Shown one piece after another: positions 1 through 64,000 of a DNA stretch of 64,000 nucleotides (position 1 is its first letter; every line of letters begins with the position of its first letter). Origin of the DNA: Octopus sinensis (taxonomy: Eukaryota); NCBI RefSeq assembly GCF_006345805.1, contig NC_043004.1:77438001-77502000 (forward strand), written 5' to 3'. The notes beneath the pieces were generated by a model, which was given only the letters and a program-made list of their open reading frames with translations, was not told where the DNA came from and made no database searches. The position numbers and the translations under genes were made by a program.

Positions 1-60
1 CTGTGTGTGTCTGTGTCGGTGCGTGTGTGCATGTGTGCGTGCATGAGTGTGTGTGTGTGT

Positions 61-380
61 AATTTTTCTTTGAATTTTATTTAAGTTCTTGAGAGAGTTC
101 AAGCCAATCGCTAAGAAAACGACAAGACTTTTTGAGTTGAGAGTTCCCGGTGTTTATAAATATGTGGTTGAGATGGTGTGGAGGTTGAGCTGTCGATGCA
201 TGCACTTAAGTGTGTGCATCTATTCACATAAGAATCTCAGATGAAGAATTTTTGGAGTGTCTTACAAATCTTAACTGTGCTGCTAATAGATCAGATTCGG
301 AGAAACCGCATGAGTGTCTTTTGTTCTTTCTCTGTGAAACGAAATATCTCTAGGTTTTTGTGCAGGTTTTCTAACTTTTC
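61..380 (-). mobile_element. 3' end of an R4/Dong-like (restriction-endonuclease-type) non-LTR retrotransposon, decayed
   Basis: Minus strand 380-237 translates as [46 protein letters not shown], resembling the C-terminus of R4-clade ORFs (recalled pattern LQ..SI.GTVKICKTF). It is followed by a UTR and a (CA)n tail. Confidence 0.6.
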
Positions 381-381
381 T

Positions 382-679
382 GTGTATGTATGTATGTATG
401 TATGTATGTATGTATGTATGTATGTATGTATGTATGTATGCATGCATGCATGCATGTATGTATGTATGTATGCATATATGCATGTATGTATGTATATATA
501 TATATATTATATATATATATATATATATAATATATATATATATTATATATATATATATATATTATATATATAGATATATATATATAATATATATATATAT
601 ATATACATACATATATATATATATATACATACATACATTTTATATATATATTATATTATATATATATATATATAATATT

Positions 680-724
<45 letters not shown>

Positions 725-733
725 ATATATATA
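382..733. repeat. Compound microsatellite (TATG)n/(TA)n
   Basis: Seen directly; explains the MYVC/HTYI/YI ORFs. Confidence 0.98.
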
Positions 734-865
734 TTACGGAGATGTACTTGCATAGCGAGTGACTTGATCTGAGATCGTGTGCTGGAACGAAAACTATTGC
801 AGCGTGGAAGGTGTTTATAAGCCATTTAAGAAACACACAAAACCGTTAGATTCACTTCAACATTT
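733..865 (-). mobile_element. Truncated copy of the PLE-like terminal repeat also present at 46624-46810
   Basis: ttacggagatgtacttgcatagc...ttagattcacttcaacattta is near-identical to 46625-46746, but is cut before the hammerhead by an abutting SINE. Confidence 0.65.
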
Positions 866-869
866 ATAT

Positions 870-1262
870 CTTTACTCTTTTACTTGTTTCAGTCATTTGA
901 CTGCGGCCATGCTGGTGCACCGCCTTTAGTCGAGCAAATCGACCCCAAGACTTATTCTTTGTAAGCCTAGTACTTATTCTGTCGGTCTCTTTTGCCGAAC
1001 TGCTAAGTTACGGGGGCGTAAACACACCAGCATCGGTTGTCAAGCGATGTTGGGGGGACAAACACAGACACAAACATATACACACGCATACATACATATA
1101 TATATGTATATATATATACATATATACGACGGGTTTCCATCAGTTTCCGTCTACCAAATCCACTCACAAGGTTTTGATTGGCCCGAGTCTATAGTAGAAG
1201 ACACTTGCCCAAGGTGCCACGTAGTGGGACTGAACCTGGAACCATGTGGCTGGTAAGCAAGC
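870..1262 (-). mobile_element. SINE family A (tRNA-derived, CORE-like central motif)
   Basis: Reverse complement of the copies at 9257-9640 and 46205-46600. Shares the ccttgggcaagtgtcttct core and the gtcaaatgactgaaacaagtaaaaga tail. Confidence 0.9.
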
Positions 1263-1512
1263 TTATATATATATATGAACATCTAAAGGAGTTGCAAGAA
1301 GAATTCTACCAACTCAAACCTTCTGTGATTTTTTAAATACCAAAATTCCTGGACTTCTAGATGACAATATCAATAACTCTAAAACCCTCTTCAAGCCACA
1401 CTGTCTCGGTTGTGACGGAACTCCACTTTTAGTTGGCTGGATTGGACAATTTCAGATTTTGGTCATGGGTACTTTTCAGTAACGCTATAATGCTTATTCA
1501 TTTTCATGTATA

Positions 1513-1688
1513 AAGAAGAAGAAGAAGAAGAAGAAGAAGAAGAAGAAGAAGAAAAGAAGAGAAGAAGAAGAAGAAAGAAGAAGAAGAGAAGAAGAAGAAG
1601 AAGAGAAGAAGAAGAAGAAGAAGAAGAAGAAGAAGAAAGAAGAAGAAGAAGAAGAAGAAAAGAAGAAGAAGAAGAAGGGGAGGAGGAA
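1513..1688. repeat. (GAA)n microsatellite
   Basis: Seen directly. Confidence 0.98.
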
Positions 1689-2351
1689 TCACACAAGTAG
1701 ACACGTGCAAAACAAAATAACTAGAGCAAAACAAACTACAGAGCATTTACCAAAAAAAAAACTGAACGAAAACAACATAAGCAAAGCAAAAAAAAAAGAA
1801 TATGGGGAGGGTTTAAGAACACGAAATTTTAAACGTGGAAATAGTGAAGATGACAATATAAGAGAAAATAATTGAAGAATTAGAAACAATGGGTCTATGG
1901 AGCACAAAAATATTCCCCAAAATAAAACTCTACGATAAAATAATTGTAACGAAACTTAAAATAACTTTATCGCGGACTGAATGCAGACAAGAACATTGAA
2001 ATCAGAAAGTTAAATGAGAGAAAATATGCAGCAGTCACTGGTTCCAGAAAGATCGAGGACATTATCTCTGATCTATTCAAGTAAACAAAATGGAAAATAA
2101 ACATGCAGAAAAATATACAGAATAAAAGATCGATTAATGTAAGAGGATTCGGGAGACGGAGACTGGTAGAAGCCTGTCGTGTGTGTGTCTGTGTGTCTTT
2201 GAGTCTGTGTCTATCCCGCCACCCACCGCTTGACAACCTGTGTTGGTGTGTTTACTTCCCCCGTAATTCGACAGAAAAAGGTATTGTGGTTGACTCATTC
2301 GACTGAAAATGCTTCAAGGCGGTGCCTCAGCATGACTGCAGTCTAATGGCT

Positions 2352-2446
2352 GTAAAATTCTAGGGAGACCTAAACAAAAGCACCGTAAAATTCTAGGGAG
2401 ACCTAAACAAAAGCACCGTAAAATTCTAGGGAGACCTTAACAAAAG
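2352..2446. repeat. 33-bp minisatellite, about 2.9 copies
   Basis: Unit gtaaaattctagggagacctaaacaaaagcacc repeated head-to-tail. Confidence 0.95.
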
Positions 2447-3043
2447 AAGCTCAAACCCTTTACAAAAAGAAAAAAGAAAGAAAGGCAGCAGGATAGGAAT
2501 GCATAAGGTACTATCGGGGATACAGACGGGGCAGAAGACAACATCTAAAAGGTTTATTAAGTGGGGAATCATCTAATCTCCAAGACAAAAAAGGCAAACC
2601 CTAAAAAGCTCTATACCCGTAATCTACTTTCCTATTTGCTAAAATCTTTAAAATAAATATTGGGAAAAAGAAACGTGCTTCCAGAAGAGCAGGAAGAATA
2701 CTTTAAATTGACTCTAAGGACCACGGGCCGTTCAACGGGGTTGCAGCAAAAGACTGTACAAGAGGAAAGTAAGATCTAAACATCGTCGCAGAAATTGAGT
2801 ACCAGAATACTTTTGATGTTCTTCACACTTTGATCCTGGCAACAGTCCTGAATAGGACAGCCCTAACAAGCAGATACATTATCCAACTCATGGATACCTT
2901 TGAAACAGTTCTGCAGATACAGACAAGGGAGAGAATTATGAAAACTACAAAGGATAGAAACGCTGCCAGGAAGAGAGATTTACAGCAAACACTAATACCA
3001 ACACTTTCGATAAACTACACAAATTACGGTATACACAAGTGAA

Positions 3044-3273
3044 AGGCGGCGAGCTGGCAGAACCGTTAGCACGCCGGGCGAAATGCGTAGCCGTATTTCG
3101 TCTACCGTTACGTTCTGAGTTCAAATTCCGCCGAGGTCGACTTTGCCTTTCGTCCTTTCAGGGTCGATAAATTAAGTACCAGTTACGCACTGGGGTCGAT
3201 GTAATCGACTTAATCCGTTTGTCTGTCCTTGTTTGTCCCCTCTGTGTTTAGCCCCCTGTGGGCAATAAAGAAA
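3044..3273 (+). mobile_element. SINE family B (tRNA-derived), full length with TSD
   Basis: ggcggcgagctggcaga head, B-box-like gagttcaaattcc, central ggggtcgataaa..aagtaccag domain. Flanked by direct repeat atacacaagtgaaag (3031-3045, about 3279-3293). Confidence 0.9.
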
Positions 3274-3699
3274 CAGATATACACAAGTGAAAGAAAACAT
3301 TAGAAAGAATACAACAGACACATAAGACTAATACTCAAAACAGGAAAATGTGTTGGATATAAAGTTTGCCTTTTGGTACTAATACTATTTCCGTTGCTAT
3401 TATTTATGTTTTAATAAACCTGCTGGCTATTTGCGACATCATTGACTGAAAAGACATTGAAATTCTATATATCGAGGCAGCGAGATTTGACTAGTATGAG
3501 GTGGCCGCACGCCTGCCACAGAGGAGGTCCAATAAAGTAAAATTACTGATCTGGCAGTTCCGGTGCCGATAGCAAACAATTCTTGTCTGCTATGATTTAT
3601 TCCTCATGCGCCCATATGAGAGGACCTCTCAAGCCTAATACCGAAGTAGTCAAGTAGTCGGCATTCTAACAAAACATCCACGTTATGTTGAATATAAAT

Positions 3700-4439
3700 A
3701 TCTGCATCAATTTGGTTGTGTAAGTAGGCTCTATGTTTGGCTCCCTCACCAATTGAATGGGGTTAACTTCACCCAACGGATTCCCATCTGCGACTCGTTG
3801 CAGAAACGTGAAGAAAGCGAACCTTTTTTGAAGAGAATGGATAGAGGGGACGAAAAATGGATCGTCTATAACAATGTGAGGCACAAATGATCACAAGGAA
3901 ATCATGAAAAACCACCTCAAACAACCTCCAAAGAAGGATTTCACCTGAAAAATGTTGTTTTCAATTTGGTGGGATTGGAAGGGTTTTGTCTTGCACGAGC
4001 TTTTTTCCATAGACAAGACCATCAATTCGGATGTGTATTATGACCAGCTGGACAAATTAAACTTGCTAATCGTAAGGGCAGTTTTTCATACCGACAATGT
4101 AAAACTGCACACTTCTTTGCAGATACGGCAGAACTTGCTGGGGCTTGGATGGGAAGTTTTGCTGCACCCTCCATATTCGCCTGACCTTGCTCCTTCAGAT
4201 TTCAGTCTCTTCAAAATTCATTGAATGCGTAAGGATATAAAAATTCACCTGGAAGTGTTTTTCGCTAGTAAAAACAGGAAATTCTTTCAGCGATGAATAA
4301 TGGATCTGCGTACAAGATGGCAGAAGATACTGGAATGAAACGGTAATCATATCATTGATTGAATAAATCGCTTTGCGTTTAAAACTTGCATCTTATTTTC
4401 ACTTTAAAAAAAACTGAACGGACTTTTTGGCCAACCCAA
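3700..4439 (+). mobile_element. Mariner transposon, 3' two-thirds, pseudogenised
   Basis: Fragments VWLPHQL, GDEKWIVYNN, IWWDWKG, HTDN and HPPYSPDLAPSDF. Right TIR ...ggactttttggccaacccaa followed by TA. Confidence 0.92.
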
Positions 4440-5137
4440 TATTATTCTGCTTATGTACTTACGTATGTTACGCAGTGAAATGGTTGGTTGAAAGGAGAGG
4501 CAAAGAAAGAGAAGAGGGAACGTGGTCGTGGCGAGAAGTAAAAGAAGTGAGCACGCTAGTCACAAACATAAAATCACGCGCACACATTAAGACGTGATAT
4601 ACTGAGAGCTGGAGTAGCTAATTAAAGTAATGGTGATGTCATCAATAGGGATATTGATTAATGATGATAAGGCAACAACGAGTGTAGACTTATTGAACTA
4701 TTTTTTAATAGCCATCACAACGCATGCACTTTAAGGCAATCAATTGTCGCTTACTAAACCAAACATTTCCGTCTGTGTATGTAACGCTCTTACTAAGGAA
4801 CGAAATCAAAGACAATATTTGCATTATTCGTAAGACGATTGACTGATTACCGATGGAGGATAATCGAAGACATATTAGAGAAACATTTATATTATTTGTG
4901 AATCAAATGACTGATAAAATGATATTATGAATTAAGTATTGTATTTGTATTTTATATATATTTAGTCTTTTATTAGTGATTGGATTGCGGCCATGCTGGG
5001 GAGCCACCTTCAAATTTTGAAGTCGAGCATATTATTCCCAGGAGTTATTTTTAAGCTTGGGACTTAATGTATTTTCGTTTATTTGTCGAACCGCTGTATA
5101 ACGGTGCATAAGCCACACAAACAGTTTTTAAGAGAGC

Positions 5138-5203
<66 letters not shown>

Positions 5204-5214
5204 AACACTGCAAC

Positions 5215-5450
5215 TCGATTTCGTGCAAAGTCATTTTTCTCTTCAAGCAGCACGGATGTGGCTTTTAAGCCCTGCTAGGACCGACACTCTTTTTCACAGA
5301 CGTAGCAACGATGGGTGCCCCAAGCAGCAGATTTTCGAAGAATTATTATCCACACTGACACATGCTTTCATTTCTTCGTGGAATTCTTTCATTCAGTGTT
5401 TTACCTTTTTCGTTAACGTCAGTCATACCATGCAGCGCGTAATGGAGATG
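5215..5450 (-). mobile_element. RTE-type LINE 3' fragment with C-terminal zinc knuckle
   Basis: Minus strand gives a frameshifted CYVCEK-CRS*AGLKSHIR-like C2H2 motif, typical of RTE/BovB-like ORF ends. Confidence 0.5.
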
Positions 5451-5664
5451 TTAAGAATCAAGAGATGCTCCTGCCTGAAGTGGGGTATGGTCTAGCGCAG
5501 GGCCAATCCACTCTCTAAACAACGTGTGCATTTGCATCATTGTATACAAACGAAGCCACAGGTGTTACATCAGAGTTTTCCTCCTACATAGCTGTCTAAA
5601 CAAAAACTACGGGTCCCTCACTCTCAGCTGTTGGATGGTAGACTGATACTGATAGAAGACCACT

Positions 5665-5822
5665 CGATCTTCTAGCGCGCCAATTCTTAACCAACATTTG
5701 CATCGTTCTCTTTATCGAAACTTTTATCCGAAAACTTGACTCCAAAATTTTCATGTATTTGCTTAACAAAACCCGTCCTCACATACGCTTCCACTATCTT
5801 TCCGCTATTGAGTATATCATCT
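5665..5822 (-). mobile_element. Tc1/mariner-type transposase N-terminal (DUF4817-like HTH) fragment
   Basis: Frameshifted MIYSIAER/IVEAYVRTGFVKQIHENFGVKFSDKS/IKRTMQMLVKNWRAR. Confidence 0.55.
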
Positions 5823-6411
5823 TGCAGAAAAGTCTAGAGATATTCGCTCAAAGTACTCTTACAATCAACTAACGTGGTGAAGATGGAGTGAGGAGAACGT
5901 AGCAAGCAGTCGACTAGTGCGCCATCTTTGATCAGCAGTTACAAGCAGTCGAAATAACACAACACTTGTAAAGCAAAAGCTAGGCGCTTTTTCGTCTGTG
6001 TACATTTATTTCTGTATTTACTATACTACGACACCCAGGCTACTTTGTCGTGCACCATCCTATATGTGTGTGTCGCTTAAAGAATATATAGTGTTTGCAA
6101 GTGGAGAAAGCTTTCATCAACAGCTAGTGGTTGTCTCACATTGAAGACGAGTAACCACTCAGAAACCATGGTCTGTGAGTATCGCGTAAGGCTGGAGATG
6201 GGAGCGATGACCTCCTTTGCAAACATTACACGGACACAGGACGGAGTATCGATAGCCAGCTGGAAAATATGCTTTCCTGAGGCTTAAACAACAGTAACAT
6301 CTTCTTTTATAGAACCGCCACATTCTGTTGGCAAATAAACTTTACTGTTACTGTATATCTCCTGTATATCTCCTGTTACTGTATATCTCAGGCTGAGAGA
6401 TTTAAAACAAG

Positions 6412-6470
<59 letters not shown>

Positions 6471-6911
6471 CGTCCATATAATGTATATGCATATGTATAT
6501 ATATTCTGATTGAATCTTCCATGTGTTAACATGTACCTCCTTGCGACAAAGTAAACTTTCCTTTAAACAAGGTGTCATTGGCCTCAAGAGTCGCCTGCGG
6601 TATACACCTCGCTTGGATATTTACCATTTCTGAGGTTCCGCTCACTATGAAACATATGTAGCCCGGATCTTATTTACTCCATTCCGTAACTTTTGTATTC
6701 TTATTCGCACACTTGGCAACCCTGGTCGCCTACCGTGAAATAAAGAAAGAACTTTTTTCGGTTTATCGTACTTCAATACGAAAAAATCCACAACCTTCCG
6801 TTTCAATAAACCACTATTGTCCCTGAGTGTTGTTCTTTATATCTTTATATTTACTATGGATTGCTTGAAGCTAACTTTCTTCCTACATCTCGATCCCTAT
6901 ACATATATATA

Positions 6912-6947
<36 letters not shown>

Positions 6948-7279
6948 TGTATGTATGTATGTATGTATGTATGTATATAAATTAAGACTCGCAATGTAGT
7001 ATTTGCAGAAAAGTACTATGCTATATCCTGCAAGAATCCTAAAGAACACTTTAGAAATTTGAGAAAACTTGTCACCAAACCTCAAGATAGCAATCCTGCT
7101 AATTAAATAAGCATGTACTAGATTAATTATAACTCGGATGCAAATGTAATGAGAGGACAATCAGCAATCGTTCGCATATCGATGATCTCAAGTTGTACAC
7201 AGCAGGTGATAAATAACCTTAAAGCTAAAACCAGTACAAACGCACGAACGATGTCATAAATAACAGTGACAAACGAAAT

Positions 7280-7531
7280 ATACACCGCCGATAATTGTTG
7301 TTGACAAACAACAGCAGTAATTTTATTCGGCTGAATACACGTCATTGATTGGTTGAAATTACCGAAATACGACAACTTTAACACGAAATAACTTCGTAGA
7401 TATAAACTTTTCTCAAATACGCTAAGAGTAAAAGATGTTTTATATGACACATTCTACCAGTATACAAAGTTTGAAAGTGTTTAGTTACGAAAAATTATTT
7501 TCTCAATCTGCCGGTCAAAAGGTAAAGATCT
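7280..7531. mobile_element. Partial MITE related to the Merlin-type MITE family
   Basis: Shares cgtcattgattggttgaaatt and cattctaccagtatac blocks with the 18914 family and ends ctgccggtcaaaaggtaaagatc. Sister copy at 45080-45319. Confidence 0.75.
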
Positions 7532-7879
7532 GAATTAGACAATGCGGGGACTAAACACACTTAAAAATCAACTCTTACGAAAACTTACCTGGCCCGGTAA
7601 TAAGTGTGTGTGTGTGTTTGTGTGTGTGTGTGTATACAGATACATACACACTTTTGTATGTTATATATACAATACAAATATATAGGTTATGCATCTGCTA
7701 CATGTTTGTGTATATAATTTGTGTGTGTATGTGTGTTTGTATGTAGGAGTATATATTGTGAAAACAATGAATGCAAAATAAGAAAGCAAACAACTCAGGA
7801 AGATCAAGTTTTAACGGATGTTGCATGCTTATTCTTGTTGTTAAATAAGAGTTCGCTGTTTATTATATCACTGGATTCA

Positions 7880-8150
7880 TGTTTTGGAATTTAGCGTCAA
7901 TTTCTTCAATGTTCAGGGATTTCTGAATGATTCCTGCAAAATAACGGGGGACAGTTTACTGCAATTCCATTACATTTCAGTGACTATATTTTCCAGTTTC
8001 TTAAACAGTTAATTTTTTACCCGTACTATTCTAATAACAATCAAGATAACAACGTTGCTAACATGTCGCAGAGCTTTCTCAGTTCTTTCGTCAAATTTAG
8101 AGATTTTTCAATTCTACCCTCTTTCTTACACTTTTCCAACGTGGTTTAAT
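7880..8150 (-). mobile_element. Old R4/Dong-like LINE 3' fragment
   Basis: Minus strand CKKEGRIEKSLNLTKELRKLCDM...AGIIQKSL resembles the KY..L..ELRKLW...ARIIRKVL end of RLE-type ORFs. Confidence 0.4.
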
Positions 8151-8241
<91 letters not shown>

Positions 8242-8367
8242 TCTATCAAATGGTCATAATTTCCTTTAATCATATTCAATAACTTTTAACTGTTGATGAT
8301 TATATTTTTCGTCTATTTTGTACCAAAATTTTCTGTTTAACGTCACGGTGCATAATTTTCCAATTAA

Positions 8368-8600
8368 GGCGGCGAGCTGGTTGATACGTTAGCACGCTGG
8401 GCGAAATGCGTAGCCGTATTTCGTCTGCCGTTACGTTCTGAGTTCAAATTCCGCCGAGGATGACTTTGCTTTTCATCTTTTCGGGGTTGATGAATTAAGT
8501 ACCAGTTACGCACCGGGGTCGATATAATCGACTTAATCCGTTAGTCTGTCGTTGTTTGTCCCCTCTGTGTTTAGCCCCTTGTGGGTAGTAAAGAAATAGG
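8368..8600 (+). mobile_element. SINE family B, full length
   Basis: Near-identical to 3044-3273. Imperfect TSD cat(a/c)attttccaa. Confidence 0.9.
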
Positions 8601-8702
8601 TACATCATTTTCCAAGCTGTTTCCCTGTGTTTCTCTTTTTTTCGTTCTTATCTTTATATAATTGACAGCTTATTTGTCTTCTTTCCAGAACTTACTGTCT
8701 TG

Positions 8703-9055
8703 TTATCTCCGCCTTAGCGAAGGCGGAGATTCTGTTTTCAGTCGTGTTTGTTTGTCTGTGGACAAGATATCTCAAGAATCACTGGATGGATTCGGATGAA
8801 ACTTTCGGGAATGTTTGGCTTCGTGACTGGCACGAACTGATTAGATTTGGGGATCGATCCGGTACCGGACAAGGATTCTGGTTTATTTTTTCCTATTTTA
8901 TTACTTAACTTTTGAGAGCGGTCGAGTTCATTTTTAGTATTCTCGTTTGTGAGTTTATTTCAGATATTCTCATTTTAAAAATCATTTCTGGCTAATCGTT
9001 GAGAGGATGTTGGTGTTGCCTTGGCGGAGGTTTGCGCTCTCTGAGTGCTCTTGTT
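8703..9055 (+). mobile_element. HINE/DINE-1-like non-autonomous Helentron-associated element
   Basis: 5' subterminal ctccgcc paired with a nearby ggcggag, then a (GTTT)n tract, a 3' subterminal ttggcggagg and a 3' hairpin gcgctc-tct-gagtgc, with TT at both ends. Confidence 0.75.
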
Positions 9056-9256
9056 CGCTTCTGTTTAATCTTTGATTTGCACAACCATTATCAGTGTTTC
9101 TGTTTCCTTGTTAAATCCTTCATCTTTTAAAAGTAGACTTCATTGTTATATCAAAAACATAAATGCTTGTATAAACATACAAACACATACAAGTAAAATA
9201 TGAATATACATGTGTATTTATATGCATTTATATATATATATATAATATATATATAT

Positions 9257-9640
9257 GGCTGTGTGGTAAGTAGCTTGCTTACCAACCACATGGCCCCGGG
9301 TTCAGTCCCACTGCGTGCCACCTTGGGCAAGTGTCTTCTATAGCCTCGGGCCGACCAAAGCCTTGTGAGTGGATTTGGTAGACGGAAACTGAAAGAAGCC
9401 CGTCGTATATGTGTGTATATATATGTGTGTGTGTTTGTGTGTCTGTGTTTCCCCCCCCCCCCCAACATCGCTTGACAACCGATGCTGGTGTGTTTACGTC
9501 CCCGTAACTTAGCAGTTCGGCAAAAGAGACCGATAGAATAAATACTAGACTTACAAAGAATAAGTCCTGGGGGTCGATTTGCTCGACTAAAGGCGGTGTT
9601 CCAGCATCGCCGCAGTCAAATGACTGAAACAAGTAAAAGA
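9257..9640 (+). mobile_element. SINE family A, near full length
   Basis: tggctgtgtggtaag A-box-like, gggttcagtcc B-box-like, CORE-like ccttgggcaagtg, internal (TG) tract and shared 3' tail. Confidence 0.9.
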
Positions 9641-9883
9641 GTATATATATATATATATATAGTCATATACATATAGCAATGTATACATGCACACATGTTT
9701 ATGTATATATGTGCCTATACATACATGCACATGTATATATGTATATACATATATAGATAAATGCATACATATGAATTTATATGCGAATTTGTTTGCGCAC
9801 TTATATCCGTGATAGCAAAATTTGTCTGTCAAACACGTACACACAACCTGAAATACGCTCACGTGCACACACGCACATTCACA

Positions 9884-9919
<36 letters not shown>

Positions 9920-10104
9920 TTTAAAATCAGAACTCGGAGGATGTATCAGTGCAAAATTGCGAGTCTGTGCAATCAGCGAATCTGAACTAATTATCAGAGC
10001 TATTAAAATCCTGACGAATAAACAAGTCAGTTTACTCTCTCACACACAAACATGCGCGTGCGCACACACCCACAGTAAAGCGCACATATCCACAAAAGCA
10101 GGCT

Positions 10105-10185
10105 CTGCCTTATTGGCTGAAGAATGTTCGTATGATTTCTAAGTGGGTCATGTGATGAACTGTGGACAGTATTTTTATAAAGCAG
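10105..10185 (+). promoter_or_regulatory. Possible Pol II core promoter
   Basis: Reverse CCAAT (ATTGG, about 10112), E-box GTCATGTGA (about 10147) and TATAAA (about 10176) in a promoter-like order within non-repetitive DNA. Motif-only evidence. Confidence 0.25.
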
Positions 10186-10376
10186 CCATGACAGTATGGC
10201 AGTATAGTTCCAATCCCTGAAATCTGACATTTCTGCCGTTATTAGCACAAGATAATGCATGCCTCTCTCGATAGCTTAATTAAATTTGAGTTAATTTAGC
10301 TAAAAGCAAAGATGGCAGGAAAATTTCATTGTGGAAGATATAATGGTTCATGTATTATACTTCCTACTCTCTTTCT

Positions 10377-10444
<68 letters not shown>

Positions 10445-11025
10445 CCTCTCTCTCCACACGCACACATACATGTCTTAATATATGCGTGTTTCTGATTCCC
10501 ACTTCGGTATATTGCCTCGTTCTTCTATTTCTGTCTATCCCACTCCGCTATCTCAGTCAAACTTTAACTGCATCTCGTAATCTCCTCTCCTTACTTTTTT
10601 TAAGCTTTCAACGCATCACTTTCGCCCGTCTTCAAACTCATTGTTTCTGCAAAAAAAAAAAAAGAGATCTAGAGGGCAGATATATAGAGCATAGCAACTG
10701 AAAAGGGTAATATAAGCAAGAAGACACCGGAGAATTTTTTTCTCTTTACAGAATATTCTGCATTCGTACATTCATGATATGGTTTGATGGTGAGTTGAAT
10801 TCAAATTGCTAACTCCAAAAAACGCGAATCTATCAAAATAATGAATGGGTTTTATTGGTTATGCTATTTAAACAGAAGTCCCTCCTTCCATCCCGCACTT
10901 TTCACAGAGAATCAAAATAATTGCGAAGCTTGGTATCTCTAGCGAAAATATATAGTCCCAATTTCAACACTGTTAAATGAGACCAGCCAAGTCTAAATAA
11001 TAATGCTTCCGGTATCAAATCGAAA

Positions 11026-11059
<34 letters not shown>

Positions 11060-11062
<3 letters not shown>

Positions 11063-11192
11063 AGAGTTTACGAAAAAAACAAAAGACGAAGACAGGTGGT
11101 GTACAAAACAAACAGATGTATTAGTATAACGCTCAGGAATTGAAAAAGTCTTTTACGTTTCGAGCCTACGCTCTTCTACAGAAAGGGACAGA
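11060..11192 (-). mobile_element. Solo PLE pseudo-LTR (family of 40600-40782) containing a hammerhead fold
   Basis: Reverse complement matches 40657-40782 and 41646-41781; embedded in (TA)n. Confidence 0.8.
11150..11185 (-). ncRNA. Minimal type-I hammerhead-like ribozyme, core CUGUAGA
   Basis: CTTT-CTGTAGA-A-GAGC(GTAG)GCTC-GAAA-CG-T-A-AAAG: stem I CTTT/AAAG, stem II GAGC/GCTC, palindromic stem III ACGT. Confidence 0.7.
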
Positions 11193-11793
11193 AAAAAATA
11201 TATATATATATATACAACGGGTTTCATTCAGTTTCCGTCTACCAAATCTGCATACATGGCTTTGGTCGACGGCCCGAAACTATAGTAGAAGACTGAACCC
11301 GGAACTTTGTGGTTGAGACGCAAACGTCTTACCACACAGCCATACTTGCGCCTGTATTTATACTTACCATTTCTATAAAACAGCCGACGCCACAAGAATG
11401 CAGAAGCAAATAGTCTGGTATTGATTACGTAACATAAATAATAATTATTGATCATCTATTTATATAATTTGTCAATTTCCATTTAGGAAACAGTGAAGAA
11501 AGCATTTATAGGTGTATTGCAAATAGTCGCGCGGCTAAATAGGAATCTGGTATGGCACGCGACGAGAATGTGGCTGGCTGCAAAAGCAAGCTATTGAGAG
11601 GTCCAAGAAGGGTGAAATGTGTCTGGCGTTCTTGCTGGTTGCTGCGGAGACAAATTTTCATCTCCCTCCGATATATATTGCGTTTTTAACACAATACGTC
11701 CATAAGAGATTTTAACTCAGGACAAATGCCACTGTGACTGACCTATCAACAGAATATACATGGAGTACGATAAATAGATGGCTATTTTATTGT

Positions 11794-11822
11794 CAGACAG
11801 ACAGACAGACTGACAGACAGAC

Positions 11823-11892
<70 letters not shown>

Positions 11893-11924
11893 GTAGGTAG
11901 GTAGGTAGGTAGATAGATAGATAG

Positions 11925-11982
<58 letters not shown>

Positions 11983-11999
11983 GTAGGTAGGTAGGTAGG

Positions 12000-12083
<84 letters not shown>

Positions 12084-12092
12084 CAGACAGAT
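11794..12092. repeat. (GATA)n/(GACA)n/(GGTA)n microsatellite
   Basis: Seen directly. Confidence 0.98.
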
Positions 12093-12611
12093 AATAATAT
12101 TTATTGGAATACACACTCGCGCGCGTACGCACGTACACACGTACACACACACACACACACACACAAATTATCGTGGAAAATTTTCGAGTAACTAAAATAT
12201 TTGGATGTTCAGTATGATCAAAGATTAGTCTTGGTTCCATAATCTGACAACTTATTTTCAATTATTAAGTAGATTACTTCTTGCAGGTTTCTTAAAAGCA
12301 CAGAAGATATCCCGATATCGATAGTTAATCTTTAACCTAGCAGATTATTCAATTTAATAACATAATTAACCAAATATGATGAAATTTACAGAGGTAAGAT
12401 AGCCAAATATATACTTGAGGTATTAGACAACCGACACAGTGTTTGTGGTTTTGTAGAATTTCTTTGTAGTTCGCTAAGCTGTGTTACGTTGGCGCCTGAT
12501 GCAAAAAGAACAGGTGTAGGTTCCTTCTACGTAATGCCATTGAATTTAGAACTTATTTTTATGAAAGCACATATCTCTTCTACACTTCAGTTATTATGAT
12601 AGAGCAGTGTA

Positions 12612-12835
12612 AAGCGGGTAGCTGGCAGAATCGTTGTCACGCTGGTCGAAATGCTTAACGCTAATTCTTTCGGTTCTTTATGGTCTGAGTTCAAACTCCG
12701 ACAAGATCGCCTTTGCCTTTCATCCTTTCGGGGTCGATAAGATAAGCACCAGTGGAACACTAGGATTGATGCAATCGACCTACTTTTCCCTCAGTATTGC
12801 TGGCTTTGTGCTAAACTTAGAAATAATAATAATCT
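12612..12835 (+). mobile_element. SINE family B (older variant)
   Basis: tagctggcagaatcgtt head, gagttcaaactcc, ggggtcgataagataagcaccag and an (AAT)n tail. Confidence 0.8.
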
Positions 12836-12840
12836 AATAA

Positions 12841-15005
12841 CACAACGTAACAATTTTCAAAAAAAAATTTGTTTATTGTATTTTTTTTTATTGTTTATCA
12901 ATCCATTTTTTCTGCTGATTCCAAATATGAAATTATTTTTTGTGTATCATCAACATTTAAGAAAATATGTCGACTTTCAATGTTATTATATATTCGGTAT
13001 CGTTATAATGTTCCGCTACTAAATGTATGTCTAATTTTCTCTTTCAGACCAATTACTAAGTTCTGCTACTTTCAGGATGGCTACAAGAGTATGTAAAAAT
13101 TCTCCAGATACATTTTGCTATGTGTGTGGTTATTATATTGGAAAAAAGCAAGTATTACATAAGATCGTGAAAGGTGCCAAATTGTGGATAGCGTACCGAC
13201 TATTTCAGAATGCCCATGGGTGACTAGGACCAACCATGGACCCCACATGTGATATGCGGAAACTATCGATCTACTCTAGAAGGGTGGTTAAGAGGTATAG
13301 GAAGCTCAATGCCTTTTGCCATTCCAAGGGTATGGAGAGAGCCAAAGAACCATCACGATGACTGTTACTTTTGTATGATCGATGTGACAAAGTACAAAAG
13401 AGTGAGAGGAAGACAAGCTCTTCAGTATCCAGACATACCATCATCTAGAGCACCTGTTCCACATGATGATGGTTTATGAGTATCACTACCACCAGAAAAT
13501 ATTTCATCTGAAGAGTCAACAAGTAGCAGCATCCAAGAAATGGAGGAAGCTTTCGTACCAGGAACGACTTCGGAGACTCATTTTCCAAATCAGAGTGAGC
13601 TAGATGATTTAATCAGGGATTTGGGTCTTACTAAGGAGCTGAACTCCTTTCATCAAGGTTGAAGGAATGGAATCTACTGGGGGAAGACTGAAAGACATCT
13701 CTGTACTGGAAACGCCATGAAGAATTTGAAATTTCCTATGAAAATATTAATGATCTGTGTTATTGTAAAGATATGATTGGTTTATTTACTGCTATTGGAC
13801 TCAAGCATGATTCTGCAGAATGGTGACTGTTCATAGATAGCTCAACACGAAGTCTCAAAGCAGTGTTGCTCCACAATGGAAATAAATATCCTTCTTTGCC
13901 TCTTGCACACTCCAATGTCAAAGAACTTCTCGACAAAATAAATTACGCTGAGTTCAAGTAGGATGTTTGTGGTGATTTCAAGATGCTTGCCTTCTTGCTT
14001 GGCTTGCAAGGGGGATACACAAAGTATTCAAGTTTCCTTTGCTTATGGGACAGCAGAGCTGATGATCATCATTACAAAAGAGTACATTGGCCCCACGAGT
14101 GGAACTGCAGCCAGGAATGTTAAATGTTCTCAAACAGCCACTAGTAGATTCCAACAAAATCTTACTACCCCCATTTCATATCAAACTCGAATTAGTAAAA
14201 CAGTTTGTGAAGGCCTTAAATTTTAGAGGATAAGCTTTTCAAGAAATTTGTTTTATGTTTCCAAAGCTATCTGGGCCCCAAGTAAATGCACTGTTAAAGT
14301 CGAAGAAACTGGAAAGAGCGATGACAAAAGTTGGAAAAGAAGCTTGGAGTGTATTTCGTGATGTAGTTCGTGGATTTCTAGGAAATCACAAGGATCCTAA
14401 TTACAAACAGCTGATAGCAAAGCTTATTAAAAACTTCAAGAAAATGAGTTGTCGTATGTCCTTAAAGGTTCATTTTTTTGCACTCTCACCTAGATTTTTC
14501 CCCGAAAACTTGGGTGATGTCAGTGAGGAGCATGGTGAAATATTTCATCAGGACATCGCAGCTATGGAAAGAAGATACCAATGACGATGGGATACTGCTA
14601 TGATGGGAGATTATATATGGTCTCTAGTCAGAAGAGATGAAGGTATACACTCCAGAAAATCTCGATCGTCAAAGCACTTCTCGTCTTAAGAAAAGAGTTA
14701 TCAAGGCATTTACAGTGCATAGTTTTATTGTTTCTTTTTGTTCTGATATTATACTACCTAAATACCTTTCAATATATGAAAAAGTACTAAATGTTGTGTA
14801 ATTATCCTTACAATACTAGAATAGATTTAACCAATAAAGTGCTGTAGAGAAAAGTTACAAATATAACGAGCAAATATGAAATTAGGAATAAATAAATAAT
14901 TATCAATGTTACGTCAAAATGAATGTGATTTTTGAATTTAGTGGCAAAAAATGCTTATATGAACATTAAAAAATACAAATAAACCAAAACATGCGTTACA
15001 TTGTG
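12841..15005 (+). mobile_element. Full-length decayed Chapaev3-type (CMC superfamily) DNA transposon
   Basis: Termini CACAACGTAAC...GTTACATTGTG; 3-bp TSD TAA at 12838-12840 and 15006-15008; internal transposase relic. Confidence 0.85.
13077..14689 (+). pseudogene. Chapaev3-type transposase pseudogene
   Basis: MATRVCKNSPDTFCYVCG...PWTPHVIC...MPFAIPRVWREPKNHHDDCYFC...LFIDSSTRSLKAVLLHNGN...CGDFKM...LLPPFHIKL...ENLGDVSEEHGEIFHQDIAAMERRYQ, with many stops and frameshifts. Confidence 0.88.
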
Positions 15006-15429
15006 TAATGTTTCTATGCTGTGTTGTTGTTGTTTCAGCACTAGGTCAGTAATGATTAAGCAAGCTTATGATCAAAAATATTCCAACTTAACTCATTCTG
15101 TCCTCTTGATATATCTAGGACTACATTGTCCAGAAGGTAGGATAAGCTTTAAGAAAAGTTGTCTGCTATTTCTAGCAGATCAAGTGACTTCATGAAAATT
15201 GATTTATTGGCTCGTGTTTATAGGTATTAATTCAACGTATAATCCTTAGAGCTCTTAATGATTTCGCAGACTGAGGTGAGTGTCGCCCACCCCGTTCTGA
15301 ATTCAAATCTCACCTGTGCTTATTTTACCCTACATCCACCACCACCAGGGTTAATACAATGCTGGGCGTTTATTTGGCATAATAGAGAAATATTAATATC
15401 GAAGGGTTGAGTAAGGCTGATATAACTGA

Positions 15430-15830
15430 ATCTCCATCGCGATCACAGTCCAACATTCCTTACAACTGCTCCGTGTTTCATCCGTGAGTGGATCAATGAA
15501 TGTTTGAGTCGGTCTTCTTCTGCTGCGTCTCCCATGAGTTGGTTCCCACAACAGTGGCTTGTGTATAACTTCCTGCTTACTTCCTGAAAATCATAACCGT
15601 TTTTTTATCAATCGTAGTTGTTATCTTGGGCAAGTTTCCGTATAAACCTTTATTTGTAATACGTCAGCGCCAGCTTTTTTTGTACAATCCCAAGCATTTT
15701 AGCTTATGCCTCATCTACTTTTTTCTCGGGTGCTTGTGTCAAGATCTATGTACTTGATCCATACAGCAACACTGACTCAGCAGGTGTTCTGAAGAAGGAT
15801 ATTTTGATTTTTCTGAGTAGATCTGGCTTC
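15430..15830 (-). mobile_element. Old RTE-type LINE 3' fragment
   Basis: Minus strand VLLYGSST*ILT...SWR*RITNKGLYGNLPKITTTI, matching the post-RT region of RTE-like ORFs. Confidence 0.65.
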
Positions 15831-17886
15831 CGTATCGTTTCCCTTTTGTTCACTGCAGCCTGTGCTCTGGTAATTTAGTGTTGGACTAAATCTATTAATA
15901 TAGTTATTTTGTTCTGCTCCTTTCACAACACAAATCTTACCGAGTTCAGCTTTGCTTTCCATCCCCCTCGGAGTTGATAAACTAAGTACCAATGATATAT
16001 ACCGATATAATAATTGTTTAGCAGCCTGTTATTGTAAGGGATCTCATCCCCAAATCGTGTCAAATGATTCAGATGAACTCTTTTGGTACTTCACATTTCA
16101 AAGTTCAATTACAGCCAGATTCGACTTTGTATTTCCCCCTTATCTAGGGTCTATAGAATATATAAATGATAATATAGTGTTATATGAAGCATCGTACAAC
16201 AGCTGTATGTCCTCTGCAACTCAAGACTAACAAATATTTCACAGACATGAAGACAATTCTTGGTTATCACTGACGTTTCTAGGGATGGATATTTGAGAGC
16301 TGCTTCCCATAATCTATTCCAGAGGGGTATGAAGTTTAAAGAAAGTTCCTAGATAGGCAATTTATTCCAAACAGCGACGTGAACTGAAATAAATGTATGT
16401 TTTCCTATCCAAAAACATAACGTAATGCTACCAACGGACTTCAAGAAACTTTTTCAGAGTGGTTAAGAATTTGGCCTACCTAGTCATGTAATTAGACACA
16501 AACAGATGACTAGAGGAATATTCAGTAACAGAACAGAATTGTTATTCTGTACGATATTTGTTGATGAAGATAGAGATATGCGAATACTAAATAGATCTTT
16601 TAACTCCTCTGATTAAGAAAAGTCAAAAAGTTAATAGATATCTGATTCGATTTATTGCACATGTATGCGATGAATAAGTCCTATTCCACAAAAACCTAGA
16701 TACTGTTGATAAGAAGAGTGCAATTCTCCATGGCACATCAATATATAATATAACACCAACTTGTATCATATTCCCCCGCAACTGAAATATGGAGTTTACA
16801 CAACATAACGACAGCTTTCTTACCTTACATATATCATAAAATGGAAAAAAGTAATAAAAAAGCTACCAAACTCTATAGTGCACATTTCTCTTTTCTAGAG
16901 ATACCCTGGAGTGTTTTCATATTCTTTTATCATTTATTTTGTTTACTTTTACTCTATTCTCGAAAAGACTTTTTTTTTTCTTTTTTTGTTCTATCTGAAT
17001 TTTTTGTCTTATGTTGCTTAATCTGTAGTTTATCTGCTATTTATCTAAATATATTTTAGTTAAGCTGCTTGAATTACAAAAAAAGTGACAGAGTGACAGG
17101 AATATATTGAAAGAAGTGAATGCGGCGAACGGAGAAATTGGGAAGAGATTAGAAAACCGGGAGTTAAATGGTTTGTTTGGGGTTTGTTTTGTTTATTTTA
17201 TTTTTTAGCTTATGGCTAAATGTAAAGACAAATTTTTTCTGCCTTGAGAATAAATGATAATTACTATAATGAAGTGAAAAGGAAAGTATGACGGTAAAGC
17301 GATGGGCCGAACCTTGTGCATAGTGCCTCTTTCAGTGTAGGATGTAACCAGTGATGCTTTGACGTTAGGCGCTCACGTAATTAAAGGGAAGGAGCAGTCG
17401 AAGCGAATCGGTCGATTAAAAAGCTGAGCTTGCGTGCGCTTTAATGAATACTTGTCCGACGCCTATAACAGACGTTTGACGAACGGGTGTGAAACGCGAG
17501 GGCAGGGTTGTTGCGAAAACATGAACTGACACACGTGGATAGCAGTATGAAATATAGGAAGAACATGTGGACAAACATATAACAAAACGGTTCTGCGCAT
17601 GCATATACTCAAGCAGACACCCATGTGAATGATATGTTAAAATATAGTCACATTTTGTTTGTTTGCTTTAATTATTTTTAAATAATTTTTAATGCACCAT
17701 GAATATTTCCAGTCTGATTATATCATCACCTTATATAGGTAGATGTTTATCATTATACTAATAGTTTAGTATGTTATGTGTTTTATTACTTTTTTTTACT
17801 TTAAATACTCAACTGCTACCGAACAAAATGAATTTTTCCTTTAAAGTTGAAATCTCTACATAAATTGTTACATAACAAAAATATAC

Positions 17887-18265
17887 GGATCTTTTCGGTT
17901 TGACCGGCAGTTTTTTAAAATAATTTCCACGTATCTAAACACTTTTAAACTTCGTATACTGGTAGAATGTGTTTATAAAACATCTTTTTCTCTTGGCTTT
18001 CTATGGTTTGTAAGATATTTGTTGTTGTTTTTTCTTCAATTTCTGCAATTTCAACCAATCAATGATGTCTATTGAGGTGAAAACATTCTGTGCCGTATGA
18101 ATATTCCCTCGTTTAAGAAACAGATTGGGTTTATTTACATTTGTGAAGTAAAAAGATACCATTTCCCCCACCCCCACCCCTAACCCTAAAACAGATTGAA
18201 ATGCAATAGATCGATACTAGGGTCATAATTATGGGTGACAATTTCATATGACACCGCATAGATCC
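17887..18265. mobile_element. Merlin-type MITE, right TIR partly deleted
   Basis: Starts ggatcttttcggtttgaccggcag; body matches 18914-19329; no TSD seen. Confidence 0.85.
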
Positions 18266-18913
18266 CTAGCACAAAATTAAAAAATAAATAGATGAATAAG
18301 TTAAACCGATACCGAATTAAAACCCTCAGCGTAACTACTCAGAGTAAATAAATTATGTACACGTAATCTAATGGCGATAAAAGTCAAATTGACGGTAAAT
18401 AGAATAACACGCGCTCCCAGGTTGCAATAAAGCAGCGTTTTCGGTGTAGAACCATATTTCGAATGGAACGCAAATTTCTTTAAGAAGCTTGTCCAAGACA
18501 TGGTCTTCATGGACAAGTTCACCTCAGAGGTTTCAAGTTAATTCGAATTAAAACCAGTTTTCCACTTCAAATAAAATTGCAACATAGAACTTCTATTGTA
18601 CAACCCGTAACAACACACATTCCCTCAGTAAATGTCAAAGCGAAAAAGTTGGCTTCTGCGGAGTAATAGGGAGAAAGTCGTTTATATTTAAGCAGGCAGC
18701 CTACACTTCTGTTGATATGCTCTTAAGTCATAAATCTGAATGCATTTTCCTTAAATATTGATAATATTTCAATAGAATTAACGACTAGTAAAACAGTTTC
18801 ACAAATGTGAGAAAAGGGATCGTATAACCAGCAAATTACTTATCAGTTATCCGACTGCTAAGAGATGTCTTCCTTAAAAAGTCACTTGTACAACGACTCG
18901 CATCGAATGTATT

Positions 18914-19329
18914 GGATCTTTTCGGTTTGAACAGCAGTTTTTAACATAATTTCTAGGTAACTAAACACTTTTAAACTTCGTATACTGGTAGAATGTCGTT
19001 TATAAAACATCTTTTTCTCTTGGCTTTATTGAGAAAATTTTATATTTTGTAAGATATTTGTTGTTTTTTTCTTCTTCAATTTCTGCAATTTCAACCAATC
19101 ACTGACGTCTATTGAGGTAAAAAAAAAAACATTCTGTGCCGTATGAAAATGTCCCTCGTTTAAGAAACAGATTGGGTTTATTTACATTTGTGAAGTAAAA
19201 GATACCATTTCCCCCACCCCTAACCCTAAAACAGATTGAAATGCAATAGATCGATACTAGGGTCATAATTATGGGTAACAATTCCATATGACACCGCTAG
19301 AAAAACTGCCGTTCAAACCGAAAAGATCC
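18914..19329. mobile_element. Merlin-type MITE (about 415 bp)
   Basis: TIR GGATCTTTTCGGTTTGAAC(A/G)GCAGTTTTT at both ends; exact 8-bp TSD AATGTATT. Confidence 0.92.
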
Positions 19330-20445
19330 AATGTATTTTGAAGGTGAAAGTGCTATGAACTGAAACAGTTTTTCTGGAAACATTTAAACATAAAAAAGTC
19401 TTGTAAGAAATATTTACAGATGATCTTTTTGGGAAACAGTATCTTAAATATTATTGATGCCAGATACATGAGTGGCGGCTAAGTGAAGTCATTTAACAAT
19501 TCGAACGAGTCGAAAAGCATTCAATTCCGTGTTTCACTTTCTCCATCACCTCCGCCACTCTGTAGTATTTATAGTATTTAACCATTAATTTGCTACATAA
19601 GTCCATGCATAGGAAAGAGAAATTACATTGCATAAGGTTTGTGTTTTCACAATAGTATAGGTAAAATAAGTGAAAATTGGTTCGTGGCATCGAACAGAGC
19701 CCAGCTCTACTGCGCCGTGTTCATTCATTGTTGATAGCAATTTCATTAATAATACTCTGTACATTCAGCTGACATCAGTGAATTGCACTGCCCTGTGGAT
19801 CCTACTTACAGTTTGCTGGACTGGGTTGTTAAAAGATGTGACATGACTATTTGATCGAGAAAACGTTACTGACATGATACGAGCCTCCGACTAGTTGTTT
19901 CGTTTTCTACAAATTTTGCTAGCTATGGAAGTATTTGACGAACGGTTTGTTAGGTTCAAATCTTCTTGGGCTGTACCTTGATAACTATTTGCCTTGGGAG
20001 CATTTTATTAAGACGACAGGTTAAAGGACTTCCCATGAATAGTTGTAGAAACTCATAGACAGCTGGTGGCAAAACACGAGACTTGGACCCACTGACTAGT
20101 GAATATCATTAAATAACTTCGACAGTATTGATTTGTCACCAAAAGAACAACAGAATGCAGATCTAAATGTTTTTCAGTATATAGTTGCGATCCTTTACGT
20201 TCTGAGTTCAAATTCTGCTGAAGTCAATTTTATTTTACCCTTCTCTGTTGTCGACAAAATGAAGTCCGAAGTAATCAGTTCTACCCAGGAAGCGATATTG
20301 ATTTGCTATGCGATTTTTTATAGATGCTTATTTTTTTTGGTTTCTACGGTAGTATTGATTAACATTAGATGCCTGCCTAATTAAGAAATCATTGAGTAAT
20401 TAGCTTGTAATTAAATAGTGACATAGTGGTTTTTTAGTGGCAGTT

Positions 20446-20461
<16 letters not shown>

Positions 20462-20477
<16 letters not shown>

Positions 20478-21352
20478 GGTGGTGGTGGTGATGATGGCAT
20501 TGGTGGTGATGGTTATCGTCGTCGTCATCGTCGTCAACATCGTTTTTTTTTGTTTTTGTTTTTGAAGGGGCAGTGCGCCGATGGGGGGACCTTTAGGTAC
20601 TAAATGTGGTGAGAGTAGAGATTGTCGTCGTTTAGCTCCAGATCCACCTTTATTGAGCAAACCTATGATCAAAGGCATTCTAGCTCTGACCTCGCTGTCT
20701 TTTTTTGTGGGAGCGATTTCGCTGGGGTTGTGTGACCACGTGAGGCTCTTTCGTTGTATCGTGGAAGTAAAGTTGTCAATCTGACAATAGTAATATTCTG
20801 GATTATTGGTTGAGCAAGTGGTAGTGGTGGTGGTGCCAGTGATGATAGTAGTAATGAGGAAGTAGCTGATGGTGGTAGTGGTGGTGGTGGTGGTGGTGGT
20901 GGTGGTGGTGTGGTGGTGGTGGTGATGATGGCATTGGTGGTGATGGTTATCGTCGTCGTCATCGTCGTCAACATCGTTTTTTTTTTGTTTTTGTTTTTGA
21001 AGGGGCAGTGCGCCGATGGGGGGACCTTTAGGTACTAAATGTGGTGAGAGTAGAGATTGTCGTCGTTTAGCTCCAGATCCACCTTTATTGAGCAAACCTA
21101 TGATCAAAGGCATTCCAGCTCTGACCTCGCTGTCTTTTTTTGTGGGAGCGATTTCGCTGGGGTTGTGTGACCACGTGAGGCTCTTTCGTTGTATCGTGGA
21201 AGTAAAGTTGTCAATCTGACAATAGTAATATTCTGGATTATTGGTTGAGCAAGTGGTAGTGGTGGTGGTGCCAGTGATGATAGTAGTAATGAGGAAGTAG
21301 CTGATGGTGGTAGTGGTGGTGGTGGTGGTGGTGGTGGTGGTGGTGGTGGTGG
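20462..21352. repeat. Tandem duplication, 435-bp unit x2, bounded by (GGT)n
   Basis: 20581 and 21016 both start atggggggacctttagg. The copies differ by one substitution (attctagc/attccagc) and by repeat or homopolymer length. Confidence 0.95.
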
Positions 21353-22122
21353 ATATAATAGTGGTTGGTGATCCTTTCCATTAATAAAATTCCTTATATG
21401 AATAATTTTCTATGATCAATCTAGAATTTGTGACTAGCGCTGCAAAGGAAAGCCAACACTTGCTAGAAGCCATTTCACTTTCCTTACATACACTAATGCA
21501 TTTGTGAGCATCGTACTTTCACTTTCTCTTTCCTACATTGTAACGTATGTGAATTCATCAGAAAAATTTCATCTTAAGATTTCACTGTTTAAAATAAGCA
21601 TGACAAGGAATTTAGAGAAAAAAAAATCTCGTGTCGTAAATAAAATAATGAAATTTGAGCATAGAAACTTTAGATTCTATGAAAAAACGATAACCCCCTT
21701 TGGTAATCAACTGCTGTCTAAATTTCTTAGTTATGAACTGGGGTAAAGATATAACAACAACTGTACCACATAAATCAAGAGATTTGAGCTTCATCCGACC
21801 ATTGCATCCTTTTATAATGAAATCTTTCTTAGCCTTAATTCCCGTTACATGAAACAGAGCCGCTAGTCTATGGAATCAACGACACCAGGATTAATTACTG
21901 GTATTATACTTGTCCACTTTGGTGCATAACGGGAATTTGTGGAGCCGAAATGTAGTTCATTGAGTGAATCCCAAAACTTCTCTGATTCTTAGTGACCACA
22001 AAGAGATGAACGCAAAGTCAATCCCGACCAGATTTGAACTCAAGATGTAGGAGTACAAAATTAATTATCTTCAATTTCTGCAATTCCAATACTTTTTGAT
22101 CGATAATTATGTTATCGACTAA

Positions 22123-22540
22123 AGCAGTGAGCTGGCAGAATCGTTAGCACGCCGGGCAAAATGCTTAGCCGCATTTCGTCCGTTTTTACGTTCTGAGTTC
22201 AAATTCGACCGAAGTCGACGTTTCCTTCTATCCTTTCGGGGTTGATAAAGTAAGAACCATTTGCGCATGAGGTCGCTGTAATTGACTTACCCACTCCCCC
22301 GAAGTTACTGGCCTTATGCCCAAACTTGAAACCAGTTATGTTATCAACTAAAGCGGCAAACCGGCAGAATCGTTAGCACGCCGGAGAAAAATCCTTCGTG
22401 GCATGTTGTCGGTCTTTACGTTCTGAGTTCAAATCCCGCAGTTATTGACCTTGCCTTTCATTTTTTCGGGGCATGAGGTTGATGTAATCGACTAGCTCCT
22501 TCTCCAAAAGTTTCAGACCTTATTCCTATGGCAGAAAGCA
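22123..22540 (+). mobile_element. Head-to-tail dimer of SINE family B
   Basis: Two heads (about 22123 and 22352), with the target-like sequence ttatc(g/a)actaa before, between and after. Confidence 0.8.
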
Positions 22541-22692
22541 TGATATTATCGACTAAGAGTGAAATGAAACACAAATACGCCATCATTTGATTCACACGTA
22601 TTGAAACTCTGAAGAGCTTGTATAGCATAATGTAACTTATCACGACAGCTTTCTTCTGATTGAGCTATCCTAAACTCCATATTACATCGCAG

Positions 22693-23112
22693 GGATCTTT
22701 TCGGTTTGAACGGCAGTTTTTAACATAATTTCTAGGTAACTATAAAATTTTAAACTTTGTATACTGGTAGAATGTGTTTATAAAACATCTTTTTCTCTCG
22801 GCTTTATTGAAAAAATTCTATAGTTTGTAAGATATTTGTTGTTTTTTTTTTTTTTTCAATTTCTGCAATTTCAACCAATCAATTACGTCTATTGAGGTAA
22901 AAAGCATTCTGTGCCGTATGAATATGTCCCTCGTTTAAGAAACAGATTGGGTTTATTTACATTTGTGAAGAAAAATAGATACCCTTCCCCCACACCTAAC
23001 CCTAACCCTAAAACAGCTAGAAATGCAATAGATCGATACTAGGGTCATAATTATGGGTGACAATTTCATTTGACACCACTAGAAAAAACTTCCGTTCAAA
23101 CCGAAAAAATCC
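22693..23112. mobile_element. Merlin-type MITE
   Basis: Same TIRs; exact 8-bp TSD CATCGCAG. Confidence 0.92.
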
Positions 23113-23639
23113 CATCGCAGTATTTTCACAGTAAATGAACTGGTTAAAATAGTCACGAGTCGGACTAAATTATTTGTTGCCTTTACGTGCTTTACGTTGA
23201 AAGTACAGATGTCTCTAAAAACCACTTTGTAGTTCAACTTTTCGTGAGTGATAACATAATAAATAATGAATCGATTCGATTCAAGTCGACTATTCAAATA
23301 TATATGCAGCTCTAATGCCATAATAATGGTTATTCTAACCAAATACTAGACCAATTCTGTTTAAAATAGTGATATTATCTGTATATTTAACACTAGTATT
23401 TTACTGGTTCTCCATTCATCAAATCTTTAAAAAAAACTTAGTTTTTCTACATAGTGGAAAATTAAGTGCTGTCTATAACCAACCTTGCAAACGCAGCTAC
23501 GCCGTAAAATTTCTCTGCAACAGCTACAGTATGTCCAAGGGTCGACCATCAATAGTTAACAATTGTACTCATGGCGTCCCGCTTTGAGCCATCTTCCGTA
23601 GTTGGATCGCTGCAGTGTACAGTTGTTCGAGTGAATGGT

Positions 23640-24085
23640 CACCTACCGGAACCAATCAGTGTCATGCGTTCGGTTCGTCAAGGTTATCCTTCTCGTCACT
23701 TCTGTATTGCCGACTCAAGAGCCATTACTGCGCAAACTTGAGACGTTGAGGGTCGTTCTGCGCGAAATAGGACGTCGGGATTTGCGGACGACGTCACCGT
23801 CATAGTGTCGGACACCTAGTACATAGACTGGATCGGCACTGCTCTAAGGGAACACGAGGCGATGACAGGAACAAAAATCAACCAAAAAGGGTCAGTGGAC
23901 CTGCAACTCAGTACCTGGAGAGGTAGATGCGTCCCATCCAACAGTGTTATGAGGCGCAGGACAGACCGACTAAATTACTTGGGATCTGGTTTGGTCCAGG
24001 TCTTCATGTGAAGAAAAATTGAGACGTAGTGACGAGCAAGGTAATCAATCTCACCCAGAAATGGATAAAGCGAAGACTGAGGTAG
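23640..24085 (+). mobile_element. L1/Tx1-clade LINE reverse-transcriptase fragment
   Basis: RSVRQGYP...EPLLRKL...DDVTVIVSD...TGTKINQ...YLGIWFGP..KVINLTQKW, with frameshifts. Confidence 0.8.
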
Positions 24086-24613
24086 GGTGGCTGGCACTTA
24101 GAGCGTATCAAGTGTTCACAGCTGTCAGTCAGTCGGGTAATGGAGCCGATGCAAGTTCCATTTAGGCGTCCTACAGAGGTTTAATGGCGGGTAAAAGTGA
24201 CGACATTCTCGAGAAGCTTTTGTTTTTCATCTTGGTGAAATTATTAAAATAAGTACCAGTAATATACTCTTCTCTTTACAATTTTGTCGCCTTTTTATGT
24301 CAATACAAGAAATTTTTATTACTGATTATCTTTCTTGTTTTTCCTTATTGTGGTCGTTGCTGTTGTTCTGTGGTGGTGTGAGGTGATTGCGGCTTCGCTT
24401 ATTACTTTTAGTTGTAATGAAGGCGATGTTATCATAGCATTGTTGTTGCTATCATCATTGTTTCACTGTTGTTGTGGTTGTCGTTGTCGTTGCTGCCGAT
24501 GGTGACCCTAATCTTATCGTTATTATTGACATTCAAGAGATTATTATTGTAGTGGTAACAGTTACCGATCTAGTTCTTGGTTGCTCTTGTATTTGTTAAA
24601 GACGTTTTGTTAC

Positions 24614-24653
<40 letters not shown>

Positions 24654-24799
24654 TGGCGGTCGGGTGATGGCGGCAGTTGTAATGTTGTTGTTGCTAATGG
24701 TGGTGGTGGTGGTGGTGGTGGTCATCGTCGTTGGAGTTGAAGTGTGACATCGATGACGTAAAAGAATTCTCAGTCAGTAGCTAAGAGGGAATTCAATAG

Positions 24800-25018
24800 C
24801 GGTGATGCTGATGATGCTGTTGATGCTGATGATGTTGTTGTTCTTGTTGGTGGTGGTGGTATTGGTGCTGGTGCTGGTGCTGGTGCTGGTGGTGCTGGTG
24901 GTGGTGGTGGTGGTGGTGGTGGTGCTGCTGCTGCTGCTGCTGCTGGTGGTGCTGGTGGTGCTGGTGGTGGTGCTGGTGGTGGTGGTGCTGGTGGTGGTGG
25001 TGGTGGTGGTGGTGGTGG

Positions 25019-25049
<31 letters not shown>

Positions 25050-25075
25050 GGTGGTGCTGGTGGTGTTGATGCTTG
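24800..25075. repeat. Compound (GGT/GCT/GAT)n trinucleotide tract
   Basis: Seen directly; source of the poly-Pro/His/Thr ORFs. Confidence 0.95.
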
Positions 25076-25302
25076 CTGAGGGAAAAGACACAGAAAGCAG
25101 TAAGGAGCATCAAACTCCAGATTTTCGACTTCTGACACAATAACAAGGTCCAACGACTTGGAAAATTGATAATAGCTTTCCTTTTAAATTTCCTCAGGGA
25201 CATGACGATGGCTGACGATATGTGACATTTTAGTATCAGAGCTGACCTCTTTCCAAGTGTCTAGGGATCTGGCTCATCGAACTACTTGTCAGGGTCATTT
25301 TA

Positions 25303-25316
25303 GTTGCCATGGATAC
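25303..25316. promoter_or_regulatory. RFX X-box motif
   Basis: GTTGCC-AT-GGATAC matches the X-box consensus RTHNYY-WT-RRNRAC, in non-repetitive DNA. Confidence 0.4.
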
Positions 25317-26484
25317 AAAGCAGGCGGGAGAGAAGTGAAATTTAGAAAAAGCAAAAAAAAAAAAGCTTTATTCCAAGTAAACATCAGCATGTTTTGGGAC
25401 GATGATCGAAATCACCATCGCGGAACTTGCACCTCTTCTGCTGGCAGATACTATACCAGTAAAAGCAGTTCTACAGAATAACATTCTATCAAACTTGTTC
25501 GCTTTGTGATGAAGGATAATAAGAAATGGAACGAAAATACTTGTGACGCCTTAAATGTTTCCGATCTGTTAAATTGATAATAAACACCTAATATTAATAT
25601 AAATTCCCCCAATAACAGTGTCACAGCTTAATGAATAGGTACGAACATTCAGCTATGAAAACGTGCTAAAAGCATTGTTTTACGTGCAACGCCATAGCGT
25701 CATTATCACATCAGTTCTAATAACCCTTTCTCATTTTGGTAAAATGTCAGTGACTTTGAGAGGAGAGGTTAAGACTACTATACCGACCCAATGCTCAACT
25801 AGTATTTATTTTATCGACCCCATAAAACTGAAAGGCAAGGTCGACATCGGTGGAATTTGAGCTCAAAACGGAAAGAATCAAAAGAAACAGCGCTAAGCAT
25901 TTTGTCCAGCGTTCCAGCTCGCCGCCTTTAGAAGATTTCTAAAAATAGCAGTGGTATAATCAAGGCTGTTGACCATTAAACGGGGCAAATAAAGGGGCTT
26001 CTGTGTGTTCCCTTGACTCAATATAGAAAACTTAGCGAATAGAGGCACGGCACAGTGGTGGATTCTTCTGTCCATAATAGGTATACGTGCGCATACCTAC
26101 ATGTGTGTGTGTGCGTGTGTGTGTGTGTGTGTAGGCTCGAGGTTACCAACCCACTAAGGAGCTTCGACATTCTCAGTGGGTACAAACAAATCTCATTCTA
26201 TAGTTTGGGAGATCTACAATAAGAATACTTGGTTAGAATACTGCGCCAAGGAGCAATACTTTGCCACCAATCAGGCGTAACTGAACAGAAGCTGGTTTGC
26301 GTATCGCCCTCCACCAGTCTAAGACGGTTTGCAAATGTGATGGCCTCGGCTTACTTCCCAGACTAAAATGTAAAAAAGAGCTAGAACAGCATAAGCAATA
26401 GTAGCAATACTTACTATAATAGCAGTAACAACATCAAGCATAAACAGCAATAGCATTATAATGGCAGGAGTAACAGCAAGATGA

Positions 26485-26810
26485 GGCGCAATGGCCCAAT
26501 GGTTAGAGCAGCGGACTCGCGGTCGGAGGATCGCGGTTTCGATTCCCAGACCGGGCGTTGTGTGTGTTTATTGAGCGAAAACACCTAAAGCTCTACAAGG
26601 CTCCGGCAGTGGGGAGGGCGACCCCTGTTGTACTCTTTCGCTCCAATTCTCTCTCACTCTTTCTTCCTGTTTCTTGTCCCCGACTTCCTACGCAACCTCT
26701 GAGCCTGGTTGACCTGCTTTCTCTTCTGCGGGTCTTACGAATAGCAAAGGACCACGTTTCGGACTTCTCCCACTGTGGGACGAAGACTGCTTCGCTAAAC
26801 AAACAAACAG
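26485..26810 (+). mobile_element. SINE family C (tRNA-Arg-like head)
   Basis: GGCGCAATGGCCCAATGGTTAGAGCAGCGGACTCGCGGTC...GGTTTCGATTCCC, with A and B boxes and TCG in the anticodon-like loop; (AAAC)n tail. Second copy at 36262-36630. Confidence 0.88.
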
Positions 26811-26899
26811 CAGTAACAGTAATAATGTTTATGGGTATTATAAAATATTTATGTTTGGCTTAAGTTAAATTAAGAAAAAATCCTTAAATGTTATAATAT

Positions 26900-27103
26900 C
26901 GGTTTCAAATATTACAACAAGGCCAGCAATTTTGAGGGAAAGGGTAAATCGATTACATCGATCCTAGTACTTATTTTATCAACCATGAAAGGATGAAAAG
27001 CAAATTCGACCCCGACGGTATTTGAACTCAGAACGTAAAGACAGAAGAAATGCTGCAAAACATTTCACCCGACGTGCTAACGATTCTGCCAGCTCACCGC
27101 CTT
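26900..27103 (-). mobile_element. SINE family B with 17-bp TSD
   Basis: cttaaatgttataatat at 26883-26899 and 27104-27120. Confidence 0.88.
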
Positions 27104-27132
27104 CTTAAATGTTATAATATTACTTTAGACAT

Positions 27133-27316
27133 CAAGACAGCGAGCGATCAGAATTGTTAGTAGGTCGGGCAAAACACTTTGCGACGTTCTGAGTAAAAAT
27201 TCCACCGAGGTCGACTTTGCCTTTAATCCCTTTCAGGGTCGATAAAATAAGTACCAATAGAGTACTTACTCCCTCCGCCGAAAGTGCTGGCCTCGTGTCA
27301 AAATATTAAATCAATT
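27133..27316 (+). mobile_element. SINE family B with TSD
   Basis: tactttagacat at 27121-27132 and 27318-27329. Confidence 0.82.
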
Positions 27317-27662
27317 TTACTTTAGACATTGTAATAAATTAATCTTTCAGATGTTTGTAACAAATCCATTTTCACGAGAAGCATCTTAGATATTTCCGTA
27401 CTCTCTATTCCTTCACCTAGATGTTTGCCATTATTGATTGGTTTCAGAAGTCGTTCGATGGAGAATCTATTAAAATAAAGTTTGGTATTCTCTCTGTTAG
27501 ATATACTTATTAAGAACATTATACAATCGCATTCTCCTTCCTAGCAATTATGTTTGAGTCAGTTGGAAGGCAGGGTAGGATGTGTAGTGATCTTGAAAGT
27601 TTCGTGATAAGACCAACTTTAAAATCAATCGATTCCTTCATAGCCAATAATTTCTAAAAATA

Positions 27663-28542
27663 CGAGATCTTATCGATAAGTATTCGGACTGTTGTCATAG
27701 TAACGAAGCTAAAGTACGCAGATTAAAGACGCTTGGCACAGATTGACCATGAACTTTACTGTGCATGCATACTAAGTTTTAACGTTCTCTCATTCCCGCT
27801 GTTCACAGCAGTGCTTGGAAGGAAGGTATGTAGCATGTGATAGTCGCATTGACTATCAAAGAGAAAGTTGTCGTGGCGATGCATGTTCAAAGGCCTACGC
27901 AAAGTTGCAGAAAGTGTGTGGAGAGGAGTGTATGAGCTGCACATAAATGTACGAGTGGTTCAGACGTTTCCAAGATGGCCGAAAAAATGTCGATATTGAC
28001 GAACGTTCGTGGGGGGTGGGATCGCAACCAGCAGAATTGAGGAAAACATCGCAGATGCGCGTGCAGGGAAGATCGTCGAATCCGTGAGTTATCAGAGTAT
28101 GTGCAGATTAGTTACAGTTCAGTCCATTATCACTGAAGATTTGGGTATGAGACACATGTCTGCCAAGTTTGTGATAAAACTGCTTTCAGCTGACCAAAAA
28201 GACATTCGTGTTTCAGTCGCACAAAATTTCCTTGATTGTGTCAAGAACGATGAAAACGTTTTGAAAACTTTGCGTAGGCCTCTGAGCAGGTATCGCCAAG
28301 CTTTTGGCAAAATTTGATGCAGATTCTCTGCTCAACTTTCTCTGTGACGGTCAATGCGACCATCACACGCTACACACCTTCCTTCCAAGCACTTCTGTAA
28401 ACAGCAGAAGTGAGCTAGAACGTTAAAACGTAGTTCGCATGCACAGTAGAGTCCAAGGTCAAACTATGCCTAGCGACTTTACTCTGCGTACTTTAGCTTC
28501 GTTACTATAGCAACAGTCCGAATACTTATCGATCAGACCTCG
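27663..28542 (+). mobile_element. Mariner-derived fold-back non-autonomous element
   Basis: TA-flanked termini cgagatcttatcgataagtattcggactgttg / caacagtccgaatacttatcgatcagacctcg; inverted arms over 200 bp; internal transposase HTH fragment (MYEWFRRFQDGR..., LGMRHMSAKFVIKLLS). Confidence 0.88.
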
Positions 28543-29261
28543 TATGTGTCCACTCCTATACAGAAGAACACTCATTTTCACACGAAAAATATCCTTAAAT
28601 GCAACCAAAACAGACTGAAGGTAGCCGCTTGTTCAGAAGCTGTATCTTCCAAGTAATTATTTCTTACTACTGTCCTGTTGTTCTATTAACGTTTGCTCCT
28701 CAAAACTTCACCTCCAACATTTTTGTTTTATGAGCCTTTCCTTGCATTTTTTTTTTTTCGTGTTCTTTAATTAAGACATACAAATAATCCTTTCTACTAT
28801 TGACACAAGACCTGAAATTTTGTGAGAGGGGTCTAGTCGATTATATCGACCTCAGTGCTCAACTGGCACTTATTTTATCGACTCCGAAAGGATAAAAGGC
28901 AAAGTCGACTTCATCAGAATTTGAACTCAGAACATCATACAAATAATACCCTATAACTCTTATGCTTCTTGAGGTACTCTTTCAGTTATTTAAAGGAAGA
29001 TGCCCTAGTTCTCTACATTCCATGTGCCCTCGTCAGTTTTAGATATTTCACTTTATTTGCATAGCAGGTACACTTTGGGAAATCGTGGATTTCTCTTACT
29101 CTAATTCATATTTCTTTCAAATTTCAGGTTTTAAGCCCCTGTAAAAAACAAATACAATTTACATGACTTAAATTTCGATATTAAGCTGTAATGAGTAGCG
29201 AAGTTAAATTTAGCAGCACTCGAAATATATTTTTTTAAAAATGTAGCATAAAAGATAACAG

Positions 29262-29687
29262 GGATCTTTTCGGTTTGAACGGCAATTTTTTCTAGTGGTG
29301 TCATATGAAAATGTTACCCATAATTATGACCCTAGTATCGATCTATTGCATTTCTATCTGTTTTAGGGTTAGTTAGGGTTAGGGTTAGGGATGGGGGAAG
29401 GGTATCTTTTTTTGTTCACAAATGTAAATAAACCCAATCTGTTTCTTAAACGAGGGACATATTCATACGGCACAGAATGTTTTCACCGCAATAGACATCA
29501 TTGATTGGTTGAAAATGCAGAAATTGAAGAAAAAAAATCAACAAATATCTTACAAACTATAGAATTTTCTCAATAAAGCCAAGAGAAAAAGATGTTTTAT
29601 AAGCACATTCTACCAGTATACGAAGTTCAAAATTTTTTAGTTACCTAGAAATTATGTTAAAAACTGCCGTCCAAACCGAAAAGATCC
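29262..29687. mobile_element. Merlin-type MITE, opposite orientation to 18914
   Basis: Both TIRs present; TSD not conserved; longest TTAGGG tract at 29363-29390. Confidence 0.9.
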
Positions 29688-30222
29688 CAAAAGACAAATT
29701 GGAAAAAATCTAAATATAAAAATTCCAAGGTCTTTCAACTATAAAAGTGCATCAACCTGACAGAGTCTGGTTTCTAACAAACTCGTGACAATTCATAAAA
29801 TTTTCTGATTTATGGCATCAGGTACACTTGCACTCACGTTACTACGTGCAGCTGGAGTGTTTGATGACTTTTTTTTTTTTTTGGTAGTCCTTATTTTAAT
29901 TTATGAAGCCACTCTCATTTACAAAAATCCTATGTCTCCAGTTGTTCTCAGATTTAGTAACCATAGTTTGTCTATGTACGCCTTACTGATGAGATCTAAT
30001 AAAACCGAAATATGTATGGAGTTGTCATTTAATGGTCATATTTAATTAATTTTTACTGAAATTTTGGTATTATCTCCACTTTTTTATGTTTTATTTTGTT
30101 TTGTTTTTCCAGAATTAATCATTCAGAAAATTATTGTTCTCCTTAATAAGAGTGACTATCAATTAATGAAAAAATTTTAATACATCAAATATGCTACTTG
30201 CTACTTTATTATTTCAGGAATA

Positions 30223-30633
30223 GGATCTTTTCGGTTTGAACGGCAGTTTTTTCTAGCGGTGTCATATGAAATTGTCACCCATAATTATAACCCTAGTATC
30301 GATCTATTGCATTTCAATCTGTTTTAGGGTTAGGGGTGGGGGGAAGGGTATCTTTTTTTCTTCACAAATGTAAATAAACCCAATCTGTTTCTTAAACGAG
30401 GGGCATATTCATACGGCACAGAATGTTTTCTCCTCCAACAGACGTCATTGATTGGTTGAAATTGCAGAAATTGAAGAAAAAAATCAACAAATATCTTACA
30501 AACTATAGAATTTTCTCAATAAAGCCAAGAGAAAAGATGTTTTATAAATACATTCTACCAGTATACGAAGTTTAAAAGTGTTTAGCTACGTGGAAATTAT
30601 TTTTTAAAACTGTCGTTCAAACCGAAAAGATCC
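30223..30633. mobile_element. Merlin-type MITE, opposite orientation to 18914
   Basis: Both TIRs; exact 8-bp TSD CAGGAATA. Confidence 0.92.
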
Positions 30634-31639
30634 CAGGAATATATTTAGATAAAGCGGAAATAAAAAAAATATGTTCCTTTATTTATGCCTAATCATAGTT
30701 TTAAAATGCGAATATTTTCTTGGAACAAACCTAATTTTATTGCAGATTAATTAACTAATTAAAATATTGATGCTTAATTTAAGAGACTTCTAAAAATTTT
30801 ATTTTAACCTAACCTGTAGATAATGTTCACATCTTAATTTTTAACGACCTGATAGTGTTACTTGATCCCGTTATCACTACAGATTTACACACATAATTAT
30901 TAAGAGCTTGGTAGACAAGTTATTCAAATCTGAATGTGGGTATTGTTGAATATTTGTTTTTGATTAATAGTTAAGATCTACGTGCATGTGCGTATGTATA
31001 TATATACACATGCAGGCGTGTGCATGTATGTGAACATGATTGTGAATGAGTGCGTGAGTAAAATATATAAGCGAACAAGTAAAAAAGCTGTTAAAAAAAA
31101 ACTATTAAGACAATAAGTATTTATCAACCAGCATGTAGAGAGTGGAAGAGCACATATTACCTGTGCGTCTGTGGGATAAGGTTATATTTCCTCTACTCGA
31201 ATTAAACCAACTAAGAGATTAATTTGCCAGTAATTCAATAACGCCATTATTTATAGTGTCTGCCAGCTAGAAGATCTCGCTGGAATCGTTCTGTGCGAGA
31301 GCCATTGTTTACATGTTAGCGGGCGACCGAGGCGACCATCTGCTCATCTGTTTCATACGATTTTTTCATTGGTCACTTCGATCACACCTCCACATATGGC
31401 GGTTTACACTTTGCTTGGCTCCACATTATTTATTTATTTATTTATTTATATTTTTATTTTATCTGTTATTTTATTTATTTGTATATAGATACATACATAT
31501 AATTATTATTTATAAACATACAGACATGTATTCATACATAAGCACATGCGTACATACATACGTACGTACATATAAAAAAAATATACTCATAGATTATAGA
31601 CACGTAAATATATACATAGATACATGAATATTCACATAC

Positions 31640-32138
31640 GTACGTAATACATACATACATGCATACATACAAACATACATACATACATATATACATACAT
31701 ACATACATACATACATGCATGCATGCATACATTCATACATACATACATACATACATACATACATACATACAAACATACATACATACAAACATACATACAT
31801 ACATACATACATACATACATACATACATTCATACATACATGCACGCATGCATTCATACATACATACATACATACATACATTCATACATACATACACACAC
31901 ACACACATAAATACATACATACATACACACATACATACATACATACATACATACATACACACATACATACATACATCCATCCATACATACATACATACAT
32001 CCATCCATACATACATACATACATACATACATACATACATACATACAAACATACATACATACATACATACATACACACATACATACATCCATCCATCCAT
32101 ACATACATACATACATACATACATACATACATACATAC
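31640..32138. repeat. (CATA)n microsatellite
   Basis: Seen directly. Confidence 0.98.
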
Positions 32139-32269
32139 GTTTTCTACTTCACACCCAATTTCATATAGTTTGCTTGTCCGGTTGGTTCTGTATTATACTA
32201 TACTGCAAAGCTTGTGTGTGTGTGTGTGCGCGCGCGGTATTTTATAGAACTCTTGCTTTCTATATTATA

Positions 32270-33620
32270 CTACTACAAATACTACTACAAATAATAATAA
32301 TAATAATAATAACAACAACAACAATAATAATAATAATAATAACAACAACAACAACAACAAGAACAACAACAATAATAATAACAACAACAACAACAATAAC
32401 AACAATAACAACAACAATAATAATAATCTTTGTTGGCCACAAACCGAAAAGAACAATACAAACAAAGGACGCGGGGTTTTGTACAAAAATACAATAAAAA
32501 CAATTATCAATTAACAGCAAAACTTAAACAATAAAATTCCCCAAAAGGAGGAGTCCCATGCAGGGCCGACCAAGGAATCCAACACATTCTGGTCACCCTG
32601 GCCGCCAAGTGCACCTCAGACAGGCACCTCTCTCCTCCACAACCCCTCCATCCTACAAGCGTATGTTCAAGGTAAACCCATTCACACGGGCCATCTTCGC
32701 CATATTCACCCAACTTTCAACAAAAATACTGGAAGACAGCACTTGCCCCTCCACCCTCACTTTCATTTTCAAGTAGAACTTTAAAAAGTCAATGGGAGCT
32801 TGACCGAAAAGGAAAGTATCTGTCTTCAGTCGTTTCAACTTCATCCAGCACACTACCTCTTTTACTAGCGTCACCTGACAGGGGAAAACTAGCTTTCCTT
32901 CCCGGCCAAGAGAAGGCGACGGGGCTATCTTCACGATGGACTCGATTAATAGCCGGATCCGTCCCACACACGTCAACCGCTGTTCAACAAAGCTCCACAT
33001 GTCAGCAATGTCCGAACACTGGATAAGTGCATACTGAAGGGTTCACTGCCTTGCGTCCATCTTGGACAGGTTGGTCTCACAGCACTTTCATGGCTGTTGA
33101 GCTTGTCTCCAACCGACAAAGCCTTCCGGTAACACTGCCAGGTCAGGGCATTTCTGGAAATTATCCATAGGCCCTGGCCCGAAAGTCCTCCGGAAAGACC
33201 AGCTAACATCTCTTCCGACGCCCAGAGTTACTCCGATGACACCGTCGCTCTTGTCCGCCACTAATCCCCTATAGAATTTCAAAGTGGAATTTCAACCGAC
33301 TGCACTACTCAACTAGTGAAGGGGCGTGAGCGCTTGCCAACACTCCAGATGACATACAACTTTTCTCGGTCTATGCTTGATCCAAAACTGTAGCTCAGAC
33401 AAAGAGACGAGCTGCGGAAAAACTAATCTGACTAACAGTGGCCACACCTACTCACCATTAAGGAAACGTCGGATATGTTGCCGAATCAACGCATGTCTGC
33501 ACATCATTAGCTACGGTATGCCCTGTCCTTCACTCAGCGGCTGCTGACAACGGATGTATCGTCTGAACGCGTCCCCTCCACAGAAAGTGGAGGAGCAAAC
33601 ACTTCGGCTTGATCACTTCA
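32270..33620 (-). mobile_element. L1/Tx1-clade LINE 3' end with UTR and (TTA/TTG)n tail
   Basis: W.CYRKALSVGDKL...CPR...ALIQC..IADMWSFVEQ (zf-RVT/CCHC region), FYLKMKVRVE...SWVNMAKMARVNG, stop at 32653, then tail. Confidence 0.85.
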
Positions 33621-33699
33621 GCTTGAACGAAAGCAATGTACACATTCGTCACCTACGCCCGACCTGACCAGACCCTGAGCAATTTAACCGGAACATTCT

Positions 33700-35110
33700 A
33701 GCAGATAGAAAAATGTCTGCGACTAATATGGAAGAGTAAAACTTACATAATCAGTAGGGAAAATATGGGACTGTTAAAATAAGGTTCGCCTCAGAGGAAG
33801 AAGGGCCAAAAAGAACTCAGCAATCACCCTAACGAGTGACGAACTGATCCTCATCCCCATTTACCTTGGTCGAAGGGTATCTAAAATAAGAATATTAAAC
33901 ACACCACCAGAAACCAATATATGTTGGTGTGTGGCAGTGGTCCTCTTCGATATAGAAGAGAAAATCAGTATTTTGCAGATACAGAGAATACGAAGCAGAA
34001 CTGGTTAGGGCAGAGTATGCAGTTGTTAATACAGGCGGATCAACCAAGTATTGAGGCCACATCGGACTTCATAGCCCTACCAGATGGTACAAAGCTTCAT
34101 GTGGCTGTTGATGACAGAAAGCCGAGGTGACCAGTGCGGGGACACAAATCACCTCAAAGCCTTTTGCCCACACCAAAGGAAACCAAAACTACTGCCAACA
34201 CTAACGCCACCACCAACACCACCACCACAACAACAACGGCAGTAGCAGTGGCTCCATCTGCGGAAGGACCGGCAGCAGCATCAAAAGTGGCAGTAGCAGA
34301 AACAGCAGCAACAGCAGCGGTAGCAACAGTAGCAGCCACAGCATTAACAACAGCCAACTCCAAAAAGAAAGCTTACAAAAGAACAATCTACCTCACAAAC
34401 CACAAATTTGGTGCTAGTGAGGAGAGCTAACAAACATTTCATTGCCTTCTTAACCCAAAATAAAGAGATTGAGAGAAGGGGTGCAGTATATGACACCAAT
34501 ACTTTTAAAGTGTTGGAAAAGCTATTGTTAATGCGTATACCGCTAACAATACATTAAAAAAATTAGAGAGGTTTTCTCTTACGACGTGGAACCCCTAATG
34601 TAAAAGCCGCCAACAGACTTTTAAAGAGGTTCCCAGTGGAAACCGAACCAGAGCCATAGTTTGGTCCATCCGACCACTAACAACACTGAGTGGTTACGTA
34701 ACCCCGCCCTCTCCTTCTTCTCAACCCTTTTCGGCCGATATAGCGATTATTAGAGTAGGTTGTATAAATGTTCGTGGCCTGGAGTTGTCCTGGAAGCAGG
34801 GTTGCTTACTCCATGACCTCAGGTTGCTAAGCCTCGATGTGATAGCCGCCAGTGAGACCAAGGTTTCGAACATGCGCACACTGTCCCGCATTTTTAAAGA
34901 CTTTGAGATCTACACGTTACTGGCTTGATCTAAAATGGGAAGCAGGGTAGCAGTGCTGTTTAGGAAAGGCCTGGATCTCGAGATACGGACGATCTTCCTG
35001 GACCCGGACGGTAAGTTGATGGTCCTGGGTGTGAGAAATAGCGAAAGTGGTGCTTTTAGATTTGTCGCTGTGTACGTCCTGACTGGGGCGGGGAAATCGG
35101 ATTTCTCAAT
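33700..35110 (+). mobile_element. L1/Tx1-clade LINE 5' part: ORF1 relic and ORF2 AP-endonuclease start
   Basis: From 34749: IRVGCINVRGL...DVIAASET...VAVLFRKGL...DPDGKL...FRFVAVY. An ORF1-like LGRRVSKIRILNTPPE and an Ala/Thr-rich linker lie upstream. Confidence 0.78.
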
Positions 35111-35149
35111 TGAACCATTACACTTCGTTTCACAGAAGTAGGGTTTCTA

Positions 35150-35870
35150 ACGTTCTACTATCAGTCGCCTGGCAAATGCTGATAAAGGAATATAGGAAAG
35201 CCATCGATTCCCCGGTGACTTTTCCCTCGTGAAATCAGTCATCATTTCTCTCATTTCATAAATTGTTGACTTTTCGCAGAACTCTACATCACTTGCCGAG
35301 AGTCGCAGCAGATCGTCAAAGTAAACAGTAAAGTCCATCCCGCCTCCGACCCGCCACCCGTCCCAAACAGTTGAACGAAATACCTCTAAAATACCACACA
35401 TATCTGCTTCTTCATCATGTAATACGTGTCCCTACTGATCCGTCAAAGCCTTGTAGCCACGTTGCCCCTCTCCCATCAGGTTTCATCGAACAGCTTCCGT
35501 TCTTCCAATGCTTTAGAGCTCGCGCCCTAGCGCTGATAACACAATCTTCGTAATTCACGTTGAAGAACCTCACCGCCAGGACGTCAGTCGCAATACCTTT
35601 CCTAAGTACTTATTCGTGTTGCTAACTAACTCTTCTTCTTCTCTAGAATTCTCTGTCACTTATTTCTTACTAACCCTTACCTACTCTAATGTAATAGCCA
35701 TTTTCAGGGTTAATCAAAATCGGTTGCTGACGATTGCCCAATCCGTTCTCTAATAGTCTCCGTAAACTGTATGTGCTGGGGAAAACGCGTTTAGTTTCCA
35801 ATATCCAGGTCCCTGTTTATGCAACCTGAGGTCGATCATACAGCTTTGTGGTCTGTGTAGCCGATCAATT
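35150..35870 (-). mobile_element. Deleted L1/Tx1 ORF2 pieces, inverted relative to 33700-35110
   Basis: Minus strand GPGYWKLNA (about 35790-35813) and LLRLSASDVEFCE...REKSPG (about 35210-35320). Confidence 0.6.
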
Positions 35871-36261
35871 TGAATTGTGGAAACACTATGCTATCTTTAT
35901 CTGGTGGTCAACAGATGTGGCACCTCGGTCGTCTGCTCTCCACAATTACTCTTAACTCCTCCCCGTTCGACAGGAAGATAAGGTCTTCTTGGATGCTCAG
36001 GCTTTGCACAGAGGAGCGTTGTGGTACTAAACTAGTTCTCCTGCTTCGTTCTCTTCACATCCAGTAATGTTTCGCTTCCCGCAGCATTATGCAATATACA
36101 CCAGAACTCAAGCTCCTGTGAGACCTCAATATTGTTACCTTTACCGCCTCCAGGCGACGAGGTTTTAAACTCACGCAACATTATGTAACGGTCTTTCTAG
36201 CAAACGCTCAATTTTCCTAAAATTCAGTGGCGTCTTCTACTACTGCTACTATTGCTGTTGC

Positions 36262-36630
36262 TGTTGAGCGAACGGTCTTCGTCCCATATCTCGCAAGATG
36301 GGAGAAGTCCGAAACGTGGTCCTTTGCTATTCGTAAGACCCGCAGAAGAGAAAGCAGCTCAACCCCCGACACCTAGAGCATCGACAGATGGATGAATGCG
36401 CATCCAGGCTCAGCGGTTGGGTAGGAAGTCAGGGACAAGAAACAGCAAGAAAGAGTGAGAGAAAGTTGGAGCGAAAGAGTACAACAGGGGCCGCCACCAC
36501 CCCCTACCGGAGCCTCGTGGAGCTTTAGGTGTTTTCGCTCAATAAACGCACACAACGCCCGGTCTGGGAATCGAAACCGCGATCCTCCGACCGCGAGTCC
36601 ACTGCCTTAACCACTGGGCCATTGCGCCTC
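36262..36630 (-). mobile_element. SINE family C
   Basis: Reverse complement of 26485-26810 with about 40 extra internal bases. Confidence 0.88.
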
Positions 36631-37039
36631 CACTCGCTGTTGTTTTCCGCCATAGCTGCGGTGCACTAAATTGAACTTTGAATTTTCAAATTTTTGCTCT
36701 TTTTGAAGAGTGAAGGGGATGACATTGACGCTTACTGCACTTGTCTCCGTGAGTTACTTCTCACCTCTCCTTTCAGTTTGTTCGTTGTGGAAACCGACAT
36801 GATTGTAAGAAATTGTATTTTTCAAAACAAAATTTTCTAACAAGTATGAGTTCCATACGGGTGGGAAACGAAAAAGCCGGCTAGCCGCTTTCTGGTTGGT
36901 TTTAAACAAACGTTATGTAATACAATTTCAACAATTAACAACTTCTGAACATGTAAACAGACGAAAACACGAACGACTCGAAGCGACGTGTTACTGCCAC
37001 CACCATCATCACAACAACAATAGTTAAAAACAACAATAA

Positions 37040-37433
37040 TAATCCTTTCTACTATAGGCCTGGATTTTATGGCGGGGGTGATAGTCGATCACATCGATCC
37101 AAGTACTCAACTCATACTTAATTTATCGATCCCGAAATGATGAAAGGCAAAGTCGACCTCTGTGGAATTTGAACTCAGAACGTAGAGGCAGACGAAATAC
37201 CTATTTCTTTACTGCCCACAAGGGGCTAAACATGGAGGGGACAAACAAGGACAGACAAACGGATTAAGTCGATTATACTGACCCCAGTGCGTAACTGGTA
37301 CTTATTTAATCGACCCTGAAAGGATGAAAGGCAAAGTCGACCTCGGTGGAATTTGAACTCACAACGTAGTAGCAGACGAAGTACCGCTAAACATTTCGCC
37401 GGCGTGCTAACGTTTCTGCCAGCTAACCACCTT
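37040..37433 (-). mobile_element. Two tandem SINE family B copies
   Basis: Full copy at 37200-37433 plus a 5'-truncated copy at 37040-37200. Confidence 0.85.
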
Positions 37434-37435
37434 CG

Positions 37436-37553
<118 letters not shown>

Positions 37554-37823
37554 TTCTTTATTGGCCACCAGGGCCGAACACAAAACATGAGGACAAAGGA
37601 CAGTGAAGTTAAACATGTAAACAGAAAACTTTGGTGTTTTTAAAAGGTTTCAATTAACTGCCCTTCTCTTACGAAGTGACATCCAAATTTTATTTTCATT
37701 TTATCTACAGAGCAGGAAGTTAGTAAAATAAAATGCGAAAGCGCATTAATCAAATTATCTATAACCTGTCATTTAACGCAATCTCGTCACTCTTTACCTC
37801 TGTTAATTTCACGAATATATATA

Positions 37824-38152
37824 CTAGCACTATGACCCGGCAACGCCGGGTCATAGTGCTAGTGCATGCATATACAGCTGCGTGTGTGCGCACATACACG
37901 CGAGTACTGTCCAAATCTCTGACCAATCACATACAACTAGCTGGCATTCAATTGGCGTATCAAGTTTCGGACATTTTGATTGGGTTTTTGATAGAAAATT
38001 CACAAAAAAGTCACTTCTATTGATTTTTTTAATGGCTTTGCGGGGTGACTGGGGAAATATAAAGATGTGCACGACCACCCTTGGACGGTTTTGAATGACC
38101 ATAGAAAGTGCGAACCCTCTAACTGAAAAATTGTAGATTTGTATAAAGGACA

Positions 38153-38195
<43 letters not shown>

Positions 38196-38224
38196 ACACA
38201 TTTTGCCGTTTATATATAGAGAGA
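37824..38224 (-). mobile_element. Non-autonomous Helitron
   Basis: Minus strand starts A|TC(tctctatatata), contains a (TG)n tract, and ends with a GC-rich hairpin cccggcgttgccggg followed by CTAG|T. Confidence 0.75.
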
Positions 38225-39496
38225 TTAACGACTTAGTAGAGTTCTTTGGATAAACAAACCGTTTTTTGTTGTTGCTTTTTTTAAGAAATAAACTTTCGAT
38301 TACATGGGTACTTAGGTGTCTTCTACTTTAGCCTTGATTTCTTTCGCCAATAACTTGTAAGAAGAATCTGGAAACGGAAATCATAATAAATCCTTACTGA
38401 GCTTCATGGTTCAATACTAAATTTAGTTATTTCGATTTAAACTGTTGGCGACAGCGCCCTTGCAAGACCACAGTCGACTGTGGTAGCGAGAAAGTAAACA
38501 AATTAAATAGAGGTTTACATATTTTAATAGAAACGTTTGACTTTTTGACGAAATTGGTTTCATTTAGCCGATGGCAATAGTAAACTGGCTGTAGTGTTCA
38601 TGTGGATTGGTTTATATTATTGTTTTATGATTATAATGAACAATCAACGACATTCAGGCTCCACTTGCGTAATCTTCGGACAAAATCGTTCGAGTTATTT
38701 CTGGTTAGAATAATAATAAAATAAAAAACACTTGACTAATTAGAAATTATATATCATGTTTATTTTTTATTGATATCCTGTTGTTGTTGTTGTTGTTGTT
38801 GATGATGATGATGATCTGGAGGAGGAGGAGGGTGGGGTGAGGAGGAGGAGGGTGAGGAGGGTAGGGTGAGGAGGAGGAGGAGGAGGAGGGGTGGGATGGG
38901 AAGATGTGTGGATGGGAGGATGTGTGGAGGGGGAAGACGAAGACAAGTACGATGTCCACAACGACGATGATATTATTGTTCTTGTTGCTACGTTGTTACT
39001 GTTTTAGCCGTAATTTTTTTCTCTAATTACTTCTCTTATCATTTTCTTTTGTTTTTTTTGTTGTTTTTTTTTGCAGAATCACCATTCATAATGTTATTGG
39101 CGCCAACGTTAGTAATACTGAAGGAGCGAACACTAAATGAGTTGTGTTCAGTTATTATCTCGCATTAAAAAAATAATAATAATACTAATAATTGATCAAT
39201 ATTTAATGCAGAAAGATATGCACACAAAAATGGTCGGCTGTCAGACTAAATATCTTTGTTTTGTCTCTGCGGTCTGAGTTGAAATGCCACAAATTTTGAC
39301 CGTACCCATCATCCCAATGGAGTGGAGATGTTAGCTACTAGTTTTCTTATGAAAATTATTATAGGTGCCGGTGTAGCTGTGGGGTACGATATTCGTTCCC
39401 TGTTCATTATACAATCCCACAGTGTGATACCTTTGGCAACTGTCTTCAACTATAGCCCTGGGGCGATTTAATAGAGGGAAAAATGAAAGAAGCCTG

Positions 39497-40782
39497 TCGA
39501 ATGGCTCGCCACTTCATCCTTCATGGATATCCCCTCACCACTATCTACCCTGCTCTTGCCAGAGCACATTCCGTGGACCGTGCCTCTCCTCTTTCTCCCC
39601 GCACCCGCCCCGTCGTTGCCCGTCTCCCTTCACCTAACACCCGTCCACCCTGCTCCTACAACACACCATTCTCCGAGTCTTTCGGCGACTCCAGTCTGAC
39701 TCCTTCACCTCGCACACCTTCCCCAACCTACTCCTTCCCTCATTCAAACGAGCCCACGCCCTGCATGACCTCCTGGTTCACAATTTCTTCCCTAACCCCA
39801 ACTCCCAGCTTGGCTGGTTCCTGCCCACGCTGCCGTACTTGCCCCTACCTCTCCAACACCACCATCCTCACAGGCACCCATCATCGTCCCTATCACCGAC
39901 TCCTTTACCTGCACTTCCTGTAACATCATTTACTGCATATCCTGCTCTTTCTGTCATTCCCTGTACATCGATCAAACGGGACGCCGCTTGGCTAGCCAGT
40001 GCGCAGAGCACCTCCGAGGCATCAGATTCGGTAATGACACCTCGGTCTCGCGCCACTTCTGCTCTACCGCTCATTCACTACGACATTTGTCTGTGTTCCG
40101 ACTGTCTTCACACAGTGGTTATCCGGACTCCCGCCTTCACCGTGAACATGAATTAATCTTCTCTCTTCGCTCCTTTGCGCCACTTGGGCCCAACTCCCCT
40201 CCTCTTTTCATCTGACTCTTCCCTCCTCTCTTCATCTGATTCCTCTCCTCTCTTCACTCCTACTTACCTCCTGTCTTCATTGATGCCACCCCCACCCCAC
40301 ACCCCACACCACTCCACACACACTAGCACTGACCACTTCCCAACACCCACATCACACATAATCATCCACATGCCCATATACCAACATCCACACACCCACA
40401 CACAATCTTCAATAGCATCACCACACATTACAGCCACACGTTACAGACGCACACACATCCCACACGTCAAACCCCTATTCACACACACTTACACATTCAC
40501 ACACACCATTCTCACATACATACACACGCACGCGCACCTTCATTTGGGATCATCAGCACTTTATTATCTCCCTTTCTTCCAACCTCTTCTTTCAAACCTG
40601 ACCGTTAAATCTACAGGGTTTTTTTTAATTCTCTCTCTGTTCATTTTCTCTTATTCCTTTCTGTTGAAGAGCGTAGGCTCGAACCGTAAAAGATTTTTTT
40701 CATTTTCCCGGGCGTCAAACTAATACACCTGCTTGTTGTTCTTACACCTGTCTTCGTCTTTTATTTTTCTATAAATTCCAAC
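39497..40782 (+). mobile_element. Penelope-like element (Neptune-like), 5'-truncated: RT C-terminus, Cys-rich linker, GIY-YIG endonuclease, 3' UTR/pLTR
   Basis: HFILHGYP..., CPRCRTCPY, DSFTCTSCNIIYCISCSFCHSLYIDQTGRRLASQCAEHLRGI...VSRHF...RLHREHELIFSLRSFAPLGPN; stop at 40215; hammerhead fold at 40657. Confidence 0.9.
40657..40692 (+). ncRNA. Minimal hammerhead-like ribozyme, core CUGUUGA, A15.1 mutated
   Basis: CTTT-CTGTTGA-A-GAGC(GTAG)GCTC-GAAC-CG-T-A-AAAG. Confidence 0.6.
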
Positions 40783-40796
40783 TATATATATATATA

Positions 40797-41510
40797 CTAG
40801 CAGTATAGCCCAGCGTTGCTCGGGTTTGTTTTTTAGTTGCGCTTAAAACGGCAGACTTTGATGTCGCGTTAACAAAGTTTTGACATAGTTTCAATCTGTG
40901 AATAAAAGTATAGTGTGGCGATGAATGTGCTGCAAATGTGTAATGCCGACTTCAGTTGTTGGTATTGTTGGTTAATATTCCTTCTATTAACATTATGGAG
41001 AAAAAAAATTACCCGTAGATTTAGAGCAAAATGAAGCTCAAGTTCCGAACTGCACAGAAAATCTATTAAGAAGTGAACACTGCAACAGTATTCATTGAGA
41101 AAAAGTACAGGAAAATCCGTCGTTCGCTCAAAACCAATGACATCACAAAAGAATTCTTTTCGACCCTTTAGAATTGGAATTTTTGAAAAGTAAAAATTTT
41201 GCATTATGTAGCTTGTTATTCTCTTTAAGTGAACATTTTTCTGGTTGAAATACACCGAAAAATGACACAGCAGTCAAAAGATCGTTAAAAATAGGGATTT
41301 TCATAGAAAAAAAAGCACCTTTTTATGTAAGTAATTTTTGGTGTTAACATGGTCCGATTTGAATTTTTTTCTTCTACGGAATGAAGAGCAAGTCTTCTTC
41401 TATCATACTCTCAATTTTGGTCAACTTGCGCCGCAGAGACTCGGAGGAGATAGTGTTAGTTGAAGGCTACCAAACCTGCCACACACACAGACAACTTCAG
41501 CTTTATAAAC
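40797..41510 (-). mobile_element. Non-autonomous Helitron inserted in (TA)n between two pLTRs
   Basis: Plus-strand actagcagtatagcccagcgttgctcggg equals a 3' hairpin plus CTAG on the minus strand; the other end is cacacagacaacttcagctttata. Confidence 0.65.
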
Positions 41511-41526
41511 ATATATATATGTATAT

Positions 41527-41574
<48 letters not shown>

Positions 41575-41575
<1 letters not shown>

Positions 41576-41781
41576 TGTTGATTCGTTAGCTACTGCACGC
41601 ATTTTTTTTTCTCTCCTTCTTTCTGTGTTTTTCTCTCTCTGTGTATCTTTCTGTTGAAGAGCGTAGGCTCGAAACGTTAAAGACTTGTTTTATTTATATT
41701 TCCTGAGCGCCATACTAATACAATTGTTCGTTTGTTTTCCACCTGCCTTCGTCTTTTGTTTATTTTCATAAAGCTTCCCGT
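41575..41781 (+). mobile_element. Second PLE pseudo-LTR copy
   Basis: Similar to 40600-40782, in the same orientation. Confidence 0.8.
41646..41683 (+). ncRNA. Minimal type-I hammerhead-like ribozyme, core CUGUUGA
   Basis: TCTTT-CTGTTGA-A-GAGC(GTAG)GCTC-GAAA-CG-T-T-AAAGA; 5-bp stem I, 4-bp stem II, palindromic stem III. Confidence 0.72.
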
Positions 41782-41791
41782 TATATATATA

Positions 41792-41849
<58 letters not shown>

Positions 41850-42199
41850 ATATTATTATTATTATTATTATTATTTCTAAATCTCTCAAAAAGAGACATT
41901 CAGTAACAGTTCTTTAAAGAAAAATGCTATTTTGTCAACATAATATGGCTATCCTGAAAGGGACGATGTTACTGTTGTTTTAGCCCCAAGAAACATCGTT
42001 TCTAGCTGGCTATACGACACGCTGAGTCTTTATATTTTCAAACAGGAGCTCAGCACTCCCACCTAGTGCAAAACAACAGCTGTGCACTGGTTTCTGGGTT
42101 ATTGCTCTTTATCAACACAGATGGCGTTGCTGAATTCACCGTTCGAACGACTAGTGTGGACTGGAGATCCTTTTCTTCCGAGGTCACGGAAAAGTAGCT

Positions 42200-42802
42200 T
42201 CACTCACAAGAACCCATTGGCGGCAAGTCAATTGAGGTCGAAATTGACGAGTCCTTAACTGTCCGCTGGAAATACGGGAGGGTCGAATCCTGAGCCAAGT
42301 TTGGTTGTTTGGTGGAATGGAGCGTCGTTTTGTCGTGCCTCTTATTGATAAGAAGCATGACAAAATGGCACTGGTTCCTTTGATCCAGAAATATATCAAA
42401 CCTGGCTCAGTTATTTACAGTGATTCTTGGGCTGCTTACAATGATCTAAGCAGTGTGGGTTACCACCATTACGTAGTAAACCATTCTGAAAATGTTATAG
42501 ATCAAACACACCCATACATACACGCACAAAACACTGAACGTTTGTAGAGGGACATAAAAGAGTGGGCGTGAAGGCCAGGTATACGGTCAAAATACTTGCA
42601 TCAGTACTTGGCTAGATAATTCTCCAGGCATTTGGCTGCTATTTTTAGCATATTGACATTTACAGTTTCAGTCCGTTTGGAGTCTTTCATATAAAATTTG
42701 AGCTTAAAAAAAGATTTTTCCATATTCTTAATTTATGTATTTTTCTACGTACATTGAAAAAAATTTTAATTTGGAAACGTTCAGCGGTAAATATGCAACT
42801 TT

Positions 42803-42877
<75 letters not shown>

Positions 42878-42992
42878 TCCCCTCACGCACAAAGATATAT
42901 TTATTTTAAATGGCTTCTTTGGAGAGAGACAACTTTTATTTTCTCTCTCTCACCCCCCTCTCACAAAAATTAGTTTGGGCGCGAAAGATTCC
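42200..42992 (+). mobile_element. Merlin (IS1595/ISXO2-like DDE) transposon, 3' portion
   Basis: VEIDES...QVWLFGGMER...LVPLIQKYIKPGSVIYSDSWAAYNDL..GYHHYVVNHSEN..HAQNTERL...YLHQYLA; probable right TIR ...gcgaaagattcc ending at 42992. Confidence 0.85.
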
Positions 42993-43107
42993 CTAAAACG
43001 CTGGTATAAAGCTGAAAATATTTAGTCGAGGAAAAAAGTGTATTTTGTTGAGAATTAATCCATTTATTTGACAGCAAAGAGGTAAATAGTACTTTGTCAG
43101 TGAACAT

Positions 43108-43139
<32 letters not shown>

Positions 43140-43144
<5 letters not shown>

Positions 43145-44352
43145 TAAAAACGGTAAGATAACAAAAGAAAGAAAGAGACCTCAATATTATGGAAATAGAG
43201 GAAATTTATCTGTAAAATAATATGTGACAATTATTCGGTAGCCAAGATAAAACTCTGAGTTTCGGATGCCTAGGTGGAAATCCACTCTTCGGTTATCTGG
43301 CCATCTGAAAAACGCTATGAAAAAAGACCTTTATACAAAGGGAAATTACTGTGTTATAGTCCGCTACTTATACAAAAGCGCTAATTCGAATGACCGCTAA
43401 AAAAGATAAGGTTAAAAGTTCATAGTAAACACGTAAGCATGCCTGTTCATACGTACACACGTGCGTACGTATACATCACTATGAAAACGTACATATCTTC
43501 ACTTGCATTTTTCGCCAAATGTATATGCATATATATACAAACTCATACACACACACGCGCGCACCGTAAAATTTCATACATACGTCTACATACGCACAAG
43601 AACAAGAAAAGACAGGGTTAAGGGTAACAATACAGAAAAAAAGACATAAGGAAGTATACAAAGAGTAAACCACGTTCATATACACACATACCATTATGCA
43701 CGCACACACACACACACACACACGCCCATATATGTACATACCCGCACACGTCTATATTCGCATACACACGCACGCACAAAAAAAGGATTATACATACGCC
43801 CAAAACAAACAGGAAAAATTGTAAAAATACTGAGTAAAAACGTCTATATATATATATATGTGTGTGTATTCTTATGCCCGCACACACGCACACATCTATA
43901 TACATACATACCCGCCCACTCATACATATTCACCCACGTGTACAAATGAATCTATATACACGTCTATATAGGCACAAGGAAAAATGCAGGATGGAAGGTA
44001 GAGTACAGAAACAATTATCTGTAGTCTTGAGGGGACCAAAAGAGTAACAAAAATTTGGTCACATATGAGCATGATCCGAAAAGTTCTGTCCTTGAGTTTA
44101 GACATGAAGCAGGGTCTAAACAGCTTTTCCAGATAAGCCATCTTTCCATGTCGCATAGACCGCACTTTCCGCTTTTGTATAAGTAGCGGACTATAACACA
44201 GTAATTTCCCTTTGTATAACGGTCTCTTTTCATAGCGTTTTTCAGATGGCCAGATAACCGAAGTGATGGTGGTGTGGATTTCCACCTCGGCATCCGAAAC
44301 TCAGAGTTTTATCTTGGCTACTGAATAATTGCCACATATTATTTTACAGATA
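43140..44352 (-). mobile_element. 5'-truncated Penelope-like element (second family) with inverted pLTR at its 5' end
   Basis: About 43207-43380 and 44170-44352 are inverted copies. Between them the minus strand encodes KCGLCDMERWLIWK...CLNSRTELFGSC..VTKFLL*, matching the CxxC..E...LN.R.EL...C end of PLE GIY-YIG domains. Confidence 0.82.
43241..43301 (-). ncRNA. Type-I hammerhead-like ribozyme, core CCGAAGA
   Basis: GCCAGATAA-CCGAAGA-GT-GGAT(12 nt)ATCC-GAAA-CTC(A)GAG-T-T-TTATCTTGGC. Confidence 0.65.
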
Positions 44353-44371
44353 TATTCGTTGAATATATATA

Positions 44372-44421
<50 letters not shown>

Positions 44422-45079
44422 CGAAAAAAAATTTCAAATTATTCCGGGATATGGGGGGGTCCGGTTTCCCGCCACCCAACTACCCCTTTTCCAAACAAAA
44501 ATAAGGGGTTTGCAACATATTAGGAGGTCAGGGTACTTGATTCCTCGCAAAAAATTCGAGTTTTTTTCTTTTGTTTTTTTTAGTGAAAATCGTGCGGGTG
44601 AAAGGATCAAAATTTACCAAAAAAAATTACATATTCCTTATTTATAATTTAATGAGTTTATATTGTGCTATGGTCTATATCTTTTATATTAAAAACTATA
44701 CAAAGTGCTCAACGTGACACACTTTCCGTATTAATAGGCAGACCATCTCTCCCAATTAGTATTGTAAACAGAGGGTTTACTTTGTGTGTGTTTATGTGAG
44801 AGAGGGAGAGAGAGACTTCATTTAATTCCTCATTATCGGGACATAAGTATCTCATTATTCTTGGGTGTCCCTTTTGACTAATTATAATAGAGTAAATAGA
44901 TGTCGGGTGGTTATAAGTTCCTCGTGCAATATCATAATAACAATATTAACAATGTTCTAAATGACAACAGTATTTTAAGAATATACGTATAGCTGATATC
45001 TCAGATAAAGCTGAAATTCCTGTATCTTAATGTATTGTATACAATTTGTCGTGCCAATCTGTCTGGTGGCATCTGTAAT

Positions 45080-45319
45080 CACACCGCCGCCGTAAACAAC
45101 GGCAGTAATTTTATTCAGCTGAATACACGTCATTGATTGGTTGAAATTACCGAAATACGACTACTTTAACACGAAATAACTTTGAAAATATAAACTTTTC
45201 TCAACAACACTAAGAGTAAAAGATGTTTTATACGACACATTCTACCAATGTCCGAAGTTTGAAAGTGTTTAGTTACAAAAAATAAATTTCTCGATCTGCC
45301 GTTCAAAGGGAAAAGATCC
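45080..45319. mobile_element. Partial MITE, sister of 7280-7531
   Basis: Near-identical body; ends ctgccgttcaaagggaaaagatcc. Confidence 0.78.
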
Positions 45320-46204
45320 GTTGGTACTAAATTAGTAAATGCTTTAAATCTCCGGTCAGTTTAACAAGATACTGTATTATCTTCCGTTATTTTTTTTTCC
45401 GTTAACAAGTTGCTGAATCCCTATAGGTAATGGGAGGGGGTTATGGTCGTTCACGTAATCTAATTGGTCAGCTAATAATATATTTGAAAGGCCATAACGC
45501 TGCCATGGTTAGTTAGTGGTCAACAGATAATACAAACAAACTATATAAAAATTATATGCATGAAAACATAGAAACAAATAATTCCTATTTAACTATAGGT
45601 AGGTGTGAGAGTAAAAATTGACAGAGACTTGATTCGATTAGATTTAATTATATTCAAATAAGAATAATAGAAATAGAAATAAAAAGTTAATGAGCGTATA
45701 GGTTAGGGAATATAGTATAATAGGTTATAGTGATATGACAAGGGGATGTGATTTTTAGATTATTTATTAGAAATAAGTTAATACAAATGTATGAATGTGT
45801 GAGACCGTATATTATTAAAAATGGGAAAACGTGTATCCGTCTCGTTGTTCAATTAATCATCTAATCATTTAGGATCTTTTCCTTTTGAAAAGATCCATCA
45901 TTTATTTTTAGACTATCTATTTATTTAGTTATTTAATTTTTATTTTAGTCTTTTATTTGAGTGGGGGTACCAGCTAAGAGTAGAATGTTTATATTTCGCC
46001 ATTTTTATTTTTATCGTAACCATTTTTTCATAGTATTATTTATTATTTTAATAGTTGAAGGGAGATAACTCTTTATTCACTTTTTGAAATTAATAATATA
46101 CTTAAAACGAGCTAATTAGGTAATGAATCAATCAATTAATTGATTTAATGATAAATCAATCAACTGGTTGTGTATATGGGTTATGTATTAATACTTTCAT
46201 TCCT

Positions 46205-46600
46205 AGGCACAGGAGTGGCTGTTTGGTAAGTAGCTTGCCAACCAACCACATGGTTCCGGGTTCAGTCCCACTACGTGGCATCTTGGACAAGTGTCTTCTG
46301 CTATAGCCCCGGGCCGACCAATGCCTTGTGAGTGGATTTGGTAGACGGAAACTGAAAGAAGCCTGTCGTATATATGTATATATATATAAGTGTGTGTGAA
46401 TATGTTTGTGTGTCTGTGTTTGTTCCCCTAGCATTGCTTGACAACCGATGCTGGTGTGTTTACGTCCCCGTCACTTAGCGGTTCGGCAAAAGAGACCGAT
46501 AGAATAAGTACTGGGCTTACAAAGAATAAGTCCCGGGGTCGACTAAAGGCGGTGCTCCAGCATGGCCGCAGTCAAATGACTGAAACAAGTAAAAAGAGAA
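46205..46600 (+). mobile_element. SINE family A, full length
   Basis: ggcacaggagtggctg head through to the gactgaaacaagtaaaa tail. Confidence 0.9.
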
Positions 46601-46623
46601 AAAGAGAAAGAGAATATGTATAT

Positions 46624-46810
46624 ATTACGGAGATGTACTTGCATAGCAAGTGACCTGATCTGAGATCGTGTGCTGGAACGAAAACAATTGCAGTGTCGAA
46701 GGTGTTTATAAATACACAAAAACGGTTAGATTCACTTCAACATTTAAATTTAATTTGCCAAAATATTTTCGGCGCTTTGAGACCGCGACATGTTCGCTGA
46801 CAAAATTCCG
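46624..46810 (-). mobile_element. Solo PLE-like pseudo-LTR (third family)
   Basis: Repeat of 733-865, set in TA/CA repeats, with a hammerhead fold at 46754-46804. No ORF is attached, so the PLE assignment is inferred. Confidence 0.6.
46754..46804 (-). ncRNA. Type-I hammerhead-like ribozyme, core GCGAACA (G3:C8)
   Basis: TTTGTCA-GCGAACA-T-GTCGC(9 nt)GCGCC-GAAA-ATAT-T-T-TGGCAAA; 7-bp stem I, palindromic stem III AATATT. Confidence 0.55.
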
Positions 46811-47219
46811 TGCTGCATAAATTTATGTATGCATACACACATACACATACATACATATGCATACAGATATATATGCACATACAAATTTATGATTCAGTCT
46901 TGGAGATAGTACTAAATAATGTTATTACTCTGCATATTTGTGGGTTTTAATTCAATTATTTAATTTTATTATTAAAGATGAGTTAGTCTATGTGTATTTG
47001 TTTAAGGTATTAATTAATAGATGGGTTATTAATGTCATTGCTTAAACCATGTTTGTGTATATTATCATTATCATTAATATGAGTGTGGGAAAATATAGCA
47101 TTTGTATAACATAATGGCAGGGTGGTGGTTGTTATATCTGTTCATACTCTTGCTACAACCCTTTCAAATATAATTAGAGAAATAAATAGATTAAATAAAT
47201 TATAGGTGTGCCTATATAC

Positions 47220-47515
47220 ATCACCTGGTCACCTACCGCTCTGGCAGACACACTAATCAGATTGACTACATCCTCACTAGAAAAAGGGAAAGATGGCTGC
47301 TTATAAATGCCAAAACCTTCCCAGGCGAGGAATGTACCCCACAGCATAGACTGGTAGTTAGTGACTTCAGGATCAGGGCTAAATGGATGCCCAGAAGACG
47401 ACCAGCAAGGAGGAGAAGGGTCTGGAGACTTAAAGATCCTGCAAATGGATAGAGATTTAGAGACATATCACTCGAAGCCTTTGACGAAATAGAAGGGGAT
47501 ATAGCTTCACATGTG
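47220..47515 (+). mobile_element. RTE LINE AP-endonuclease C-terminal fragment
   Basis: HLVTYRSGRHTNQIDYILTRKRERWLLINAKTFPGEECTPQHRLVVSDF...VWRLKD. Confidence 0.85.
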
Positions 47516-48267
47516 AAATAATATATTGATTACAATGCATATGATACAATACACATACTGCGCTATTTGCTTTTGGATTAGAATTTTCAACATTGGTCTC
47601 CAAAGAATATGCAGCTGAAACAGAATGGTTGACAGTAAAAGCACAACAGCAAAGGGAGAGAAGGCCAACTGAATCTTCTCTCTCACACATTTGAATCCTT
47701 TCTTGTTATTTCCTATAATACTTTTCATCTTTATTCTGCACAGTTATTTTCACTTTCTTTCCCTACAACACTCTAGCTCTTTCTCTCTCTTTCCCTCTCT
47801 CTCTCCATTTCTTTCCTTCTCTATTGCCTCTATTGCCATTGTTTTCATTAAAAATATGTGATTACAAAGTTTTTCTTTGAGATACTTTGAGAGTATTTGT
47901 GAAATGTCTACACTATATCTATTTGTCATGTCAAAATTTTTTATTTCCAGTTTCATTCTGTGATACAGAAATGTTCAAACCAGGATCTTTTGAATAATGA
48001 AAGCCTCTGGATTTTTTTCTTTTTGTTCTTAAGTCAACTTTGCGCTAACTGTTAGATAACATATTGATTGCAATACAATATACATATTGGTCTATTTATT
48101 TCCAAATTAGAATTTTTTTGTTCAGCGTAGGTAGTTCAAAAATATGAGAGCGAAACGGAACAGATGACAGCAAAGAGAAAGAAAAACAACTAAATCAGAG
48201 AAAACCAGAGCAAAATAACTGAAGCAAATGTCTGAATACGTATGTAGGTGTAGAGAATATGATTCTC

Positions 48268-48622
48268 TGTTGAGGCACGTGAAATCGAAATCGATCAAAA
48301 ATCAATTGAAATTATAGTTGTGATACCAGTGCTGGTGGCATGTAAGAGAACCATCCGAACGTGGCTTTTGCCAGCACCTCCCTGACTGGCCCCCATGCCG
48401 GTGGCACGTAAAAAGCATCAACCGATCGTGACCATTGCCAGCCTCGTCTGGCATGTAAAAAGCACCCACTACATTCACGGAGTGGTTGGCGTTAGGAAGG
48501 GCATCTAACTGTAGAAACACTGCCAGATTAGACTGGGCCTTTTACAGCCACTACACTACTACAATTTCCATTGATTTTTGAGCGATTTCGATTTCGATTT
48601 CACTTGCCTCAACAGGTCTTTG
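48268..48622 (+). mobile_element. RTE 3' UTR fragment with a short inverted copy
   Basis: Matches the RTE UTR at 56890-57430 (gagtggttggcgttaggaagggcatc). 48555-48622 is the reverse complement of its start. Similar fragments lie at 49553-49790 and 62595-62950. Confidence 0.75.
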
Positions 48623-49102
48623 CTAACAGACCCACAAAATGCAGAGAGTCTCTCTGACAATCTTTGCTCACATTACAAAGGTTGCAGATGGTTTGCTGAA
48701 TCGAAATCCATAAACTGTTTTCATTGAAAAGCAAAACTCGACAAATGACATCCTCCTACACCAAATATTCTTAGGTACTTTGATGTTACTCAAATAGGAA
48801 ATAGCTTGCTGGTAAAAATATACATTCATATAACAACGCGTTGTCATATGTTTTTCTGGGTTGCCGAGAAATCACAGCCCCAGGATTTATTTAGTCCTAC
48901 ATCATACCTGTTTCATACAAGCAACTGCTAGAGTGTGTGTGTATATATATATGCCCACTTTTGCATAGCAGAAAGTAATGGGAAAGAGGATATAACTAAC
49001 TGATCTGGATCATTCAAATCGCACACGATGGTAAAGTAACCCTTTCTCTATAGTAATTGTTCTTTCTGTTCCGCATTACAAGCAAATAATGAGGCCTAAG
49101 TA

Positions 49103-49310
49103 GGAGCAACATATAGTCATTGAGTTCTTGATGAAGGAGTGCAGACTGTCCAAAATCTGCAGAAGCCTGCAGGTTGTTTACAGAAATGACACTATTTGGC
49201 AAGAGCAATATGCACAGATGTTTGAAGAAGTTTACAGAAAGAGAAACCAGCATTGAAGACAAAACACTGACTGGAAACTATCAACTTCAACCACTGACGC
49301 GAATATCACC
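49103..49310 (+). mobile_element. Mariner transposase N-terminal fragment
   Basis: EQHIVIEFLMKE...ICRSLQVVY.NDTI/KSNMHRCLKKFTERETSIEDK..TG/STSTTDANI. Confidence 0.65.
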
Positions 49311-50059
49311 TCGTATAAAATGAACAATTCTTCATTTATGACTATATATTAAGTTATGATTATCTTGATTGATCTCTGTCTCGTTGTGGCTAATGAAAAT
49401 ATTACCCCAATTTTTTTTTCACAGAGGTCTAGGCCCCAAGAGGAATAGCAATGTCTTCAAGAAAGTACTTAAGCAGATACCAGAAATGCCAACTCAAGGA
49501 AAAACAATCTAACGAAATTTCAAAATGTCAAAAGCTATCAAACTATTAGCTGCACAGGAGTGCCACTGGACTGACTCCTGTGCAGGTGGCAGGTAAAGAA
49601 AGACCGTTTCAACCCTGTGCTTGAGGAGACCTATTGAGTGAAGTCCATCAACATCAAAAATCAATGGAAACTGTAGTTGTGATCCCTGTGCTGGTGGCAT
49701 GTAAAAAGCACCATCCAAATGTGGTCGATGCCAGCGCCGCCTTGACTGGCTTCCATGTCGGTAGCACGTAAAATGCACCAACCGATTGTGGCCATAATAC
49801 ATAAATTTCATTTCTTGGTTTATAAAATAATCCACAAAAATAAAAGACCATTATCCTTTTCATTCATTCCAAAGCATGTTTTTCCAGCAGCAAATCAACA
49901 GCTTATAAAAAAATTTAACACTGCTACATGCTGGAACTACCATGACTAACACATATACCAAAGACTGATGTAAACCACCACAGGAAAAATAGTAATCTGA
50001 AAAAAAACAGCATTGAAAAAGCACCCAGAATCTAGAGGGCCAACTTCTTTAGCCACTGG

Positions 50060-51050
50060 CCATCATCATCATTACTTTTATGTCCATTTTAACATGCTAG
50101 TATGGGCTGGACAGGTCATCTCTAGTGCAGCATGACACCACTTGTCACAGAACTCCTTCATGAGGTCCAATATCCTGAGATCAGCTTCCCTTTTGCAGAT
50201 TCCTTCTTTAAATTGTATTACTTGACACTTCATTACTGAAATGTCATCCACCATACACATTCATACTAGTGTAGTTTCTTTTGCATTATATCCGATTCCA
50301 GCAGGGGGTTTTTTCCACCACCTCCTCAGCTCGTACGTGCTTCATTGTTCATGTACAATAACATACATCCATCAGAGCATATTCACTTCATTTCTTACTA
50401 GCCCTCACACAACTTTAGCACCCAAAGCCCACATCTCACTACCATGTAACATCACAATTCTTACAAAAGCATCAATCAAGCTAGCTTTTACTTAAAATGA
50501 ACCTTGTTACCAGCAGAGGTAAAAGCTCCCTAACCTTTCTTCTTGGTTCTTACTCTAGCAACAGAACTCATCTCCATTGTTTTTAAGTCATCTAGGTAAG
50601 AGAAGCTATTAACTAATTCTATGGGATATTCCTAACATTTGATGGAACTTCAAAAGTGTTCTCACTGCAAACTACTTCCATGCCTATGCACACAAAATAG
50701 TCCTTCTCTGTTAGTCTGCTTGTGATCTCACTGCATTTAGTATACCATATGGAATTATTCTTATTCTATTTCTACATACTGAGCAGGGCACTTTTCAGGT
50801 AGTTATACAGTTCTGTCTTCTTCCCTATTAATTAAAACTTGATTCAGTTAACTTTGAAGCCTCTTGATTCCAGGTTTTGCTGCGATATTTAGAATTCTTC
50901 AAGTCGACAGATTCAGTCACAAGCCAATAGCCTTCTTTCCTAGGCCAATGACATACAATTCTTGTTATGGCTTGAAAAGCTATAACCAGAAAGTGGAGTG
51001 AAAACCAAGTTCTGATACACACTAAATTCCTTGCTGAACTCATTGCCATC
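50060..51050 (-). mobile_element. Old, heavily decayed RTE LINE
   Basis: (GAT)n tail and catgctag...ggacag end at 50060-50115; remnants of SFSYLDD and MLHGSEMWAL on the minus strand. Confidence 0.6.
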
Positions 51051-52176
51051 TCTCACTTTGCTAATGGCATCTCTATAAATGACTCAACTCCCACACCTAG
51101 TTTTCTCAACAACTATGTGTGGCACCCTGTCAAGGGCCCCTTCAATCTCAGTGACTTGTTCCTTGCAGTTGTCTGACTGTGAAGAGAATGCCAGTGGCAC
51201 TATTTCTTGACAAATACTTTCAAAACTTCTCCATCTGCTTGATGCATCCATAGCTGTTTCTTTCTAGAACATACCCTCTGTTGAGTTTACTTGGAGTAGT
51301 CTCTTTTTCTCCCAGGCATCCTCAACAGTCAATAATAACTCCTATAATGTTTCCAAGTCATTTTCTTCAGAGTGTCAGTGAACTGCTCTCATTCTCAACA
51401 GACTTTTCCTCAACATCTCAATTCATATTGACACACTGCTTTGCAATCCAGTTGACTTTAAATCTCTGATCAAATAGCATAAGTAAACATCTTACTTTCT
51501 GCTTCTTGTCATGCTCTATATACCAGCTGTCTGCTGTATGATATCTTAATTTCTAAATACCTGATACCAGGCCTGTCCTTTGGCTTTTACAGTTCTCTCT
51601 ACTGTACCATTCAACCACCATATCACCTTCTGTCTGGCTAGTACTTTGTTCCAACAACAGATAATTTGGTCTCTTGAAAACTCCAGTTCTTAAGAGACAA
51701 CCTGTTGTCTCTATGTTATTATTCACTATCTCCACTTTCTCAACATAATAGTTACCTAGACCTTCTCTGAACCTATGGCTAGCAGTATCTTTTAGTTGTA
51801 TTGCAACTGGTTAGGTTATTTGCATCACAGATTTCCAAGAGCCGAGATCGGTTTTTCATTCCTCATGAATAATTTCTTGTACATGAAAATTTGAACTATA
51901 GTGTTACCCAACATATCCTTTAGAGTCATTGATGTTCACTACTGATGTGATCTGTAAAGGGCCTCATAGAAATGGCACTTTATACCAAATCTGTGCAACC
52001 CATGGACAGACAGTGTATTCCAGATTAGTCCAATGCAAACCAGCATAGAAAAAACTGAGAAATTGATGATTTTTATCAGCACAATTTCAAAATGATTATG
52101 TACTATTAGTACAGCCACATCAAAGTTTGGGTGTTTTTGAATTTGCTCAGGAGTAATTCTTTCTCCCAGAACAGGA

Positions 52177-52416
52177 CTTACTTGTACATGTGGTGACATT
52201 CACCCTGGGCGGGTTGAGACGGCTTCTATCACCCTCGAGGCATCTCAAACCATGGCAGCCCACGCACGACGGTCCTGCGCCAGTTCACTGGAGATAGCGA
52301 GCTAGTCATGGTTCCATTGGCGCAGGCCGATGTTGCCATTGTATTCGCCATTGAGAATTCATGGAAGAAGTTTCGTGGGAATATGTGGATTTCACAAGCA
52401 GTCCCCAACAATCCCG
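52177..52416 (-). mobile_element. Short 5'-truncated RTE-type LINE (different family) with 10-bp TSD
   Basis: Flanked by CAGAACAGGA direct repeats; minus strand GLRQWNHD*LAISSELAQDRRAWAAMV*D...STRPG*; tail acatgtacaagtaag. Confidence 0.75.
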
Positions 52417-55261
52417 CAGAACAGGATATTACAAGTAAAAGATTTCAACTATTTCAATGAACAAAACAAAAGATATAGCTACAATGAAGCAAGAAATTGA
52501 ATAAGTTAAAACAGAATATTATAGAAATTATTTTAATTTTAAGAAAAAAGAAATTAATTTAGCAACAGATGTTCATAATGGCTGCAGATGTGAAAGGAAT
52601 CAAATCCTGGCTCTATCAGGTCACTGAAAGAAAAACAGAAATAAATAGAATTTAGAATATTCCTCAAAATTAATCAATAGATATATGTTGCTTACTGTAT
52701 TTTGGAAAAAGTGACCATTTATTAACAAAGTAACTAACCTCACTTATTAGACAACCATGTTTGCACTAAGATGACTAATCTGTTCAAGACTTATACTTTT
52801 ACATGTATAATAAAATTCACATATTTTTGTTGTGGAATTTTAATAAAACCATTAATTTGCAGTCTATGTTTCACAAAACTAGTTCAGTCTTCTTTACTAT
52901 ATATAGATGCATCAGTCAGTCATAAAATGGTTAGAATTTAAAAATACAAAAAATATCTAAGCTTTAGGAATGTCAGCCATGTTAAAAGTCTTATACTAAA
53001 TATGTTCAGAGAGCAGTGGACACAAATCTAACACATCAGATGAAAAATAACATTCAATTTATTAGTCATTCCTCTAACAAAATACAATATATTTAAGGAA
53101 TAACTGTTCAATGAAGAGTTAGAATATCTACAAAATCCTGAAAAGGATTTTTATAAATCACATTATTGAAGAATTACTCTGGCATGGGAATGTCAATTTG
53201 AAATTAAAATATCTAGAAACAATGTCAAATAGTCCCAATTATTGAGAAGGTTAAGAGTGGCTGTACTAATTACATAGGTAAGAACAAAGTTTTGATGGGA
53301 TTCAAAGAGGCCAAAATAATGTGGGTACTAAGAAGACAAGATTGAGTTGATTCAGCATAAGTGTTGTATTGTAAGCTGCATAAATAATATCAGATAAAAT
53401 TTACTAAATAACACAAAGTGATAATAAAATAATTTAACTAAGAAAATAGTGAACCACTTTCAGACTGATGATGATCAAATTTTTAATCTGAAACTGAAAT
53501 ACAATTATAAAAAAAAATCTAAATCAATAAAAATAGTCCAGAATTTTTCTTTATTGAATTTCAATTGCATGTTCTACCACACCTTCCGCAATTTTGGAGA
53601 ATAAAGAAACAAATTAAGCTTCAGTCAAAATGTTATCTATGAATTTGATTGCTATTACTATATACAGCTCTGATGAGCCTTACTTAAGAAAGTATCTAAA
53701 TAAAGGTTGTTCATTTAATGCTGGAGGAGTGTGACACCTAGATTTGATGTACCAGTTATGTTATAATGCAAAAAGTAATATTTATCCCCACGTAAAAGGG
53801 TCCGTAGCTTAGAAATACTGGGTTGACGTCCAGCGGGAACAGCTTTGTTTCATGGAGGAGGAAAGATCTTCTTTAGTACTTGGTTGTACAATGCTTTCCA
53901 ATGTGTGTAGTAGTGGCGCGCGCACACATTATTAGCCATTTGAAAAGACTATGAAAGTCTCGACCATGGTCGAACAATGATGATGATGAAAAGTGGACGT
54001 TGTGTTAGAACAGAGAATACTGCAATAGTTATCACGAGAGAACCTCTCATATAGACTTGTGGTGCATAGAAGCACTGATGTTTGCTTCACTGGCAGGAGA
54101 TAATCATCTGCCATAGCTTCCAGGACTATCAGATCACATGATTTCAGCCTTCCTTGGCCTTATTAATAGCCTAATCAGGTAAGTAGTGTTGCAAATAGCC
54201 AGTGGCCTTATTAAAATATAATTAGTAGCAACAGTGTATTCTGACCCGAGATCATGTTCTTTAAACACATCCCAAAGCCAACTTTTTATTTGTGCTTACT
54301 TCCTCTATATACAATCTATTTTTCCTATTCCTAAATATTCTTATTAACCTTCCTTCAAGCTGTTCTACCATCATAGTTTGTAGGACAGAACATGGTGCAT
54401 GCATATTTTGTCAAAGAAAATCTAAATATTAAATATGTCAATTTTCTGCAGAAAACTTGAAAAACAGGCTAAGGGAGATAATTCATTCATCAATTTCAAC
54501 TGGACACATTTTCATTATAATAAATTTCAATTAAATTTTTTTTTTTAATGAAAATTAATACATTCGACGTTTTTCACATATGTGACATCTATGGTTAAAA
54601 CGAAAACACAAATTCAACAAGTGAACCAAACCCAGACCAAAATCAAAAGAAATGAACATTTTATGTAATATATTTTTGTTTTGAAAAGTCATTTGAAATT
54701 TATCTGTTAAAATGACTGGCACACATTTTAGACACATATAGTAGTAAATGATTAAATTATATCTTTAAATATAAAATATCTATATAATGTTTATAAAAAT
54801 TTTTTTTTTCAGGGGACGAAAAGCAATACCTGTGACCTCTGAGATTGGTGAGAGTAAAGAAGGAAGAAATCACAACTCATGGGTCACAATAGTATGAAGC
54901 AGCAGGTCATTATAGCAAGTTGTAATCTTCAGACCCAGTGCTTTCAGAAAAACTAACATCTAGCTTGTTTTGTTTTTTTCCCCATTTACTTATTTTTAAA
55001 TGACAACATTCCAAGTTTCTATCTATCAAATTAACTTGAAGCTAATGTAAAAGACACTTGCTCAAGATACCATGCAATGAAATTAAATCCAGAGCCAGTT
55101 GATTGCAAAGTAAACTATTCAACCACTAGGCCATAAATACATTAACATTCAAGCTTCTTAGCAACTACAGTTACTATTACTACTAAGTTGTTTGTTATAA
55201 AGGGCAAATGAGTGAGAAAAAGACCTAACATCTATGACCAAGACATAATAAATTTTTTTTT

Positions 55262-55491
55262 TTTTTACTACCCACAAGGGGCTAAACACAGAGACGACAA
55301 ACAAGGACAGACAAACGGATTAAGTCGATTATATCGACCCCAGTGTGTAACTAGTACTTATTTAATTGACCCCGAAAGGATGAAAGGCAAAGTCGACCTC
55401 AGCGGAATTTGAACTCAGAACATAGCAGCAGACGAAATACTGCTAAGCATTTCGCCCAGCATGCTAACGTTTCTGCCAGCTCGCCACCTTA
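55262..55491 (-). mobile_element. SINE family B (CpG-decayed copy)
   Basis: Matches 37200-37433 with several CG to TG/CA changes. Confidence 0.88.
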
Positions 55492-55599
55492 AGACAGATA
55501 ATAAACGAAAGAGTTTATACAATGTATTCAAAAATGAAGCATCGCACCAGAATATGACTGATGACTCTGACTATGCAGTAAATAAACTGTTATGATATA

Positions 55600-55740
55600 T
55601 TAGGTTGTCCCAAAAGTTCGTAAACACTTGCGAAAATTGAATTTTTACTCGCCAAGTACTAACAAAAACAACAAAAATTATTCCTCAAAATAAAGACCAT
55701 TATTTTCCAAGACTTTCTATGAACTTTTGGGACAACCTTA
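55600..55740. mobile_element. Small mariner-type MITE (about 140 bp)
   Basis: TIRs aggttgtcccaaaagttc / gaacttttgggacaacct, TA-flanked. Confidence 0.82.
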
Positions 55741-56317
55741 TAGCTAAACTTCAGGCTGAAACTTATTAATGATATGTGTGCATGGTTGCATGTACACACA
55801 AAGTTGTGCATGCAATTCTGCAATAGCAATATGCTGCAACTTGCAAGTTTGCATCCTTTATAATAATTATTGCATTATCAATCTTATTTCAATTAGAAGA
55901 CAAATATATGAAATAGTTTTAATAATATGCTAAAATTAGGTATTTAAGTACTAAATGGTTTCTCTTAAATACTTAGCTTTAATAAAATTGGGCTTTGTCT
56001 CTTCAGGGAGAATATAAGCAAACAGAAGCAGCAGAAAATGTAAGGAAATGTTATAAGGAAGTTCTTTTATTCTTGTACTTGTTTCAATCATAGGACTGTG
56101 GCCATGCAGGAACACTGCATTGAAGGGTTTTAGTCAAACAAATCAACCCCAGGACTTATCTTTTTATAGCCTAGTACTTATTTTATCAGTCTCTTTTGCC
56201 AAACCACAAAATTATGGGAACGTAAACACACTAACACCATCTATAGGGGTGGGGGGGGGACAAACAAAGACACACACACACACACACACACACATACATA
56301 TATATACGTATATACAT

Positions 56318-56512
56318 ATAGTAATGAACAAGTAGATGGCAAGACATACTAAATGCACTGAATGCATAGATGAAGGGAAAACAAACACAGATGGTCCACC
56401 AATTCCTCATCAGTTACTGACCAAAGTACCAAGAAACTGGTGACCTTGTGTGTTTGTTTTCCATTCATCTACGCATTTAGTATATATCTTTCCATTCGTT
56501 TGTTTATACTAT
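56318..56512. repeat. Imperfect inverted repeat (about 80-bp arms) with hammerhead-core remnants in the spacer
   Basis: atagtaatgaacaag...ggaaaacaaacaca pairs with tgtgtttgttttcc...gtttatactat. The spacer has ctcatcag (CTGATGAG on minus) and ctgacca..gaaactggt. Confidence 0.7.
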
Positions 56513-56598
56513 ACATGTTTGACTTCTGAAAATATTAGTCCTGTAACACAACGCACTCCTTATTTTTGACCTGTGTGCATGTGTGTGTATGTATATAT

Positions 56599-56652
<54 letters not shown>

Positions 56653-56889
56653 TATATATGCTCTTACTCTCTTTTTTACTGTTTTATTTGTTTCAGTCAT
56701 TTAACAGTGACCATGCTGGAGCACTGCCTTTAGTCGAGCAAATCAACCCAGGACTTAATCATTTGGATGCCTAGTACTTATTCTATCAGTCTCTTTTGCC
56801 GAACTGCTAAGTTATGGGTACGTAAACACACCACCATCGGTTGGACAAACAGACACACAAACATACATACATATACATATATATATATA

Positions 56890-58075
56890 TCATCATCATC
56901 GTTTAACGTCCGCTTTCCATGCTAGCATGGGTTGGACGGTTCAACTGGGGTCTGGCAAGCCCGAAGGCTGCACCAGGCCAGTCAGATATGGCAGTGTTTC
57001 TACAGCTGGATGCCCTTCCTAACGCCAACCACTCCGAGAGTGTAGTGGGTAATTTTATGTGCCACCGACACAGGTGCCAGACGAGGCTGGCAGACGGCCA
57101 CGCTCGGATGGTGTTTTTTATGTGCCACCGACACAGGTGCCAGACGAGGCTGGCTGACGGCCACGCTCGGATGGTGTTTTCTTATGTGTCACCGACACAG
57201 GTGCCAGACGAGGCTGGCGGACAGCCACGCTCGGATGGTGTTTGTTACATGCCCTCAGCACGGAGGCCAGTCGTTGCAGTACTGGCTACGGTCACGTTCG
57301 GATGGTTTTCTTATGTGCCACCGGCACTGGTACCACAAGGATACAAATTCCATTGATGTTCATCTATTTTGATTTGGTTCAATTTGATTTGATTCGATAC
57401 GATTCTCACTTGCCTCAACAGGTCTTCACAAGTGTCACAAGAAGGAAGGTATGCACAGGTGGACTGACTACGTCCCAGGTAGGGGCCACGGATTATGGCT
57501 TCACTAGTCTTGCCGGGTCTTCTCACGCACAGCATACTTCCATAGGTCTCGGTCTCTAGTCATTTCCATGGTGAGACCTAACGTCCGAAGGTCGTGCTTC
57601 ACCACCTCGTCCCAGGTTTTCCTGGGTCTACCTCTTCCACGGGTTCCCTCAACTGCTAGGGATTGGCACTTTCTCACACACCTATCTTCATCCATTCTCG
57701 CCACATGACCATACCAGCGCAATCGTCTCTCTTGCACACAACAACTGATGCTTCTTAGGTACAACATTTCTCTCAAGGTACTAACGCTCTGTCGAGTAAG
57801 TACACTGACATTACACATCCATCGGAGCATACTGGCTTCGTTCCTCACGAGCTTACGCATGTCCTCAGCAGTCACGGCCCATGTTTCACTGCCATGTAGC
57901 ATAGCTGTTCGTACACATGCATCATACAGTCTGCCTTTTACTCTGAGCGAGAGGCCTTTAGTCACCAGCAGAGGTAAGAGCTCCCTAAACTTTGCCCAGG
58001 CTATTCTTATTCTAGCAGTTACACTTTCAGCGCACCCACCCCCACTACTGACTTGGTCACCTAGATAGCGGAAGC
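56890..58075 (-). mobile_element. Young 5'-truncated RTE-clade LINE (copy 1)
   Basis: Uninterrupted ORF FRYLGDQ...MLHGSETW...RRLRWYGHVARM...GRGRPRKTW...DRDLWK, stop at 57504; UTR with 62-64 bp tandem repeats (57058-57330); (GAT)n tail. Confidence 0.95.
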
Positions 58076-58085
58076 ATATATATAT

Positions 58086-58131
<46 letters not shown>

Positions 58132-58366
58132 TATATATGCTCTTACTCTCTTTTTTACTGTTTTATTTGTTTCAGTCATTTAACAGTGACCATGCTGGAG
58201 CACTGCCTTTAGTCGAGCAAATCAACCCAGGACTTAATCATTTGGATGCCTAGTACTTATTCTATCAGTCTCTTTTGCCGAACTGCTAAGTTATGGGTAC
58301 GTAAACACACCACCATCGGTTGGACAAACAGACACACAAACATACATACATATACATATATATATA

Positions 58367-59549
58367 TCATCATCATCGTTTAACGTCCGCTTTCCATGCT
58401 AGCATGGGTTGGACGGTTCAACTGGGGTCTGGCAAGCCCGAAGGCTGCACCAGGCCAGTCAGATATGGCAGTGTTTCTACAGCTGGATGCCCTTCCTAAT
58501 GCCAACCACTCCGAGAGTGTAGTGGGTGATTTTATGTGCCACCGACACAGGTGCCAGACGAGGCTGGCAGACGGCCACGCTCGGATGGTGTTTTTTATGT
58601 GCCACCGACACAGGTGCCAGACGAGGCTGGCTGACGGCCACGCTCGGATGGTGTTTTCTTATGTGTCACCGACACAGGTGCCAGACGAGGCTGGCGGACG
58701 GCCACGCTCGGATGGTGTTTGTTACATGCCCTCAGCACGGAGGCCAGTCGTTGCAGTACTGGCTACGGTCACGTTTGGATAGTTTTCTTATGTGCCACCG
58801 GCACTGGTACCACAAGGATACAAATTCCATTGATGTTCATCTATTTTGATTTGGTTCAATTGATTTGATTCGATACGATTCTCACTTGCCTCAACAGGTC
58901 TTCACAAGTGTCACAAGAAGGAAGGTATGCACAGGTGGACTGACTACGTCCCAGGTAGGGGCCACGGATTATGGCTTCACTAGTCTTGCCGGGTCTTCTC
59001 ACGCACAGCATACTTCCATAGGTCTCGGTCTCTAGTCATTTCCATGGTGAGACCTAACGTCCGAAGGTCGTGCTTCACCACCTCGTCCCAGGTTTTCCTG
59101 GGTCTACCTCTTCCACGGGTTCCCTCAACTGCTAGGGATTGGCACTTTCTCACACACCTATCTTCATCCATTCTCGCCACATGACCATACCAGCGCAATC
59201 GTCTCTCTTGCACACAACAACTGATGCTTCTTAGGTACAACATTTCTCTCAAGGTACTAACGCTCTGTCGAGTAAGTACACTGACATTACACATCCATCG
59301 GAGCATACTGGCTTCGTTCCTCACGAGCTTACGCATGTCCTCAGCAGTCACGGCCCATGTTTCACTGCCATGTAGCATAGCTGTTCGTACACATGCATCA
59401 TACAGTCTGCCTTTTACTCTAAGCGAGAGGCCTTTAGTCACCAGCAGAGGTAAGAGCTCCCTAAACTTTGCCCAGGCTATTCTTATTCTAGCAGTTACAC
59501 TTTCAGCGCACCCACCCCCACTACTGACTTGGTCACCTAGATAGCGGAA

Positions 59550-59551
<2 letters not shown>
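58367..59551 (-). mobile_element. Young 5'-truncated RTE-clade LINE (copy 2)
   Basis: Same as copy 1; stop at 58980. Confidence 0.95.
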
Positions 59552-59579
<28 letters not shown>

Positions 59580-59583
<4 letters not shown>

Positions 59584-59925
59584 GACAGGCTTCTTTCAGT
59601 TTCTGTCTACCAAATCCACTCACAAGGCTTTGGTCAGCCCGAGGCTATAGCAGAAGACACTCACCCAAGGTGCCACGCAGTGGGACTGAACCCGGAACCA
59701 TGTGGTTCATAAGCAAGCTACTTACCACACAGCCATTCCTACGCCTATCATATATATACACATATATATATATATATGATAGGCTTCTTTTCAGTTTCCA
59801 TCTACCAAATCCACTCACAAGACTAGAGACTATAGTAGACACTTGCCTAAGGTGCCATGCAATGGGACTGAACATAGAACCATGTTGATGGGAAGCAAGC
59901 TTCTCACCATCCAGGCACACCTCCA
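59580..59925 (-). mobile_element. Two tandem 5' halves of SINE family A
   Basis: ggcttctttcagttt...ccaaatccactcacaag occurs twice. Confidence 0.82.
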
Positions 59926-60607
59926 TCTATATGCCCTTTTATCACAAGAAAGAAATAAAAGAACATGATCATGTTACAAAAATTTTGTTTGTAAAGGTTA
60001 AACACTGATTTCTTTTGATTAGGTACAAAATTAATAAAGGCAAAAAGGCAGGCCATAATCAATGGATCAATGGAAACAATCCTAATATTACTAATACAAG
60101 GTTATTGCCAGTTCAAATATGTTTGGAACATATTCAAGCCTGTAAGAAAGGCATTCACTGAGTTTTGTCATGGACAAAATTTCTTGTCATAGACAAATGG
60201 TGTAAATACACTAAAATTAGCTCACAGCACCACCTGCCCTGACTGGGATGCAAGCATGTTGGAGTTGTTATCTCCTCTTCAACCACAGAAACTAGACAGG
60301 GTGAGGGGCGTCTACAAGCTTATTGGCACAAATTTTTTTCAACCTGGATCAGATATTCAACATGTAAAGGAGTGGCATAAAATTCAAGTTTAATTTTCAA
60401 AGCCATCTTTAAAAAATGTGTGAAAGCAGATACATAATAAAATTACTATTCAAATCTGAAAGCTACAAGAAAAATTACTAACCATTTTAAAGATCTATAT
60501 ATATAAATATATAATTATTTGAGGAACATAATTCCTAACTTAAGGGAAAAATTCAATTTAGAAATATTAATCAAATTTCACAAAATATAATATATATATA
60601 TATATAA

Positions 60608-60736
60608 ATTAGAAAAAAAAAACACCTTTTATCAATTATTGCTATTTTAATTTTAATATTTCTATTATATGTAATTTTCTAGATGGTGTAATTTATTTGT
60701 TCCTTTTGAATTGATAAAAGGTGGTTTTTTTCTAAT
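60608..60736. repeat. MITE-like element with about 30-bp terminal inverted repeats within (TA)n
   Basis: attagaaaaaaaaaacaccttttatcaatt / aattgataaaaggtggtttttttctaat. Confidence 0.65.
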
Positions 60737-60977
60737 GTGTGTATATATATATATATACTAGAAAATTCTAATCAAATCAAATTGAAATAAAAAGTACCTG
60801 AATCACTGAAGAAATACTTCACCAAATTTGAAAGTGGAATAAAAAAAACTTCATTTAAATTATTTTTAGACACCCATTACTGATTCTAGTGCACTTCAAT
60901 AGTTAAATACAATAGTTAAATAATTGCATAGACTGTACTTGAAAATTCCAGTTATTACTTACAGAGCTTGTTTATCC

Positions 60978-61042
60978 TTATTTTAATTTCAACTCTTCAA
61001 CTTTTTTAACGTATAAGGTTTCCGCTTCTTCTTTTGATGTTC
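60978..61042 (-). CDS. DBI: Last coding exon of an acyl-CoA-binding protein (ACBP/DBI-like) gene
   Basis: Acceptor ttttgaatttcttag, then phase-1 (G)TSKEEAETLYVKKVEELKLK*. This aligns by eye with vertebrate DBI [21 protein letters not shown], and the intron in the Gly codon matches my recollection of DBI structure. Upstream exons were not found in the window, and it could be another ACBD family member. Confidence 0.78.
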
Positions 61043-61136
61043 CTAAGAAATTCAAAAGCAGACTAAATGAATACAAAATTAGATTTAAATAAAAATGATA
61101 TTTTAATGAAAACATCCAGTAAAATGACAGTAAATA

Positions 61137-62322
61137 TTGGGGTGGCAACTAAGTTCCTGCCATTTTTTTAAATTTTGGAATCTATTTATTTCGAGAATTC
61201 TATTTTTGAATCATTTTGGAATCTATTTTGTTTTTTGTTGGTTTTTTTTCTAGTTAATTTTAGTTAAGTTTTGTTTATTTTCAGATCATTAAAATGGAAT
61301 GTCAAGTTAAGAAAAATGAGCATTTCCGACACCTCCTCCTTTTTGCTTTTAATCAAGGTTCTAAGGCCAAAAAAGCTGCTCGCAACATTTGTGCTGTGTA
61401 TGGAGAGAGTGCCATAGCTGAAAGCACCGCTCGTGATTGGTATGCCAAGTTCAAAAATGGAAATTTTTGTATAGAAAACTTTTGCATGAAAATTCTCCTC
61501 AAACAACAAGGGAACTGGCAGAGAAAATGGAATACTCCCACACTGCTATAGAGAAGCATCTTCACTCGATGGGAAAGGTTCAGAAGTATGGAGCATGGGT
61601 TCTGCATGCGTCGAGTAACAACGACAAAAATCAACAAGCCACAATCTCTGCTCAACTCATGGACACAAGCAACGATTTCTTTACCGAATCGTTACTGGCG
61701 ACGGAAAATGGTGCCTGAACATCAATATGAAGCAGCGTAAGGAATGGGTTAGCCCTGGTAAACAAGCGACGCTGCGCATGAAACAAGATCTTCATCCACG
61801 TAAAATGATGTTGTGCATATGGTGGGACTGGGAAGGGATTATCCATTACGAATTGCTTGAACGGAACCAAACGGTCAACGCAGAACACTATGTTCAGATG
61901 GAACGTCTCAAAACAGCTATTGAAAAGAAAAGACCTAATCAGCAGCATGGAGTTCTGCTGCATGACAACGCCCGCCCTCATATCACCAATATGACCAAGG
62001 AAGACATTCAAATGCATGGCTAGAAAGTGCTGCTATACCCGCCATACTCTAATTTGGCACCAACAGATTTCCACCTCTTTCAAATGCTATGCACAGAGTT
62101 TCGTTCAATACTGATGCCGAATTGAGAGCTTGGTTGGATCAATTTTTCGAGTCGAAATCAGGGGACTTCTACCAACGAGGTAATGAAAATCTTGTTGAAC
62201 GTTGGGAAGAAGTTGTAAACAACAAGGGTGAATACATTATTGATTAATTAGTTGTTATTTTTTTTTTATTAAACCTTTTAAAAATTTTTTTAAAAACGGC
62301 GGGAACTTAGTTGTCAACCCAA
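61137..62322 (+). mobile_element. Near full-length mariner transposon, pseudogenised
   Basis: TA TSD; TIRs ttggggtggcaactaagttcc / ggaacttagttgtcaacccaa; transposase from ATG 61294 (EHFRHLLLFAFNQG, TGDGKW, IWWDWEG, HDNARPH, PPYS-LAPTDFHLF) with deletions, frameshifts and stops. Confidence 0.95.
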
Positions 62323-63734
62323 TAGATGAAATATTTGGAACAGAGAAGTAGCACATTGATTTTCTGAGAGGCAATAGATACTCCAAAAGAGTACTCTGCA
62401 AAAATTGTACTCCTGAAACAAAACATTTGGATAACAAATCAGTTGGAAATTCTCTATTGAACAATATCAAATTAAAGAATCAAAGATCTAATTTCTAACT
62501 GAAAACTAAACTATCAAATGAAAGAATAGCACATACATGAGATCAAATTTATTGTTTCAGATTTCACAAAATTGTACACCAAAATTGTGCACCATCTGGG
62601 CGTGATCGTTACCAGAGCGGCTATCTGACCTCCATGCCGGTGGCACGTAAAAAACACCATTCGAGCGTGATCATTACCAGCATCGTCTTACTGGCACCTG
62701 TGCCGGTGGCATGTGTAAAAGATTCGAGCGAGGTCGTTGCCAGTACCGTCTGACTGGCCCCATGCCAGTGGCACATAAAAGCACCCACTACACTCTCGGA
62801 GTGATTGGCATTAGGAAGGGCATCCAGCTGTAGAAACTCTGCCAGATCAAGGTTGAAGCCTGGTGCAGCCATCTGGTTTACCAGCCCTCAGTCATTCGTC
62901 CAACCCATGCTAGCATGGAAAGCAGACGTTAAACGAAGATGATGATGATGCACCAAATTAAGGAATACAATCAAACATTTTTATATTCACTTCTCTACAA
63001 AGACCTTGTATATTAAGTTTTCATACTGCTTACAAATGAAGGATCCTTTTGGTTTCATATATACATTTGACATACTTTATCACAATAGATCCTTTAAAAT
63101 TTTTCTTTATAAGTCACAACTGTCTAAAAGCTTCTCTACCACTTCAAATAATTCATCATACTAAAAACATTCTTACATTTTTTATGAGTACAGTTTGAAC
63201 TGTAAATACACTTTCAACTGTATATTTACTGATTCCTAGTCCACCTATCAGTATAACTACCCACTACAGTAATATAAATTTCCTTTTTCATATGTCCTAT
63301 AGCATATTCTACACTGCTCTATAATGGCTGTCCATTATACTCTGACAATTATAAACAGCAGATTTATTTACTGAAGTGTTATATTAAAAATAATTCAATG
63401 TTGAGAAATCAAAATATTCCAAATAAATCTTTGACATTCATAATACTAATGATGATGTATTTATATAAGAATGAGAAAATAAGGAATCTAACAATCATGT
63501 GGCATCATTAATAAAAAATATTGTACCACCAATGTTGTAGAAGACACAGGAACAAGTGATGAAGGTTGATGTCAAAAGGCTAACATTATGAAAAATATGA
63601 TTAAGAATCACAAGAGACAAGATTCTGTACTGAAGAAGGCCTGTCCAGCCCATGTAAGCATGGAAAACAGTCATGAAGATAATGATGGTGAAATTATTTT
63701 TTTCCATGTTACAAAGAACATTTATTTCATATTT

Positions 63735-64000
63735 ATTACTCTCTTTTACTCTTTTACATGTTTCAGTCATTTGACTGCGGCCATACTGGAGCACCGCCTT
63801 TAGTCGAGCAAATCGACCCCGGGACTTATTCTTTGTAAGCCCAGTACTTATTCTATCGGTCTCTTTTGCCGAACCGCTAAGTGACGGGGACGTAAACACA
63901 CCAGCATCGGTTGTTAAGCAATGCTAGGGGTACAAATACATACACACATATACATATATATACATATATACGACAGGCTTCTTTCAGTTTCCGTCTACCA
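63735..64000 (-). mobile_element. SINE family A, runs off the window end
   Basis: Near-identical to 870-1160. Confidence 0.9.

Follow-up and report, generated by a model that had tools for sequence, protein, structure and literature searches.

A lineage-wide change at core position 6 of the hammerhead motif in Penelope-like elements of Octopus sinensis

Minimal hammerhead ribozymes (min-HHRs) are known from Penelope-like elements (PLEs) of metazoans, where cleavage is slow and dimeric, and slow even with A at core position 6 (A6) (Cervera and De la Pena 2014, PMC4209133). In the sections of that report considered here U3-A8 is the sole core change described, and the rows inspected from its 56-motif alignment have A6, as required by the descriptor that was used. 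A natural A6C hammerhead in phage Bcep176 displays slow yet detectable cleavage with kobs <0.1 per min (Perreault et al. 2011, PMC3088659, in its section on this ribozyme). The pairwise mutagenesis data of Roberts et al. (PMC9901934), as far as they concern the CUGA box, show low activity for mutants other than the C3-G8 swap, and the activity is not rescued by a second change. The hammerhead of the Poseidon element PAc is protein-assisted in vitro, and insertion of PAc, likewise in vitro, is independent of cleavage according to the central results of Frangieh et al. (2024, PMC11167929). PLE terminal repeats also contain promoters, as summarised in a review section. A full-text literature search, which covered published hammerhead alignments in part, found no natural A6U hammerhead; CUGUNGA gave 0 hits and A6U one unrelated twister paper.

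The motif described here was found in a stretch of 64,000 nucleotides (the window) from the 2.72-Gb assembly of Octopus sinensis, a genome with abundant simple repeats. Three hammerhead copies had been recognised in the window by the initial annotation, with C3 at 40661 (plus strand), 41651 (plus) and 11181 (minus), and its description of their sequences is accurate: U is found at core position 6 in all three (U6), N7 varies (U/U/A in copies A, B and C) as does H17 (A/U/A), stem II GAGC/GCUC is identical throughout, and the copy at 40657 has lost A15.1, with C at 40684 instead. Each motif has a minimal type I layout with stem I CUUU/AAAG, the box C-U-G-U-N-G-A followed by an extra A, stem II with a GUAG loop, GAAA, a CG palindrome, U16.1 and H17. 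No further copies were found when copy B was compared with the 64-kb window by BLAST, and an Rfam search of the window gave no hammerhead match. The features are the following:

39498-40782, plus strand: copy A, a 5'-truncated, probably Neptune-type PLE of old subfamily S1, with ORF end, 3' UTR, hammerhead motif and tail
39796-40215, plus strand: frameshifted remnant of Zn-finger linker and GIY-YIG endonuclease (ORF list; tblastn 74% against the equivalent region of locus L003)
40657-40692, plus strand: hammerhead motif A (U6 at 40664, A15.1 lost with C at 40684, H17 = A at 40688)
40783-40797, plus strand: (TA)n tract targeted by copy A, bordering it on the 3' side
40800-41500, no strand assigned: dispersed 700-bp repeat between the copies, unrelated to the PLE (matches elsewhere in the genome, none to the PLE unit)
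41574-41781, plus strand: copy B, 208 nt long and 5'-truncated, inserted within (TA)n; it belongs to S7, the youngest subfamily, and matches the L142 unit at its 3' end with 98% identity
41646-41683, plus strand: hammerhead motif B (from sequence, fold and pair counts)
11150-11185, minus strand: hammerhead motif C (U6 at 11178, N7 = A, H17 = A)

Copy A is 75% identical to the full-length unit at locus L142 across 39498-40202 and 76% identical across the motif and tail, and its assignment to S1 comes from its tree position. Motif B has stem I at 41646-41650/41679-41683, C3 at 41651, U6 at 41654, the extra nucleotide A9a, the GUAG loop on stem II and the palindrome ACGU; the predicted cut is after U17 (41678). 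Motif C is in a short 5'-truncated copy between (TA)n tracts, placed in subfamily S4 by tree position. A separate CUGAUGA...GAAA match at 29986-30010 has poor stems, is unrelated to any of the loci that were fetched, and is probably due to chance or to another, decayed family.

The host of the motif is the pseudo-LTR (pLTR) of a PLE with a 4,560-nt unit encoding a reverse transcriptase (RT) and a GIY-YIG endonuclease. L142 is a complete partial tandem of this unit with the motif at both unit ends, the position expected for a pLTR. The RT there is above the Pfam cutoff (PF00078), and the GIY-YIG domain (PF01541), C-terminal to the RT, gives E values of 0.001-0.006, below cutoff, at three loci. 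A CX4CxxC Zn-finger linker precedes the endonuclease and fits the CX2-5CxxC pattern given for both Neptune and Nematis PLEs in the descriptive part of PMC8557442. The element is thus probably a Neptune-type, endonuclease-containing (EN+) PLE, judged from its RT and GIY-YIG domains and from a linker that it would share with Nematis. Partial tandems and microsatellite targeting, both Neptune-type traits, are present. The majority of copies are short and 5'-truncated; they occupy (TA)n tracts, and their 3' ends lie at a TA run, 103 nt beyond the predicted site of cleavage, and this run leads on into the 5' UTR where copies are in tandem. At L040/L041 and L219/L220 inverted pairs of family copies lie 0.3-1.2 kb apart, like described PLE insertions.

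The motif resembles the min-HHRs, as these are presented in PMC4209133, in its type I order, stem I of 4-5 bp, extra nucleotide after A9, G10.1-C11.1, 4-bp stem II ending in GCUC, two-base CG palindrome that substitutes for stem III, location within the pLTR and thousands of solo truncated copies; the nearest row in that alignment is the Neptune element of Acropora digitifera. The GAAA box, U16.1 and an H17 other than G are likewise present, with copy A alone lacking A15.1. Unlike the A6 of the min-HHR rows, the base at position 6 is U, and the CUGANGA core box of min-HHRs is replaced by CUGUNGA as the prevailing form in this lineage. Compared with Bcep176, as treated in PMC3088659, position 6 is again naturally altered in an otherwise intact core, but the base is U and not C, and a family of more than 14,000 copies conserved through subfamilies contrasts with a single phage sequence. 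The likeness to PAc (PMC11167929, main results) includes an internal start of reverse transcription downstream of the hammerhead and AT-rich targets, with a PAc template that is mainly uncleaved RNA; in contrast, PAc belongs to the Poseidon clade, U6 is not mentioned in those results, and the start is here at a TA run lying 103 nt beyond the cut site.

The initial annotation also noted a GIY-YIG ORF upstream of copy A and two directly oriented copies in tandem, both of which are true in part. The homology exists (75% identity over 727 nt to the RT-thumb, linker and endonuclease end of the full unit), but what is left is a broken, 5'-truncated remnant without a Pfam match of its own. The two copies are indeed on the plus strand at the positions given, but this is not the arrangement of one element: copies A and B are 79% identical (143/180 aligned bases), the tree places them in an old and in the youngest subfamily respectively, and (TA)n tracts and the 700-bp repeat separate them. 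Among 57 listed matches to this repeat about 20 are near-full-length copies elsewhere, with 85-92% identity. It is non-coding, lies in a TA tract and has ends that, we presume, recall Helitron/Helentron-type elements. The further idea that the 1-kb spacing allows a dimer through the ACGU palindrome is not supported, since the copies are independent (TA)n insertions and since copy A lacks A15.1, so that at most a half-competent dimer is possible from A and B; such a dimer would require one read-through transcript, with only the catalytic strand of B usable. A tandem dimer at this locus is rejected, given the different subfamilies, the low identity and the unrelated repeat, and the two copies lie near each other by coincidence, through the target they chose, without functional meaning. 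Genuine tandems are found at other loci, namely L142 and the mini arrays described below. Also in the window are an ISXO2-like (IS1595 family) transposase fragment (42248-42547; Pfam PF12762, E 1.4e-10) and a direct duplication of 1,479 nt containing a tandem repeat of 63-64 nt (56618-58750).

On the main point, that U6 is a family-level trait and not random decay, the initial annotation is borne out by the genome-wide count that it had proposed: there are 14,893 exact U6 copies and 172 A6 copies, that is, A6 is far from being the state of most copies. The reversed sequence has 0 exact matches in the genome, so the motif is not due to chance. All non-U letters at position 6 total 562 copies, and C makes up about two thirds in the first 100 of the listing, as counted by hand. 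For control, the change U4A at a different core U is found in 112 copies; the A6 count is comparable in magnitude, although 1.5-fold greater (P = 4e-4, with a single control site). Leaving stem II unconstrained gives 23,157 U6 matches (control 120). When copies were retrieved without fixing the core box, CUGUNGA was found in 89 of 100, U6 in 99 and A6 in none (hand count), and in a sample picked by the tail (86 copies, 65 with a full ungapped core) U6 was found in 63/65. U6 is the majority state in all eight subfamilies. The motif stretch was matched in sequencing runs of five organisms, none of them listed as an RNA run, and in contigs from the four inspected for position 6 (A-D) no non-U letter reaches at least 10%, which does not by itself prove identity; metagenome contigs gave 0 matches to the motif. 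The possibility that A6 copies with the GUAG loop form a sub-lineage of their own is rejected, with 8 A6 copies in single placements in four subfamilies and A6 near the order of the control, and a C6 intermediate is unsupported, the oldest C17 group being mostly U6. Searches with a descriptor fixed on CUGANGA would overlook more than 20,000 motifs in this genome alone.

A FastTree tree was constructed from 154 aligned copies, of which 111 were grouped by eye into eight U6 subfamilies, while 27 copies in A6 sister groups and 16 that are short, ragged or in-between were excluded; many copies were found via the core pattern, 30 were selected as non-U6 and the grouping is manual. The tree shows a ladder of U6 subfamilies with within-group identity rising, not quite monotonically, from 0.68 to 0.94. 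Parsimony on majority states gives four changes at N7 and three at H17, whereas 32 of the other 33 scored columns are unchanged, and the remaining one has a single weak stem I change in the five-member oldest group. The 3' flank compared in the same way has 25 changes in 69 columns. One change in the 33 columns stands against about 12 expected (P ~8e-5). The tail-picked sample has the same two variable columns, and the whole 36-nt stretch is otherwise invariant in sequence inside the U6 lineage. Positions kept include C3, G8, G12, A15.1-U16.1, the extra A9a between 9 and 10.1 (63/65 tail-picked copies), the G10.1-C11.1 pair (15/15 rows) and the palindromic 15.2-16.2 (C in 63/65 and G in 62/65 tail-picked copies). 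Helices I and II are paired in 93% of 120 cells, with one pair altered on both sides in one event between families.

H17 is A or U in all 100 copies listed (hand count) and C in the oldest subfamily. G17 was seen in 11 of 30 fetched copies, spread across five subfamilies without a lineage of its own, in agreement with the NUH rule, by which H17 is not G. Freedom at N7 and H17 is that of a working hammerhead. Because only these two positions vary repeatedly and 32 of 33 others are fixed, the comparison of copies demonstrates that a hammerhead-like fold stayed under selection after A6 changed to U. For U6 by itself zero changes are expected 70% of the time without selection, so this base need not be selected. 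N7 and H17 also change faster than any column of the 3' flank, for which rate tuning or a mutational hotspot are possible reasons.

The A6 sister families, with 8,098 relaxed matches, have the same stem II. Most of the first 100 of these matches listed have A6, UCC or UUU loops and a GUUU/AAAC stem I (L075-L104), and one stem I pair is swapped in a compensatory manner from C-G to G-C/G-U in 6/15 rows. As the sister families retain A6, U6 is derived. An element CCYGAGCG, at 41706-41713 in the window and at equivalent sites in L075-L104, lies about 20-30 nt past the cut site and is kept in both U6 and A6 families; its complementarity to the 3' strand of stem II makes an alternative fold possible. 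With the element, its copy numbers, U6 in every subfamily and the continued conservation of the fold all observed directly, the motif is genuine, a core variant that runs through the whole lineage and belongs to a known ribozyme class, with a hammerhead-like fold under selection.

What this fold does can be read in more than one way. The reading we prefer, with confidence evenly poised for and against it, is that of a minimal type I hammerhead with a fixed U6 which would be a slow ribozyme, cutting only as a dimer or when refolded by protein. A6 would have changed to U once, in the founder of the lineage, and the change may have been tolerated if the element needs little or late cleavage and most templates read through the site. 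Pairing of U4-G5-U6 with A15.1-C-G would hold a lone copy as an inactive rod, a lock that might persist until two copies pair through their ACGU palindromes; the few RNAs that are cut could then give unit-length or circular templates from which partial tandems are regenerated. This reading is supported by the dominance of U6, by a freedom confined to N7 and H17, by the slow cleavage of the A6C hammerhead, by the protein-assisted PLE hammerhead and by templates that behave as circles. It is weakened by insertions that read through the site, by the low activity of the published CUGA mutants and by the lack of spread of the arrays. The slowness of minimal PLE hammerheads even with A6 and the cleavage-independent insertion of a related PLE in vitro also count against it, and the rod fold accounts for most of the same conserved positions.

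The ends of insertions bear on cleavage directly. No 5' end was found at the predicted cut site in 30 young copies, and none of 50 scored tandem copies starts there, 48 running through the motif. Where an insertion joins (TA)n, more junctions fall at the cut site than at any other position (11/50, hand count), but this site provides TA microhomology, which confounds the count, and a TA-rich site further downstream has similar use (5 versus 6 in the same span). Junctions of the A6 sister family peak at +3 instead (9/26). One of 16 arrays, L198, begins exactly at the cut site, with TA microhomology. Judged from these positions, the insertion ends appear to be without a clear cleavage footprint at the cut site.

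Circle-like templates are suggested by mini tandem arrays. Unit junctions were found at 68 loci (of 170 matches), where 52 are ordinary or internally deleted copies and 16 are mini arrays:

Mini arrays, retrozyme-like: L146, L148, L150, L161, L165/L166, L172/L173, L185, L187, L192-L195, L197, L198, L200, L212

The units are 258-610 nt long, repeated 2-5 or more times, and consist of the end of the PLE 3' UTR, the U6 motif, the tail and the start of the 5' UTR, with one type I hammerhead each. Their junction ends cluster at about +265 and about -190 relative to the unit junction. Inside 7 of 9 multi-junction arrays as printed the junctions are identical to the base, and no array extends beyond its own junction into native 3' UTR; the template therefore behaved as a circle. 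A linear internal deletion as the origin is unlikely, with 0/7 one-junction arrays passing their own junction (joint P ~1e-7), and splicing is rejected as the origin of the junctions, which have no GT donors. Like the non-LTR retrozymes, as outlined in PMC7229834 and bioRxiv 10.64898/2026.07.22.740005, the arrays are short, non-coding, head-to-tail units that originate in PLE terminal repeats and contain a single type I hammerhead apiece; unlike the retrozymes outlined there, they have the minimal U6 motif, 2-5 units and each junction at one locus. No junction recurs at a second locus among 17 compared, as the spread of a retrozyme family would entail, and the dimeric U6 arrays are thus without visible spread. 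Similar joints are present in contigs of other organisms. The arrays may be explained by cleavage and ligation, or else by RT jumps along a short linear RNA, by homologous strand transfer or by expansion at the DNA level, and since the latter routes are free of cleavage the arrays do not prove activity.

The lack of a clear footprint also speaks for a motif that no longer cleaves, and this is the strongest of the other explanations, a serious one that we nevertheless rate as somewhat improbable. The U6 rod would then be kept as a signal for binding or positioning the RT-endonuclease about 100 nt upstream of the start of reverse transcription. U6 makes U4-G5-U6 complementary to A15.1-C-G, and the predicted monomer is a rod of stem I, this pairing, tandem G-A pairs and stem II, in which the catalytic box and the palindrome are buried. 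At N7 = U the G5-C15.2 and U6-A15.1 pairs are predicted with 0.94-0.97, and the U6-A15.1 pair is absent from the predicted folds of natural A6 copies. Inside the lineage the sequence of stem II and its loop does not vary and shows no covariation, A6 was not refixed despite four changes at the adjacent N7, and the published changes of A6 are strongly impaired (PMC3088659 and PMC9901934, in the parts cited above). The pairing falls to 0.04-0.76 at other N7, however, and it is weak in subfamilies with N7 = G or C (0.04-0.41). Folding z-scores against shuffles are unremarkable (-1.14 to +0.18), so that the rod counts as a lead. C3 and U16.1 are mismatched in the rod yet unchanged, and G17, which would extend it, has not been fixed, a weak argument with so few events. 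As a lead from modelling, the rod would fit both main readings, either as a lock on a slow ribozyme or as a new non-catalytic structure.

Conservation at the DNA level, as an internal promoter or endonuclease site with an inherited resemblance to the hammerhead, would agree with the promoters in PLE terminal repeats reported in the review section mentioned above and with the invariant 36-nt stretch, but freedom is limited to exactly N7 and H17, which are separated by 23 nt, and sister families show covariation at a stem I pair; we rate this explanation as improbable. A non-functional relic that became fixed in the founder and has since been copied in the absence of selection would account for the persistence of U6 alone and is largely refuted by the single change in 33 columns where about 12 were expected, so that we hardly credit it.

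The slow-ribozyme reading that we prefer can be carried further, to a proposal that is speculative and that we consider unlikely. A6U might be a switch, giving up faster catalysis in return for a lock formed by self-pairing, with the RNA staying whole for reverse transcription until it is released by the element's protein or by a second copy. The main A6 sister family has a different predicted self-pairing, for which reason such a lock may have been favoured more than once, and the mini arrays might be nascent retrozymes from circles of this kind.

Whether PLEs need hammerhead cutting is a wider question, as the motifs are near universal in these elements, slow in vitro and dispensable for insertion in one reconstituted system. 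A very successful lineage that carries a change of a supposedly essential core base through eight subfamilies, while keeping the other hammerhead signatures, is a natural test of cutting, and the A6 point variants and A6 sister families of the same genome are natural controls. If the U6 motif is active, the core consensus of the hammerhead would be extended; if it is inactive, one hammerhead fold of a PLE would be seen to have a non-catalytic role.
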